DNA of 64,000 nt from a bacterium (GTDB lineage: Bacteria > UBA8248 > JACPRG01 > G963555815): positions 480,001 to 544,000 of the forward strand of contig CBDHDG010000005.1 of NCBI GenBank assembly GCA_965261595.1. The letters run 5' to 3'. Of this stretch, positions 1-64,000 are shown in pieces. Within the stretch, counting starts at the first letter, position 1. Each line of letters opens with the position of its first letter. Position numbers and translations under genes: made by a program. The notes beneath the pieces were generated by a model. It saw only the letters and a list, made by a program, of their open reading frames with translations, was not told the DNA's origin and did no database searches.

Positions 1-1376
1 GGACGGCTTGTTGCCTCGGGTCGTTCACGGCGTCGTGAATCAGGATCGGCTCGCCCGCTTGGAGGACCTCCCTGCGGGACAGCCTTTCTTTCAGGTTTTC
101 GAGTTCATCCAGAAATTCCCGCGAAAGACCCCGCGCCGCAAGGTATCGTCCCTCCTTGTTTCCCTCTCCGGACAGGTAGACCGAGCCCCGGTCCGCGCCC
201 ATCGCCTCGAACGCTTCCTCGACGATCCTTTCGAGAATCCCCTCCAATTCCAGAACCGAGGTGATTCTCGCGGAGGTGTCCACGAGCGCCTCCAGTCTCT
301 CTTTCGCCATGAGGACGTCCCGGTGTGAGGCCTGGACCCGCCCCAGCAGGTGGTTGATCCCTTCCCCCAGCCGGGACAACTCGTCCCCTCCCCGAACCGA
401 TACGCGCCCGGACAAGTCTCCGCCGATGTGGAGATCGGCCAAGCCCTTCGTCAGTCCGGCGACCGGCCGCAGGACGGACCTTTCGAGAACGACGATCGTC
501 AAGCCCCCGAACAGGACGCCCACCCCGACAAGGGCCCACAGAAAGTACGAGGATCTGCGGCGGCCTTGGTCGTAAATGTGCCTGGACAGATTCGCCCGCA
601 GGACCAGCGCGGGCTTGCCGTAGATGTCTTGGAGAAGCGCGAATCCCGAGACCAGTCGGCTGTCCAGGGGTTGAACCCCAATGCGTTTCCCATCGGCCAG
701 TGAGGGAAGCGCCGCCTTGAAGGCCGCGGGCAGGTTCGGATCATCGAAGCGGTGTGCTGTGAAAGCGACATGGGTCCGCCGGGCGATCTTCCGGACCTCC
801 GCCCGGTCCAGGATTCGGCCCATCACCACGGTCCCCCGGATGGGTCCATCGCCCTTCCCCGCCAGAATGGGACGGGAGGCCACGAGCAGGACCTGTCCCT
901 CGGAAAGGGAAAGAACCCCCTGGAGACTGCTTTTGGAGGCCGTATGACGCCAGAGGCGCTTTTTTGAGAGATGCTCTTCCAGGATGCTCTTAGGGGACGG
1001 GCAGCTTGCTCCCCTTTTTCAGATCGAAGCCTTTGCCCCAGACCAGCCGGCCGGATTTGTCGATCACGAGCAGAAGGTTGAGTTTGAGCTCGCTGAACGC
1101 GGCGTCCGACAGGCGTTCCCGGATGAAATCCGCATTGCCGTCGCGGACGAACGCGTATGTATCGTCGCGGGAACCCATCCGGGACGCCGCCGAGTCCAGG
1201 GCGTGGAGGTCATCCGAGATGGCGCTGAGGACCTGTCCGGCGCTCCGCCGCGCGTCCCGCGCCTCCAGGTCCTCGTAGCTGCTGAGCAGGACGAAGCGGA
1301 ATACGCCGTACAGGACGCCGATGAGGACGACGAGCACGGCCCCGATGATGAGGAGCGTTTTCTGACGAAGCGTCAT
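1..1376 (-). pseudogene. Membrane sensor (TM-CHASE4-TM-HAMP-probable GAF), frameshifted, runs off the window start
   Basis: ORF 990..1376 MTLRQKTLLII...RDDTYAFVRDGNADFI is CHASE4-like. Other frames continue with ASRPILAGKGDGPIRGTVVMGR, a second TM, and HAMP-like GDELSRLGEGINHLL. Shifts lie near homopolymers. Confidence 0.7.
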
Positions 1377-1847
1377 GTTTTACACCGCGGAGGAGGATTC
1401 ATGAGGATTCCCGCTTCCGGCGCCCGAGGCCCGAGACCCGAGGAAAAGGGCTCTGCCTCTCCGAATCGGAATGGAAACCGGCGGGATGACCGGAGGGCAT
1501 CGAGCAAACCGATCAACTTCTCCTGATTTTATATGCGAACCCTATATGGCATGCTACTTCTTCCTGATGGGGATCGGCCCTCCGCAAAGAGCTCGTAATC
1601 GCCGCTTCGCCAAACCCGCGCGTCAGGACCGGGCCTTTCCATGGAGGGGAAGCCACGCATCGGCCGCGGTTTCGATGGGCCGATTCTAACGCGACAGAAA
1701 GCGGCGGATCGATTATATTACGTGAAAATTCATGCTCTCCCTTCACGCCTGTAGCCTGCTCAATGGCGGCCGGGGGGGAGGGGGGATAGGTTTTCTCCGT
1801 CCGGATCGAATTTCACGTGTCTTGGACGTTGGAGAGGAGTGAAGAGG

Positions 1848-2561
1848 ATGGCTCGAGAAGGGTTGGGGAACCTGTCGGAAACCCATGCGTGCTCGCTGGC
1901 CCAGGAACGGGCGGCGGCCTTCCTGCGGCAGGTTTACTGGTGGATGACGGTCGGCCTCGCCGTAACGGGATGCGCGGCCTGGGCCGTGGTGGCTTCGCCC
2001 GGGTTGCAGCGTTTCATCTTTGGCAGCCAGATCGTGTATTTCGGGCTGATCATCGTGACGCTGGGCCTGGTCTTCACCTTGAGCGCCCGTGTGGAGAAGA
2101 TGAGCGTCCAGGGGGCGACGGCGACGTTCCTGATTTACTCGCTGCTCAACGGGCTGATGCTTTCGTCCATCTTCCTGGTCTATACGGCCGGCTCCATCAC
2201 GGGGGTCTTCTTCATCACGGCGGGGACGTTCGCGGTGACCAGCCTTTGGGCGTATACGACGAAGCGGAGTCTGGCCTCCTGGGGAAGTTTCTTCTTCATG
2301 GGCCTCATCGGCATCATCATCGCCTCCGTCGTCAACATGTTCCTGCAAAGCTCGGCGCTGCATTGGGCTATCAGCTACATCGGCGTGCTGGTGTTCGTCG
2401 GTCTGACGGCCTACGACACGCAAAAGCTAACGCTCCTCGGCGCCCAGGGATTCGGCAATGAGGCCACTGCGGCGAAGGCCTCGATCCTCGGAGCGCTGAG
2501 GCTCTACCTGGACTTCATCAACCTGTTCCTCATGCTCCTGCGGATTTTCGGGCGGCGATAA
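1848..2561 (+). CDS. Bax inhibitor-1/YccA family membrane protein
   Basis: Multi-TM protein with TAYDTQKL and GALRLYLDFINLFLMLLRIFG motifs. Confidence 0.93.
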   Translation: MAREGLGNLSETHACSLAQERAAAFLRQVYWWMTVGLAVTGCAAWAVVASPGLQRFIFGSQIVYFGLIIVTLGLVFTLSARVEKMSVQGATATFLIYSLLNGLMLSSIFLVYTAGSITGVFFITAGTFAVTSLWAYTTKRSLASWGSFFFMGLIGIIIASVVNMFLQSSALHWAISYIGVLVFVGLTAYDTQKLTLLGAQGFGNEATAAKASILGALRLYLDFINLFLMLLRIFGRR

Positions 2562-2652
2562 GAACGGAGGGGTTTCCGCGGGGAGCCTCCCCCGTGTCGG
2601 GACGGGCTCGGCATTCCGTCCGCGCGGGTTTGTTGAATTGTTTCGTTTGGCG

Positions 2653-2687
2653 AAATCGGGCGGCCTTTTGGGCCGCCCGATTTTTTT
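2653..2687 (+). terminator. Intrinsic terminator
   Basis: AAATCGGGCGGCC-TTTTG-GGCCGCCCGATTT stem followed by a T run. Confidence 0.85.
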
Positions 2688-2787
2688 GCGTGCGCCGGGA
2701 ACCCCGGCGTCCGGCGGCCGAGCGCCCGGAACCCAACCGGACTCCGCGCGATTGTGAGGTATAATCGGCGCGTCCTGAAACCGAAAC

Positions 2788-5079
2788 ATGGGAGCGCGAC
2801 GCTTGGCCACGACTGAAAAATGGCGGCACGTGGGAAAACGGGTTCCCCGGCTGGACGCCCGGGAGAAGGCGATGGGCGGCCTCCTGTATCCGTCCGACCT
2901 CGTTCGGGACGGGGTGCTCTGGGTGCGCGTCCTGCGCGCCGGGCGGGCGCATGCCCGGATCCTGAGCATCGATGCCGACGGGGCCGGCCGTGTGCCGGGG
3001 GTCGCGGCGGTCCTCACGGCGCGTGACGTCCCGGGCCTGAACCTGTGCGGCGCCGTGGCGGCGGACCGGCCGGTTCTATGCGGAGATGTGGTGCGCTATG
3101 AAGGGGACGCCGTCGCCCTGGTCGCCGCCGAGACGCCCGAGGCGGCCGCGCTCGCCCTGGACCGGATCACCGTGGAATACGAAGACCTGCCCCCGCTGCC
3201 GGACATCGAGGCGGCTTTGTCTCCCGGCGCCGCCCCCATTCACGGGGACGGAAACGTTTTCAAGGAGATTCACGTGTCCTGAGGAGACGTCGAGGCGGGA
3301 TTCGGCCGGGCGGACTGGGTGGTCGAGGAAGGTTTCCGCACGCAAAGCCAGACCCACGTCTACCTGGAGACCGAGGCGGCCTTGTCCTTCCGGGATGAAA
3401 CGGGCCGGCTGACGGTCGTCGCGACGGGCCAGTTCCCCCAGTTCGACCGGACGCAGGTCGCCCGGGCCCTGGGACTCGATGAAGACGCCGTCCGGGTCCT
3501 CAATCCCTCCAACGGAGGGGCCTTCGGCGGCAAAGAGGAAATCACCGTTCAGGTCTATCCCGCCCTCGTGACCCTCTTGACGGGCCGGCCCGCCAAGATC
3601 GTCCTGGGCCGGGAAGAGTCCATCGTGGCGGGGACCAAGCGGCACCCGATGCGTTTCCGGTACAAGGCGGGCGTCCGCTCGGACGGCTCGCTGACGGCCT
3701 TGTCGGTGAGAATCGAAAACGACACCGGCCCTTACCTCTCCTATGGGCACATCATCACGAACGTCGCCCTGACGCATGCGTGCGGGGCTTATTCGATCCC
3801 CGACGCGCGCCTCGACGCCGCGACCGTTTTCACCCACGGGTCATTCGGCGGGGCGTTCCGCGGCTTCGGCTCCTCGCAGCCGGCGTTCGCCGTCGAGGTC
3901 TTCATGGACATCCTGGCCGAGCGCGCGGGGATGGACCCCATCGCGTTTCGGCTGAAAAACCGCGTCGCCCAAGGGCGGCCGATGGTGGGGAACAAGGTGT
4001 TGGAGATCTCCGCCCCCGTCGCCGAGCTGCTCGAGACGGCCCGCGCCCATCCGCTCTACGCCGAGCGCGAACGGATCCGGGCCGAGCAGCCGGATCTGCC
4101 TCCCGAGCGGCGAAGGGACTGCCGGACGGGCATCGGCGTCGCCCTGTCGATGAAGAACTGGTGCATGGGGTCGAACGTGAAGGACGAGACCCATGTGGAG
4201 GTCCGTCTGGAGGCGTCGGGGCGGGTTGTCGTCGAGTCCGGGATCACCGAGATCGGCACGGGCAACCTCACGGCGATCGCCCAGGTCGCGGCGGAAATCC
4301 TCAATTGCGAGGTGGAGCGGATCCGGGTCGTGGAGGGGGACAGCGACTCGCCCGACGGCGGGCCCACCAACGCCTCGCGCACGGTGTACATGGGCGCCGG
4401 CGCCGTCCACCAGGGGGCGACCGCCCTCAAGGAGGAGATCCTCAAGCGGGCGTCCGAGATGGCGGATGTTCCCCGGGAACAGCTCTTTCTGGAAGACGGG
4501 CGCGTGCGCGGCCGTCCGCCGGCCGACGTGGAGGTTTCTTTCGCCGACCTGGCGCGGGACGGCGCGGTCAAGGCCCGCGGGTTTTTCGAGGCCGCCCAAT
4601 TTCACGGCGATGACGACTGGCTTCCGCCCTATCTCTTCGCCTTCGCCGTTCATCTCGTTCAGGCGGCGGTGGATGTGAGGACGGGGGAGCTTGACGTTCA
4701 GAAGGTCTTTTGCGTCCTGGATCCCGGCCGGGTCATCAACCCCATCGGCGTGGAGGGGCAGTCCGAGGGAGGGGTGGCCATGGGCTTGGGCTGCGCCTTC
4801 ATGGAAGAGCTCGTCCTTCGGGACGGAATTCACGAGAACGTCTTTTTGGGCGATTACCTGATCCCGACTTCCCTGGACGTTCCCGATATCCGGACCGCGT
4901 GGGTCGAGCATCCCGAGGAGACTTCTCCGTACGGGGCCAAGGGGATCGCCGAGTTGCCGATGAACCCTTTCGCGCCGGCCCTTTCCAACGCCCTGTATCA
5001 TGCCTTGCGCGTCCGGTTTCTATCCACGCCCATCACCCCGGCTGCCGTCGTTTCGGCCCTGAGGGGTCGCCGACCCTGA
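2788..5079 (+). CDS. Xanthine dehydrogenase family Mo-binding subunit with one in-frame TGA at 3280-3282
   Basis: ORFs 2788..3282 and 3319..5079 are in the same frame; motifs GGAFGGK, AFRGFG, GQSEGG, GAKGIAE. Confidence 0.88.
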
Positions 5080-5179
5080 GGATCCGCCGACCCTGGGGGT
5101 CCGCCGGCCGGTCGTGCGGTGAAGGCGAGGAGTTCGCGGCCCGTCCATGACGCGCCCGTCTCATGAAGAGGATGACGAC

Positions 5180-6442
5180 GTGACGAATTCCCGGTTGCTC
5201 AAGAACGCCCGCGCGCCCGGCTGGGACGCCCCGCGCGACCTCCTCATTCGGGGCGGGAAAATCTCGGCCGTCGGTGAAAACCTGGACGCCGGGGGGGGGG
5301 AGGGGGGGGGCTCCGTCATCGACCTCGGCGGCCGGGCGGTCATCCCGGGTCTGGTCGAGGCCCACACGCATCTGGACAAGGCCCTCACCCTCGATATCTG
5401 CAAGAACGAAGAGGGAACGCTGATCGGCGCCATCCGCGCGATGGCGAAGCTGAAGCGGGCGTCCAGCGCGGAGGACGTCTACCGGAGGGCCGAGGCCTGC
5501 CTGTTGAAGTTCATCGCTCACGGGGCGACGGCCGTCCGGACGCATATCGACGTGGACCCCTCCATCGAGCTCCGGGGGATGGAGGCCGGGGTTCGGCTGC
5601 GGGAGGAATACCGGGACAAGGTGACGCTCCAGCTGGTGGCCTTCGCCAGCGGGGCCTCGGGCTCCCTGGACGCGCCGGAGCACCGGGACCGCCTCGCGGA
5701 GGCCGTCCGCATGGGGGCGGATGTCGTCGGCGGGGCGCCCACCCTGGCCGACGACCCGAAGGCGCACGTGGACGCCGTGTTCGACTTGGCCCTGAAGACC
5801 GGCCTGTCCCTCGATCTGCACGTGGATGAATCGGACGATCCCGGCGCCCGGGCCCTGGAAATCGTGGCGGAAAAGACAATGGCGGAGGGTTACGAAGGGC
5901 GGGTGGTCGCCGGGCACTGCTGCTCCCTGGCGGCGATGGATGACGCGGCGGCCGGCCGGATCATCGAAAAGACCGCCCGGGCGGGGATCGCCATCATCAC
6001 GATGCCGTTTTGCAACCTGTATCTTCAGGGAAGGCGCGACGCCCAGCCCGTCCGGCGGGGCATCACGCGCGTGAAAGAGATGGAAGAGGCCGGGGTCAAC
6101 ATCTATTGCGCGTCCGACAACGTTCAGGACCCCTTCGGCCCCTTCGGCCGGGCGGACACGCTGGAGGCGGCCTGGCTGACCGGGCTGGCGGCCCAGTGGG
6201 ATCCGGGCAATCTCCCCGCGCTTCTCGATATGGTCACAGCCCGTCCGGCGCGGCCCCTGGGGTTGGGCGAGCCTTACGGCGTCCGGGAAGGGTCGCGGGC
6301 GGACCTGGTGGTGATGGATTCCGACGCGGCCGATCATGTCGTCATCGAGCGGCCCGCGCGCGCCCTCGTCATCCGGTCCGGCCGGATCGTCTCCACCGGA
6401 CCCGGCGCGCGGGACCTGGGAATCCATGAGTCGGAGTGTTGA
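5180..6442 (+). CDS. Cytosine deaminase-like amidohydrolase
   Basis: EAHTHLDKA, RTHIDV, LHVDE, GHCCSL, SDNVQDPF motifs; start could be 5147. Confidence 0.9.
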   Translation: MTNSRLLKNARAPGWDAPRDLLIRGGKISAVGENLDAGGGEGGGSVIDLGGRAVIPGLVEAHTHLDKALTLDICKNEEGTLIGAIRAMAKLKRASSAEDVYRRAEACLLKFIAHGATAVRTHIDVDPSIELRGMEAGVRLREEYRDKVTLQLVAFASGASGSLDAPEHRDRLAEAVRMGADVVGGAPTLADDPKAHVDAVFDLALKTGLSLDLHVDESDDPGARALEIVAEKTMAEGYEGRVVAGHCCSLAAMDDAAAGRIIEKTARAGIAIITMPFCNLYLQGRRDAQPVRRGITRVKEMEEAGVNIYCASDNVQDPFGPFGRADTLEAAWLTGLAAQWDPGNLPALLDMVTARPARPLGLGEPYGVREGSRADLVVMDSDAADHVVIERPARALVIRSGRIVSTGPGARDLGIHESEC

Positions 6443-6486
6443 GGCGGCGCGGCGATCGTGAGAACAGGCGAACGCCCATCCCGAAC

Positions 6487-6664
6487 TGTCATTCCCGCGC
6501 AGGCGGGAATCCAGCGTTCTGAGTTGTGGGTCCATCCTCCTGCCCACGTGATCATTGAGTGGAGAAGTATACGAGAGGGAGAAGGGCTTTCGGCGCAGCC
6601 GGGGGTCGGGTTGATTGGGACCGATCTGAAGCACTTCTGGATTCCCGCCTGCGCGGGAATGACA
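6487..6664. repeat. Inverted pair of REP-like hairpins (REPIN-like unit)
   Basis: TGTCATTCCCGCGCAGGCGGGAATCCA at 6487-6513 and its exact reverse complement at 6638-6664. Confidence 0.85.
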
Positions 6665-6798
6665 AGCGGGGGGCGTTGCAGAATGACGGCGGACTGTCAA
6701 GGTTCAGGGGATCGCCCGTCAGCGCATGAATCACGACTGACCCTCTGGGGCTTCGTTTCTTCAAGTGCCGAAAACTGGGGATCACTGGGGAACGGACA

Positions 6799-7251
6799 TT
6801 GGGCTGCCGATTTACGCTGAACGGAAAGGCGGTAGAGACCGACGCGCCGGGCGACCGGACGCTTCTCGACCACCTACGCGAAGACCTGGACCTGACGGGC
6901 GCCAAGGAAGGCTGCGGGGAGGGGGAGTGCGGGGCCTGCACGGTCCTGGTCGACGGGGACGCCGTCGTCGCCTGTCTCGTCCCGGTGGGTCAGTTGGAAG
7001 GCCGCGAGGTCGTGACCATCGAGGGGCTGGCCGCCGCCGGCCGGCTGGACACCTTGCAGGAGTCCTTTGTCCGGGAGGGGGCCGTCCAGTGCGGCGCGTG
7101 CATTCCGGGGATGATCCTATCGGCCAAGGCCCTGTTGGCGGAGAATTCCAGTCCAGACCGGGTCGAGATCCGCCGGGCCATCGCGGGCAACCTCTGCCGC
7201 TGCACGGGATACGTCAAGATTGTGGACGCCATCGAGCGGGCCTTGTCATGA
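6799..7251 (+). CDS. Mo-hydroxylase [2Fe-2S] small subunit
   Basis: GCGEGECGAC, QCGAC, NLCRCTGY. Confidence 0.95.
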   Translation: MGCRFTLNGKAVETDAPGDRTLLDHLREDLDLTGAKEGCGEGECGACTVLVDGDAVVACLVPVGQLEGREVVTIEGLAAAGRLDTLQESFVREGAVQCGACIPGMILSAKALLAENSSPDRVEIRRAIAGNLCRCTGYVKIVDAIERALS

Positions 7252-8111
7252 GCGGATTCATCTCGCCCCGCACCCTTCAGGAGGCTTTCGACGCCCTCGC
7301 GGATGACGGGGAAAACCTCCGGCTCCTTTCCGGCGCGACGGATGTCGTCGTCTGGGTCCGCGACGGCCGGCTGAGCGTCCGCCGCTACCTGAACCTTTCC
7401 GGTCTCGAAAGAGAGCTTCGCTACATCCGCGAGGAGAACGGCTTCATCGAGATGGGCGCCTTGACGACCGTGAGCGACCTCCTGCGCTCGGACCTGATCC
7501 GACGGCACGCCCGGGCGCTGCACGACGCCGCGGTCCTGTTCGGGTCCGTCCAGATTCGGAACCGGGCGACGGTGGCGGGAAACCTGGGGACGGCCTCCCC
7601 CGCGGGGGACGCGCTGCCGCCCCTGTTGGCCCTGGACGCGCAGGTGGTCCTGGAGAGCAGCAGCGGAGTTCGAGACGTGTCTTTCGACAAGTACATGTTT
7701 GGTCCCGGAGAGACGGCCCGGAGCTCCGATGAGCTGATCACGGCCGTCCGGTTCCCGGTCATGCGGAGCGGGGAGACAAGCTTCTACCGCCGCCTCGATC
7801 TCAGAGACGCCCTCGCCATCTCCGTTGCGGGCGTGGCCGTCCGGGTGAGGCGGGAGGGATCTTCCCCGGCCGCCGTCTCCTCCGCCCGGGTGGCGCTGGG
7901 GGCGGTCGCCCCTACGGTCCGCCGCGCGCCGGAGGCCGAGGAGGCCCTGACGGCCGGGCCCGTCCGCCTGGACGACCTGATGGACATCGGCGAGCTGGCC
8001 GCCCGCTCGGCCCGCCCCATCGACGACGTTCGGGCGTCCGCCGGGTACCGGAAGGCCCTCATCCCCGGGCTGTTCTATCAGGGCATGTACGATGTCCTCA
8101 CGGAGGGTTGA
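7248..8111 (+). CDS. Mo-hydroxylase FAD-binding subunit
   Basis: SGATD, QIRNRATVAGN, PIDDVRASAGYR; ATGA overlap with the upstream gene. Confidence 0.93.
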   Translation: MSGFISPRTLQEAFDALADDGENLRLLSGATDVVVWVRDGRLSVRRYLNLSGLERELRYIREENGFIEMGALTTVSDLLRSDLIRRHARALHDAAVLFGSVQIRNRATVAGNLGTASPAGDALPPLLALDAQVVLESSSGVRDVSFDKYMFGPGETARSSDELITAVRFPVMRSGETSFYRRLDLRDALAISVAGVAVRVRREGSSPAAVSSARVALGAVAPTVRRAPEAEEALTAGPVRLDDLMDIGELAARSARPIDDVRASAGYRKALIPGLFYQGMYDVLTEG

Positions 8112-8114
8112 GCC

Positions 8115-10436
8115 ATGACGCAGGATCGCGGCGAAAAGGGTCCCGTCGGACAATCCATCCGGCGCGTCGACGGGGCCGGCAAGACGACGGGCGAGACGCG
8201 CTTCTTCTCGGATCTCTATCCCCCGGACGTGCTCTGGGTGCGGACCCTGCGATTCGAGCCGGGTCCGTCGGGAAGCGTCCACGCGCGCATCCGCGCCCTC
8301 GACTCGTCCAAAGCGGAAAGCGCCCCGGGCGTCGTCCGGGTGATCACGGCGAAGGACGTTCCCGGGGAGAATTCCTTCGGCGTGCACGTCCAGGATCAGC
8401 CGGTTTTGTGCGACAGCCGGGTCCGTTTTCACGGGGACGCGCTCGCCCTGGTCGTCGCGGAGACCCGAGAGGCGGCCTCGGCGGCCTTGGATCTCATCGA
8501 CGTGGATTACGAGCCTCTGCCCATCCTCCTGGACCCGGACGCGGCCATGGCCGGGTACGCCTTCCCCATCGGCGAGGGCGGCAACGTCGTGAAGGCGGTC
8601 CACGTGGAGCGGGGGGACCTGGAGGCCGGATTCGCCGAGGCGGATGTCATTATCGAGAACACCTTCGAGACCCCCCGGCAGGCGGCGGCCTTCATTGAGA
8701 CCGAATCGGGCGTGGCCCGCATGGAGGGGGGGGGAGAGGGGGACATCCTGGTTGTGCAATCCGGCGCCCAGAACCCCTTCGACGACCGCCGCGAGATCGC
8801 CCGGTCGCTGGGGATCCCGGTGGAGCGAATCCGCATGCAGGCGTCGCCCATCGGCGGCGGGTTCGGCGCGAAAGACGGAATCTCCATGCAGATCCACTTG
8901 GCGCTGGCGGCCTGGCTGACCGGCCGGCCCGTGCGGCTCTTTTGGGAGCGCGAGGAGTCCAACCTGGCCGGCTGGAAGCGCCACCCGTTCCGGATTTCCC
9001 TCAAGACCGGGGTGAAGCGGGACGGGACGCTGACGGCCCACCGGGCCCGGGTGGTCGCCGACACCGGCGCCTATGTCGGCTGCGGCCCCGCGGTCCTCTG
9101 CGTGGCGGTCGAGGCGGTGGGCGGCCCGTACCGGATTCCCCACGTCGGGATCGACGGCTATTGCGTCCTCACCAACAACACGCCGGCCGGTGCGATCCGG
9201 GGGTTCGGGGCGGTGCAGGCCTGCCTCGCCATGGAGTGCCAGATGGACGCCCTGGCGGTGGCCCTGTCGATGGACCCGCTGGCGCTTCGCAAGCGCAACG
9301 CCGTCCGGGCGGGCGAAACCGCTCCCCTGGGCAACGTCCTGCAATGTTCCGTCCACTACGAGGAGACCCTTGCCGCCATCGAGTCGTCCGGGGCCTGGCG
9401 GACCCAGGAGAACTGGAAGCGGGAAGCCCCGCGCCCCTGGATCAAGCGGGGCGTCGGGATTGCGTCCGGGGTGAAGGGCGTAGGCATGGGGCAGTTCCCG
9501 GACGAGGGGTCCGTGCGGATGGAGATCACCGCCGAAGGAAAATTCGTTCTGGGCGTGGGGTTGAGCGAGATGGGGGAGGGGATCACGACGGCCTTTGTCC
9601 AGATGGCGGCCGAGACGCTCCACTGTTCCCCCGGGGACGTCGAGCTTCTTCCGGTGGACACCGATCAGGTTCCGGAGTGCGGGGGCGCGGACGCCTCCCG
9701 CTCCACGATGACCGGAGGGAACGCCATCCTGTGGGCCGCTCCGCTGATGGAGGCCCTTTTGAAGAAAGAGGCGGCGGGAAAACTCGAAGTGGACGAAGAG
9801 GATCTCGAGCTGCATGGCGGCGCCGTCCGGTCCCGCTCGGCGCCGGATCGCTCGGTGGGCTACGCCGAAATCGGCCGGTCGATTCGGGGCCGGGGCGAAT
9901 CCGGCCGGGTGGAGGCGCGCTACGAATGGCCTCGGGATCAGGACCCGATCCCGGGCGCCGAAGAGCTCCCCCATCTCTTTTACGCCTTCGCGACCCACCT
10001 GGCCCGGGTCGAGGTGGACACCCTCACCGGCCGCGTTCGCCTTCTGGGCCTGGTGACCGCCCAGGACGTGGGCCGGGTGATCAATCCCCAGGGGCTCGAA
10101 GGCCAGAGCGAGGGGGGGTCGCTCTACAGCGCCGGAATCAGCCTGTGGGAAGACACCCTCCTCTCGGACGCCGGGGTCATGCTGACGCCCAATTTTACGA
10201 CCTACCTGATCGGGACAGCGGCCGACGCGCCCGAGATCGAGACCCTCGACATCGACGGCTTCGAGCCCCTCGGCCCGTTCGGCGCCAAGGGGGCCGGGGA
10301 GATCGTGACCCTTCCGGCCGCCGCTGCTGTCGTCAACGCCATCCGCGACGCCGCGGGCGTCCGTGTCCGCCGCACGCCGGCAACGCCCGAGCGGGTCTTC
10401 CGCGCGCTTCAGGAAAAGGCCGCCGGGGTCTCATGA
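8115..10436 (+). CDS. Xanthine dehydrogenase family Mo-binding subunit (second copy)
   Basis: GGGFGAK, AIRGFG, GQSEGG, GAKGAGE. Confidence 0.95.
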   Translation: MTQDRGEKGPVGQSIRRVDGAGKTTGETRFFSDLYPPDVLWVRTLRFEPGPSGSVHARIRALDSSKAESAPGVVRVITAKDVPGENSFGVHVQDQPVLCDSRVRFHGDALALVVAETREAASAALDLIDVDYEPLPILLDPDAAMAGYAFPIGEGGNVVKAVHVERGDLEAGFAEADVIIENTFETPRQAAAFIETESGVARMEGGGEGDILVVQSGAQNPFDDRREIARSLGIPVERIRMQASPIGGGFGAKDGISMQIHLALAAWLTGRPVRLFWEREESNLAGWKRHPFRISLKTGVKRDGTLTAHRARVVADTGAYVGCGPAVLCVAVEAVGGPYRIPHVGIDGYCVLTNNTPAGAIRGFGAVQACLAMECQMDALAVALSMDPLALRKRNAVRAGETAPLGNVLQCSVHYEETLAAIESSGAWRTQENWKREAPRPWIKRGVGIASGVKGVGMGQFPDEGSVRMEITAEGKFVLGVGLSEMGEGITTAFVQMAAETLHCSPGDVELLPVDTDQVPECGGADASRSTMTGGNAILWAAPLMEALLKKEAAGKLEVDEEDLELHGGAVRSRSAPDRSVGYAEIGRSIRGRGESGRVEARYEWPRDQDPIPGAEELPHLFYAFATHLARVEVDTLTGRVRLLGLVTAQDVGRVINPQGLEGQSEGGSLYSAGISLWEDTLLSDAGVMLTPNFTTYLIGTAADAPEIETLDIDGFEPLGPFGAKGAGEIVTLPAAAAVVNAIRDAAGVRVRRTPATPERVFRALQEKAAGVS

Positions 10437-10489
10437 CGGGCGCGCAGGGAGCATCCTCGGCTGGACCTTGAACCGCGATTGAAAAACGC

Positions 10490-10780
10490 TCAGTCTTTGG
10501 GTTCGTACACTTCAAAAAATCGAACTTCCGGCGGCCCCTTCAAGATATCGCCGGCCTTTTCGCGCAACGCGGGTCCCAGGGCCGCGTCAACGGCCTCCGC
10601 GTCCTCTTTTGTTTCCCAAAGGCTCACCGTTCCATACTGATTGGTATCGTTTTTCCCGAGAAAAGTCACGGACTGAAACCCCTTGAGCGCCCGGTAATGG
10701 GCGGCCATCTCATCCGCAATTTTCTCCATCGTGGACCTCATCCCCGGACCCACAGTCAGAACGGCCAGGCGTGCATGCAT
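10490..10780 (-). CDS. ABM-like dimeric alpha/beta-barrel protein
   Basis: MHARLAV...KGF...SLWETKEDAEA...PEVRFFEV pattern; GGAGGA RBS. Confidence 0.7.
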   Translation of the reverse strand: MHARLAVLTVGPGMRSTMEKIADEMAAHYRALKGFQSVTFLGKNDTNQYGTVSLWETKEDAEAVDAALGPALREKAGDILKGPPEVRFFEVYEPKD

Positions 10781-11168
10781 AGGCGTTTCCTCCATCAAAA
10801 GATTGCCAAAGAGGCTTGGGTCATTTCCCGCATTCTAACATTCTCCCACGCCCTCAAACTGGCGTCTCCCCCGTAGCAACGTCGCACGAAAGAGCGCCCC
10901 GGACGCACCCCCTTCCAGCGCCCCCCGAGAAGGATCGCCCGACCGGCGGGGTGACAGGCAGTCCCCTGCCCGATGGGAAGAAACTGATTGATCGGTCGCG
11001 GCTCTCCAGCGATCTCTCCCGCATACAGTGTTATCACACAAGGAATTCCGGGCGGCCCATTCGCCGATTACCAAGTTAACAAATTCAACCTCAGAATCCT
11101 GACCCTCCTTCCCCTTAATAAGAGTCAATGACTGTAAATTCAAATGGTTATCATGCTATCCCCCGTTT

Positions 11169-11184
11169 TGGCATCCTGGTTGCT
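11169..11184 (+). promoter_or_regulatory. Sigma54 -24/-12 promoter
   Basis: TGGCATCCTGGTTGCT matches TGGCAY-N5-TTGC; IHF-like ATTCAAATGGTTA just upstream. Confidence 0.65.
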
Positions 11185-11291
11185 TTTATAGGAGATGCGA
11201 CGGCCGCAAGAATCCCGCGAGAACATCGGCCGATGAAACGACAGCCCCAAGAAGGCCACAAAGTTGTATCCAAATGAGGGAGGGAGAAAAA

Positions 11292-11864
11292 ATGAAACGG
11301 TTCGCGTCCATCCTGTCGGTCCTGGTCGTATTCACCGCCCTTGCCGGTTGCGCGAAAAACCCCTACGGCCCCAAAGGGGATTTCCAGGCCATCCGGCCCT
11401 TTGACCCGCCCCCCAAGGGCGTTACGGCCTATGTGGGGATAGGCGCCGCGAAGGACGACAACCTCCACATCGGAATCCGGAAAGCCGAGACCGCCGCCAT
11501 GGGGGATTTGGCCCGGAACATTTTCCGAGTCGTCGCCTCCGAGAGCAGCGTCTACGTGAAAGACCTGGAAAAACAGAAGATCCTGTTGGATGACGTCACC
11601 ACGGTCGTCACGGTCCTGCCGCTGCCGGGAACGATTTTCAAGGGATGCGTCCGCAACCCGGACAACAATGAGGTCTGGTGCCGGGTGTACATGGCCAAAT
11701 CCGAGGTGGACGAGGAGATTTTCAGCCACCTTGCGGCCATGAGCAAGAACCTGCTCAAAGACTCCGAAGAGAAGCTTCGCCAATACATCCGAAAGAGCGG
11801 CTCCCGCGCCGAGCGGGACGTTCGCATCCTCCGGGAGTTCCGGGGCCGCCCCCTGAAATCCTGA
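11292..11864 (+). CDS. Lipoprotein (LPP20-like)
   Basis: Signal peptide with lipobox LAGC; GGGAG RBS. Confidence 0.75.
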   Translation: MKRFASILSVLVVFTALAGCAKNPYGPKGDFQAIRPFDPPPKGVTAYVGIGAAKDDNLHIGIRKAETAAMGDLARNIFRVVASESSVYVKDLEKQKILLDDVTTVVTVLPLPGTIFKGCVRNPDNNEVWCRVYMAKSEVDEEIFSHLAAMSKNLLKDSEEKLRQYIRKSGSRAERDVRILREFRGRPLKS

Positions 11865-11927
11865 TCGCGGGGACCCCTGATCGCAGGGGTTCTCGAGAAA
11901 AACCCGGATTGCGGGTATCGCGTCCCC

Positions 11928-13078
11928 ATGGACTCGCCGCCCTCGGAGGCCCGGAATATGCGACGGAAACGCCCCCCTCGAAACCCGTGGATCGGACGAC
12001 GGCGAATAGGAAGCGCGGGACGCGTCCTGGCGCTGTCCATCAGCCTATCGATGGCCGCCGGATGCGCGGGCCGCCCGGTCCCCACGCTGCCGTCCATCGA
12101 GCGGCGCGGCGTCCTGGACGGCGTCGGGTACGCCCGAATCAAGGACGGTGACGTCGGCCGGGCCCGCAAACAGGCGGTTCGGGCCGCCCTGCGGGACATG
12201 GCCCTCTCCGCACGCGCCGTTGTGCGCATCCGATCGGCTTACCGGATTCGGGCCGAAGACGGCCGGCCCATTTCCGAATCGCTCAAGGACCTCGTCGAAG
12301 TCAGGGCCTTCCAGGTCCTGGCGTCCCGTCACGCGCGCGAGGACGTCGACCTCAAGGCCGGGATGTACCGGGTCTATCTCTGGCTGACCGAGGAAGATCT
12401 CCGCGATAGCATCGAGGAGACCCGGATCGCCCGCCGGGAGCGCTACGCCCGCGCCCGCCGCCTGTACGAGGCCGCCCCAGCCGAGACCGGCGGGAATCCG
12501 TATGAAATTCGGAAAAAGCTCACCGAGATTCGCGACCTGATCGAGGAGGCCGATTTGCGGAGCGACCCGGACGGCGCCGCCTTTCACGCGCGCGTCGAAT
12601 CCCGCCTCAACCGGATTGAATCGCGAATCCGGCAAGGGGAGCGCCTCATCGTCCGGGCCGGGAAGGCGCTGCGGGAAGGCCGCTTGAAGACCGCCGCGGG
12701 CCGGCTGGAATCGGCGCGGAAGAAGGTCCCCGGGGCCGCGCGCCTCCGGGCGCTGAAGGAGGATCTTGAACAGAGGCGCCGGCGGGTCTCGGACCTCAAA
12801 CGCGAGGCGGCCGCCCTTCAGGCGAGGAGAAGCACTCGGAGGCCCTGGAGGTCTTCCGGGAGGCCGGAAAGATCGACCGGGAGGATGAGGAAATCCAGGA
12901 CGGTGTGAGCAAGCTCCGAGCGGTCATCGCCTGGAAGGAAAAGGAGCGGAACGCGAAGATTGTCTCGGGCGTCAAGAACTTCTTCCTGATCCTCGGCGCG
13001 GCCGCCCTGATCGGCGTCGTGGCGGCCTCCGGCGCGAGCGTCAGCCCTTACGCCCATACGGGCGCGTGGAGGCGGTAG
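11928..13078 (+). CDS. Lipoprotein with LPP20-like N-domain, helical/TPR-like region and C-terminal TM; frameshift near 12830
   Basis: Lipobox MAAGC; GVGYA...ARKQAVRAALRDMA; another frame continues EALEVFREAGKIDRED...FFLILGAAALIGVVAA to TAG at 13078. Confidence 0.6.
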
Positions 13079-13265
13079 ACCGATTCAAGTTTCGATTCAC
13101 TCCCGCTCCGCCCCTTCAGGGCATTCGCCGTCCCCCCCTCCCCCCGATATCATCCCGTTGCGGATTCAGGTTGTGTCGCCTATGATTGAAATAGTCGAAT
13201 AACGCGCGGGTGAATCCGTCCATTGAACCCAAAGCGGAACCGCTTGATTCAGAGGGCCTGACGCA

Positions 13266-13703
13266 ATGTCCAACCCCGTCCTGGTCGGTGTGAACGACCT
13301 CTTCTTCTCCGCCAAAATCACCGGCCCCGCGAATGTGCTGGGGGTTCCGATGAAGTGCTTCCCCAGCTGCGACCGTCTCCTGGCCGCGGCCCGGGAAGCG
13401 GGCTCGACCCCCCCCCTCGTCATCCTGGACCTGGAATCCGTCGGGGGGGACCCCGTTTCCCTCATCCGGGCCGTCAAATCGGACGAGGGTCTGAAAGACG
13501 CGCGGGTCGTCGCCTTCGGCCGGCACACCAACGCGGAAACACTTCAGGCGGCGGACGACGCGGGCGCCGATCAGGTGATGCCCCGGTCGGACTTCGTCCA
13601 GGTTCTCCCCGACCTGCTCCGCGCGTGCGCCGACGGGGCGCGGACCGCCCTAAGGGCCCAAACCGCCCCAAGGGCGCAAACCGGGACGGAATCTTCCCCA
13701 TGA
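13266..13703 (+). CDS. Single-domain response regulator receiver
   Basis: VNDLFF, LVILDL, VAFGRH, AGADQVMPRS. Confidence 0.8.
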   Translation: MSNPVLVGVNDLFFSAKITGPANVLGVPMKCFPSCDRLLAAAREAGSTPPLVILDLESVGGDPVSLIRAVKSDEGLKDARVVAFGRHTNAETLQAADDAGADQVMPRSDFVQVLPDLLRACADGARTALRAQTAPRAQTGTESSP

Positions 13704-14272
13704 CCCCCCGGAAGCCGGTCCTGCGCGCGACGCTTCTCCAACTGTCCGCGCTCCTGTGGGCGGTCGCGGCCCTTACGGGCCTCCATGGGTCTTCCGCCCT
13801 CGCCGCCGAGGTGGGGGACCCCCGCCCCGGACTTCCGCCTGAAGAGCACGACGGGCAGGCCCATCGCCCTCAGCGACTACCGGGGGAAGAAGAACGTCGT
13901 CGTCCAGTTCTACGTCCTCGACTTCACCCCCGGCTGATTGGCCGAGTTCACGGCGAGTCAGTTGGACTACGCCAGGTTTCGGGCGCTCGACGCGGAGATC
14001 CTCGGGGTCAGCGTCAACGCTCCCCATTCGCAGGCCATCTTCGCCCAGATGCTGAAGCTGAAGTTTCCCCTCCTCAGCGATTTCAGGATGGAGGCCATGC
14101 GGAAATGCGGGGTCAAGAACCCCCGGCGCGAGATGGCGCTTCTCTCCTGGTTCATCGTCGACAAGAAAGGGATCATCCGCCTCAAGCACGTCGCCCGAAA
14201 GCAGGGCGACATCCTCCCCACAAAGACGCTGCTCCGAGAGCTGCGGGGGATCCGGGGGGGGGGGGGGGATGA
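13700..14272 (+). CDS. Exported AhpC/TSA peroxiredoxin, probable selenoprotein (UGA at 13935-13937)
   Basis: Signal peptide; removing one C at 13819-13823 gives [48 protein letters not shown]...GVSVN...FPLLSDF...FIVDKKGII. One more G in the G15 run restores the stop at 14270-14272. Confidence 0.85.
13952..13973 (+). promoter_or_regulatory. Putative bacterial SECIS element
   Basis: GGCG-AGTC-[AGTTG]-GACT-A-CGCC hairpin; loop starts 22 nt after UGA with G at loop position 2. Confidence 0.65.
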
Positions 14273-14502
14273 AGGCGCTCTCGGCCCGTCTCTCGGCCCT
14301 CGCGGCGATCCTTCTCGCGGACGCCGGCGATCTCGTGGCGCACCACGAGCTGGCGGACCCCTCCGTCATCTTCGACAAAATGGACCGGCCCCTCGTGACG
14401 GCCACGTCCGCTCAGGCCCTGTGGGCCGCGCTGGGCATTCTCGTGATTCCCATCGTCATCATCGCGCTGGTTTTCTGGTCGCAGCGCTCAAAGGAGTTTT
14501 GA
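14269..14502 (+). CDS. Small membrane protein
   Basis: 77 aa, hydrophobic N- and C-terminal segments, ATGA overlap. Confidence 0.55.
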   Translation: MKALSARLSALAAILLADAGDLVAHHELADPSVIFDKMDRPLVTATSAQALWAALGILVIPIVIIALVFWSQRSKEF

Positions 14503-14510
14503 AAAACCGA

Positions 14511-15860
14511 ATGAAAGCCGACCTTCGAATCGACGGCGGAACCCTCGTCCTTCCCGAAATGGGTTTGGTCCGGGCCGGTCTGGCGATCCGGGACGGGAAG
14601 ATCGCCGCCATCGGCGACGAGAGCGCCCTCCCCTCGGCCCGAAAGAGAATCGACGCCTCCGGCCTCCACGTCCTGCCGGGACTGGTCGATCCCCACGGCC
14701 ACATGGGACTGAACGACGACTTCGCCGGGGAGTGCGAAACCGAGACCCGCGCCGCGTTGAAGGGCGGCGTCACAACCATCGGGTTGTTCATCCGAACACC
14801 GGGGGACTATCTGGCCGATATCCCGGACCTCGCCGCCCTGGTCGGCCGGACGGCGTTCATCGATGTCTTCTTCACCCTGAACATCTCCGACGCGGAACGA
14901 GTCGGGAACATCCCTCGGTATGCGAAACAATTGGGCATTCATTCGTACAAGTTTTACATGTGGTCCGTGCCGGGCGGGAAGCCGATGGACGACGCCCTGC
15001 TCTTCCGGGGGTTCCGTCAGGTCGCGAAGCTCGGCCGGGCGGGCCTGGCCTGCGTGCATGCCGAAACGAAATCGCTGATCGATGAGGCCACCGAGCGCGT
15101 AGCGGGCCTTCCTTCCGGGAAAGGGTCTCATCTCAAGCGTTACACCGCCAGCCATCCCCCCCTGGCGGAGTCCCTGGCCATCGAGACCGCGGCGCATCTG
15201 GCGGCCGCCGCGGGCGTGCGGCTCTACATCGTTCATCTCTCCTCCCGGGACGGTCTGGAGACGGCCTCGCGCCTCAAGTCTTTCATGCCGGACCTCATCC
15301 TTGAGACCACGCCCCATCACCTGAACCTGACCGAAGAGCACGACGCGGGCATGTGCGCCAAGATCGCCCCGCCCGTCCGGGATAAATCCCACCCGGAGGC
15401 CCTGTGGAAAGGATTGATCGAGGGGAGGATCGACACGATCGGCACGGACAACCTGCCCCGGCGGCGGGCGCAGAAGGTCGATCACTGGCGCGACGCCATC
15501 ACCGGGTTCCCGGGCTACGGCACGCTCCTGCCCCTGATGCTTCACGAGGGCCACCACAAGCGGAACCTCCCCCTGGAAGAGGTCGTCGCCAAGGTCACGG
15601 CCAATCCCGCGAGGGCGTACGGGTATTTCCCCCGAAAGGGGACGCTCCGCCTGGGGAGCGACGCCGACATCGTTCTTGTCGACTTGAAGAAAACGCGCAC
15701 CGTCCGGTGGAAAGACCTGGGCCACTGGTCCGATTTTTCGGTCTACGAGGGCATGCGCCTCAAGGGCTGGCCGGTCATGACGATCAAGGCCGGGAAGGTG
15801 GCCTGCGCGGAGGGCCGAGTTTTGGCGAAGAGGGGATCGGGGGGGTATCTTCGTCACTGA
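14511..15860 (+). CDS. Cyclic amidohydrolase (dihydroorotase/hydantoinase/allantoinase family)
   Basis: PGLVDPHGH, GGVTT, YKFYM, VHAE, VHLSS, ETTPHHL, IGTD; the 640-aa track ORF is a fusion artefact. Confidence 0.9.
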   Translation: MKADLRIDGGTLVLPEMGLVRAGLAIRDGKIAAIGDESALPSARKRIDASGLHVLPGLVDPHGHMGLNDDFAGECETETRAALKGGVTTIGLFIRTPGDYLADIPDLAALVGRTAFIDVFFTLNISDAERVGNIPRYAKQLGIHSYKFYMWSVPGGKPMDDALLFRGFRQVAKLGRAGLACVHAETKSLIDEATERVAGLPSGKGSHLKRYTASHPPLAESLAIETAAHLAAAAGVRLYIVHLSSRDGLETASRLKSFMPDLILETTPHHLNLTEEHDAGMCAKIAPPVRDKSHPEALWKGLIEGRIDTIGTDNLPRRRAQKVDHWRDAITGFPGYGTLLPLMLHEGHHKRNLPLEEVVAKVTANPARAYGYFPRKGTLRLGSDADIVLVDLKKTRTVRWKDLGHWSDFSVYEGMRLKGWPVMTIKAGKVACAEGRVLAKRGSGGYLRH

Positions 15861-15893
15861 CAGGCTGCCGAAAAACTTCTTCGAGCTTGAACA

Positions 15894-15989
15894 GATTCCT
15901 CACGCGGGTTGGTTGACCCTCGTTCGGAATGACAACTTTGAGAGGTGAGTGCACCCACGACATGTCAGTCCGAGCGGTGCGCAGGAATC
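15894..15989. repeat. Two REP-like TGTCATTCC...GGAATC hairpins in opposite orientation
   Basis: 15894-15934 (reverse complement TGTCATTCCGAACGAGGG...CCCGCGTGAGGAATC) and 15963-15989 TGTCAGTCCGAGCGGTGCGCAGGAATC. Confidence 0.75.
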
Positions 15990-16123
15990 CGTCCCTGGGA
16001 TTTGACAGCCAAATAATCCGGTGGCGGGGGATTCAGGTTCAACGGGGTTCATCCCAAACCGCACCCAAATAGGATGAAATTTCGATAGCGTTTTCTTCCC
16101 CCTTCCCCTCCCCTGAAATAAAT

Positions 16124-17230
16124 TCAAGCGAGCGCCCCCTCCAGGAGCGTCAGGAACTTCTCGTTCTGCCCGGCCGGTCCCACCGTGACGCGGATGTGCT
16201 CCGGAAGTCCGAAGGACGCGCACGGCCGGACAATGATCCCGCCAGCCATCAGGTCGCGGACGATTCGGGAGGCCCCCGGCCCCAGCCGCAGGAAAACGAA
16301 GTTGGCCTCGGTCGGGACGTACTCGATCCCGAGCTTTTCGAGTCCGGCGTAAATCCGGCGCTTTCCCTCATGGACCATCTTCAGCGATCGCTGGTGGAAC
16401 GCATCGTCTCCGAGGGCGGCACGGGCCGCCGCCAGCGCGGGGCCGGAAACGTTGAACGGATCCTTCGTTTTGTGAAGCGCGCGGATCAACGCCGGGCGTC
16501 CGATGCCGAACCCGACGCGAAGGCCCGCCAGTCCGTAGACCTTCGAGAACGTCCGAACACCCGCAATCCAGGCCCCCTTCCGCTCGATGTAGGTCTCGCT
16601 CCGGGGGAAACGATGATCTTCGGAAAAATCCGCGTACGCCTCGTCCAGCACCACAACGGCCGTTTCGGGGAGGTCGCCCAGGAAGGCCTCGAACTCGGTT
16701 TGTGAGAACAGCGTCCCCGTCGGGTTGTTGGGGTTGCAGAGAAAAACAAGCTTCGTCCGGTCCGTTACGCGTGAGCGGACGTCCCCCAAGTCGATGGCAT
16801 GGTCCCGCAGGGGGCTGTACACCGGGACCCCGCCCATGACCCGCGTTACGGTCGTGTAGGGATGAAATGAGGGCGACGGAATGACGCACTCCTCCCCCTC
16901 GTTGACGAAAGCGCGCGCCAGGTTGTGCAGGACGTCGTCGGCCCCGTTCCCGACAAAGAAGTTCTCCGGCCTCAGCCCGAACCGCTCCGCCAGGGCGGCC
17001 TTGAGGTCCCCCACGTTTCCGTCCGGATAGAGGTGAGATCCGTCCAGGGCATTGCGGGCGGCCTCGACGGCGAGGGGAGAAGGGCCCAGGGGGTTCTCGT
17101 TGCTTGCCATCTTCTCGACCGCGTCCAGGCCGAACTCGGCCTGGACCTCCGCAACGGACCGGCCGGGGACGTAATCCTCCAGGTCTTCGATTCCGCGGCG
17201 CATCAAACGGCTCACCGAGTCATCCATCAT
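16124..17230 (-). CDS. hisC: Histidinol-phosphate aminotransferase
   Basis: KMASNENPLG, CNPNNPTG, LDEAY, RTFSKVYGLAGLRVG. Confidence 0.95.
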   Translation of the reverse strand: MMDDSVSRLMRRGIEDLEDYVPGRSVAEVQAEFGLDAVEKMASNENPLGPSPLAVEAARNALDGSHLYPDGNVGDLKAALAERFGLRPENFFVGNGADDVLHNLARAFVNEGEECVIPSPSFHPYTTVTRVMGGVPVYSPLRDHAIDLGDVRSRVTDRTKLVFLCNPNNPTGTLFSQTEFEAFLGDLPETAVVVLDEAYADFSEDHRFPRSETYIERKGAWIAGVRTFSKVYGLAGLRVGFGIGRPALIRALHKTKDPFNVSGPALAAARAALGDDAFHQRSLKMVHEGKRRIYAGLEKLGIEYVPTEANFVFLRLGPGASRIVRDLMAGGIIVRPCASFGLPEHIRVTVGPAGQNEKFLTLLEGALA

Positions 17231-17551
17231 CCCTGATTCCAAAGGCAAAGGCCCGGGCGGCACGGGTCCGGGCGGGGGCGCGGGAGAAGGGGGGGGGGCC
17301 GTGATTCCTCCGGAGCGTCCGCCCCGATCTGAACGGGGAGAAACCGGGGAACCCGCACGCCGGACCCACCCAAGCATATCGAATCGGCATTATATCCGGG
17401 GAAGCGTCCTTGAACAGCGGCCCGGAAGGATGCCCCCCGGCCGGTTCGGTCCACCCGCCGGGGGCGCCCCTCCATGTTCGGTTAGAATGGACCAGAACCC
17501 ATTTTCCGTGATATCCACCATCCGCCGCCGCGCGACTTGAGGGAGAGACCG

Positions 17552-18073
17552 ATGGCTCAACCGAGATTCCGGGACACACTGAGAAAGGCGAGCAAAAAAG
17601 TCTGGGAGGCTATCTTCCGCCACCCCTTCCCCCGCGAAGTCGGGGAAGGGACCCTGGAGAAAGAGAAGTTCCGGCACTTCATCGTCCAGGACTACCTCTA
17701 TCTTCAGGATTTCGCCCGGGCGCTGCTTATGGCGGGAAGCAGGGCCCACACCCAGGACACCCTGCAAATGTTCGCCCGGCACGAGGCGGGATGCGTCGAA
17801 GTGGAGCGGGCGCTGCACCGCGGCCTGGCCAGGCGCATCGGCCTCAGCCGCAAGCGCCTGCAATCGGCGAAAAGGGGGCCGGTGACCGAAGCCTATACCC
17901 GCCACCTCTTGTCCGTCACCCGGAGCGGAACCCTGGCCGAATCCGTTGCGGCCGTCCTGCCCTGCTACTGGATTTACTGGGAGGTGGGAAAACGCCTGAA
18001 CCGCCAACCCCCCACGGAGCCGATTTATCGGGAATGTAACGCTCCCGACAAAGGAATAGGCGAAAACGGCTAA
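17552..18073 (+). pseudogene. tenA: Thiaminase II/TenA, 3'-truncated near 18036
   Basis: IFRHPF, FIVQDYLYL, AYT, LPCYWIYWEVG; similarity ends at PIYRE, where the sequence turns AT-rich. Confidence 0.8.
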
Positions 18074-18130
18074 AAATGGAATAAAAACGGCCTCCGTTTT
18101 CCATGCTCTCCGGTTCTTTCCGTTATTGTT

Positions 18131-18151
18131 CGATCACATTAACGATCACAT
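18131..18151. repeat. Tandem CGATCACAT repeats, probable integrase arm-type sites
   Basis: CGATCACAT-TAA-CGATCACAT between the tenA break and the integrase stop. Confidence 0.55.
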
Positions 18152-18170
18152 GGACGGCCGGCGGGGCGAC

Positions 18171-18746
18171 TCAGCGCCGCCCCCGACCCCGCCCAATCGG
18201 GACGACGTTCCGTTCCGCCGGCAGGCCCTCGACATATCGCTCGACCCGGATCTGCGCCTCCAGCTTGTCGGCATCGGACGTGATGTTATACCGATCCATC
18301 ATCGCCCGCGTTTTCCAGCCCATGATCGCCATCACGACGCCCTCCGGCACCCCGGCTCGGACCATATTCCGCGCCGCCGTTTTGCGGAGGTCATACGGGA
18401 TCTTCCCGACGACTCCCGCCTCCCGGCAGGCGCTCCGCCAGGTTCCACGGAAATCCCTGATCGGCTTCCCCCGCCGGTGAAACACGAACGGGCACCCCAC
18501 CACGCGCCGCTCCAGGCGCCGCTCCATGATTTCCGAATAAACCCCCGTCAGAGGGAAGGCCACGCCGACGCCGACCTTGTCGTCGGCCGGATGCAGCCGC
18601 AGCGTCCACGATTCCGAATCGAACGCCGCCCACAGGTAGGATTTGATCGCCTTCGGTCGCTGGCCGGTCCAGAAAAACCACTCGAGCAGGTCCGCCGCGT
18701 CCGGGTCCCCCCGGCCCCACCGTCCCGCGCGGCGCCTCACGTAGTC
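18171..18746 (-). pseudogene. Tyrosine recombinase/integrase C-terminal fragment
   Basis: YDLRKTAARNM, MAIMGWKTRAMMDRY; 5' part replaced by the IS3 element. Confidence 0.85.
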
Positions 18747-18831
18747 TGACCTGCCCCCCTGAAACCGGTCCGGTTTGAGAGTTAGGATTTTCGCACGGCT
18801 TTCGGGACTGGATTGGCCTAGAAAGGGGGCA

Positions 18832-19113
18832 ATGATGAGTCGGAAGCGATTCACCGCGGAGCAGATCATCCACAAGCTTCGTCAGGCCGAGGTGGAGTTG
18901 GCCAATGGGCAGAGGATGGCTCAGGTCTGCAAGACGCTGGGGATCTCCGAGCAGACCTATTACCGGTGGCGGCGGGAGTACGGAGGCCTGCGCCTGGACC
19001 AGGCGAAACGACTGAAGACACTGGAGCAGGAAAACGCCCGGCTAAAGAAGCTGGTGGCCGAGCAGGCCCTGGATAACGCCATCTTGAAGGAGGCCTCCCA
19101 GGGAAACTTCTGA
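18832..19113 (+). CDS. IS3 transposase OrfA
   Basis: RKRFTAEQII...GISEQTYYRWR HTH. Confidence 0.92.
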   Translation: MMSRKRFTAEQIIHKLRQAEVELANGQRMAQVCKTLGISEQTYYRWRREYGGLRLDQAKRLKTLEQENARLKKLVAEQALDNAILKEASQGNF

Positions 19114-19136
19114 GCCCGCCTGCGCGGCGGCGGGCG

Positions 19137-20006
19137 ATGGAGCATGTGCGGGAGAAGCTGAGCGTGTCCGAACGTCGCGCCTGCCGGGTGCTGGGTCAGG
19201 CCCGCTCGACTCAGCGGCGCTCTGCCCAGGTCCCTGACGATGAGGCCCGTTTGGTGGCGCGGGTGACAGAGCTGGCGAGCGAGTACGGACGGTACGGCTA
19301 CCGGAGGATAACGGCTCTGTTGGAAAGAGAAGGCTGGCGAGTGAATCACAAGGGGGTGGAGCGGATCTGGCGCCAGGAAGGCCTGAAGGCGCCGAAGAGA
19401 CAGCCCAAGCGAGGGCGTTTATGGCTGAACGACGGCTCTTGTGTTCGCAAGCGTCCGTCTTATCGGAATCATGTGTGGTCCTACGACTTCCTGGCCGCGA
19501 GGACGCACGATGGGCGGCCTTTACGGATGCTGGCTGTGATGGATGAGTTGACCCGGGAGTGCTTGGCCCTTGATGTAGAGAGAAGACTCAACTCCGAGGA
19601 CGTCCTGGACCGCCTCACCGAGTTGTTCGTCCGGCGTGGCCTGCCGGCTTATATCCGCTCGGACAACGGGGCGGAGTTCACGGCGAATGCGGTGAGAGGG
19701 TGGCTCACCCGTCTTGGGGTGAGAACGCTTTACATCGAGCGGGGCAGTCCCTGGGAGAACGGCTATGTGGAGTCCTTCATCGGCAAGCTGCGCGATGAGC
19801 TGCTCAACGGGGAGATCTTCTACACCCTGACAGAGGCCAAGGTGTTGGTGGAGAGATGGCGACAACTCTACAACCGGGTAAGGCCCCATAGTGCCTTGGG
19901 CTACCGGCCCCCGGCGCCGGAGGCCATCGAACCAATGCCTCCGGGCATCCCTACACTTTCGGACATCGGGGAGCAGAGACTAACTCAAAAAGTGGTACAA
20001 CTTTAG
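19137..20006 (+). CDS. IS3 transposase OrfB (DDE)
   Basis: WSYDF, SDNGAEF, PWENGYVESF. Confidence 0.93.
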   Translation: MEHVREKLSVSERRACRVLGQARSTQRRSAQVPDDEARLVARVTELASEYGRYGYRRITALLEREGWRVNHKGVERIWRQEGLKAPKRQPKRGRLWLNDGSCVRKRPSYRNHVWSYDFLAARTHDGRPLRMLAVMDELTRECLALDVERRLNSEDVLDRLTELFVRRGLPAYIRSDNGAEFTANAVRGWLTRLGVRTLYIERGSPWENGYVESFIGKLRDELLNGEIFYTLTEAKVLVERWRQLYNRVRPHSALGYRPPAPEAIEPMPPGIPTLSDIGEQRLTQKVVQL

Positions 20007-20017
20007 GGGGCGGGTCA

Positions 20018-21229
20018 CGCCATCAGGTTCACGAAAGAGGGTGAAATCTCCGTTCGGGCGGGCATCGAGAATCAATCGGAGAAGGAAATCACGGTGCGTC
20101 TTGAAGTGTCCGATACGGGAATCGGCATCTCTCCCGAGGCCCAAGCCCTCCTCTTCCAGTCCTTCACGCAGGCCGAAAAATCCACCACCCGCAAGTTCGG
20201 CGGGACGGGACTGGGACTGGCGATATGCAAAACACTCGCGGAAATGATGGGCGGCGAGATCGGTGTCGAAATCCGGCCCGGCCAAGGCTCCACGTTCTGG
20301 TCACGACCCGGCTCGGATTAACCGACGCCAACGCGGAGACCTCGCCCTCCGGCCCGGAAACGCCGCTGCGCCCCCGCGAGGGCAAACCGTCCGCCGCCGG
20401 AAACGGGACCTCAAAATTCGCGTCGCGGACGAACCACGGCCGGATCCTGGTGGCCGAAGACAACACCGTCAACCAGAAGCTCATCCAACGCATGCTCGAA
20501 AAACTCGGGTATCGCGCCGACATGGCGGCCAACGGTCTCGAAACCGTCGACATGTGGGCCTGGGTGCCCTACGACCTGATCCTGATGGATTGCTCGATGC
20601 CGGAAATGGACGGGTTTCAGGCGACCGCGGAGATCCGCGGCCGGGAGCGGAAGACCGAAAGCGGCCGCCACATCCCGATCATCGCCCTCACGGCCAACGC
20701 CATGACGGGCTTCCGGGAGAAATGCATCGAGGCGGGCATGGACGATTACGTCTCCAAGCCGTTCAAGCGGGCGGACTTGGAAGCGGTCCTCGAATCCTGG
20801 ACCCATCCCGATCCCCCCCCCAAGCCGCTCGAATCGCCGACGCCGCGGCAAGTTCCCGAGGGTCGTCCGCCGGAGCTCTCGGTGGACACGGAAATGGTGG
20901 AAGCCTTACACGAAACCATGGGGGATGAGCTGAGCAAGTTATTCGATTTGTTCTTCAGTCAGACGCCCGAGCGCGTGGAGGCCATGCGGCAGGCCGCGGC
21001 CCAGAAAGACGCCGACGCCTTGACCCGGGTTTCGCACAGCCTGAAAGGAAGCGCCGGCCTCATGGGGGCGCAACGGCTGGCCGGCTTGGGCGCGAAGCTC
21101 CAGGCCCTGGGAGAAACCGGAAACGTCGAGGGGGCCGGAGACCTGATCGAAATGGCGGAGACTGAATTCGCGGCCGTCAAGGCCATCCTCGAGAATGAAA
21201 TGAGGCAGATCTCGGCTGCCCGGACCTGA
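20018..21229 (+). pseudogene. Hybrid histidine kinase 3' fragment (HATPase-REC-Hpt), 5'-truncated by IS3, frameshift near 20300
   Basis: Starts at AIRFT (N-box); [22 protein letters not shown]...MDCSMPEMDG...KP; SHSLKGSA. Confidence 0.85.
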
Positions 21230-21320
21230 GCCCCCGCCCACGTCGCGAACCGCCGGAAGGACGCCTTCTCCCGCCGGCCCGGCCTTCGCCACCTTGAAAA
21301 CGTGCGGGTGATCGCGGCGC

Positions 21321-23645
21321 TCACACCCCCCCCCCGTCCCGGGCCTCCAACGCCGCCAGGATCTTCTCCGGCGTGATGGGCAAGTCGCGCATGCGGACCC
21401 CGATGGCGTCATAAATCGCGTTGGCGATGGCCGGCGCGGGGGGATTCGTGGGGACCTCCGCCACGGCCTTGGCCCCGAAGGGGCCGTGTGCGTTGGGACG
21501 CTCCACCATCAAGACGTCGATTTCCGGCATGTCGTTCGCCGTCAGAAGCTTGTAATCGAGCAGGGTGTCGTTCAGGGGGGCCCCGCCCGCGTCGTACCGG
21601 ATCCCCTCCGTGAGGCCGTAGCCGAGCCCCATGTGCAGGGCCCCCTCCACTTGCCCTTCCGCCAGGAGGGGATGGATGCACACCCCGCAATCCACGGCGG
21701 CGACCAGCCGGAGAACCTTCACCACGCCCGTCTCCGTGTCCACCTCCACTTCGGCGAACTGGGCCGAGACCGGAGGCGAGCTCATCGGGGCGACGTAGGA
21801 CGCCGTGGCCGCGATCTGGCGCATTTGCCCGTACAGGGCGTGAAGCGCCACCTCCCGCATGGAGACGCCCCGGCCCGCGCTCGTCCGGACCTCGCCGTTC
21901 CCTATCGCCAGGTCATCCGGGCGGGCCTCCAGGAGATCGGCCGCCGCTTCCAGCACCTGCGCCCGCACGTCTTCGGCCGCCTTGAGGGCCGCCGCGCCGG
22001 AAACCACGGTCGTGCTGGACGCATAGGCCCCCACGTCGAAAGGCGTCCGGTCGGTGTCGCCGGAGTAGACGACGACCTGATCCATCTCGACGCCCAGGGT
22101 CTCGGCGACCATCTGGGCCACAACGGTGTCTCCGCCGCCGCCCAGGTCCGCTTCCCCCGCGAGAACGTTGTACGAGCCATCGTCGTTGATCTTGATCGAC
22201 ACCGAGCCCCAGTCGATCCCCGGGATGCCGTTGCCCTGAAGGGCGCACGCCATGCCGGCGCCACGGCGGACTTTCCCGCCCCGCCCGGCACCGGTTCGGC
22301 CCCCGTTTCCGGACCCCTTCCAGCCGAACGCCTCCGAGCCTCGGCGCATGGCCTCTTCCAGACCGTCGTCCAGGATGCGCCTCGCGGCGGCCTTGCCTTC
22401 GGAAAGGACCCGCGAGATGGGGTCGTCCTGGTCTTTCTTGATGCAGGTCTTCATCCGGTATTCCAGCGGGTCCATCCCCAGGCGCTCGGCCATCTCGTCC
22501 ATCTGAAGCTCGACGGCGAAGATCCCCTGCGGGGTTCCGTACCCCCGCATGGCCCCGGCGGCCGGCAGGTTGGTGTAGGCGACCTCGCAGTGGAACCGGA
22601 TGTTCTCCGCCGGGTAGAGCGGCAGCGGGTGCGCGCCGGTGTTGGCCTGAACGGTCATGGCGTGCCCCCCGTAGGCCCCCGTGTCGGCCACCACCCGCAG
22701 CTCGTTCGCCACCAGCCGCCCGTCCTTCATCGCGCCCGTTTTCATCCACAAGACCTGGGCGTGGCGGGACCGGCCCTGGGTGAACTCCTCCCGGCGGCGG
22801 AGCTCGACCATCACGGGCCGCTCCGCCGCGAGGGTCAGCGCACCGGTGATGTCTTCGATGACCATCTCCTGCTTGCCCCCGAAGCCCCCGCCGATCCGGG
22901 GCTTGATGACCCGGATGCGCCCCTCGGGAACCTGAAGGGCGGCGGCCATCTGCCGCCGTGTGTGGAAGGGGACCTGCGTGCTGGTGCGCATCACCAGCCT
23001 CCGATCCTCGTCCAGGCTGCCGACGGCGACGTGCGTCTCCAGGCTGCAATGTTGGATCCGCGGCACCCGATACTCGTTCTCCACGATGATGTCCGCCTGC
23101 CGGAACCCCGCCTCCACGTCCCCGACCGCCACGTCGATGAGGGCCGCAAGGTTCCGTGACGCGTCCTCGGCGCGGGTGATCTCCGGCTCGTCGTGGACGA
23201 CGGGCGCCCCGGGTTCGAGGGCCTCCAACGGGTCGAACACCGCCGGCAGCACTTTGTACTTCACCTGGATGAGCTTCAGGGCCCGTTCGGCGATCTCCGG
23301 CGTCTCGGCGGCCGCCGCGGCCACCCGGTCCCCGACGTGCCGGACCTTGCGGTCCAGGATGAAATGGTCCCAGGGCGAGGGTTCCGGGTAGTTCTGTCCG
23401 GCCGTCGAAATGGCGACCCGGGGGACGTCACGGTGCGTCAGAACGGCGTGGACGCCCGGCAGGGCCTCGGCTTGCGAGGTGTCGATCTCCTCGATCTCGG
23501 CGTGAGCGTGCGGACTCCCGAGGATCCGGCCATACAGCATCCCCGGCAAATCGACATCCCCCGCAAAGCAGGGCGCGCCCGTGACGAGCTTGACCCCGTC
23601 CAGCTTCCGGACGTTCTTTCCGACGACGCGACGGCTGCCGCTCAT
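21321..23645 (-). CDS. Mo-binding subunit, XdhD/YgfN-like
   Basis: PEPSPWD...KVRHVGDRVAA, GGGFGGKQE, AMRGYG, GAKAVAE. Confidence 0.92.
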   Translation of the reverse strand: MSGSRRVVGKNVRKLDGVKLVTGAPCFAGDVDLPGMLYGRILGSPHAHAEIEEIDTSQAEALPGVHAVLTHRDVPRVAISTAGQNYPEPSPWDHFILDRKVRHVGDRVAAAAAETPEIAERALKLIQVKYKVLPAVFDPLEALEPGAPVVHDEPEITRAEDASRNLAALIDVAVGDVEAGFRQADIIVENEYRVPRIQHCSLETHVAVGSLDEDRRLVMRTSTQVPFHTRRQMAAALQVPEGRIRVIKPRIGGGFGGKQEMVIEDITGALTLAAERPVMVELRRREEFTQGRSRHAQVLWMKTGAMKDGRLVANELRVVADTGAYGGHAMTVQANTGAHPLPLYPAENIRFHCEVAYTNLPAAGAMRGYGTPQGIFAVELQMDEMAERLGMDPLEYRMKTCIKKDQDDPISRVLSEGKAAARRILDDGLEEAMRRGSEAFGWKGSGNGGRTGAGRGGKVRRGAGMACALQGNGIPGIDWGSVSIKINDDGSYNVLAGEADLGGGGDTVVAQMVAETLGVEMDQVVVYSGDTDRTPFDVGAYASSTTVVSGAAALKAAEDVRAQVLEAAADLLEARPDDLAIGNGEVRTSAGRGVSMREVALHALYGQMRQIAATASYVAPMSSPPVSAQFAEVEVDTETGVVKVLRLVAAVDCGVCIHPLLAEGQVEGALHMGLGYGLTEGIRYDAGGAPLNDTLLDYKLLTANDMPEIDVLMVERPNAHGPFGAKAVAEVPTNPPAPAIANAIYDAIGVRMRDLPITPEKILAALEARDGGGV

Positions 23646-24166
23646 GAGCTTGCTCCCCCTCCCCCTTGGGTTACGGCGGCCGATCCGGCGCCGTCCCGCA
23701 TTCTCCGGGCGGCGGTCAGGACGGCCTCGACGGGCTTCCGGTATCCCGTGCAGCGGCACAGCACCCCCGCCAGGGCCTTGCGGACGTCCGCCTCGGTGGG
23801 TCCGGGGTTCTCCGCCAGGAGCTCCTGGGCCACGAGGATCATGCCCGGAATACAGAAACCGCACTGGACCGCGCCGCAATCGAGAAACGCCTGCTGGATG
23901 GGGTGGAGCCCCTCAGGGGGGGCCAACCCCTCGGGTGCCAGCCCCTCGATGGTCAGGATCTTCCGGCCCGCCGCGGACCCCGTGAAGGTGACGCAAGGAT
24001 TGACGGCCCGGCCGTCCAGGAGAACGGCGCAGACCCCGCAGTCCCCCGTCTCGCAGCCCCGCTTGACCCCATAGAAGCCGTTGCGGCGGAGCGTATCGAT
24101 CAGAAGCTCGCCGGGGGCCGTTTCCCATGTCCGCTCGCGGCCGTTCACCTGAAGGATGATCTCCAT
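23642..24166 (-). CDS. Mo-hydroxylase [2Fe-2S] subunit
   Basis: GCETGDCGVC, QCGFC, LCRCTGY. Confidence 0.94.
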   Translation of the reverse strand: MEIILQVNGRERTWETAPGELLIDTLRRNGFYGVKRGCETGDCGVCAVLLDGRAVNPCVTFTGSAAGRKILTIEGLAPEGLAPPEGLHPIQQAFLDCGAVQCGFCIPGMILVAQELLAENPGPTEADVRKALAGVLCRCTGYRKPVEAVLTAARRMRDGAGSAAVTQGGGGASS

Positions 24167-24170
24167 CGCC

Positions 24171-25052
24171 CTAGTCCTCCCCCGGCGCAATGCCGGCCTC
24201 CGGCCCAAGGCCGGCGTTTCTCAGGCAGGTCTCCAGCCCCCGCCGGGCGAGCACGCCGCCGACCTTTTTGCGGTAGGCGGCGCCGGCCCGGTGGTCGTCT
24301 ATGGGGCGGATCCTCGCGCGGACCGTGTCCGCCGCCTTTGCGAGCAGGTCCGCGGCCGGGGCCTTCCCCTCCAGGAGGGCCTCGGCCTCGGGAACCCGCA
24401 TGGGCGTCTCTCCCACCGCCCCGAGGGCGATCCGCACGTCGCGGCATCGGCCGTCTTCGACCCGGAGGGACACCCCCGCGTTGACGATGGCCAGGTCCTC
24501 GGCTGTCCGTCCCACTTTGAGGAAGCTCCCCCGCCGGCCCTCGGGATGGGGAAGGGTGACGCGCGTCAACAGGCCGCCCTCCAGGACGGTCTGTCCCGGT
24601 CCGGTGAAGAACTCGGAGAGCGGAACCGCCCGCTCCCCCCCCCCCGCCGCTCCCCGGATATGAACCACGGCGTCCAGGGCCAGGAGGGCGGGCGGCAGGT
24701 CCGCCGCCGGGGCGCCGGAGGCGAGATTGCCCCCCAGGGTGGCCGCGTTTCGGATCTGCCGGGAGATGAAAGATTCAGCCGCATCGGAGAGCATTCCATC
24801 GGCCGTGCCGCGAACCGCCTCCGATGAGATCAAGTCGTGCATCGTCACCGTCGCGCCCAGGGAGAGCGCGCCGTTCTCCGCGCGGATGTCGTTCCATCCA
24901 AGGCGGGTGACATCGACCAGGATTTCGACATCCTCCCCCAGGCGGACCGCGACGTCGGTCCCTCCCGCAACGGCGGCCGCTCCCGGCCGTTGAAGCAGGG
25001 TGAGGGCGTCATCGGCCGTCTTCGGCGAATGAAACTCACGAATATTTTCCAC
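24171..25052 (-). CDS. Mo-hydroxylase FAD-binding subunit
   Basis: AGGTD, QIRNAATLGGN, PIDDHRAGAAYR; GTG start inferred. Confidence 0.92.
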   Translation of the reverse strand: MENIREFHSPKTADDALTLLQRPGAAAVAGGTDVAVRLGEDVEILVDVTRLGWNDIRAENGALSLGATVTMHDLISSEAVRGTADGMLSDAAESFISRQIRNAATLGGNLASGAPAADLPPALLALDAVVHIRGAAGGGERAVPLSEFFTGPGQTVLEGGLLTRVTLPHPEGRRGSFLKVGRTAEDLAIVNAGVSLRVEDGRCRDVRIALGAVGETPMRVPEAEALLEGKAPAADLLAKAADTVRARIRPIDDHRAGAAYRKKVGGVLARRGLETCLRNAGLGPEAGIAPGED

Positions 25053-25373
25053 GGCGGCCTCCTCGATGAACGGACATCGCGCCCGGAGTCCCGTCGCGCA
25101 ATCGTCCGAACCGTTTTCGGTCGTCAAAACCCACGGACATGAGACCCGCGGGCGAGGAGAGAATTCCGGGCCTCGCTCTAATCAGGGCGTCGCGGGAAGG
25201 ATCCCGTTGATCTTTACATGCGCCGGACTTCGCTTCAACCCCTGTTCCGCGCTTGGAATCACCCTTTGACCCGGACGGCCATCGTTTGCTACTCTGCACT
25301 GCGTAGAAGAGGGTGCATACCGTCTCCTCTTCCGATGGAAGGCCACCTAACCCCGCTTCAGGTTGCACGCCAG

Positions 25374-26774
25374 ATGGACCACACCCGCTCTAAATCCATT
25401 CGGCCGGCACACCGCTTCCGAGGGGGAATTCTCCTCTCGGCCGCGCTGGCCCTCTGCTGTTCGGCCGTTCTCGGCTGGACGGTCCCGGATGCACAGGCCC
25501 AGGCGCCTTCCAATCTTGATCTCCGGATGACCCTGGTGAAAGACAAAGCCGCCGCCGGCAAGGTGTCCAATCTCCTGTCCCAGGGCGAGTCCTTCGCCGG
25601 CCTCGCGCGGCGGTTCTCCACAGATCCGACAAATAAGCGCGGCGGGTTTTTGGGCCGGGTGGCCCTCAAGGACCTGAACGATCAGGTCCAGGCGATGGTG
25701 GGAAGCCTCAAGGTGGGCGGGTTCACCGGCCCGGTCCGCGTCGAGAAAGGCCTGGCGTTTTTCCAGCGCACCACCACGGCCCATTACACCTTCGCTCTCG
25801 AAATGATGAAGGCGGAAAAATATAAACAGGCGTTGGTTCCCCTGGAAAAGGATCTGGCCCTGAACCCGGACCGGATCCACAGCCGCGCGCTCAAGGCGTA
25901 CGCCTTCCAGCGGCTCAATCGCACAAAGGAAGCCAAGGACGCCTACCGGGAGATCATCCGGCGGGACCCCAAAAACGTCCTGGCCAACAACAACCTCGGC
26001 ACCCTGCTCGACCAGGAGGGCAACTACACCGAAGCGGCCCAGCGATTCGAGCGGGCCATTTCGATCGAGCCGAAACAGGACGTGACGCTGCACAACCTGG
26101 CCTGGATCTACTCCTCCCGGCTGGGCAGGCCCTCCAAGGCCCTGGGTTTTATCCGCAAGGCCATCGAGCTGAAGCCCGATGACGCCAACTATTACACCAT
26201 GCTCGGCTCCATCTACCGGCAGCTCGGCAAGACCTTCGAGGCGCGCAAGGCCGTCGCCCAGGCCGTCCGGCTGGAGCCCGCGAACGCGGAGCACCGGAAA
26301 CTTCTGGCGCTGCTCGGGGGGCCGGTGAAAGAGCCGGCGCCCGCGAAGAAGGTCGCGGTGAAACCGGCCGGCCGCGAGAGGTCCGGGACCCCGCGAAGGG
26401 CCGACAAACCCCCGGCGTCCGTCCGCGACCGGCTGGAGACCGCGAAGAGGAAACCGCCGTCAAAGACGGCAACGCCCCGAAAACGAACGGCGTCCGTCCG
26501 CCGGCCCGCTTCCCCTTCTCCGTCCATCAAGGTCGTCACCCGCCTCGGGGGCGGCAAGACCGTCCGTTTGGTCGGCCGGCTCTTGCGGCGGAACGGGTTC
26601 CCCGTGGCCCTGCGCTTGAAGGAAGCCAAGCCGATGAAGGGGATCAAGATTTACTACAAAGTGAAATCCGTCGGCGCCGCGCGGAGAATCCGCGACCTGA
26701 TCAGCCCCAGGCCCCAGCTCAGGCGTATGAGCTGGAACTCCCAGTTCGACATCATCGTATTCGTCGGAAGATAG
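25374..26774 (+). CDS. Exported parvulin-type PPIase + TPR + LytR_C-like domain protein
   Basis: Signal peptide; GESFAGLARRFSTD...GGFLG; TPRs (ANNNLG, TLHNLA); basic linker; C-terminal FDIIVFVG. Confidence 0.8.
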   Translation: MDHTRSKSIRPAHRFRGGILLSAALALCCSAVLGWTVPDAQAQAPSNLDLRMTLVKDKAAAGKVSNLLSQGESFAGLARRFSTDPTNKRGGFLGRVALKDLNDQVQAMVGSLKVGGFTGPVRVEKGLAFFQRTTTAHYTFALEMMKAEKYKQALVPLEKDLALNPDRIHSRALKAYAFQRLNRTKEAKDAYREIIRRDPKNVLANNNLGTLLDQEGNYTEAAQRFERAISIEPKQDVTLHNLAWIYSSRLGRPSKALGFIRKAIELKPDDANYYTMLGSIYRQLGKTFEARKAVAQAVRLEPANAEHRKLLALLGGPVKEPAPAKKVAVKPAGRERSGTPRRADKPPASVRDRLETAKRKPPSKTATPRKRTASVRRPASPSPSIKVVTRLGGGKTVRLVGRLLRRNGFPVALRLKEAKPMKGIKIYYKVKSVGAARRIRDLISPRPQLRRMSWNSQFDIIVFVGR

Positions 26775-26810
26775 CGGGCGGCCCTCCCATGGCCATCCGA
26801 AGCGGTCCGG

Positions 26811-26839
26811 TTGACAGTCCCGCGGATGGGCCGTAAAGT
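26811..26839 (+). promoter_or_regulatory. Sigma70 promoter of trpL-trpE
   Basis: TTGACA-17 bp-TAAAGT. Confidence 0.75.
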
Positions 26840-26874
26840 TCCACGGTATCAGGCTTCGAAAGGAATTTTTTCAG

Positions 26875-26937
26875 GTGAAACCAAAAACGGATCGACAAAA
26901 CCAGTGGTGGCGGAGGGGAGGACAACCGCGCCCGTAG
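26875..26937 (+). CDS. trpL: trp leader peptide MKPKTDRQNQWWRRGGQPRP
   Basis: AAAGGAA RBS, GTG start, tandem TGG TGG, upstream of a terminator and trpE. Confidence 0.85.
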   Translation: MKPKTDRQNQWWRRGGQPRP

Positions 26938-26961
26938 CCTGAAGGACCGATTTAAAATCGC

Positions 26962-26997
26962 AAAGGCCGCGGGCAATCAAGCTTGCGGCCTTTTTTT
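26962..26997 (+). terminator. Attenuator terminator
   Basis: AAAGGCCGCGGGC-AATCAA-GCTTGCGGCC-T7. Confidence 0.85.
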
Positions 26998-27028
26998 CGC
27001 GTCATGACCCGAAACCGCGGACCGAGCC

Positions 27029-28546
27029 ATGTACACCCCCAGTCTGGAAGACTTCCGCCTCAAAGCCCGCCAAGGGAACCTGATCCCGGTCTACCGGGAG
27101 ATTCTCGCCGATCTCGAGACCCCGGTCTCCGCATTCCTGAAGATTGCGGAAAGCGAGAACGCCTTCCTCCTGGAAAGCGTGGAAGGGGGCGAAAAATGGG
27201 CCCGGTACTGCTTTCTGGGCGCGGACGCCTCGGTCGTCCTCCGGATCAAGGGACGGACCGTCACTGTCGAGCGGGGGGGGGGAGGGGGGGGCGGTGAATC
27301 GGAGACCTGGGAGGCCGAAGGCGACCCCCTGGACGCCCTCAAGTCCCTGATGGCGGCGTACCGCCCGGTCGCCGTGGAGGGCCTGCCCCGCTTTTACGGC
27401 GGCGCGGTCGGGTATCTGTCTTATGACATGGTCCGCTTCTTCGAGCGGCTGCCGGAGAGCGCGGACGACGACCTCGGCCTGCCGGACGCCCAGTTCATGA
27501 TCACCGACACCCTGCTTGTGTTCGACAACGTGACGCAAAAGATCAAGGTGGTCGCCAACGTCCACCTGGAGGAGAACGGCGAGTCGGAAATCAAGACCGC
27601 TTACGAGGAGGCCGTCGCCCGGATCGAGGAGGTCATCGCCCGGCTGAACCGTCCCCTGTCCAGACGGGCGGGCGGAATCCCGCAGGCCCCCTCGGCCGCG
27701 GAAGGTCCGGACTGGTCTTCAAGCTTCCGGGACCGGGCCGCCTTCGAAGCGGCGGTGAGGAAGGCGCGCGAGAACGTCCACGCGGGAGAGGTCATCCAGG
27801 TGGTCCTGGCGCAGCGGTTGAGCGCGGCCGTAGCGGCCGACCCGTTCGACGTGTACCGGGCCCTGCGCACGGTGAACCCCTCGCCGTACATGTTTTTCCT
27901 CCAGTTCGGCGGCCTCAAGCTCGTGGGGTCCTCCCCGGAGGTCCTCGTCCGTCTCGAAGGCGACCGGGTCGAGGTCCGCCCCATCGCCGGAACTCGTCCC
28001 CGGGGGGCCGGCGAAGAGGAGGACCGCGCGCTGGAGCGGGACCTGCTGTCCGACGAGAAAGAGCGCGCCGAGCACATCATGCTCGTGGACCTGGGACGCA
28101 ACGACGCGGGACGGGTCTCGCGAAGAGGCACCGTCGAGGTGAACGAGTTGATGGTGATCGAGCGCTATTCCCACGTCATGCACATCGTCAGTAACGTCCG
28201 GGGGAAGCTCGCCGAGGGCCGGGACGCCTACGACGTTCTCCGCGCCTGTTTTCCGGCCGGGACGGTCTCCGGCGCGCCGAAAGTCCGCGCCATGGAGTTG
28301 ATCGAGGAATTGGAGCCTGTCCGCCGGGGGCCTTACGCCGGCGCGGTGGGCTACTTTTCGTTCTCGGGGAACATGGACACGTGCATCGCCATCCGGACGC
28401 TGGTCATGAAGGACGGCCGCGCCTACCTGGGCATCGGGGCGGGCATCGTGGCGGACTCGGTCCCGGAGCGGGAATTCGAAGAGACGATGAACAAAGGCCG
28501 GGCGCTTATCCGGGCGGTCGAGCTGGCCGTTCATGGGTTGCGGTAG
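27029..28546 (+). CDS. trpE: Anthranilate synthase component I
   Basis: LLESVEGG, NPSPYMF, PIAGTRPRG, EHIMLVDLGRND. Confidence 0.95.
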   Translation: MYTPSLEDFRLKARQGNLIPVYREILADLETPVSAFLKIAESENAFLLESVEGGEKWARYCFLGADASVVLRIKGRTVTVERGGGGGGGESETWEAEGDPLDALKSLMAAYRPVAVEGLPRFYGGAVGYLSYDMVRFFERLPESADDDLGLPDAQFMITDTLLVFDNVTQKIKVVANVHLEENGESEIKTAYEEAVARIEEVIARLNRPLSRRAGGIPQAPSAAEGPDWSSSFRDRAAFEAAVRKARENVHAGEVIQVVLAQRLSAAVAADPFDVYRALRTVNPSPYMFFLQFGGLKLVGSSPEVLVRLEGDRVEVRPIAGTRPRGAGEEEDRALERDLLSDEKERAEHIMLVDLGRNDAGRVSRRGTVEVNELMVIERYSHVMHIVSNVRGKLAEGRDAYDVLRACFPAGTVSGAPKVRAMELIEELEPVRRGPYAGAVGYFSFSGNMDTCIAIRTLVMKDGRAYLGIGAGIVADSVPEREFEETMNKGRALIRAVELAVHGLR

Positions 28547-28681
28547 CCCGCGATTTTCACCGGCATTTGGAAGCTTTTTCCGGGCGAGTACGGGAGTCAA
28601 CCGACTCTCGCCCCGTCCCTATATACAAGCGCACTTCAGGAGTTTTCCATGTAGGGGCGGAATCGTTGTGAGATATGCGGG

Positions 28682-29690
28682 TTAAGCGGATGCTTCTTCT
28701 GAGGCGGGGAGGAAGATGTCGAAGGAGGTCCCGACCCGAACGGTGGATTTGACGCTGACGGCGCCGTTGTTTCTGGTCACGATCGAATGGGCGAGGATTA
28801 AATCCAGCCTCCCTCCTTCTTCCTTTGTTTTGGAAGAGAGTTTGAAAAGATTATTCAGTTGGTCTTTGGAGAATCCATCTCCGTGATCCGAGATGGTCAA
28901 CTTTACATAATGTCCCGCGGCCAATGCCATGCCGTCCTCCGGCCGAAGCCGTTTGTTCTCGGCGCGGACATGGATGGCGCCTCCACCGGGCATGGCATCC
29001 CGGGCGTTGACCATAAAGTTGTGAATGACCTGCCGCACCCTTTCTTCATTGATGTCAACGGGTGAAAGGTCTGAAGGGATGGATACGTCGCACCGAATGT
29101 TGGAGCCCACCACCGTAAATTCGGCCATGTCCCGGATTAATTGGGCGATGGACGTCGCCGCCTTGGCGGGCGGCTCGTCTTTGGCGAACGTGAACAATTG
29201 TCGGGTCAATGTCTTGGCAGAAATGAGCGCGGATTCCGCCGCGGTTAATTGTTCGTAGATTTCTTCTTCGCGGTCTACGGCCATCTTGGCCAACCCGAGG
29301 TTTCCCACCGACCGCGATAAGAGATTGTTGAAGTCGTGCCCTATCCCCGCCGCGAGCAGGCTCACCGACTCCAGCTTGCTCCCCGTCGAGGTTTTGTAGA
29401 AGTGATGGGTTTTGAGCAGGGTCTCGTTTTGCTGCGACAGCCAGCCCTTCGCCGCGCCGATATAAACACCGAAGGCCGCGAAAATGGAAGCGCCGGCGAT
29501 GGCCATGCCGACGTAGAAAGAGGAGTAGGCTTGGATTTCGTAAAAAAACCAATCGATGGGTGTTTGCCCGGCGCGATAAAAAACGAACAAGCGGAACAGG
29601 AAGGTTCCTATCGGAACGGTTAATCCCAGGATCATCCCAACCATCGCAAAAAGAATGCGGCGGGCGGTCAGCGCGGCGGGCGGTCAGCAT
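28682..29690 (-). CDS. Membrane sensor histidine kinase, degenerate; 5' end frameshifted by a 16-bp duplication
   Basis: Two TMs, GIGHDFNNLL, NARDAM; ORF open from 29644. Confidence 0.75.
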
Positions 29691-29979
29691 GGGAAAATGA
29701 ATTCGCGCCGATATCTTCCCCGCCGCCCCCCGATCGGGCGCTTTATCCGGGAAGGTAACTACCCCCTTACAGCACGTATGGTGATCTCGGAGTGTAGGTG
29801 CTATATTGGGGCGTATGAAATGGGCCGCCACAAAGAAGCCGCCGTTACCCGAGAAGCAGAAATACCCATCCTACCAGAATGGACGGTTACGTGACGAGCG
29901 AATTGAGAAGATGCAGGCTGAGGGTGGCGTTTCTGGGAATGTTTTTATGGGATTGATCAGGAGGACAATTAAGGCACAC

Positions 29980-30453
29980 CTAATCCGTAGTGGTGATTCT
30001 TGAAGGGCGGCGTCTCACAAATGAGATTTTCTTTTCCAGCCTTGCCGGACCTGGATTGCCTAGTCTAAGCAGATATGCACCTCCCCTTGCAGCCTTAGAA
30101 AGTTCCAAAACTCTTTCGATGGTCTGAATGATTGCACACGCTTTAACAAACCGATTCTTGTTATGTAACTTACCGCTCATAATGACATGGGTGATCTCGT
30201 AGCGCTCACAAACGCGGGGAAGGCTTTCCCCCTTGCCTTTTTCATTTTCGCCTTTGTCTCCGGATATAACTATCCATGATCCATCCACTATTAGTTGAAC
30301 CCAATCCTCATCCCGCATCCCTTCCATTTTGAAATCTATTATGTGCCGGATCTCGACCTTTGTTTCTTTATTCCATCCAAATAGCATTTTCAAGAGTTTA
30401 CACACAGCTATTGGAACACATTCATCTAAAAGAATCTTTATGTCTTCGCTCAC
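29980..30453 (-). CDS. PIN-like (VapC45-type) toxin
   Basis: ILLDEC, DEDWV, IVISGD motifs; overlaps the DUF433 gene. Confidence 0.8.
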   Translation of the reverse strand: MSEDIKILLDECVPIAVCKLLKMLFGWNKETKVEIRHIIDFKMEGMRDEDWVQLIVDGSWIVISGDKGENEKGKGESLPRVCERYEITHVIMSGKLHNKNRFVKACAIIQTIERVLELSKAARGGAYLLRLGNPGPARLEKKISFVRRRPSRITTTD

Positions 30454-30815
30454 GCAGCAACCTTATCCTCATGTCTCGGAAGTAAAGAAACGATATACTT
30501 GCAAGCAATATCTACATCTTCAACTTCGACATCGTAGGCGTCTGCGGCAGCCTCTTTACTTCCCTCAGATTTGCTAGCATCATAAAGGGTTTGAGCCGTA
30601 AAGCCACACGGTTCTACGCATGGCTCCCCAAAATGCCATTTTGGGTTTAGAACTATTCGCTTCAGTGTTCCATTAAATTGCTTTTCCAGCGGGACATAAT
30701 AATCGGCAATTCCCTTGATATTGAAATGAAGATCAATTACATATGGCTCAACGATTTTGGTTATCGCTACTTGGCCTATGCCACCCCCTGAGGCCTGTAC
30801 ATAATCATTATCCAT
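30450..30815 (-). pseudogene. DUF433 antitoxin, 3' fragment
   Basis: IVLNPKWHFGEPCV...AAADAYDV; begins at the inner IS end. Confidence 0.8.
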
Positions 30816-30850
30816 ATAAATATACGCAATGATAACTTAGGGGCTTGACA

Positions 30851-30932
30851 ACTTCAAAATCATCGCCCAGATCAGGTTTACTTCAAGATCGTCGCCCAGA
30901 TCAGGTTTACTTCAAGATCGTCGCCCAGATCA
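30851..30932. repeat. 29-bp tandem repeat, about 2.8 copies
   Basis: ACTTCAAGATCGTCGCCCAGATCAGGTTT at 30851, 30880 and 30909 (partial). Confidence 0.9.
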
Positions 30933-31139
30933 AACTTGACTCTCCCCTTTAGATCCTGAATTATGTCCTCGGGCATACAGTTCGTGAGCGGCCATCATCC
31001 GGGTCGCCCGCCGAATACAATACCGATCCGCCAGGGTCGGAAACAGGCGGGAGCCCGCCTTCTTTGCGGACTGTATGCCCACCGGCCCGGCTGCGTCTGG
31101 GCTCGGTTCTCATACACCGGAAAGAGGGAGGCATTCACA

Positions 31140-31757
31140 ATGAGAACGATCACGATAGGGCTGACCCTGCTTTTGGGGACGAGTTTAACTGTTTCTCCGG
31201 TATTTGCATCGAACGAATATCGAGATGAATTTCGGGAACATCTTACAAACGTTTGTTTTGGGGTCGCTATCGAAACAATCAAAACAGGAAATATGACTAA
31301 AGAAGATTCTATCAGCTTCCTCGGATCAATAATGCTTTTCGCAGACCCAAAATTCTACAAACAATTGTATCCTCACCTAAAGAAAAGGGCGATGGAAGGG
31401 AGATTAAAACTGTACGAAAGATTTTCCTCTCCTTGCAAGGAAAAGGCTGAACGGTATAAGCTCGGAGAAAAAACGTTCTACTATAAAGAGATATCTAAAT
31501 ATGTAACGAAATCCTGCCTAAACAGAGTTACCACCCTCTTGACTCAGGATGGACTGACCGGGGGGCGGGCTCGAATCGCGGCAAAGAAAGCGATGATAGA
31601 GATTTTTTCCACTACCAACAAGTTTATTTACGCCGCAGTTGTCGGGAAAACTAAGAAAGAGAGAATGCGATTTTACTCCGCAGCGAAAATAGTGTGCACG
31701 GGGGAAGTAAATCGGGGATATGAAAAAGCGAAAAAGATCCTTGAAATTACACCGTAA
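31140..31757 (+). CDS. Exported hypothetical protein with internal duplication
   Basis: GGGAGG RBS, signal peptide ending PVFA, two similar Cys-containing halves. Confidence 0.75.
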   Translation: MRTITIGLTLLLGTSLTVSPVFASNEYRDEFREHLTNVCFGVAIETIKTGNMTKEDSISFLGSIMLFADPKFYKQLYPHLKKRAMEGRLKLYERFSSPCKEKAERYKLGEKTFYYKEISKYVTKSCLNRVTTLLTQDGLTGGRARIAAKKAMIEIFSTTNKFIYAAVVGKTKKERMRFYSAAKIVCTGEVNRGYEKAKKILEITP

Positions 31758-32164
31758 CACCTGTAAATTCTCTCCCAGAAACCAACAACCCCTCCAAAGA
31801 GGCCGGGGAGGGGTCGCGGCATCGCACCTGAAACGGCCTCAAACGAAGAGGTGATAGATGATTTTCTCTTAAAAGTAGAAAGCCCCAAGAGCTGCAGGCT
31901 CGAAGGGCAATCTGGGGGTAGATATAGTCTCAGCACCAATTGAGATGAATTTACTCCCTTCACAAAAAAATGTCAAGACCGAATTTTCTGCGGGTGCGTC
32001 TTGGCGGAGGAGGGAGTTTTGACCCATGTCCGAAAAGCACATATTCAAAAGAATTCTGCCAGACCCAGAAGGCAATGATGTTGTGATTGAAGAGACGGAA
32101 GAGGTTTGTGAAATCAACGGAGTCAAACTACGGCACCTAAACATGGACGGAGAGGAGAAACCGC

Positions 32165-33040
32165 TCAATCAAAGCAGCCCTGCATGAACACGTCGAAGGC
32201 GTCCCCTCGGCCTCGATTGTTGTACTTCCAGCAAGCCTCGGCAACGTACAAGGGGGTGTAGATCTTCTGGTAGTGGTGATGCGATCCGTACCAGGCCCGC
32301 TTGAGGAGGGACCAGAAGCCTTCAATCGTGTTGGTGTGCCTCTCCTCCTGGACGTAGCTTTCGGCGTGGTTGATCACGGCGTGGCGGAACGTGGACCGGA
32401 TGGCGCGATATGACGGGTATTCATCTGTCATGACCACGGAGTTTTTCGGGTTGACCGCGCTCCTGATGAATTCCAGGACTCCCCGGCCCGTCAAGTCCGT
32501 GGCGACCTGAGCTATGACTCTCCCGCCTCGCTCGACCGCTCCAATCACGGGAGTTTTACTAGTTCCACGTCCGCGCGGGTTCTTCGGGCCGCCGTCCCGG
32601 CTGTTCTTCTTCCGGGGCTTTCCGCCGATGTATGTTTCATCCGTCTCGACAATTCCCTCCAGGAAGGAGGACTGTCCGGACGCCATCTCGGAGCGGATAC
32701 GAACCTGGAGATACCAGGCCGTGGGCTGAGTGAGTTCGAGGTCCCGAGCAAGTTGATGGCTCGACAGGCTCTTCTTTGCGTTGAGGATCAGCCCGATGGC
32801 GAGAAACCATTTCTGAAGGGGTATCTTCGTCTTCCGGAAGATGGTCCCGGCCAGGACGTTGAAGCTGGATTTGCAATCGTGGCAATTCCAACGGCCCATC
32901 CTGTTTCCTTCGACCTTCCGAGCAACGTCGATGCTTCCGCAATATGCGCAGCACGGCGTGTCTCCCCAACGGACGAGCTCAAGATGTCTGATGCAGGATT
33001 TTTGATTCGGGAATCTTTTGAAGATGGTGATCAGGTTCAT
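32165..33040 (-). CDS. IS1595-family transposase
   Basis: Zn ribbon, ETDETYIGG, MTDEY, HTNTIEGFWSLLKR. Confidence 0.95.
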   Translation of the reverse strand: MNLITIFKRFPNQKSCIRHLELVRWGDTPCCAYCGSIDVARKVEGNRMGRWNCHDCKSSFNVLAGTIFRKTKIPLQKWFLAIGLILNAKKSLSSHQLARDLELTQPTAWYLQVRIRSEMASGQSSFLEGIVETDETYIGGKPRKKNSRDGGPKNPRGRGTSKTPVIGAVERGGRVIAQVATDLTGRGVLEFIRSAVNPKNSVVMTDEYPSYRAIRSTFRHAVINHAESYVQEERHTNTIEGFWSLLKRAWYGSHHHYQKIYTPLYVAEACWKYNNRGRGDAFDVFMQGCFD

Positions 33041-33113
33041 TCGAGGCTTCCTCCTTACCCCTAAATATAGGACAAAGGAAGGACGTTGTCAAGCCCCTAA
33101 GTTATCATTGCGT

Positions 33114-33398
33114 ACAAATATACCGTATGCTTTTGGATAAATGGGTGGGAAAGGCGATAACGAGTTTTAAATTCCTTTACAGCCTCTCTGATTTTTTGCA
33201 AGGGGATTTTGTACTGCGCCTGAAATCTTTAATGGCAAGAACCTGAATAAGATCTCTGAATGTAACTATTCGATCATTGTAGAAATCTGGCGTAACCACG
33301 CTCTCATGTTTGCCATGACCATACAGCCATCTAGTTACTAGCGTGGGTATAGACATTGGCATAAAATGCCGCCTCACGGGGGGTATAAATTCCGACAC
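33114..33398 (-). pseudogene. DUF433 antitoxin, 5' fragment (1-bp frameshift)
   Basis: RWLYG...TFRDLIQVLAIKDFR, then in a shifted frame QYKIPLQKIREAVKEF...SHPF. Confidence 0.65.
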
Positions 33399-33553
33399 CT
33401 AGAATCGGCTTGTCGTTTTGAATTTTCTGTTCGATGTTCATCTCCAGGGCTATATGGCCCTGGACAAACTACCCCCAAGGCCACTATATTGGACATGGCG
33501 GCGATGGGAGTGGCCGCCAGTCTCGCTGAGAATCACCTGGCCGTGGTCCTCGG

Positions 33554-34460
33554 TTACTTGCCGACCGGGGAATAGTCTCCGTGTTTTCCTGATCGGACCT
33601 TTTTCACCCGCCGGCCACGGCTTTGTACATGGCCGCGTCATCATCCCTGTGATTATACCTGAAAGCGTACTCGTCAATATACCCCTGGAGATGCTTTTTA
33701 CTCACAGAGTGGTAAACCCCCGAGATTCCTCGCTTTAGCAGGCCCCAGACCCGTCAGTCGTGTTCGTGTGGACGTTCCCGATCACGTAGATTTTCTGTGC
33801 GTGAGGGATTCGCCGGTGGCGGTATCCATCCCTGCGGAGGTGGTCATAGGACGGCCATTCATCCGTGTAGACCATCGAATCCTGAAGCACAAATTCCTTG
33901 ATGATTGGGTCAAGGCTTTTCTTGCTTGCATCCGTCGTCACTAAAGCGGCGACCTTCCCGCCCCTTTCAACCAGTCCGAAAACTGGGGTCTTGTGCGAAT
34001 CCTTGCCCGGACGCCCAACCTTGCCGCCCCGACGTCGACCGCCCATGTAGGTCTCGTCAGCCTCTACCTCACCCGACAGCCTTTCGATTTCCTCACCAAG
34101 CAGAGAACGGATCTTGTTGAACATTCTCCAGGCGGTCTTGTACGTGACCCCCAGTTCCCGCTCAAGCTGTTTGGCCGATATTCCGCAACGGGTGCTGGAC
34201 ATGAGATACAGGGCATAGAACCACGATTTCAGGGACGTGCGCGACTTCTCGAAAATCGTCCCGGCAAGCGGATAGACGTGCGTCCCGCATCGGTCGCACG
34301 AGTACGCCTTGCGCCTGCTCTTGAGTTGGTGGTGTTTGGTGACTTCCCTGCAAGCCCGGCAATCAATCCCATTTGGGTAAATCTCACCCACCAGTAAATC
34401 GAGACAGGCATCGTCATCGGGGAAATCTTCGTTGAAATCCTTGATTGTGTACCGTTCCAT
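33554..34460 (-). CDS. IS1595-family transposase of the outer element, frameshift near 33750
   Basis: Zn ribbon, EADETYMGG, YTDEW, HTNT; continues WGLLKRGISGVYHSVSKKHLQGYIDEYAFRYN. Confidence 0.88.
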
Positions 34461-34631
34461 GCCTATATCCTCCCTTTCACTCCTTGAATATAGGCCCTGG
34501 TATACGTGCTGTCAAGGGATAATTACATCCGGGAAATCACCCTGGAAAGCGGCATTCGTGGCGCCTTGGATTGGTTTGGACGCCGTTTTCATCACCATCC
34601 GCGGACCCGCTCCGGACCCGGCGACGCCTCG

Positions 34632-34916
34632 GGCATGGAATCGCCTGTCCGCCGGCGTCCCGGGCGTGGATTGTTCCCGCTGAAGGCGGCGTCCCCCCCC
34701 CCCCCTCCCGTTCCGGATTCCGCCCAAAGGCTCGGTGATCCATTCCGGGTTTGTCGAAGTCAGGTGGTTCAACAGGGCTGCTGTCGCCAAAATTTCTGCC
34801 TCCCGCGGCGATGAGGCCATCGCCTCCGCCTCACCCCTGAAAGCCTTTGCGGCATCCTCCAGGCTGATAGAGCCTGGGTTGGTCTTCAATTTTCGGATCG
34901 TGGCCAACATCGTCAT
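34632..34916 (-). CDS. Small hypothetical protein (end uncertain, C run)
   Basis: MTMLATIRKLKTNPG...AALLNHL with RBS, downstream of the reconstructed sigma54 promoter. Confidence 0.35.
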
Positions 34917-35092
34917 CTTCCTCAACTCCCCCCATCCTTTCGCCAAACCCGGTTGCGGGCGCGTCGAACCAGCGATATACCGCAATGCCGGGCGGCTCGA
35001 AATTAAGCCCCAATTTTCACTTCTCCCCAAGATATGTAACTCAAGAACTGTGGACTTACCCCGGTTTCATGGAGAGTTAAGCACTTGGGTTT

Positions 35093-35941
35093 TCAGGGTG
35101 TGCGTTGTTGTCTCCTTTCGTAGTTAACGGGTGACAGGTTGTCGATGGAGGAGTGCCGACGATGCGGGTTGTAGAAGCCCTCGATGAACCCGAACACCTC
35201 CATGCGCGCCTCGGCCCGGGTGCGGAAACTGTGGCGAGCGAGGAGCTCGCACTCCAGCGTGGCGAAAAAGCTCTCACACAGCGCGTTGTCGTAGCAGTCC
35301 CCGACCGAACCCATGGAGGGACGCCCGCCCGCCTGCCGGCAGCGCTGCCCAAAGGCGACCGAGGTGTACTGCGTGCCCTGGTCGGAGTGGTGGATGACGG
35401 CCCGGGGACGGCGCTTATACAGCGCCATGTCAAGCGCGTCGAGCACCAACTCGGCCCGCAGGTGTGTGGCCATCGACCACCCCACGATGCGCCGGCTGAA
35501 CGCATCGAGCGCCACGGCCAGATACAAAAACCCCGCCCATGTCGGAACGTAGGTGATGTCGGCCACCCACAGCCGGTCGGGGGCCTCGGCCGTGAAGTTG
35601 CGGTCCACCAGATCAGGGGCCGGCCGCGCCTCCTGCCGGCGCTGCGTCGTGCGCGCTCCCTTGCGCCGACTGACGCCCGCAAGTCCCGCCCCACGCATCA
35701 GCCTGGCGACGCGCTTGCGGCCCACACGCACTCCCTCAGCCTCCAACTCGGCATGGACGCGCGGCACGCCGTAAGTCCCCCGAGAACGCTCGTGGATCGC
35801 CTGAATGCGTTTGGTGAGCGCCCGATCGGCACACGAGCGGGCACACGGCGCGCGCCTGCGCCACGCGTAGTAGCCGCTGGAGGAGACGCCCAGCACCCGG
35901 CACATGGTGGCGGTCCGATACATGGCCTGGTTCGCCCTCAC
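35093..35941 (-). CDS. IS3 transposase OrfB
   Basis: WVADITY, HHSDQGTQY, DNALCESFF. Confidence 0.93.
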   Translation of the reverse strand: MRANQAMYRTATMCRVLGVSSSGYYAWRRRAPCARSCADRALTKRIQAIHERSRGTYGVPRVHAELEAEGVRVGRKRVARLMRGAGLAGVSRRKGARTTQRRQEARPAPDLVDRNFTAEAPDRLWVADITYVPTWAGFLYLAVALDAFSRRIVGWSMATHLRAELVLDALDMALYKRRPRAVIHHSDQGTQYTSVAFGQRCRQAGGRPSMGSVGDCYDNALCESFFATLECELLARHSFRTRAEARMEVFGFIEGFYNPHRRHSSIDNLSPVNYERRQQRTP

Positions 35942-36252
35942 GAACCCGTAGATCCGGACGGGATCGAATCGGTCTCCCGAGCAAACCAGGCCGCGGCTTT
36001 TGCTAAGATCTCCCGCTCCTGGCGGAGCTGTCGGTTCTCGCGGCGAAGTCGGCGCAACTCCTCCCGCTCATCGCTCGTGAGCCCGTCTTTGCGACGCCCC
36101 TCGTCAACGTCGGCTTGATGGGCCCAGGTGCGGATCGTCTGCGCCGAGGGCTCGAACTCGTGCGCCAGCGCCTCGGGCGTGCGTCCCGCCCGGACCAACT
36201 CTACCATCTGGCAGCGGAACTCCATTGGATAGCGTGGGTGAGTCTGTGGCAT
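35938..36252 (-). CDS. IS3 transposase OrfA
   Basis: YPMEFR...QTIRTW...EREILAKAAAWF. Confidence 0.92.
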   Translation of the reverse strand: MPQTHPRYPMEFRCQMVELVRAGRTPEALAHEFEPSAQTIRTWAHQADVDEGRRKDGLTSDEREELRRLRRENRQLRQEREILAKAAAWFARETDSIPSGSTGS

Positions 36253-36417
36253 CGTGAACACCTCCTTTACCCCCAAATCATCAGGTGTCCACCAAACCGG
36301 GTCAACTCCACTGTGCCAATATTGAGCATTCGTTGTAATTCTTTAATTATCAAATGGATACTCAAATATACCAATATCGGACTTGTGTCTGAACAAGGAT
36401 TTTTGATACAACCATTC

Positions 36418-36453
36418 GTCTCATTGATGTCTCATGGTGTCTCATTTGAGACA
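36418..36453. promoter_or_regulatory. Putative enhancer-binding-protein UAS
   Basis: Three GTCTCAT repeats and the palindrome TGTCTCA-TT-TGAGACA. Confidence 0.5.
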
Positions 36454-36707
36454 GAAATGGGGAGAAATCGACACTATTGTTTACAATGATATTTTTTATT
36501 ATTTCGTGCCTTGATTCGTCCCGGGTGACTCGGGACGGAGAATTGCCCGAGGGTCCCGGTGAATGGATAATGCTGAATGAAAGGATTGACCCGATGACTT
36601 GCCAGCTCCATCCATACTATGGCATGTTCGTCTTCGGGCGAGACCCGGGAGGCGGGCCTTCCGGCGTTGTTAAGGGATGATGAGTAAGGAAACGTTGGGA
36701 GAGCCTG

Positions 36708-38033
36708 ATGAACAAACAATTCACACTTCCGGCGTCCGAGTTGATTGAAATGGTGAGGGACGCCCGCGAGCGCACGCTCGAGATGATCGCCGACTTGAAC
36801 GAGGACCAGTTGACGGTGCCGATGATGGAAGTCGTCAACCCGTTTCGCTGGGAGCTCGGCCACATCGGTTTCTTTTTCGACGCGTTCGTTCTGGGGGGCT
36901 TCGGGGCCGGCGGGTCCGTCCTGGCCGGGGCCGAGAAGCTGTACGATTCATTCAAGGTGGACCATGACGACCGCTGGAGCCTCCCGCTCCCCTCCAGGGA
37001 CGAGGTGTTGGCCTATCTGAAGGGGCTCGATGATCGGGTCGTCGAGCGGTTGCGCGATCATGAGCCCGACGCCCGGGAAACGTATCTGTGCCTTCTTGCG
37101 GTCTCCCATGAAGACATGCATTGCGAGGCCTTCACGTACATGAGGCAGTCCCTGGGATATACGGGACCGATCCTGAGCGTTCATCAGGGTGCGGACCCCG
37201 CCGCGTTCGGGGGGGAGGAGGGGGGGCCGCTGCCCGGCGACGTGGAGATCCCCGGCGGCGTGTTTCAGTTGGGCGCGTCGCCCGATGACCCGTTCATATT
37301 CGACAACGAAAGATGGGCCCATCCGGTCGAGGCGCCCCCGTTCCGAATGGCCCGGGCGGCCGTGACGAACGGAGAATACAGCCGGTTCGTCGAGGAGGGC
37401 GGATATTCGCGGAACGATTTGTGGAGCCATCAGGGTTGGGTCTGGCGCACGAAGACCGGGCCTGCGCGCCCCCTCTATTGGGAGCGCGGAGAGGAGGGGT
37501 GGCTGCGCCGGCGGTTCGATCGGCTGGTCGCCCTGAAGGAGCACGCCCCCGTCGTTCATGTGAGCTGGTACGAGGCGGAGGCGTACTGCAATTGGGCGGG
37601 CAGGCGGCTACCCACCGAGGCGGAGTGGGAGCTGGCGGCCAGTGCGGCACCGGACGGCGGCCAAGGCGTCTCGGACCGGAAGCGGCGGTATCCATGGGGG
37701 GACGAGCCGCCCGCTCCCGAGCACGCGAACCTGGACGGGCGGTTCTCGGGGTGCGTCGACGTCGGGGCCTTCCCGGCCGGCGACAGCGCGTTCGGCTGCC
37801 GCCAGATGGTCGGCAACGTCTGGGAATGGACGGCGTCCGCCTTCTATCCCTTTCCCGGGTATATCGTGGACACGCCGTACCGGGAGTATTCCGCGCCCTG
37901 GTTCGGTTACCGCAAGGTGTTGAAGGGCGGGTCCTGGGCCACCCGGTCCCGGCTTGTCTGGAACACGTACCGCAACTTCTTCCCGCCGGAGCGCCGGGAC
38001 GTCTTCGCGGGATTCCGGACCTGCGCGCTTTGA
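36708..38033 (+). CDS. EgtB/SenA-family non-heme iron enzyme (selenoneine synthase-like)
   Basis: DinB-like domain NPFRWELGH...HEDMHCEA..YMRQSLGY plus FGE domain ending YRNFFPPERRDVFAGFRTC. Confidence 0.8.
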   Translation: MNKQFTLPASELIEMVRDARERTLEMIADLNEDQLTVPMMEVVNPFRWELGHIGFFFDAFVLGGFGAGGSVLAGAEKLYDSFKVDHDDRWSLPLPSRDEVLAYLKGLDDRVVERLRDHEPDARETYLCLLAVSHEDMHCEAFTYMRQSLGYTGPILSVHQGADPAAFGGEEGGPLPGDVEIPGGVFQLGASPDDPFIFDNERWAHPVEAPPFRMARAAVTNGEYSRFVEEGGYSRNDLWSHQGWVWRTKTGPARPLYWERGEEGWLRRRFDRLVALKEHAPVVHVSWYEAEAYCNWAGRRLPTEAEWELAASAAPDGGQGVSDRKRRYPWGDEPPAPEHANLDGRFSGCVDVGAFPAGDSAFGCRQMVGNVWEWTASAFYPFPGYIVDTPYREYSAPWFGYRKVLKGGSWATRSRLVWNTYRNFFPPERRDVFAGFRTCAL

Positions 38034-38170
38034 GGGCGGGGGGTGTCTGTTTATCTCCGCGCGGCCCGAGACCATCGAGAACAAAAACCGATGGAAATTG
38101 ACTCATTGAATGAGATGAGTTGTCGGGTCCGGCTTTCTCGCCGCCAACCAGGATTGAGAAGGAAGGTGAA

Positions 38171-39215
38171 ATGATGAATGGTTCCCGTTGTTTATTCCGT
38201 GTGCGGCCTTTCTTCCCGTTTTTGCCGCTTCTTGCTTCTTTCGTCTTCGGTTTTTCCGTTTCCGCGTTCGCGCAATCGGGACCTGTGGCCGCCCCGGCGA
38301 CACCCGTCCTGCTGGCCCAGGCCAACCAGGTTCTCGTGAGAGACTTTCTAGGAAAGCGGCTCGCCCGAGCGAGAGCGGTTCTCCGCGGCAGGGGGCTCAG
38401 GGTGAATGTCCTGTATGAGTGGACCGGAAGTCGGTACGACGCGAATCGCGTTCGGCGACAGGACCCTCCGCCCAACACGCGGGTCATCCGGGGTTCCACC
38501 GTCACCTTGACGGTCTGGGGCTATGGCGGGCCGAGGCCTGTCGTGCAACGGGTGATCGTTCCCGATCTCCGCGAACCGCTTCCTCAGGCAAGCTAATTCC
38601 GAGCTGCGGCTCCGCGGCCTCAAGAATCAACGGTTCCGCTCGAATGATTTCGCCCGTACGTGGGACCGCGATCTCGCCCTCGGGGGCCGCGTTTTCTGGC
38701 AAGACCGCGCGCCCGGCACGCTGGTGAGAAGGGGTTCGATCGTCCGTCTCCGTGTCTATGTGCTTCGCACGGGTCGGACCACCACGGTCCCTGACCTGAG
38801 ATTTGCGGACATCTACTCGGCCCGGATCGGATACCATCAGGCGGGCTTGAACGTCAGGACCATCACCTATTCGACCACCCAGGATTAGCGTCTTCATGGG
38901 ACCGTGTTGTCCACACGGCCCCCGGCCGGACGCGTCGTGCCCGCGAGGTCCCCGATCGACGTGCGCATTCGCATCAAGCGGGTGAGTTCCGACCGGTCGG
39001 GAGTGCACGGGGTGCCGAACCTGCTCAACCAGGACCTGAGCCGGGCCCTTCGCGGACTTTTCAATGCGTACCACAAGCTCAGGTTCATCAACGTTGTGAA
39101 CACGCGAGACTATAAAAGGCACGGTCTCGTGTCTTCTCAAAGCGTTTCGCCCGGGGTCCGAATACACAACAGGAACCAGGTCGGTCTAAACGTGGACTTC
39201 AAGATGTTGCGTTGA
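38171..39215 (+). pseudogene. Exported multi-PASTA-domain protein, disrupted
   Basis: Signal peptide; about four repeats starting VRDFLG/VPDLR/VPNLL and ending like QDPPPNTRV..GSTVTL; frameshifts and a TAG. Confidence 0.7.
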
Positions 39216-39556
39216 CGGCGGGAGGCCCTGCAAAATCCCGCGGCCAGGGTCCGGTTCTCCGAATCCGGATTCCCTCGAAGAAGGGCGGAATTTCGATGGA
39301 CACAAGTCAGACATCTGTCCCGAGAGCCGGCCGTTCGTCTTCCCAAGGGATCCCTTTGGGGGGCGCTCCATCACGAAAGCGGGAGAGAGGGGGTCGAGGC
39401 CCGGTTTCAATCGTCGGTCCGATTTGAAACTCCATGGCGCCAAGGCCATCCGAGATGCCTCCGCGCTACACCGCATAGAGAGGTTTCGCATCACCCGAGC
39501 GGCGTCCGGCGTCGAGACAAAAGCGTTGTGAGAAATCCAGGCCAATTCCAGGAAAG

Positions 39557-40429
39557 ATGGGGAGGATCGGAAAGATGAGAACGGGTCGAAATTTCAGGGT
39601 CGGCCGGTCGGCGCTTTCGCTTGGTGCGGGCTCTCTGATGTTGACGGCCGTCTTGTTGAGCGCCTCATCCGTGTTCGCGGGAATCAAGTACATCTCCCTT
39701 GGAAACCCGTTTCCGACCTTCACGCCCACTCAGCGCACGGCGTTGTTCCACGGAAGGAATCAGATCAGGTTTCACGGGACAGGGGTGAACCTCGCCACGA
39801 AGATTAGGTTTCCCGCCCGTCACGCCATGATCAGCGCCAAGATCAAAAAGAGAAAAAGCAAAAAGTTGAGCGTCACGGTCTTTGTGTCGTTGGGGACGCC
39901 GTTGGGATCGGGCAGGGCGGCCCTGCACTATCCCGTGGGGAAGAGCCGCTTCAACTGTCGGGTCTTCCGGCGGGGCACGGTTATGTCCATTCGTGCGAAC
40001 CGCACCACCGCGGACCTGGATGACAGGGTCCGGGTGACTTTCCGGGGCATGTTCTTCGGAAGCAATACGACGTGGAATTACGTGCCGGCGGGCAACAATT
40101 TGCGGTTGTTCAAAAACACCCGCCGGGTGGGGAATGGAACCGACGGCCGGGTCGTTTTCGATGTCACTCCGGTAGTTTGCGGCCGGTTCGATATTTCCCC
40201 CTGGATGTTGGCGGACGCCGGGTCTCCTGACACGCCCGGCGCCATCGGCGGCGTGATGCACACTCGGCGGGGATACCTGGGCGCGAACAACAGAGTGAAA
40301 TTCAGGTTGACCGTGCGCGCGGCCGCCGGCCAGCGGTGCCCGTATCGGCCTCCCCCGCCTCCCCCAACGACGTCTACTTCTTGCGCCCCGGGCTTCGTTT
40401 TCAGAAATGGCCAATGCGTCCGCCCCTAA
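39557..40429 (+). CDS. Exported basic hypothetical protein with Pro linker and Cys-rich tail
   Basis: Signal peptide ending SVFA; CPYRPPPPPPTTSTSCAPGFVFRNGQC. Confidence 0.7.
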   Translation: MGRIGKMRTGRNFRVGRSALSLGAGSLMLTAVLLSASSVFAGIKYISLGNPFPTFTPTQRTALFHGRNQIRFHGTGVNLATKIRFPARHAMISAKIKKRKSKKLSVTVFVSLGTPLGSGRAALHYPVGKSRFNCRVFRRGTVMSIRANRTTADLDDRVRVTFRGMFFGSNTTWNYVPAGNNLRLFKNTRRVGNGTDGRVVFDVTPVVCGRFDISPWMLADAGSPDTPGAIGGVMHTRRGYLGANNRVKFRLTVRAAAGQRCPYRPPPPPPTTSTSCAPGFVFRNGQCVRP

Positions 40430-41991
40430 ACGCGGCCGTATCACCCATGGAGGGGAAAACCCAACAGGAATGATGGAGTCGGCCCATTCCCCCCCCCGAA
40501 GGGATATTTTTCAAGGGCGAACGACCCATGGCTTCCATGGGAGTGAATCCTTCCAACCGTTCCAGCCCGAATGAATTCATCGGAGGAAAATCCATGAAGA
40601 CCCTCTTCCCGACCCGGAGAAAAGCGGCGGTCCTCATCGCCGGATTCATCACCGTCTTCTTGGTGATCCCGTCCTCCCCCTCCCCGGCGGAGGCGGCGTG
40701 CCGGTGGACGGTGAAGGGCTTTGTGTTCGTCCGGGACAATCTATTTGTGACTTCCGGCGCGAAAGCTCGGCCTCTGAAAGGGGCGAAAGCAACGGTTTGG
40801 TTGTCGACCATCAATCATGGCGGGTGGCGAAAGTTGGGCCGGACCACGATCAATTCAGCCGGCAAATACTCCGTCAGCGGGAAGCCAGCTGAAAGCGGCC
40901 CCATTGGCTGCAAGAAGAAACGCAGAATCCGCGTCCAGGTGAAGCTTGACAACACCATCGCCCGCGTCATGCGGCATCCGGCCCCGACGGCCTGGAACCA
41001 CACCATCCGGTCTACGAACAAGCGATCCGGTCCGGTCATCAGCCTCGGCGCATACACCTACCGATTCTACGACGATAAGAAGCCGAGAACCGCGGTGACA
41101 AGATACACCGCGACGAAGGCCGCCACGATGTTTTTGGCCTACCAGCGGGTCTATCGGAAGCTGAAGTCCTGGGACCTGAAACCCAAGAAGGCCAATCTGC
41201 TCTATCCCGATGGGGCGGGCGACAATAATTACTTGGGATTCAGCGATCCCGCGTGTTGCGTAAAGATCGCCCGGAACTGGTTCTCGCACAACGGCCGCGC
41301 ATGGCGGGTCAGGGAGCTGACCCTCGAGCTTGTCCCACCAGTGGTTCAACAAACGTGTGTTCACGCCGGGGTTTATCAGCGGGAAGTCCTTCGGCACGCA
41401 CGACTTCCTGGAAACCACGGAATTGACGCTTTATGAAGAATTCGCCGAATTTGCCGCCGTCGAGCTCAACTACGCCATCTACGGGATTTCCAATTCCGGG
41501 AACGCGAGCATCCGCACCCGGCGGGGCGTCTACAAGAAGTTCCGCGACGCCACGCATGGCGATCCGAAGGTGAAGTACTACAAGGGGCGAACCCTCCGGA
41601 GCATGGTCCACGGGAACACGTCCAAATGGAGGAAAGACCTCTACCGGTCGAAGACCTCCGTCCGGAACTATCTTCGTCTGTTGACGGTCAAGGACTGGCA
41701 CTGGCTGGACTTCGGCGGCAGCTACCGGAGGGGAAACGATTGGGCGGCGGCCATCCCCGCGGCGGAGCGGAGCAAGTACGACTGCTCGCGCCTCAGGTCG
41801 CCGATGTTCTCCCCGCGCCGGTTGATGCGGCTCGCCAAGGCGTGGAAGGACCGGAGCCCCAACCGCAAGATTCGCACCCCGCGCGGCATCAAGCAATTCT
41901 ATGATTTCCTGGCCGCCCGGGACAGCCGGTTCAAACCGCTGAAAACACACTTCCTGCGCCTTGGCAATCCCCATTTCGCCGGAAAGGTGAG

Positions 41992-43434
41992 GAGGGTGTC
42001 CCGAATTCAGTTGAAGGTTTGAGGCGGCGGTCCGTGTGTGGTTCACCTTATGCGACCTCCTCTCGGGTGTCAAAGCGGGGCTCGTCCAGAACGGCCTTCA
42101 GGATCCACAGGTCCCGGTAGCCGTCCAGGCGACGGAAGTTCTTCTCGGTGGCGAGGAAGGCGGAAGCGGCCCACCTTTTCACCATCGCCCCGTCCCGCCA
42201 GCGGCCGACGCGCCGGGTGCGCATCCGCACCCCCGAACAGGGACTCTCGATCAGGTTCGTGCTCACCAGGCAGCGCCGAAGGCCGGGCGGAAGAGCCAAG
42301 CGGTTGACGGTGAAGATCTCCTCCAGACCCTCCAAAAGGCTGGCGGCCGCGTCCGGATGCTCGATCTGAAGCCACCGGGCCTGCTTGCGCAGACGGGCAA
42401 TCCCCTCCTTCGGCGCCAGCCGCCAGGCCGCCTTCATCGTCGCCTTCACCGGATCCTTCAACTCCTCTGGCAGGTGGTCCATCACGTTCTTCACCTTGTG
42501 GTTGCGGCACCGCTGCACCGGATTGTCGTCCCCGTACACCCGGTCAATCGCCGCACGAAGCGCCCTCGAGCCGTCGATGACAAAAAGCCGACGCCGCCCG
42601 GGCCGCACGCCGCGCTCCACCAACTCCTCAAGAAGCGCCGTCACGACCGTGGCGTTCTCGGTGGCGCCCGACCTCAGGCCCAGAACGTGCTTTTGGCCCC
42701 GTGTGTCCACCCCAACGGCCACGATGACGTGATGCGCGCCGAAGCGCAGACCGTCCAGGTAGAGGATGAGGAGGTCGATGTCGTCAAAACGCCGCTCACA
42801 AAGACGCCGCAGCTTCGCCTCGGCCGCCTCGATGCTCTCCCGGCTCACGGCCGACTTCGACACCCCCACCGTCTCGGCCAGCTCGGGAAGAACGGCCGCG
42901 TAGTTCCGCGTCGAGACCCCTCGCATCAGCAAATCCAGCATCCGCTCCCCCAGCCCGGGGTCGGCCTGCATGGCCGCATACGCCGGCACCTCCACCTCCC
43001 CGCCCCGACCCTGGCCCCGGCGGCGAAGCCGCGGCTTTCTCACCTTCAGCTTGCGCCCCTTCAGGGTCACCCGGCCCCCCTGGCTGCCGTGCCGGCGGAC
43101 CTCGCCACCCCGCTTGCCTGGATGCGGCGCGCCCGTCAAGCCCTTGGCCGACAGCAAAAGCACGGCCTCCAGGCCCGCCCGGCCCATGACGTCCATCAGG
43201 TCCTCCACCGCCAGTTGGGACTGCTCCACCAGCGACACCAGAGGAAAAAACGCCTGCCCGTGCTCCGCCACAAAGGCGGCCAACCTTTGGGTCTCTTTCT
43301 TCTCGATGATCTGGTAAGCTTCACTCATGGCGGTTCCTCCTCTTTGAATGTTTGCCAACCCGATTCTAACCGAGTCGGCAGGAGTGAACCGCCACCTCTT
43401 TTTCTCAACCTTCAACTATGAATGGGACAGGCTC
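41992..43434 (-). mobile_element. IS256-family element
   Basis: TIRs GAGGGTGTCCCGAATTCAGTTGAAGGTT and (reverse complement) GAGCCTGTCCCATTCATAGTTGAAGGTT; 8-bp TSD AAGGTGAG. Confidence 0.95.
42048..43328 (-). CDS. IS256-family transposase
   Basis: GVSTRNY, YLDG, VIDG, QRCRNHK, STNLIES. Confidence 0.95.
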   Translation of the reverse strand: MSEAYQIIEKKETQRLAAFVAEHGQAFFPLVSLVEQSQLAVEDLMDVMGRAGLEAVLLLSAKGLTGAPHPGKRGGEVRRHGSQGGRVTLKGRKLKVRKPRLRRRGQGRGGEVEVPAYAAMQADPGLGERMLDLLMRGVSTRNYAAVLPELAETVGVSKSAVSRESIEAAEAKLRRLCERRFDDIDLLILYLDGLRFGAHHVIVAVGVDTRGQKHVLGLRSGATENATVVTALLEELVERGVRPGRRRLFVIDGSRALRAAIDRVYGDDNPVQRCRNHKVKNVMDHLPEELKDPVKATMKAAWRLAPKEGIARLRKQARWLQIEHPDAAASLLEGLEEIFTVNRLALPPGLRRCLVSTNLIESPCSGVRMRTRRVGRWRDGAMVKRWAASAFLATEKNFRRLDGYRDLWILKAVLDEPRFDTREEVA

Positions 43435-43696
43435 AAGGTGAGCGCGCGGGATAAGTGCAAGCTGAAAAAGGCTTAGCAGGCGCGTAAAGAAAAAAGTCGG
43501 ATTTTACATTTCAATCTTAATGCGCTGGAAGGTATTGGGGCGTCCTTTGGACGCCCCAATTCGTAAGCGTCTTGTGGAAAAGGAAGGCGTGGGCCGCATG
43601 GGGCCTTGGTGCGGTCGAAAATCTTTGAGAATGGTAAACCCGATCCGTCTCTCCGAATCGTCCGGCCGCGGAGGTCCGCTCAGCCCGTCCCGCGGC

Positions 43697-44509
43697 TCAA
43701 CTTGCCATAAAGGCCCGGATCTCCGCCTCGGAGATCTTCTCCCGCGTGATGCCGTGCTCCTTGTCCCATTCGGGGGAGGGGATGTGCGCGCCGGTCAGCT
43801 CGGGCGTTTCGCAGACGAGATGCCGAAAGGAATCCGCCACCCATTCGGTCCGCCGCATGCCCCCCGGGAAGCTCACCAGCCGTTCCACGTCTGTGTTGAA
43901 GGATTTCTGCATGTCGTTGAGCGTGGGGCCCGGGGCGAGGGTGTTGAAGCGGACGGCGTAGGGCTTCATCTGCATGGCCATGGAATGATTGAATCCTTCC
44001 ACCGCCCACTTGGAGACCGCGTAGGGGACGTTCACGGCGTTTCGCGATCTGGCCGTCCCGGCGGCCGAGGAGATCGTAATGACGTGTCCGGAGCGGCGCG
44101 CCGTCATGGCGGGCAGGACGGCCTGAGTCACCAGGAAGACGCCCTTGACGTTGGTTGCCATGACGGTCTCCCATTCGGTTTCCTCCACGTCCACCAGCAG
44201 CGCGGTCGAACTGTGGACGCCCGCGTTGTTGACGAGGATGTCAATCCTCCCGAACGCTTCCATCATCCCGCCCGCGAGGTCCCGGGCCTGATCCCGCTTC
44301 GTCACGTCGCAGGGGATGACGACGGCCTCCCCGCCGCCGGAGCGGATCTCCTCCGCGACGGCTTCCAGATTCCTCACGTTCCGGCCGGAGACCGCGACGC
44401 GCGCGCCCTCACCGGCGAGGGTCAGCGCCAGGACGCGGCCGATCCCCCGGCCCGCGCCGGTGACAACGGCCGCCTGCTCCAGAAGACGCTTGGGTTGTGA
44501 TGGATTCAT
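43697..44509 (-). CDS. SDR family oxidoreductase
   Basis: TGAGRGIG, NNAG, YAVSK. Confidence 0.93.
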   Translation of the reverse strand: MNPSQPKRLLEQAAVVTGAGRGIGRVLALTLAGEGARVAVSGRNVRNLEAVAEEIRSGGGEAVVIPCDVTKRDQARDLAGGMMEAFGRIDILVNNAGVHSSTALLVDVEETEWETVMATNVKGVFLVTQAVLPAMTARRSGHVITISSAAGTARSRNAVNVPYAVSKWAVEGFNHSMAMQMKPYAVRFNTLAPGPTLNDMQKSFNTDVERLVSFPGGMRRTEWVADSFRHLVCETPELTGAHIPSPEWDKEHGITREKISEAEIRAFMAS

Positions 44510-44802
44510 TTCGCTTTCGGCTCCGGGCGCGTGAATCCGGCGGAAGAGGAAGGGGGCGAAGCCTGCATTCTAGCAGCAGCCCGATGGGGAGAGGGGCCGT
44601 TCTTCGGTCTGGGTTGCGCCATAAGCGGTGGGCGGATCATCGAAGCAAAGGTCAAAGCCCCTCTCCCTCCCCCTCTCCCGTCAGGGTGTTGGGTTACAAT
44701 ATGGTCATGGAACGCGCGCCTTGCGCGATTCACGGGGGAGGAACGTGAAGGCCCGAAACCCCCTGAATCATGGATTCACATCTTGACTCCAGGGAGACCG
44801 CC

Positions 44803-45531
44803 ATGGCCGGGCCGGAAGACTTGAAACCCCTTTCGGGAGATTGGAGCGCCGCCCTCGCCATCATCGCGCATCCCGACGACATGGAGTTCGGGGCGGCCGC
44901 CGCCGTCGCGCGGTGGACCGCTGAGGGGAAGCGGGTGTGCTATCTCCTCGTGACGCGGGGAGAGGCGGGGATCGACTCCATGCCCCCGGAAGAAGTGGGG
45001 CCTCTCCGGGAAGAGGAAGAGCGGAAAGGGGCGGTTCTTGTGGGCGTGGATGAAGTCGAGTTCCTCGACTACCGGGACGGGACCGTTGAATACGGCCTCC
45101 CCTTGAGGCGGGATTTCGCCCGCGCCATCCGGCGGCATCGGCCGGACCTCCTCATCACCCTGTCCCATCACCTCACCTGGGAAAACGGCCCCCTCAACAT
45201 GGCCGATCACCGCTGGGTGGGCCTGGCCGTGATGGACGCGGCCCGGGACGCGGGTAACCGGTGGATCTTTCCCGAGCTTCTCTCGGAAGGCCTCGAGCCC
45301 TGGAGCGGCGTGAAGCGGGTCTGCGTAAGCGGCTCTCCTCACCCGACGCACTCGGTGGACGTGACGGATTTCATCGAAAAGGGCATCGCGTCCCTGGAAG
45401 AGCACCGGCTCTATCTGGAAAACCTTCCTGAGGGGTCCGATTTCGTCTCATCCGTCCGCGCCCAGGCCGCCGAGACGGGCAGGCGTACGGGGCGCCGGTA
45501 CGCGGTGTCTTTCGAGGTCATCGACATCTGA
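44803..45531 (+). CDS. PIG-L family deacetylase
   Basis: AHPDD, TRGEAG, DH motifs. Confidence 0.92.
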   Translation: MAGPEDLKPLSGDWSAALAIIAHPDDMEFGAAAAVARWTAEGKRVCYLLVTRGEAGIDSMPPEEVGPLREEEERKGAVLVGVDEVEFLDYRDGTVEYGLPLRRDFARAIRRHRPDLLITLSHHLTWENGPLNMADHRWVGLAVMDAARDAGNRWIFPELLSEGLEPWSGVKRVCVSGSPHPTHSVDVTDFIEKGIASLEEHRLYLENLPEGSDFVSSVRAQAAETGRRTGRRYAVSFEVIDI

Positions 45532-45555
45532 GACCCCGCCCCCTTCCGCAATCCG

Positions 45556-46932
45556 CTAGTCCCCGGCCCCCGGTTTTCGAACCAATGCCCATAGATCGGG
45601 CGCCTTCTCGACCCCCGGCACGCCGGGCGAATCCGCGAAGGGCTCTCCGAAGGGACGGGTCGCGTCCAACCCCATCACGGCCGAGTAGCTCGGCCCCGGT
45701 GACGATGGATCCTCGGGCGCCGCGCTGACGCCCGGGACGACGACGGTGTCCCGGTCCGCCTGAAATCGCGTGCTCAGCGCCCATAGCACTTTCGCGTCGT
45801 TGAAGATATCGATGTCCGCGTCCGTCACGATGACCAGCTTGGGCCGCTTGGCGCTTCCCAGGGCCGCGAGGATGACGTTCTTGGGCTGTCCTTTGTAGCG
45901 CGGGGTCATGGAGATGTAACAGTGGTATTCGGAGCTGGCGGAAGTCGGGAAATGAACGGCCTTCACCTCGGGAAACTTGGCCTTGAGCTCCCGGTAGACG
46001 CTGACCTCGTTGGAAAGCTGCTTGATAAAATCATTTTCCGAGCTCGGCGTTCCGGAAAGGCAGGCGTGGAAGACGGGCGAAGCCCGGTGCGTTATGGCGG
46101 TCACTTCGATGATCGGTTTGTCGGCGACGGGCGCCAGGTATCCGCAAAACTCGTTGAACGGGCCTTGGGGCTCCCGGTGGTTGGGCAGCACCCGTCCCTC
46201 GAAGACGATCTCGCTCGTGGCCGGAACTTTCAGGTCCACGGTCCGGCACTGGACGACCTCGACCGGTTTTCCCCGAAGCCCCCCGGCCACGGCCAGCTCG
46301 TCGAGACCGTAAGGCACCTTGGCGGCGGCGGCCAGCAGGATGACCGGGTCGACGCCCAACGCCACGGCTATTTCGAGGGGCTGTCCCTTCCTCTCCGCCT
46401 TCATGAACTGGTGGTACGCGTCCTGAAAGCGGGCCGCTTCAAACCCCAGGCGGTTGCGTCCCTTGAGCTGCATGATATAGATGGCCGCGTTCCTGCTCCC
46501 GGTCTCGGGGTCTTTGGAGATGTGGACCCCGTGGACGATGTAGGGCCCGCCCTCCCCGCTGTAATACGTGGGAATCGGCAGCCGGTTCAGGTCGACTTCC
46601 GCCCCTTCCAGGACGACCTCCTGGCAGGGGGCTTCAGCCGCCGCGACGGGCTCGATCGGGTTGTCGATTCCGGCCATGAAGCGGTCGTGGGCCTCATCGG
46701 GGGAGCACCCCAAAACCTGGAGGATCCGTTCCCGCGAGTTGAACTGGGCGCCCGCCACCGGCATGTCGTATCCCTTGACTTGCTCGAAATACAAGGCGGG
46801 GCCTTCCTCGTCGCAGGACTTCCGGATGTAGGAGGCGATCTCGTGAACCACGTCCACGGGCGTCGAGACCCGGGCGAGGACGCCTTTTTCTTCAAGGAAT
46901 CTCAGGAAATCCCTGGGGCCGTCAAAGGGCAT
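45556..46932 (-). CDS. UbiD family protein with atypical catalytic residues
   Basis: DLNRLPIP, GGPY, DELAVAGGL, VPATSEIVFEG, VLWALSTR. Confidence 0.9.
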   Translation of the reverse strand: MPFDGPRDFLRFLEEKGVLARVSTPVDVVHEIASYIRKSCDEEGPALYFEQVKGYDMPVAGAQFNSRERILQVLGCSPDEAHDRFMAGIDNPIEPVAAAEAPCQEVVLEGAEVDLNRLPIPTYYSGEGGPYIVHGVHISKDPETGSRNAAIYIMQLKGRNRLGFEAARFQDAYHQFMKAERKGQPLEIAVALGVDPVILLAAAAKVPYGLDELAVAGGLRGKPVEVVQCRTVDLKVPATSEIVFEGRVLPNHREPQGPFNEFCGYLAPVADKPIIEVTAITHRASPVFHACLSGTPSSENDFIKQLSNEVSVYRELKAKFPEVKAVHFPTSASSEYHCYISMTPRYKGQPKNVILAALGSAKRPKLVIVTDADIDIFNDAKVLWALSTRFQADRDTVVVPGVSAAPEDPSSPGPSYSAVMGLDATRPFGEPFADSPGVPGVEKAPDLWALVRKPGAGD

Positions 46933-47263
46933 CTTTCAGTCCTCTCTCGAAATCGTCCCGACCGGTTTGAACGCCCCGGCCTTTGAATTCGTTGCGTGAT
47001 TGAGGCCCCGGTTCTTCGCGCACCCTCAATGACGCGAATCCGGGAACGATTTTGTATTCCAGACGCATATCTCACACCGAAAACTTGGGGTCAAGGGCTG
47101 AGTCTTGAAATCGTCTGATGGGCGGATTGGGATTCCGTATAGAATGGATGGAATGTACGCTCAGCGCGTGGGGCCGGCAGCCGGCCGTTGAAGTCATGAA
47201 CCCCCATCCGGGATTCACGGCCCGACCCGACGATGCGCATCCAGGGAGGCTCGATTGAAAAGT

Positions 47264-48076
47264 ATGACAAGGCCGGCCAAATGGATTGCGATTTGTTGCA
47301 TCATTCTGGGCGTATCGGTTGTCGTCGTCGCGTCCAGGGTCTCCCCGCCGCGGCGGGGAGCGATAGCGCTGAACCTGGAAGACCCGGGAGTTCCTCGCGA
47401 GATCGGCGGCGGCCTGGACGCGATGATGGAGGTCTCCGCCGGCTGGTTCATCATGGGGAGCGACGGGGGGCGCGATAACGAGAAGCCGCGGCGTCGGGTT
47501 TACCTGGACGCCTTCTACATCGACAAATATCCGGTGACAAACAGCCGATTCCGGAAATTCGGCAAGCCCAAGAAGGATTACGGCGCGAAGTTCAACGGCC
47601 CCCGCCAGCCGGTGGTCGGTGTGGACTGGTTCCAGGCCCGGGACTACTGTAAATCCGCCGGCAGGCGATTGCCGACGGAGGCGGAGTGGGAGAAAGCGGC
47701 AAGGGGAGTGGACGGCCGGAAATATCCCTGGGGGAATGAATGGGAAAAATCCAGGGTGATTCGGGAGAAGAACAGCGGGCGGAGGACGCATCCCGTGGAC
47801 CGGACGGCCAACACCCACCGGAGCCCTTACGGCGTGGTGGACATGGTTGGAAACGTCTGGGAGTGGTTGTCGGACTGGTACGGCGAGGATTACTTCCGAA
47901 ACGCCCCGAACCGGAACCCGAAAGGCCCTCCGTCCGGTAAAAGCCGCATGTTGCGCGGCGCCGGCTGGTACTTCAACAAGGCCGCCGAATTCAGAATTGC
48001 CTTCCGAGGCAGACACAATCCGGATAGCTGGAACGAAAACAGGTCCTTCCGTTCCGCGAAAGATCCCGAAGGTTAG
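47264..48076 (+). CDS. Membrane-anchored FGE-sulfatase (SUMF1) domain protein
   Basis: FIMGS, RLPTEAEWEKAARG, DMVGNVWEW. Confidence 0.9.
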   Translation: MTRPAKWIAICCIILGVSVVVVASRVSPPRRGAIALNLEDPGVPREIGGGLDAMMEVSAGWFIMGSDGGRDNEKPRRRVYLDAFYIDKYPVTNSRFRKFGKPKKDYGAKFNGPRQPVVGVDWFQARDYCKSAGRRLPTEAEWEKAARGVDGRKYPWGNEWEKSRVIREKNSGRRTHPVDRTANTHRSPYGVVDMVGNVWEWLSDWYGEDYFRNAPNRNPKGPPSGKSRMLRGAGWYFNKAAEFRIAFRGRHNPDSWNENRSFRSAKDPEG

Positions 48077-48147
48077 CCGCCTGAATTCAATGGAGTTGAT
48101 TTCCTATCCTTTTGCTGCGGACCGGCCAACCGCATTTCGCGTCGACG

Positions 48148-48169
48148 GTGTACACGTATACGTGTACAC
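48148..48169. promoter_or_regulatory. Perfect 22-bp palindrome, probable HicB operator
   Basis: GTGTACACGTATACGTGTACAC. Confidence 0.6.
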
Positions 48170-48235
48170 TGGCACGCGGAGATTCACGAAAAACCGGCTC
48201 GGGCGATTCTTCGATGGGCCAAAGGGAAAAACTGA
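48170..48235 (+). pseudogene. HicA toxin 3' remnant
   Basis: WHAEIHEKPARAILRWAKGKN* directly before hicB. Confidence 0.55.
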
Positions 48236-48237
48236 CC

Positions 48238-48657
48238 ATGCGCTTCTACGGCAGGGTGTATAAAGATGGCGCGTTTTGGCTTGCCGAGGCGCCGATTCTC
48301 GACGCGATGACACAGGGCCGCACGCGAAAGGAAGCCTTGTCCATGGTCGAGGACTTAATCGAGACCTTGGCCGGCCGCCCGGGGTTTTCAGTGAAGGCGC
48401 ACCCGGGCAAGGACGGCGATTTCGAAGTGAGCTCGTCCGATACGCGTGGCATGATCAGCCTGTTGCTGCGGCGGCAACGTGAACGGAGCGGTCTGTCATT
48501 GGCCGAAGCCGCCGAGCGTTTGGGTGCCAAGTCGCGCAATGCTTATTCCCGTTACGAGCGCGGGACATCCGTTCCGACCTTGGAGAAGCTGAACGAGCTG
48601 CTCCAGGCCGTTTCCCCCGGTCGAGATTTTGTCATCGATCAGAGTGTTGTGGTCTGA
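48238..48657 (+). CDS. HicB-family antitoxin with XRE HTH
   Basis: DAMTQGRTRKEAL; GLSLAEAAERLG...YERG. Confidence 0.85.
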   Translation: MRFYGRVYKDGAFWLAEAPILDAMTQGRTRKEALSMVEDLIETLAGRPGFSVKAHPGKDGDFEVSSSDTRGMISLLLRRQRERSGLSLAEAAERLGAKSRNAYSRYERGTSVPTLEKLNELLQAVSPGRDFVIDQSVVV

Positions 48658-48808
48658 TCCCCGTCCGGTTCAACCTCCGGGCGCCCGCCTGACACGGGCA
48701 GACTTTGAGGTCAGCGTGGAGCTGGAAATCGTGTCTGCCCCCATTAATGACCGGCGGTTTCTTTTTTGAAGTTCCGGGCAAACGGAAGGGAAGCTGCCCT
48801 GGGAATTC

Positions 48809-49222
48809 TCACCCGTGTCTGGCGCTCAAGCGGCAGGTCAGGCCGGGAAGGTCGCGGGCCGAGGTTTCTTTCCCCACGACCCTCGGTGTATAGAGTGCGC
48901 AATATTTCTTCATGATTCCGGTGACGCGGGCGATCTCCATGAATTGCCCTTCCACCAGCTTGTGCATGAGGCGGTTGAGCGAGTCAATCCATTTTCCGAG
49001 CTTGGGATCGGATTGGAAATTGACACCGGGGTCGAACGTGAACAGCCGGATGCCACTCAAATCTGCGGGGGGCCAATCGCTCAGGGCGTCTCTCTTCAGC
49101 TGAAGGTCCTGGGCTGTCGTTTCAGCTGAGGGAAACTCCCCTTTGCGAATTTGATCCGCCAGTTCTTCAATCCTTTGCCCCCAAGCTGGGTCAGTCACAC
49201 GTTTCACTCCGATTTCAGGCAT
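48809..49222 (-). CDS. Hypothetical protein, possibly a gene remnant
   Basis: Protein-like 137-aa ORF with no recognised motif. Confidence 0.35.
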   Translation of the reverse strand: MPEIGVKRVTDPAWGQRIEELADQIRKGEFPSAETTAQDLQLKRDALSDWPPADLSGIRLFTFDPGVNFQSDPKLGKWIDSLNRLMHKLVEGQFMEIARVTGIMKKYCALYTPRVVGKETSARDLPGLTCRLSARHG

Positions 49223-49666
49223 ATGCTTTCAGACCAATATCCCATAAAGACATCACAGGACCAATTCCTTTCGATGAACTTCGACAAGATTTTCGGCCCC
49301 CCCCTCCTTCCGGCGAAAGACTCGCCTCTACATCGCAGGGTCTCCTGACCACCTTTCCAATCTCCCGCCAAAGGCCGGACGCTTCTTATCGGACCCTCTC
49401 CGCGAGAAAGGTCATACATTTCCAAATGAGCAATTCCTGATAAAATGAACCCTTCGCGATGGAAGAGCTGGGAGAGAGGCATTCGTCCCACGCGTCATCT
49501 TTCTGGGAGATGGGCCGCGCGGTGATCTCCGTTTCGACCTGGGTCCTCTTTGCGGGGCAGGTCCATTGTCGTCGGCTTTCGCGCAGCTTTCTGAGTTCCT
49601 GAAGCCGATTGAAATGGGAAATGCCGGTAAGAACAGAATAGGTTTTTTATGAGGGGGAACTTCTGA

Positions 49667-50269
49667 ATGACCACAACCGATCCCCGTCTGACGGGGAGGA
49701 CATTGAATCTGCCCATCTACCGCCGGGCGTGTGAGTTGTGGAAGGGAAACCAAACAGTCTCTCGCGCTCTGGTGTTTCTTGGCGCGAAGCTGGCGGATGC
49801 GAATCATTTCTGTAACCGGCTGGCCAGGCAGACGGACGAGATCAATTCCTCCAATCAGCCGGTGGGCCCGGGCAGATGGCGAACGGTCTCTCGCGAGGCC
49901 GACGCCTTCATCTTTGCCGTCTACGGGGCTTTGGACGCCTACACCCAGGTGGCTGCGCGGGTCGCGGGGGTCGCGACCGACCGGGAGATCAAATTCCCAC
50001 AACTCTCCCGCCTCTTGGCAGAGGAGAGCCGGACTCCCGTCCGGTGGGTCGCGCTTCGGGAATGGATGGAGAGAACCTACCGCGCCCGCTGGTTTGTCGC
50101 GCTTCGCAGGATGCGAAACGAGGTCAACTACCGAAGTGTCCTCCCCTACCCCCTCAAGCAGCCACTCCGGATGCGTGGGCCCCTCGATTGGCCGGCAACC
50201 TACAAGAACGTCATCCATTGCGTTGAAACTGGACTCGGTTACCTGGTGAACGTCAAGCAATCCTTATAA
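49667..50269 (+). CDS. Hypothetical protein, HEPN-like
   Basis: GAGGGGG RBS; DAFIFAVYGALD...LRRMRNEVNYR. Confidence 0.55.
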   Translation: MTTTDPRLTGRTLNLPIYRRACELWKGNQTVSRALVFLGAKLADANHFCNRLARQTDEINSSNQPVGPGRWRTVSREADAFIFAVYGALDAYTQVAARVAGVATDREIKFPQLSRLLAEESRTPVRWVALREWMERTYRARWFVALRRMRNEVNYRSVLPYPLKQPLRMRGPLDWPATYKNVIHCVETGLGYLVNVKQSL

Positions 50270-50296
50270 GCAGCCGTTTAGGCGGCTCATTGCTGT

Positions 50297-50866
50297 ATGG
50301 CGAAACGCATGAACCAGACCCTCTCTGCCCAATGGGTCCCTCATTTCAAGGACCGCTTTGTCGTCCTGGTTCTGGACAACGAAGTGACGGTCGACCCGTT
50401 CGTGACCCATCCCCCGCTGCCGTGGATTCGGATGGTCGAGCGGGAGGGTGCGTACCGCGTCCCTTCCGGTTATCCCACCAAGCTGACTTCAGAGCAGGCG
50501 GAACGGGAGAGGTTGAACTGGGACCAGGTCTCGCATCCTGCCATCCTTCAGGCGCTGAACGATTTAGGGGACGGGGTGGACTATGTCGTCTTCGGGAACA
50601 ACGCCGCTCAGGGTTTCCCTCTCGCCCAACGGCTTCCTTCCCACTGGCGAGCGGAAAAAGCCGCCGTCCTCTATGTAAGCAGCCTCCCTGAGCAGGAGAC
50701 ATACGAGGCGGAGGGGCGCCGGACCTTCCGCGCCCGGAGCGACTGGATCGCCCACGTGAGGCCCCTGGCCGAGTCGGCGGGAAAACCCCTCGCTCTGGCG
50801 TTCATCAACACCATCCAGCACACCGAAGCCAACTTTCATGTCCCCTGGACCGGCAGGTCGGGTTGA
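50297..50866 (+). CDS. Hypothetical protein
   Basis: 189-aa protein-like ORF (VVFGNNAAQG, LAFINTIQH). Confidence 0.6.
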   Translation: MAKRMNQTLSAQWVPHFKDRFVVLVLDNEVTVDPFVTHPPLPWIRMVEREGAYRVPSGYPTKLTSEQAERERLNWDQVSHPAILQALNDLGDGVDYVVFGNNAAQGFPLAQRLPSHWRAEKAAVLYVSSLPEQETYEAEGRRTFRARSDWIAHVRPLAESAGKPLALAFINTIQHTEANFHVPWTGRSG

Positions 50867-50897
50867 TGGGAAATCCTGGTTGATGGGAGAGACGCCA

Positions 50898-51071
50898 ATG
50901 CGGGAAGATCTGGAGGACGCGCTCGATCTTTATGAAGGAATGAACGAGGCCGGCCGCAAGCACTGGCGCGAGCGCGCAGCGTCTTCTATCTCCTTCCAGA
51001 GCGAAGAAGAACGGAAGCTCTTTTTGGATAACCTCGACCGCATCGACCGGGACGAAGAGCGCGAGGAGTGA
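50898..51071 (+). CDS. Small acidic hypothetical protein
   Basis: GGGAG RBS, 57 aa. Confidence 0.45.
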   Translation: MREDLEDALDLYEGMNEAGRKHWRERAASSISFQSEEERKLFLDNLDRIDRDEEREE

Positions 51072-51126
51072 GCGAATCGCCTTACGCACGAGCGAAAGCG
51101 TCGGGAACTCCCCCCCTCCCCCGCGT

Positions 51127-52284
51127 TCACCTGGTTTCTTTTTCTGAACTTTGGTGGCGGGAAAATGAGACATAGGGCCCCAGGACGCCTTTTGCGGGGG
51201 ACCAGACGACGGCCCTTCTCCCTCTCTTCCATTGGACGAGAAGAGGAGCGCGCGCGCCCAAGGGCCTGCCTGTGGTCGGATCGATTCGGAAGGGACCCAA
51301 GAGGGTCGAGCACCGAAGAGTGGAAGCGGCTTCACGCAAACGTGCGGGATTTCCCCGTCCCGCCAGCTCGAGGCATCGTGCGGCGATGAGACAGGCGGCG
51401 TAAGCCTGCGCCCCAGGATAATCGGCCGAACCACCCAAGCGGGCATTGAGCCGGTCGGCGAATTCCTCCGAGCCCAAGCCCAGATCCGGCCGATGTCCGC
51501 CTTCCACTTCCCACTGACTCGGGCCCAGGAACCCCTCCGCGCTTTGACCCAGCGCTTCACCGAAGGCCGACGCCCCAGCCGCCACCAACGCGACCGCCCG
51601 CGGCTTGAGACGCACTTCCCGCAGGGCGCGTGCGAACGCCAAGTCCTCTTCGAAACGGCCCGCTCCCAGTATCAGGTCAGGCTCGAGGTCTCGAAGCTCG
51701 ACTGCAAGGCGGTTGAGGTCGATTGTGGATACGGGATAGGGTCTCTTCAAGACGACCTCGAATCCCTTCTCGACCGCCCACCTGAGCGCGCCGTCCGCGA
51801 TGGCGGCGGGGAAGCCGCCACGCGCGCCGTAGAGAAGAGCGACCCTCACGCTCGCAAGGCCGCCTTCGCGCACCCATTCGAAGACGCCGCGGAAATAGGT
51901 GCTCGCCGGCGGGGCCAACCCCACGAGGAATCGGAATCCCCGCTCGTAGAGGGTGTCCGCCGACCCTCCATGGTTCCAAAGCGGAATCTTGAAGGACTCC
52001 GCCACGAGAGTGGCGGAGAGGGTCAGCGCGCTCGAATAAGGACCGAGCAGGATTTCGACCCCTTCAGCCCTGATAAGTTTCTCGGTATTGCGGGCGGCTG
52101 GGTCGCGGGCGCTCCTGTCATCCAGAAAGAGAAGATGGGGGAGATCCTTCTCTCCACTTGGGGGGATTGAGATTCCACCTCCTTGCTTCACTTCCTCGGC
52201 CCAACACTCGATCGCGGCCCGGGCCTGTTTGCCCATGGGAGAAAAGGGACCGCTGAGGGAGAGAGACGCCCCGATTCGAAGCAT
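51127..52284 (-). CDS. LivJ/K-type periplasmic-binding-fold protein
   Basis: IGASLSLSG, DDRS, LLGPYSS. Confidence 0.85.
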   Translation of the reverse strand: MLRIGASLSLSGPFSPMGKQARAAIECWAEEVKQGGGISIPPSGEKDLPHLLFLDDRSARDPAARNTEKLIRAEGVEILLGPYSSALTLSATLVAESFKIPLWNHGGSADTLYERGFRFLVGLAPPASTYFRGVFEWVREGGLASVRVALLYGARGGFPAAIADGALRWAVEKGFEVVLKRPYPVSTIDLNRLAVELRDLEPDLILGAGRFEEDLAFARALREVRLKPRAVALVAAGASAFGEALGQSAEGFLGPSQWEVEGGHRPDLGLGSEEFADRLNARLGGSADYPGAQAYAACLIAARCLELAGRGNPARLREAASTLRCSTLLGPFRIDPTTGRPLGARAPLLVQWKRGRRAVVWSPAKGVLGPYVSFSRHQSSEKETR

Positions 52285-52443
52285 CAGGCCTGCACCAGTT
52301 TGTGAAACATGGGGTCAGAATCGAATCCACCCCTCAAAAGCGCGCGCCTTCATCGGGCGACGCGGATACCAAGATGCCGGAGAGCGCCGGGCGATGCAAG
52401 CGTGAATCGGAGGACGGCGATCGATGTGCATGGGGCCGACCAC

Positions 52444-52734
52444 CAGGCGTTGAAGTCCTGATCCGCGATTCAAGATTCAAGATTCAAGACGTGACCGTTC
52501 CTCCTTCCCCGGAAGACGGAAGGTCATCGGCGCTCCTTCGCCGTGCCGGACGCCGGTCGGAAGCCTGCGGGGGTCCCCGCCTCTACATTTCAAAGCGGGG
52601 TCCGTACCCGCTCTTTACTGGCCCCATCCCACTTGCTAATCTGTTGGAAAGTGAGAACCGACCACGTTTCTTTTTCCGTCGTGCCATCGCAAGATCGGAT
52701 ACAATACAGAATCTTATAATTGAAGACCTGACCC
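52444..52734 (+). repeat. About 300-bp direct repeat, copy 1
   Basis: Colinear with 53412-53714; ends in AAGACCTGACCC. Confidence 0.9.
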
Positions 52735-52773
52735 TATTTCTTTCTCTAATTCTTTCTTGACCCTAATTCTTTC

Positions 52774-52799
52774 TGTCATTCCGAGCGTAGCGAGGAATC
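52774..52799 (+). repeat. REP-like hairpin
   Basis: TGTCATTCCGAGCGTAGCGAGGAATC. Confidence 0.85.
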
Positions 52800-52839
52800 G
52801 CGCCTCGATTAATAGCAAAGCTTTCCTACCGCGATTTTC

Positions 52840-53187
52840 ATGACCACCATGCGAGCGTACTACGTCTACATCCTGACCAACCCCTCGGGGACCCTTTATA
52901 CCGGCGTCACGAACGACCTTAAGCGGCGGGTCTGGGAGCATAAGCAAAAACTCGTTTCTGGATTCGCTAAGAGGTACAACGTTTCAAGATTGGTTTATTT
53001 TGAGGAGACTTCGGACGTTTATGCGGCCATATCGCGTGAAAAGCAGATCAAGGCTTGGCGGCGGGAGAAAAAGGTCGCGCTCATAGAATCGGTCAACCGG
53101 GATTGGCGCGACTTGAGTGCGGATTGGTTTGAGGACCAAGGACTTTCTCTTGGATCGAGGCAAGATTCCTTTCTGCGCTCGGAATGA
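52840..53187 (+). CDS. GIY-YIG nuclease (UPF0213/YhbQ-like)
   Basis: YYVYIL...LYTGVTNDLKRRVWEHK...REKQIK. Confidence 0.93.
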   Translation: MTTMRAYYVYILTNPSGTLYTGVTNDLKRRVWEHKQKLVSGFAKRYNVSRLVYFEETSDVYAAISREKQIKAWRREKKVALIESVNRDWRDLSADWFEDQGLSLGSRQDSFLRSE

Positions 53188-53189
53188 CA
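53164..53189 (-). repeat. REP-like hairpin, inverted copy overlapping the GIY-YIG stop
   Basis: Reverse complement TGTCATTCCGAGCGCAGAAAGGAATC, 23/26 identical to the 52774 copy. Confidence 0.85.
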
Positions 53190-53295
53190 CCCGTTGGATC
53201 GCAACGGGGATGAGCATTCCGTGGATTGATGGCCCGGGCGTCTGGCGATGAAGGGAAATCCCTATCCTGATTCCGATTCCAATTCACACGCACAA

Positions 53296-53335
53296 TGTCA
53301 TTCCGAGTGCGGGCGACCGGCCCGCACGAGGAATC
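53296..53335 (+). repeat. REP-like hairpin, long form
   Basis: TGTCATTCCGAGTGCGGGCGACCGGCCCGCACGAGGAATC. Confidence 0.8.
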
Positions 53336-53411
53336 CCGCCTCGAACAAGGGTTGAGGGTTTCGCTGGTGGTCGAATAGTGGGCGGTGAGCGATCTGTATG
53401 GGGCCGGCAAT

Positions 53412-53714
53412 CAGGCGTTGAAATCCTGACCCGTGATTCAGGATTCAAGACCTGATCGCTCCTTCTTCCACGGAAGACGGAAGGTCATCGGTGGGCCGTT
53501 CACCGTGCCGGACGCCGGTCGGAAGCCTGCGAGGTCTGCATGGACGGGGACGGGGAAAACCCCTACATTTCAAAGCGGGGTCGCACCTGCTTTTTACTGC
53601 CCAATCCCACTCGCTAATCTGTTGGAATGTGAGACCTGATCTCGTTTCTTTCTCCGTCCTGCCATCGCAAGATCGGATACAATACAGAATCTTATAATTC
53701 AAGACCTGAACCCC
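53412..53714 (+). repeat. About 300-bp direct repeat, copy 2
   Basis: Shares blocks such as GCCATCGCAAGATCGGATACAATACAGAATCTTATAATT with copy 1. Confidence 0.9.
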
Positions 53715-54027
53715 GTGCCTTTGTGACCCCGTTCCTTTGCATTGCCGATGAAAACCATGAGATCCCCTTTCGGTGATGCCGTCAAGAGAGTTTTGAGGCT
53801 GGTGTGTTGGCAAAGAAGAGAGAGTCAGCCTCATCACTTGTCACCCGGCATTGCCTGTCTGATGGCCCTCGCCAACGGCATGCAAACCAAAGCGCCGGGG
53901 AGCGCGGGGCCGCGCAAGCGTAACCGAGAGTGCGGCGAGCGACCGGTGTCAAGTGGGGGTCAACTCCAAATAAATTATCAAGAGATGATTTGACCCGCTG
54001 TCCTATAGAATCCAGGCTCGTTTCTGG

Positions 54028-55281
54028 CTACCCAACTCTGGGAAAGGAGAGATAGAGCGTTTTTCCCTGATGATCATCTTTTTTACTATAGGAGGCCCGC
54101 CTCTTCGGATGGTCAACAAGTCCTGCCTCCTCCTCCGGGGACCACCCTAATGCGACAAGGCGGTTATTGAATGTCCCCACGCGAACACGATAATGATCTG
54201 CCGCCGCCTTATGAGATTTGAATGTAACACCCGCTATGGTAATCGCCTTTCCAGCCCGACGCTGCGGCCGGGGGGCAATGGCGAGGGCCTCTTCAACGGA
54301 CCATCCCTTCATGAGTCTTTTGCGGAATATTGTTGGCGGTATCCCGAAAGCCCTGGCAACCGCGGAATGAGAAGGGTACCGAACCCCTTCAACGATAATG
54401 GGTTTCCATAGCGGGTGAGGGGGAACAGGTTTTTGTTTTTCTCGTGCTCTCGCTGAATGTGGAGCAGTCCGTAGCGCTTTCTCTACCGGCTCGCCGTTCT
54501 TCAATCGGCGTCGAATGGTTTGGGGGCTTACGATGGCACTTTTATCGACTTCTTGAAGGCCGCCGAAGGATTCGGCGCCGGTTTCCAAATTGAGAGCCCC
54601 CTTCCCGCCGCCCCGCCTCGGTGTCAACCCGACGGCCTGCTCGGGAGTCCAGCCTAGCCATAGGCGGTTATAAAAGAGCTGGTGCGGGATGTTGAAATGT
54701 TCAGCGGCTTTAGCTCTGGAAATATAGACAACGCCATTGATAGAGATTTCCTCGGAGACGGAATCCGCGGCCGTCTCTCGTGGAGTGGATTTCCGTAATG
54801 GGTGCGCGCCGAAGGAGGCTCGGTTTCCGAGGAGGGCTTGCTTTCTCATGATCCAGTCCGGGAATATCGCATCGTGCGCGAAGCCGTTGAGCGCACGATA
54901 CGTGAAGAAGTAGGTCGGGGGCACTCCTTTCAAGTTGGTCACCTGGTCCAGGAGGAGGTGAAAGAGGTGGCCCATGGCCACGCCCCAGAGCCAGGCAGAG
55001 GCGGGATTCAGTACCGCGAGCGCCCAGAGAAGAGCGGACACTTCATACCCGTGAAGGGGCTTGTATGCAGTATCCGTGCGATAGGGCTTTCCGACGCCCA
55101 GCCGGGCCAGACGGCCCAAGGCCTTCCGCAATCCCCACGCATGGATATAATCGAAGATATAGTCCAGGTCGATGGTCCAGCCCGCAAGGAAAAAAGCCGT
55201 TCCCATTTCGGGTGACTCGGTTGCGGCGCCCACGGCGACGCCGGCTACGGCGGATGATACAGTATGGCGCACTGCATTCAT
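54028..55281 (-). CDS. Membrane metal-dependent hydrolase-like domain fused to repeated HTH-like DNA-binding modules
   Basis: RH..., IDLDY, LHGYE, GHLFHLLLD in a TM domain; four repeats of I.I.G..Y.S...AA..F....F..RL..GW..E.A. Confidence 0.7.
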   Translation of the reverse strand: MNAVRHTVSSAVAGVAVGAATESPEMGTAFFLAGWTIDLDYIFDYIHAWGLRKALGRLARLGVGKPYRTDTAYKPLHGYEVSALLWALAVLNPASAWLWGVAMGHLFHLLLDQVTNLKGVPPTYFFTYRALNGFAHDAIFPDWIMRKQALLGNRASFGAHPLRKSTPRETAADSVSEEISINGVVYISRAKAAEHFNIPHQLFYNRLWLGWTPEQAVGLTPRRGGGKGALNLETGAESFGGLQEVDKSAIVSPQTIRRRLKNGEPVEKALRTAPHSARAREKQKPVPPHPLWKPIIVEGVRYPSHSAVARAFGIPPTIFRKRLMKGWSVEEALAIAPRPQRRAGKAITIAGVTFKSHKAAADHYRVRVGTFNNRLVALGWSPEEEAGLVDHPKRRASYSKKDDHQGKTLYLSFPRVG

Positions 55282-55487
55282 GAGCGATCCGTTCCCCAAA
55301 GAGGGATGTAGCCCGAATTTCCCATTTTAACCCATATACACGGCATAACTCGAGAATTCCCGGATAACGGTTGGCGTGTAACGATTAGGTTGCCAGGATT
55401 TTGACCGCGTGTAAATGAGTTGTCCCCCGCTCTAGGGTTTTGTTGGACACTCGATTGATCCATGATTCATGGAGAAAGGGTGTCGCG

Positions 55488-55875
55488 ATGAACGAACAAA
55501 AGCAAGAGGGGGCTTTGGCGGAGGGCGCCCGTAGGGCGAACGGAGCCAAGGCCCCAGGGCATCGCAGTGAGCGGGGTCGGTTCTCCTGCCAGGCGCAAGC
55601 GGGAGGCGGTCCTGCGTCTTTTGCGGGGCGAGAGCCTGGAGACGCTCTGCCGCGAGTTGGGCACGACAGCGGCTCGGCTTTCCGCCTGGCGCGAGGCGTT
55701 CCTTCGCGGGGGCGAGGCGGCGCTCAAAGCCCGCCCGGCGGATGAGCGGGCCGAGGAGAACGCCCGGCTCAAGGCCAAGGTGGGCGAACTCACGATGGAG
55801 GGCGAGGTCCTGCGGGAGAAGATCGACCGCCTGGAGGCCGGCCGCCCTTTAGCCGGCAGGAGGTGGAGGCGATGA
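55488..55875 (+). CDS. IS3 OrfA (frameshifted)
   Basis: RKREAVLRLLRGESLETLCRELG...LKAKVGELTME. Confidence 0.8.
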
Positions 55876-56780
55876 GTCAGGCCCGCTTCACCTCCACGGG
55901 CAGAGCCTACGGCCTGAAGCGGGTGTGCGCCCTTTGGGGCTTGGCGCGCTCCACGGTCTACGCGCAACGGCGGCGAGAGGCGGTCCCCGTTCATGAACGC
56001 CCCACGCCCAATAAGCGCGGCCCTGTGGGCCCGTGCACCGATGCGGAACTCCTCGGCCACATCCGGCAGGTCCTGGAGGACTCTCCCTTCCATGGCGAGG
56101 GCTACCGCAAGGTGTGGGCGAGGCTGCGCTTCGCGGGCATCCGCACCAGCAAGGAGCGGGTGCGTCGCCTGATGCGGGAGGCGGGGCTTCAGGCCCCTCA
56201 CCGGGTGGGCAAACCCCGAGGTCCCAAGGCCCACAACGGGACCATCCGCACCGAGCGGCCCGACCGAATGTGGGGCACGCACATGACGACGACGGTGACC
56301 ACCGATGAGGGGATGGCCTCGGTGTTCGTGGCGGTGGATCACTGCTCGGTGGACTGCGTGGGGATCCATGCGGCCAAGAGCGGCAACCGCTTCGAGGCCC
56401 TGGAGCCGATCCGGCAGGGGGTCGCCGAGCGCTTCGCCGGCTTGGAGGCGGACGTCGCCGAGGGGCTTAAAGTTCGTCACGACCACGGCCCCGCCTATCT
56501 GTCCGATGACTTTCAGCGGGAGATCGCCTACCTGGGCATGACCAGTTCGCCCAGCTTCGTGCGGGCGCCCGAGGGAAATGGCTACTGTGAGTGGTTTATC
56601 CGCATCTTGAAGGAGAATCTCCTGTGGGTGCGCTCTTTCGCCACCGTAGAGGAACTGCGGTGGGCGCTGCTTGAGTTCAAGAACCTGTACAACCATCATT
56701 GGATTCTCGAGGGCTACGGCTACCGAACGCCGGCCCAGGCAAGGCAGGAAAAACTCGCTCAAGTTGCGGAGGCCGCATGA
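55872..56780 (+). CDS. IS3 OrfB transposase
   Basis: GEGYRKVWARL, RHDHG, PEGNG..E; the first catalytic Asp appears replaced (WGTH). Confidence 0.88.
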   Translation: MSQARFTSTGRAYGLKRVCALWGLARSTVYAQRRREAVPVHERPTPNKRGPVGPCTDAELLGHIRQVLEDSPFHGEGYRKVWARLRFAGIRTSKERVRRLMREAGLQAPHRVGKPRGPKAHNGTIRTERPDRMWGTHMTTTVTTDEGMASVFVAVDHCSVDCVGIHAAKSGNRFEALEPIRQGVAERFAGLEADVAEGLKVRHDHGPAYLSDDFQREIAYLGMTSSPSFVRAPEGNGYCEWFIRILKENLLWVRSFATVEELRWALLEFKNLYNHHWILEGYGYRTPAQARQEKLAQVAEAA

Positions 56781-57002
56781 GGTCGAATACCCTCACCCGA
56801 GTGTCCAATAACCCAGGGGCGGTCCAGCTCGACCCTGACGGCAACCCCGTCACCCAGGAGCGGTCCGAACAAATTTACGGCCCGGAGGTCGGCCGGTAAG
56901 GGAAAATCGGATCAGCGCCGGCCGGCCGTTGAGCCGATCTCGCGGCCTCAACGAAATCTTGATGAGAAATCCAGCACAATCGGCGGTCAAGGAGAATTCA
57001 AA

Positions 57003-57605
57003 ATGGGTGATGAGAAAGTGATCCGCGTTCCGGCCGGGAATGCGAGGGCCTTCGAGGCGAAGGCCGGCCAATACGTGACGGTCGTCAATCTGGAGGGCCG
57101 GCAGGTCGGGGACTTTATGGTCTTCAACCCGGAAAACCTGAACGAGAAGCTCAGCACGAATGCCACCATCGTGCACATTAATAAGCTTTTTCCCGGTGTC
57201 GGGGATGAGATCCTCTCGGACCTCAGAAACCCGATGCTCGAAGTCGTCCGGGATGACTGCGGGCGTCACGACCTCCTCATTGCGGCCTGCGATCCCCGCA
57301 GGTATGAGATTTATTACAATGTCTCGGGCCACTCGAACTGCTCGGACAACTTCATCGAGGCCTTACGTCCCTGGAAGCTCGAGCGTCACCAACTCCCCCA
57401 ACCCATCAACCTCTTCCAGAACATGGGGTACGACGACGATGGGGGGCTGGAGTTCCGGGAATCCCTCGCCAAGCCCGGCGACCGGATCGTCTTCCGGGCC
57501 GGGATGGACCTGGTGGGGGGCGTCTCCTCCTGCCCAATGGACCTGAACCCCATTTCGGGATTCAAGGTCACGGACCTGGAGATCCGGGTTTCGGACTCCG
57601 TGTAA
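57003..57605 (+). CDS. Urea-carboxylase-associated family protein (DUF1989)
   Basis: GRQVGD, RHDLLIAAC, HSNCSDN, INLFQN, SSCP. Confidence 0.9.
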   Translation: MGDEKVIRVPAGNARAFEAKAGQYVTVVNLEGRQVGDFMVFNPENLNEKLSTNATIVHINKLFPGVGDEILSDLRNPMLEVVRDDCGRHDLLIAACDPRRYEIYYNVSGHSNCSDNFIEALRPWKLERHQLPQPINLFQNMGYDDDGGLEFRESLAKPGDRIVFRAGMDLVGGVSSCPMDLNPISGFKVTDLEIRVSDSV

Positions 57606-57793
57606 AGCACCCGAAGTTGCGCTGGATCGGCGCCCTTCAGCTTCGGCCGGAACCTGTATTCAGGGCGCGCCCCTCACAGATGATTCGGCCGCTCTTTGAG
57701 CAAGGGGTCGCCGACCCCAAGGGTCCGCTGACCCCAAGGGTCCGCCGACCCGCGGTCGAGAGAGAATGTCCGGCTGTTCTCAGGCCTCGCGCC

Positions 57794-58540
57794 TCAATGA
57801 CAGATCCGTCCCCCATTGACCAGAAAAGTCTGGCCCGTGATGAAGCCCGCCCGCTCGGACGTGAGGAAGGCCGCCAGCTCGGCGATGTCCTCGGGCAGGC
57901 CGATCCGGCCCATCGGCACTTGCGAGGCGATCGAAGCCTGAAATTCAGGGTCCAGATACCTTCCGCCTCCGATTCCCGTGGCCGTTACGCCGGGCGAGAC
58001 GCAATTGACTCGAATGTCGGGCGCCAACTGGAGCGCGAGCCACTGGGTCATCATCACCCGGCCGCTTGCGGCTACGTGATAGGGAAGGCTCTGGTTCTTG
58101 GGATGAAAGGCCATCTCGGAGCCGATGTTCAGGATGACCCCGCCGCCCGATCGCCGCATCCCGGGAACGGCTTCGCGGGTGCAGAGAAAGTGGCCTTTCA
58201 GGTTGACCGCCAGAATCCTATCCCAAAGCGCTTCGGTGACATCCTCGAAATTCGGGGCGAGAGGCGCGATGCCCGCGTTGTTGATCAAGACTGTGGGCGG
58301 GCCCAGGGAATCCTCCACGGCGCGGAAGATGGAGGCTACGTCCTCCGGGATGGAGATGTCTCCCGCGACCGCGACGGCCCGGACGCCCGTCTCGCGCGCT
58401 TCCCCGGCGGCTTCCTCCGCTTCTCGCCGGCCTGTCCGGTAATGAAAGGCCACGTCGAGCCCCTCGCGCCCGAGCCGCAGCGCGATGGACCGCCCGATGC
58501 CGCCGCTTGCCCCGGTGACGAGGGCCACTGGGTTGTCCAT
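57794..58540 (-). CDS. SDR family oxidoreductase
   Basis: TGASGGIG, NNAG, RVNCVSPG; YxxxK changed to YHVAA. Confidence 0.9.
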   Translation of the reverse strand: MDNPVALVTGASGGIGRSIALRLGREGLDVAFHYRTGRREAEEAAGEARETGVRAVAVAGDISIPEDVASIFRAVEDSLGPPTVLINNAGIAPLAPNFEDVTEALWDRILAVNLKGHFLCTREAVPGMRRSGGGVILNIGSEMAFHPKNQSLPYHVAASGRVMMTQWLALQLAPDIRVNCVSPGVTATGIGGGRYLDPEFQASIASQVPMGRIGLPEDIAELAAFLTSERAGFITGQTFLVNGGRICH

Positions 58541-58810
58541 CGGATTCCTCCTTCCGTGGGGCGGGTGGTCAAAGATAAAGGGGGTCCATCCTGAAAAAGA
58601 ACGGACCCCCCGGATTCATTCTCGGACGGTGTTTCGGCCTGCGATTGTCTGTGTCTCGTAAGTGGTTTTACATATCGAGATCCGAAGGGTCCCTTGCCCG
58701 CCGGGCAAGGGGTCAATCGACCCAAACGCCCGGCCTACCCGACGGCAGACACCCGGTTTTTTCAAAACAGGTAGGGCGGGCATTTTGACCGCCTTCCCTG
58801 CCACACCGGG

Positions 58811-59944
58811 TCAATCCGCTTTGTTTCGCAGAAAGGTCGGTGTGTCCAGCTCGTCTTCCTCGTAGGGTTGGTAGGCGAGGGAGCCGCTGATCGGCAGGGA
58901 GACGCCGGCGTTGCCGCGGCGTATGTTCGTGGGGATGTCGAGATCCTCGTGGACGACCCTTTTGAGGACTGGCTCGGCGGCCGATTTATCGCCGAAACCG
59001 GTCGCGATCACCGTGACGCGGATTTCGTCTTTCATGCTTTCATCGACCACCGCGCCGAACATGATGTTGGCCTCCTCGTGGGCCGCTTCCTGGATCAACT
59101 GGGCGGCCTCGTGAATTTCATGAAGGGTGATGTCCGGCCCGCCGGTCACGTTGAAGAGGATGCCCCGCGCCCCGTCGATGGCGGCTTCTTCCAGCAGCGG
59201 ACTGGAGATGGCTTGCTGGGCGGCCTCCATGGCCCGGTTTTCGCCCGAGGCCTGGCCGGTCCCCATGAGGGCCATCCCCATCTGGGACATGATGGTTTTG
59301 ACGTCGGCGAAGTCCAGGTTGATCAGCCCCCCTTGCGTGACCAGGTTGGAGATCCCCTCCACCGCCTGGTAGAGCACGTCGTTGGCGATGTTGAAGGCTT
59401 CGGACATCGTCGTGTTCCGCGCCACGACGTTCATCAGGCGCTGGTTGGGAATGGTGATCACGGTGTCGCAGGTCTCTTTGAGCTCCCGCAGCCCGTCTTC
59501 GGCCTGGGCCAGACGCGTCTTTCCCTCGAAGAGGAAGGGTTTTGTCACGACGCCGACCGTTAGGGCGCCGCAGTCCCGGGCGATGCCGGCCACCACGGGA
59601 GCGACGCCCGTTCCCGTGCCCCCGCCCATGCCGGCCGTGATGAACAGCATGTCCGTGCCCACCAGCAGCTCGGCGATGCGCTCGGCGTCTTCCAATGCGG
59701 ACTTCCGCCCCAGCTCCGGGTTGGCCCCGGTCCCGAGTCCTTTGGTGAGCTTGGCGCCCAACTGGAGCTTGACCGGGGCGGTGGAGATTTCCAGGTCCTG
59801 AAGGTCGGTGTTCGCCGCGATGAATTCCACCCCCTTCAGGCCGGCCGCAATCATGGCGTTGACCGCGTTGCCTCCCGCTCCGCCCACGCCAAAGACCTTC
59901 AGCCTCGCGCCCACGTTTCTTTCTTCTTCGAGATCAAATAGCAT
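58811..59944 (-). CDS. ftsZ: Cell division protein FtsZ
   Basis: [31 protein letters not shown]. Confidence 0.98.
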
Positions 59945-59991
59945 CGTCTGGCTCCCTGCCTTGTGGTGATTTCCCCCGCTCTCCGGTGAAA

Positions 59992-61233
59992 TCATTGGAA
60001 AACCTTGGATAAGACGGACTTCATTTGCTCGTAGACATCCCCAAAACCGCCCTTGTGGCCGTTACCCCCGAATCCATTGGATGAGACCTCCCGGTTGAGT
60101 CCGTACAGCAAAAGGCCAATCCCCGTCGCGTGAATCGGGCTTCGGACCATCTGCACCAAGCCGCTCCCGACCCCTGCCGGGATCCCCCGGCGCACCGGAA
60201 TGCTCATCGTCTCCTCGGCGACTTCCGGCATCCCTTCGAGGAGGGTGGATCCGCCGGTGATGACGATCCCCGAGGCGATCAAATGGTCACAGCCGCTCTT
60301 TTGAATCTCCCCGCGCACCATCCGGAAGATCTCCTCCACGCGCGGTTCGATGATCTCGCACAGTACGCGGCGGGAGAGGATCCGCGGCTCGCGCCCCCCG
60401 ATGCCCGGAACCTCGATGGTATCGTTGCGGTCGACCAACGCGGCCTGCGCGCACCCGTAACGCCTCTTGATCCGCTCGGCCTCGCCGGTGGGCGTCCGAA
60501 GCCCCACCGCCAGATCCCGGGTGATGTGATCGCCCCCGACCGGGAGGACGGCGGTGTGCTGGATGGCGTGATCATGAAAGATGGCGAGATCGGTCGTGCC
60601 CCCGCCGATGTCCAACACGCCGACGCCCAACTCCCGCTCGTCATCGGTGAGGCAAGACAGCGAAGAGGCCAACTGCTCCAGGACCAGCCCTTTCGCCCGC
60701 AGGCCCGCTTGCTCGACGCTGCGCGTCAGGTTCTTGGCGGCTGTCACGGAGGCCGTGACAAGATGGGCCCTGCCTTCCAGCCGCACCCCCGAGATCCCCA
60801 GGGGATCCTGGATGCCGTCCTGATTGTCCACAATGTAGCTCTGCGGGAGGACGTGGATGAGCTGCTGATCGACCGGCATGCTCACGGCCTGCGCGGCGTC
60901 CAAAACGCGCTCGATGTCGTCTTGGGCCACCTCCGGGCCGCGAACCGCCACGGTCCCGTGGCTGTTGTAGCTGCGGATGTGGCTCCCGGCGATCCCCACG
61001 TAGACTTCGAAGACGGGGACATTGGCCATCCGCTGGGCCTCCCCCACGGCGGAGATGATGGACTCCACCGTCCGCTCGATGTTGACCACCATGCCCTTGC
61101 GGAGGCCCTGGGAGGGATGGGTCCCCACGCCCAGGATGTCCAGAAGACCGTCCTCTCCCCGCTCCGAGATCAAGGCGCACGTCTTCGTCGTCCCGATGTC
61201 CAGGGCGACGATGTACTCTCCTTTTTTGCTCAT
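59992..61233 (-). CDS. ftsA: Cell division protein FtsA
   Basis: [24 protein letters not shown]. Confidence 0.97.
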
Positions 61234-62144
61234 TTTTTGTGCCTTTCCGGGCGACGGGCCGATGACCGCACGACCACCCGGCTCCCCATGGAGAGGTCCG
61301 CCTTACCCGGCCAGGGTTTCTCTCCCCGCCGCTCGAGGAGGAAGGCGAACCGCCTCAACCCTTGCTCCATGTCCCGGGGAGAGAGCCGGACCCAAACCGT
61401 CCGCCCCCTCGACCCCAGAAGGTTCATCGAAATCCTTTCCTTGCCCGGGTGACCGCTCAGATCCACCGCCGCCAGCCGGACCCCGCCCTTTCGGTCCGGG
61501 GGCCAGACGGCGAGATAGGCCCGAATGGCGGCCAACCCCGTCTCGATCGTCTTGCCCGAGAGCGGCCGGCCGGCCCGCGGGGGCTTCGGGGCGCCGCTTA
61601 CGTCGGGACCCCGCAGGACCGGGAGACCCTTCCAGCCTCCCTCCCCCCCCTCGGCCAGGATGACGCCCTCCGCGTCGATCAGGCGCGCCCCCCGGCCTCT
61701 GTCGCCCGTTGGGAAATACACGGCCCAGGGCTTCCTTTCGACCACTTCGACCCGCAGGACGCCGGGGAGATCGCGGGAGAGCGAAGCCGAACGGACCCAG
61801 GGATGGCTCTCTATCCTCCGCCGAAGGGTCTCAAAATCAGCCGCCAGAAGGTTGTCCGTTCTCCGAAGCCCGAGGCGGGCCTTCACGACCGACCGGCTCA
61901 GGTGGGCCGTTCCCGAGACCCTCACCTCCCTCACACGAAAGTAAGGGGAGGCGAGCGACCCACGGTAAAGGGCGTTCGCCCCGCCCAACAGGGCGAGTGC
62001 GGCGGCCCCGCCGCCCGCCGCCAGAAGCCAGACCCGCCGGAACCGGCCTCGGGCGGGATCTTTGGAGAGGGCGGCCGCTTTGGTTTGCGATGGGGTCCGG
62101 CGCCGGACTCCTCCGGCCGGGGTCGCGACGGCGCTTGATCTCAT
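61230..62144 (-). CDS. ftsQ: Cell division protein FtsQ/DivIB
   Basis: TM plus POTRA (FRVREVRVSG...HPWV...VVERKP); position before ftsA. Confidence 0.88.
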   Translation of the reverse strand: MRSSAVATPAGGVRRRTPSQTKAAALSKDPARGRFRRVWLLAAGGGAAALALLGGANALYRGSLASPYFRVREVRVSGTAHLSRSVVKARLGLRRTDNLLAADFETLRRRIESHPWVRSASLSRDLPGVLRVEVVERKPWAVYFPTGDRGRGARLIDAEGVILAEGGEGGWKGLPVLRGPDVSGAPKPPRAGRPLSGKTIETGLAAIRAYLAVWPPDRKGGVRLAAVDLSGHPGKERISMNLLGSRGRTVWVRLSPRDMEQGLRRFAFLLERRGEKPWPGKADLSMGSRVVVRSSARRPERHKK

Positions 62145-62159
62145 GCCGGACGCTTCTCC

Positions 62160-63104
62160 TCACGCCTCATGGTCCGGCTCTCCCATCCGGTGAATCTCCA
62201 GCTCCAGCTCGGTCCCGATCCGGCGCCGGATCTCGAGGACCAGCCGCTCCACGTCCCGGGCCGTGGCCTGGCCGTGGTTCACGATGAAGTTTGCGTGGAC
62301 GGTGGAGATTTCCGCGTCTCCCGCCTTGAGACCTTTGAGGCCCGCCTCCTGGATCTGGCGGCCGATCGATTCACCGGGCGGGTTTTTGAAGACCGACCCG
62401 GCGCTCGACTGGTGCAGGGGCTGCGTCTTCCGCCGCTCCCGCACGCGGTTTCGGATGTCGGCGAGCGCCTCCTTGCGCGGCCGGTTTACGCACCGGAAGG
62501 ATCCGCCCACGACAGCGCCCGCGACAGGGTAGGCCGTCCGCCGGTATCGGAACCCGATTTTCTCTCCCGGCACCAGCCAGAACCGGCCCTCGCCGTCCAC
62601 CAGCTCGACGGACTCGACCACGTCGCCGATGAACTCCGTCGTTGTCCCGCTGTTCATGATGAGCGCGCCCCCCACGGTGCCCGGGACGCCCGCGAGGAAT
62701 TCCAGACCCCCCAGGTCGGCTTGGGCCGTCTTGCGGAGCAGGTCACCGATTTGGGCGCCGGCGCCGGCGGAAACCACCCCCCCGGCGTTTGTGCGCGACG
62801 TGACCTTCACCTCGTCGAACCCCTTGCCGAGCGTCACGACAATCCCCCGGAACCCCCGGTCGGAAACCAGGAGATTGGTCCCCCCGCCCACCACGCGGAT
62901 GGGAATGCGCTCGGCGTTTCCACGGGCCAGGATCTCCTGAAGGGCGTCCAGGTCCTCCGGCTCGACCAAGGCGTCGGCTCTCCCGCCGATGCGGTAGGAC
63001 GTCCGGTCCCGCATGGGCGCATCCACGCGGACGCGGGCTTTGACGTTGTTCAACCAGCTCAACCAGGTTTCCCGATCCATGAGGTTCTCAAGCCGCCTCG
63101 CCAC
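62160..63104 (-). CDS. murB: UDP-N-acetylenolpyruvoylglucosamine reductase
   Basis: RIGGRA, GGGTNLL, PGTVGGA, SAGSVFKNP, HANFIVN; start may be 63080. Confidence 0.95.
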   Translation of the reverse strand: MARRLENLMDRETWLSWLNNVKARVRVDAPMRDRTSYRIGGRADALVEPEDLDALQEILARGNAERIPIRVVGGGTNLLVSDRGFRGIVVTLGKGFDEVKVTSRTNAGGVVSAGAGAQIGDLLRKTAQADLGGLEFLAGVPGTVGGALIMNSGTTTEFIGDVVESVELVDGEGRFWLVPGEKIGFRYRRTAYPVAGAVVGGSFRCVNRPRKEALADIRNRVRERRKTQPLHQSSAGSVFKNPPGESIGRQIQEAGLKGLKAGDAEISTVHANFIVNHGQATARDVERLVLEIRRRIGTELELEIHRMGEPDHEA

Positions 63105-64000
63105 CCGCCGCGGACGGGCGGTCTCGCTGTCCGGATTCTCCGCCGGAACGCTTCCCCCCCCCGCCCCCCCTCCCCCGCCCGGCGGCGGGGGCCTCTTGAA
63201 GCCGCTTCACGAAAGCGGGGGCCGCCTTCCAGATGTCCCCGGCGCCCAGGGTGATGAGGAGATCGCCCGCCCGGACGCAATCCATGAGAAAGCCCTGGGC
63301 CTCCTCCAACCCGTCGACGCTGTCCGCCTCCACCGTCTTCCGGGCGCGAACGCCCTCGAGGATCCGGCCGGCGTTGACGTGGGGGATGGGCTTCTCGCCC
63401 GCCGGGTAGATGGGCAGGATCCCCAGCCGGTCGGCCTGATCGAACGCGTCGAAGAATTCCTCCAGGATGTCCCGCGTCCGGCTGTACCGGTGGGGCTGGA
63501 ACAGCACGACGATCCTCCGATTCGGCCAGGCCTCCCGGGCGGCCGACAGGACGGCGCGGATCTCCTTGGGGTGATGGCCGTAGTCGTCCACCACGGTGAC
63601 GCCGTTCACCTCGCCGATTTGCTCGAATCGGCGGTGGATGCCGCTGAATTCCTCCAGGGCTTTGCCGATCGGCCCGGCGCCGATGCCGAGCTCGGTCGCG
63701 ACCGCAACGGCCGCCATGGCGTTGGAAACGTTGTGCGAGCCCCGCAATCGGATGTTCATGCGGCCTATCCGCCGGTCCCCCTGAAAGGCCGTAAAGGTCA
63801 TGCCGTCGGGGACGGGCTCGACGTCGCGGGCCGTGTAGTCGGCGCCCTCCTCGAGGCCGTACGTCACCGACTTGCGCTCGATCTCGGGGATCATGTTCCG
63901 GATGTGTTCGTCGTCGGCGCAGAGCAGGGAGAATCCGTAAAAGGGGACCTTGTTGACGAACTCCCGGAACGCCTCCCGGATGGCGTCGAACGTTCCGTAG
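63088..64000 (-). CDS. murC: UDP-N-acetylmuramate--L-alanine ligase (5' partial)
   Basis: GIHRRF, DDYGHHP, FQPHRYSRT, LGAGDI. Confidence 0.96.
   Translation of the reverse strand, partial: YGTFDAIREAFREFVNKVPFYGFSLLCADDEHIRNMIPEIERKSVTYGLEEGADYTARDVEPVPDGMTFTAFQGDRRIGRMNIRLRGSHNVSNAMAAVAVATELGIGAGPIGKALEEFSGIHRRFEQIGEVNGVTVVDDYGHHPKEIRAVLSAAREAWPNRRIVVLFQPHRYSRTRDILEEFFDAFDQADRLGILPIYPAGEKPIPHVNAGRILEGVRARKTVEADSVDGLEEAQGFLMDCVRAGDLLITLGAGDIWKAAPAFVKRLQEAPAAGRGRGGGGGKRSGGESGQRDRPSAAGGEAA

Follow-up and report, generated by a model that had tools for sequence, protein, structure and literature searches.

The locus analyzed here lies in a window of 64,000 nucleotides of bacterial DNA, which belongs to a genome of 6.17 Mb in seven contigs (G000). 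A small gene on the forward strand, ssn (52840-53187), encodes a single-domain GIY-YIG nuclease of 115 amino acids and is bracketed by hairpins that carry the tetranucleotide tag TGTC. The left hairpin (52774-52800, + strand) consists of the tag, a 5-bp stem (ATTCC/GGAAT), GA opposite GA, a GC-GTA-GC tip and a C after the stem. The right hairpin (53163-53189, - strand) is inverted, has GA opposite AA and holds the TGA of the gene, and a third copy (53296-53336, + strand) has a long perfect inner stem beyond its GA/GA bulge (z -4.2). Four more hairpins are found at 6487-6514 (+), 6637-6664 (-), 15893-15934 (-) and 15963-15990 (+). An earlier note, made from the sequence alone, had pointed out these seven hairpins and the position of the gene between the 52774 copy and an inverted 53164 copy that supplies its stop codon. 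Both observations were confirmed: 100 dinucleotide shuffles gave a mean of only 0.05 such hairpins and a maximum of 1. A contig from an RNA run spans 52938-53182; its strand and level are not readable from contigs, and it may represent DNA.

Two direct repeats of ~300 bp (52431-52734 and 53399-53712, 80.5% identical) bracket the ssn cassette, and recombination between them would delete it. On the minus strand, both begin with a GGGTCAGGTCTTGAAT-like motif. This motif, of which the genome has ~40 copies, is similar to the GGGGWSAS ends of TIR-flanked tyrosine transposases. At a distance of 840 bp from the ssn gene lies an ORF of 423 amino acids (54028-55299, - strand) with a hydrophobic N-terminal part and a weak YdjM match, whose C-terminal repeated units match the I-TevI DNA-binding domain (E 7e-8). 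Judging from these matches, it is a homing-endonuclease-type DNA-binding module without a nuclease domain. It is followed by a two-ORF insertion sequence (55567-56780, + strand; HTH and rve integrase core), a second copy of which was found in G000 (C1:36.7-38.0 kb).

A profile search identified PF01541 as the sole domain of the GIY-YIG protein (E 6e-15). The core ends at about residue 98, close to where most near homologs stop (residue ~96-98), and the final ~17 residues are read-through into the inverted hairpin, the TGA falling within 53164-53189. A comparable tail is present in 4 of 19 aligned homologs, and at 14 of 80 GTDB loci (the best 80 of at least 594) the stop codon also lies inside the downstream inverted hairpin. 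The tail is therefore a by-product of a hairpin lying so near the end of the gene. The predicted model has a GIY-YIG fold (pLDDT 82.6) with three strands, four helices and a disordered tail. Its best match among solved structures, where no Ssn structure was found, is PDB 1zg2 (UPF0213; E 5.7e-6 by sequence and 1.1e-4 by fold).

We compared the protein with a 94-aa homolog from Neisseria gonorrhoeae, which has Y6, Y17 and E64, is surrounded by 16 NTS-type hairpins and is taken as the SsnA ortholog. The two proteins are 44.7% identical over 103 aa (E 9e-29 in a pairwise comparison), and the same match was recovered at nearly full length in a 7.3-Gb search (E 6e-19). Y10, Y20 and E67 of the window protein align with Y6, Y17 and E64 of SsnA, so that all three cutting residues are kept. 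Membership was defined as a lone GIY-YIG domain in a protein of fewer than 150 aa and a match to SsnA with E < 1e-10 over at least 75% of the length, the N. gonorrhoeae ortholog standing in for SsnA of Neisseria meningitidis, and by this comparison the window protein is a member of the Ssn family (SsnA; described as CDD cd10448, GIY-YIG_unchar_3). The earlier note had treated the gene as UPF0213-type, which is not borne out. Although UPF0213 proteins share the fold and size, they are only 33-41% identical, form an outgroup in the tree and score 55-56 bits versus 87 for the SsnA ortholog (E about 1e-16 versus 9e-29). Tagged hairpins were found at none of five loci that we class as UPF0213-like by a sequence motif.

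According to the available part of Chenal et al. (2025), the Ssn family consists of ~95-aa GIY-YIG proteins flanked by NTS/SRM hairpins. Four homologs cut single-stranded DNA (ssDNA) only, a few nucleotides 5' of the hairpin tag, and the hairpin is bound only as ssDNA; bases upstream of the stem (the 5' tag) govern cutting, and the C after the stem governs binding (PMC11893778). The window locus shares with the family, as described in that part, the small single-domain GIY-YIG protein, the catalytic residues, the SRM-gene-SRM layout and the C after the stem. It differs in its hairpin, which in the window branch has a 5-bp stem, a fixed GA/GA bulge and a tip of variable length and does not fit the published SRM pattern (0 of 3 hairpins at the window gene), and in its tag, TGTC versus CGTC in the SsnA-like set. 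As far as the accessible text goes, none of the four assayed homologs comes from the window branch (PMC11893778). The window protein very probably cuts at its own flanking hairpins.

The seven hairpins of the window fall into two types. Type A, at 6487 and 6640, has perfect 8-bp stems and matches the Neisseria NTS except for the first base; 6487-6514 is the left arm, and 6637-6664 the right arm, of a dimer within a MITE. In type B, represented by the three copies at the gene and by that at 15894, the TGTC tag precedes a 5-bp stem with GA opposite GA beyond it, the tip varies, and the stem is followed by a C. Only this type flanks the window ssn gene. The 53164 copy is damaged by its GA opposite AA, and folding predicts just its 5-bp stem. 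The 15893-15934 copy has a long loop, and the 15963-15990 copy, whose tag faces it, is a degenerate type-B-like hairpin; this pair, which the congeneric genome G001 lacks at the corresponding site, has its tags inward, the reverse of the arrangement around the ssn gene. Thus, the four additional hairpins that the earlier note had described as opposed pairs are all present, with the refinement that they belong to two types, that one is degenerate and that one pair faces inward.

Both types are dispersed in G000. The strict pattern TGTCATTCC-N(8-30)-GGAATC, whose genome-wide count had been proposed as a check, occurs 43 times in the 6.17-Mb genome versus 0 in 3 Mb of simulated sequence. Fuzzy patterns recovered 39 type-A and 37 type-B copies, and a strict structural rule recovered 34 and 26, respectively, versus 4 and 0 in the reversed genome. 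When type A was compared with the Neisseria NTS, 10 copies matched exactly and 27 with at most one mismatch. The published SRM pattern gave 88 matches versus about 56-59 simulated, and it therefore carries little information in a genome this rich in GC. Type A also fits the CGTC-1 family of Di Nocera et al. (2013) by description (8-bp stem, 4-nt loop, CCA tail). The CGTC/TGTC-tagged REPs treated in the available part of that study form four families with 8-9-bp stems and 4-5-nt loops (PMC3733652). They have in common with the present hairpins the CGTC/TGTC tag, AT at the stem base, a short tail and the occurrence of dimers. Type B shares the tag but has a perfect stem of just 5 bp, and the authors themselves remark that their families may have missed bulged members.

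To examine the association of hairpins with genes, two locus sets were assembled. The type-B set was obtained from a genome scan seeded with two branch-specific peptide patterns (the best 80 of at least 594 confirmed loci). For the type-A set, SsnA-like patterns served as seeds in metagenomes, and the best 80 of 492 loci were kept. Among the best 80 of at least 594 GTDB loci, type-B hairpins lie within 250 bp of the gene at 71 and on both sides of it at 55, and these loci cover 19 phylum labels. Their density is 4.7 per kb inside the 250-bp range and falls to 0.11 per kb farther than 1 kb away, a 42-fold enrichment near orthologous genes, as the earlier note had anticipated. The published SRM pattern, an operational screen that its authors report at 71% of homologs, was found within 500 bp of none of these 80 loci; as a positive control, it was found at 61 of the best 80 of 492 SsnA-like loci. 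The latter set carries type A at 70 loci, type B at none and neither type at 10. The tags differ as well, with TGTC in 184 of 202 hairpins of the type-B set (best 80 of at least 594) and CGTC in 147 of 169 of the SsnA-like set (best 80 of 492). At loci with hairpins on both sides, the innermost ones have their tags outward at 33 of 55 in the type-B set (best 80 of at least 594) and at 33 of 49 in the type-A set (best 80 of 492).

The hairpin detector required both pairing and the bulge, and each condition was removed in turn as a check. When the bulge rule was dropped, GA|GA was still found in 184 of 220 nearby TGTCA hairpins, and when the pairing rule was dropped, 179 of 195 stems paired fully, whereas 1000 arm shuffles gave 46 on average and 65 at most (both rules at the best 80 of at least 594 loci). 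Kinship inflates these pairing counts, although identity to the query is just 50-74% across the loci. At one stem position, T-A, C-G and G-C interchange. It is worth noting that, with standard DNA energies, the short type-B hairpins of the window are predicted to be no more stable than their shuffles (z -0.4 and -0.2); their structure rests on this covariation.

Hairpin type follows the protein tree, as the earlier note had expected of repeat and nuclease: 2 changes per label were needed on a tree of 175 rows, versus ~52 when labels were shuffled. Of the two trees built, the quick one has 107 rows and omits two loci whose translations were broken or short, and the FastTree one has 175 rows and omits L119 as well as short or duplicate rows; most deep forks are unresolved in both. 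Two exceptions were noted in the type-B lineage, one locus with a perfect hairpin only (L059) and one with both types (L067). The clade-specific seeding sharpens this two-group picture and skips intermediate lineages, the type-B 'branch' being a pattern-picked set and not an established clade. The proteins of both hairpin groups share 27 alignment columns conserved at more than 90%, and the window branch is distinguished from SsnA by diagnostic residues such as K77 for W74 and T57 for H54. The analysis shows that a widespread Ssn branch pairs with a different, GA/GA-bulged hairpin, and the enzyme probably reads this bulge.

A different reading holds that the hairpins are RNA-level or structural elements, such as terminators or mRNA stabilizers, that merely stand beside the gene, and that this protein branch ignores them. 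In RNA, tandem GA pairs and GNRA-like tips are frequent motifs, many hairpin copies lie downstream of genes, and the short copies are weak as DNA by standard energies. The same hairpins, however, occur on both sides of the gene and on both strands, have an unpaired tag and a post-stem C as in the NTS, and switch type with the protein lineage. Moreover, no Rfam family reached its gathering score in the window, 12 loci giving chance hairpin matches only, and SsnA is inactive on RNA according to the available part of PMC11893778. We therefore consider this explanation very unlikely.

The best explanation, which we hold to be probable, is that an Ssn ssDNA endonuclease and its cognate TGTC hairpins form a unit that is occasionally copied through host repair or recombination. 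The flanking TGTC-tagged hairpins would be the cognate sites of the window enzyme, which would recognize the tag together with the short stem, the GA/GA bulge and the C that follows. With tags pointing outward, the cuts would fall on one strand immediately beyond both ends of the ~415-bp hairpin-gene-hairpin unit while this DNA is single-stranded, as at a replication fork or in incoming DNA. Host repair or recombination might then occasionally copy the unit or its ends to a new site. To our knowledge, GIY-YIG enzymes hydrolyze DNA and form no covalent intermediate, with no phosphotyrosine strand transfer, and strand joining would thus need host factors. Such a unit would behave like a RAYT cassette, rarely moved and mostly inherited, and would decay to gene-less pairs, collapsed scars and single hairpins. 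Some of the hairpin pairs may later have been amplified as passengers of unrelated DDE-type MITEs.

Like RAYT/REP/REPIN systems, the Ssn system has a small enzyme gene flanked by hairpins with a tetranucleotide tag; further parallels are the cutting of ssDNA close to the tag, the dispersal of dimers and an inheritance that is patchy and mostly vertical. The GA/GA bulge of type B also parallels the internal mismatch of REPs, which the available part of Di Nocera et al. describes as required for RAYT cleavage (PMC3733652). The window enzyme differs in being GIY-YIG and not HUH/Y1 (it has no match to Y1_Tnp or NF047646), and the tags are TGTC/CGTC and not GTAG. As for gene-less dimers that would move from hairpin to hairpin, one gene-less pair was found at an orthologous ssn site, and the two amplified dimer families end at MITE termini. 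The novelty that the earlier note left open cannot be claimed for the association, the cleavage or the comparison with RAYT/REP, all of which appeared in print in 2025. In the available part of that paper, NTS-ssnA-NTS is likened to IS200/IS605 and REP-associated transposases, and a domesticated mobile element is suggested (PMC11893778). The RAYT-like idea is thus in print as a hypothesis and cleavage as a result. In the other literature searched, beyond the available parts of PMC11893778 and PMC3733652, no description of the bulged hairpin or of Ssn mobility was found. Four bulged-hairpin strings are absent from 13 of the 14 supplements of PMC11893778, and figures 2c, 3e and 5a and the remaining supplement could show such hairpins.

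It could also be supposed that a RAYT or another Y1 transposase makes and moves the TGTC hairpins, with the GIY-YIG gene as a passenger. G000 has five Y1_Tnp matches, and one of these genes has a type-A hairpin on one side, ~330 bp downstream. However, this is the only TGTC hairpin within 5 kb of any of the five, and it lies outside the terminal repeat of the Y1 element, in a MITE fragment. Three of the Y1 genes are flanked by their own GTAG-tagged hairpins, and the other two carry GGGGACACC-type ends. None of the five Y1 genes in G000 is bracketed by the TGTC repeat, an arrangement that the earlier note had named as evidence against its proposal, and the available part of Di Nocera et al. likewise reports no tyrosine transposase flanked by CGTC repeats (PMC3733652). 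In a related genus, some genomes do have RAYT-like genes at the intergenic sites where others carry ssn cassettes, as described below. The flank survey has already largely refuted this explanation, which we regard as highly improbable.

Whether the copying unit that we favor leaves traces in genomes can be judged from paralogs. A decayed ssn paralog in G000 (C4:394187-394480) aligns to the window from 52774 through 53189, i.e., from one tag to the other, and similarity continues weakly for another ~20 bases past the right one. Two type-A cassettes of one genome (L014 and L026 in G023) are 83.5% identical from -43 to +320, tag to tag, in unrelated neighborhoods, and in two type-B loci (L103 and L105) 89% identity begins at the left tag and extends ~40 bases past the right hairpin. 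Such tag-to-tag homology could also result if hairpin pairs already in place underwent gene conversion. In L014, the spacer between the second and third hairpins is inverted relative to three congeners (L018, L022 and L028), as expected from recombination between opposed hairpins.

We also traced two orthologous sites with type-A cassettes, distinct from the window cassette, through 23 genomes of one genus (g7). Site 1 (16 genomes) has ssn in four, a collapsed scar in one and RAYT-like sequence in five. Site 2 (22 genomes) has ssn in two; among 13 genomes with both anchors, a gene-less pair and a collapsed double-tagged scar occur in one each, a RAYT-like gene in another and partial remnants in three, while five show no trace. 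In the gene-less pair, the left flank is as in the ssn allele and another spacer replaces the gene. Three of the RAYT-like sequences at site 1 were translated; the one scanned there, and the one at site 2, match NF047646 just under the cut-off. At these two intergenic sites (L260-L276 and L238-L259), either an ssn cassette or a RAYT-like gene with GTAG hairpins is found, and the sites are shared insertion hot spots just behind gene ends. The series gives the impression of a single old insertion at each site with subsequent losses.

The search for empty sites proposed in the earlier note thus yielded full, gene-less, collapsed and empty alleles within one genus, but a clean insertion with an empty ancestral site was not found for any ssn cassette in the relatives compared. 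G001 lacks the region ~51210-53820 of the window as a 2.6-kb block that includes a neighboring gene, not as a precise empty site, and no orthologous site of the window cassette was found in the other four genomes of the family that were searched. In contigs of three DNA runs, no joint was seen that would take out the cassette. A backward joint from 53312 to 52774 with one extra base (depths 13.9 and 6) occurs in those of two DNA runs and is not in the assembly; it is too deep for a transient circle and more likely reflects another locus or mis-laid hairpin arms. Taken together, the relatives suggest that the unit of gene plus hairpins is occasionally copied to new sites, and the allele pattern reads as rare copying with ends at the tags, followed by long inheritance and decay. 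That Ssn cutting itself drives this copying is a more tentative proposal, to which we give somewhat less than an even chance.

The gene-less pairs that have demonstrably moved tell a different story from the REPINs that the earlier note saw in the 6487-6664 pair. The family to which this pair belongs has a conserved spacer of 125 bp (seven full and five partial copies in G000), and conservation continues for 70-125 bp past the hairpins, up to 20-bp terminal inverted repeats. The window copy (6451-6789) is truncated on the left, its right end lying at 6770-6789, and the full length is ~380-395 bp. Other copies are located in G000 (C5:352119-352514), G001 (C7, C33 and C66) and G003 (C8), the last with the same ends and a different 200-bp core; the family was found in 4 of 51 genomes searched, all of one family. 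In five complete copies of G000 and G001, the flanking 9-mers agree at 9, 8, 7, 5 and 3 of 9 positions. G001 lacks the window copy and has 65 other bases with 10 N in its place. No autonomous partner was identified among 13 end matches in G000 or at 12 loci from 51 genomes of the class.

A second dimer family consists of a 205-221-bp element with a type-B dimer and imperfect terminal repeats (G000 C6:680932-681151; L279, L281, L285, L288, L290, L291 and L292). TA is present on both sides in all seven complete copies in G001 (eight loci), and an exact empty site exists in G000 (C1:125821). In both amplified families the element extends 26-125 bp past the hairpins before it reaches a MITE terminus, and gene-less pairs with demonstrated movement have moved only as part of MITEs that show 9-bp or TA duplications. 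Terminal repeats combined with target duplications of 9 bp or of TA are marks of DDE transposition, of the IS4-like and IS630-like kinds, respectively. These features indicate that the amplified dimers spread as MITE cargo and not as REPINs of the nuclease. The 6487-6664 dimer, MITE-borne and of the other hairpin type, thus gives no support for spreading by the window enzyme.

The duplications of both families fit another account, in which the same enzyme and cleavage serve a host function, for example the cutting of incoming ssDNA, and have no role in spreading, the repeats multiplying via MITEs, hairpin recombination and horizontal block transfer. In the available part of Chenal et al., SsnA of N. 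meningitidis lowers transformation by NTS-bearing DNA, the only in vivo role shown for the family (PMC11893778). This account also agrees with the persistence of hairpins in genomes where no matching gene was found. G000 has its 39 type-A hairpins although no SsnA-like gene for them was found there, nor in G003, G004 and G006, and G001 has a fragment. In G006 (one contig, 98% complete), dozens of type-A hairpins occur and two queries found no Ssn gene, which shows that repeats can outlast the enzyme. Against a purely host-serving gene stand the patchy distribution of ssn (any match in 17 of 41 related genomes), the several sites per genus, the frequent decay and the homology of paralogs that stops at the tags, features that a selfish unit fits better than a housekeeping gene. 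We regard this account as unlikely, if far from negligible, and retain the occasionally copied Ssn unit as the favored explanation.

The published SRM pattern misses bulged hairpins, and published counts of repeats and of flanked genes are therefore underestimates. Enzymes of the bulged branch should differ in their ssDNA specificity, the property wanted of the family as a tool. The tag-to-tag paralogs, together with the full, gene-less, collapsed and empty alleles, provide genomic support for the published idea of a mobile element. In addition, cassette ends that are defined by tags bear on what makes CGTC repeats, a question standing since 2013; the available part of Di Nocera et al. describes no dedicated transposase for these repeats, and Ssn is a candidate partner (PMC3733652). 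It is possible, though on balance doubtful, that Ssn is the missing mobilizer of CGTC/TGTC REPs, the hairpin-ssn-hairpin unit then being an active element of ~400 bp that is run by a GIY-YIG nuclease in place of an HUH or DDE transposase, and the GA-bulged branch a second, parallel enzyme-hairpin code, based on the reading of a non-Watson-Crick GA/GA step in DNA and spanning at least 19 phylum-level groups.
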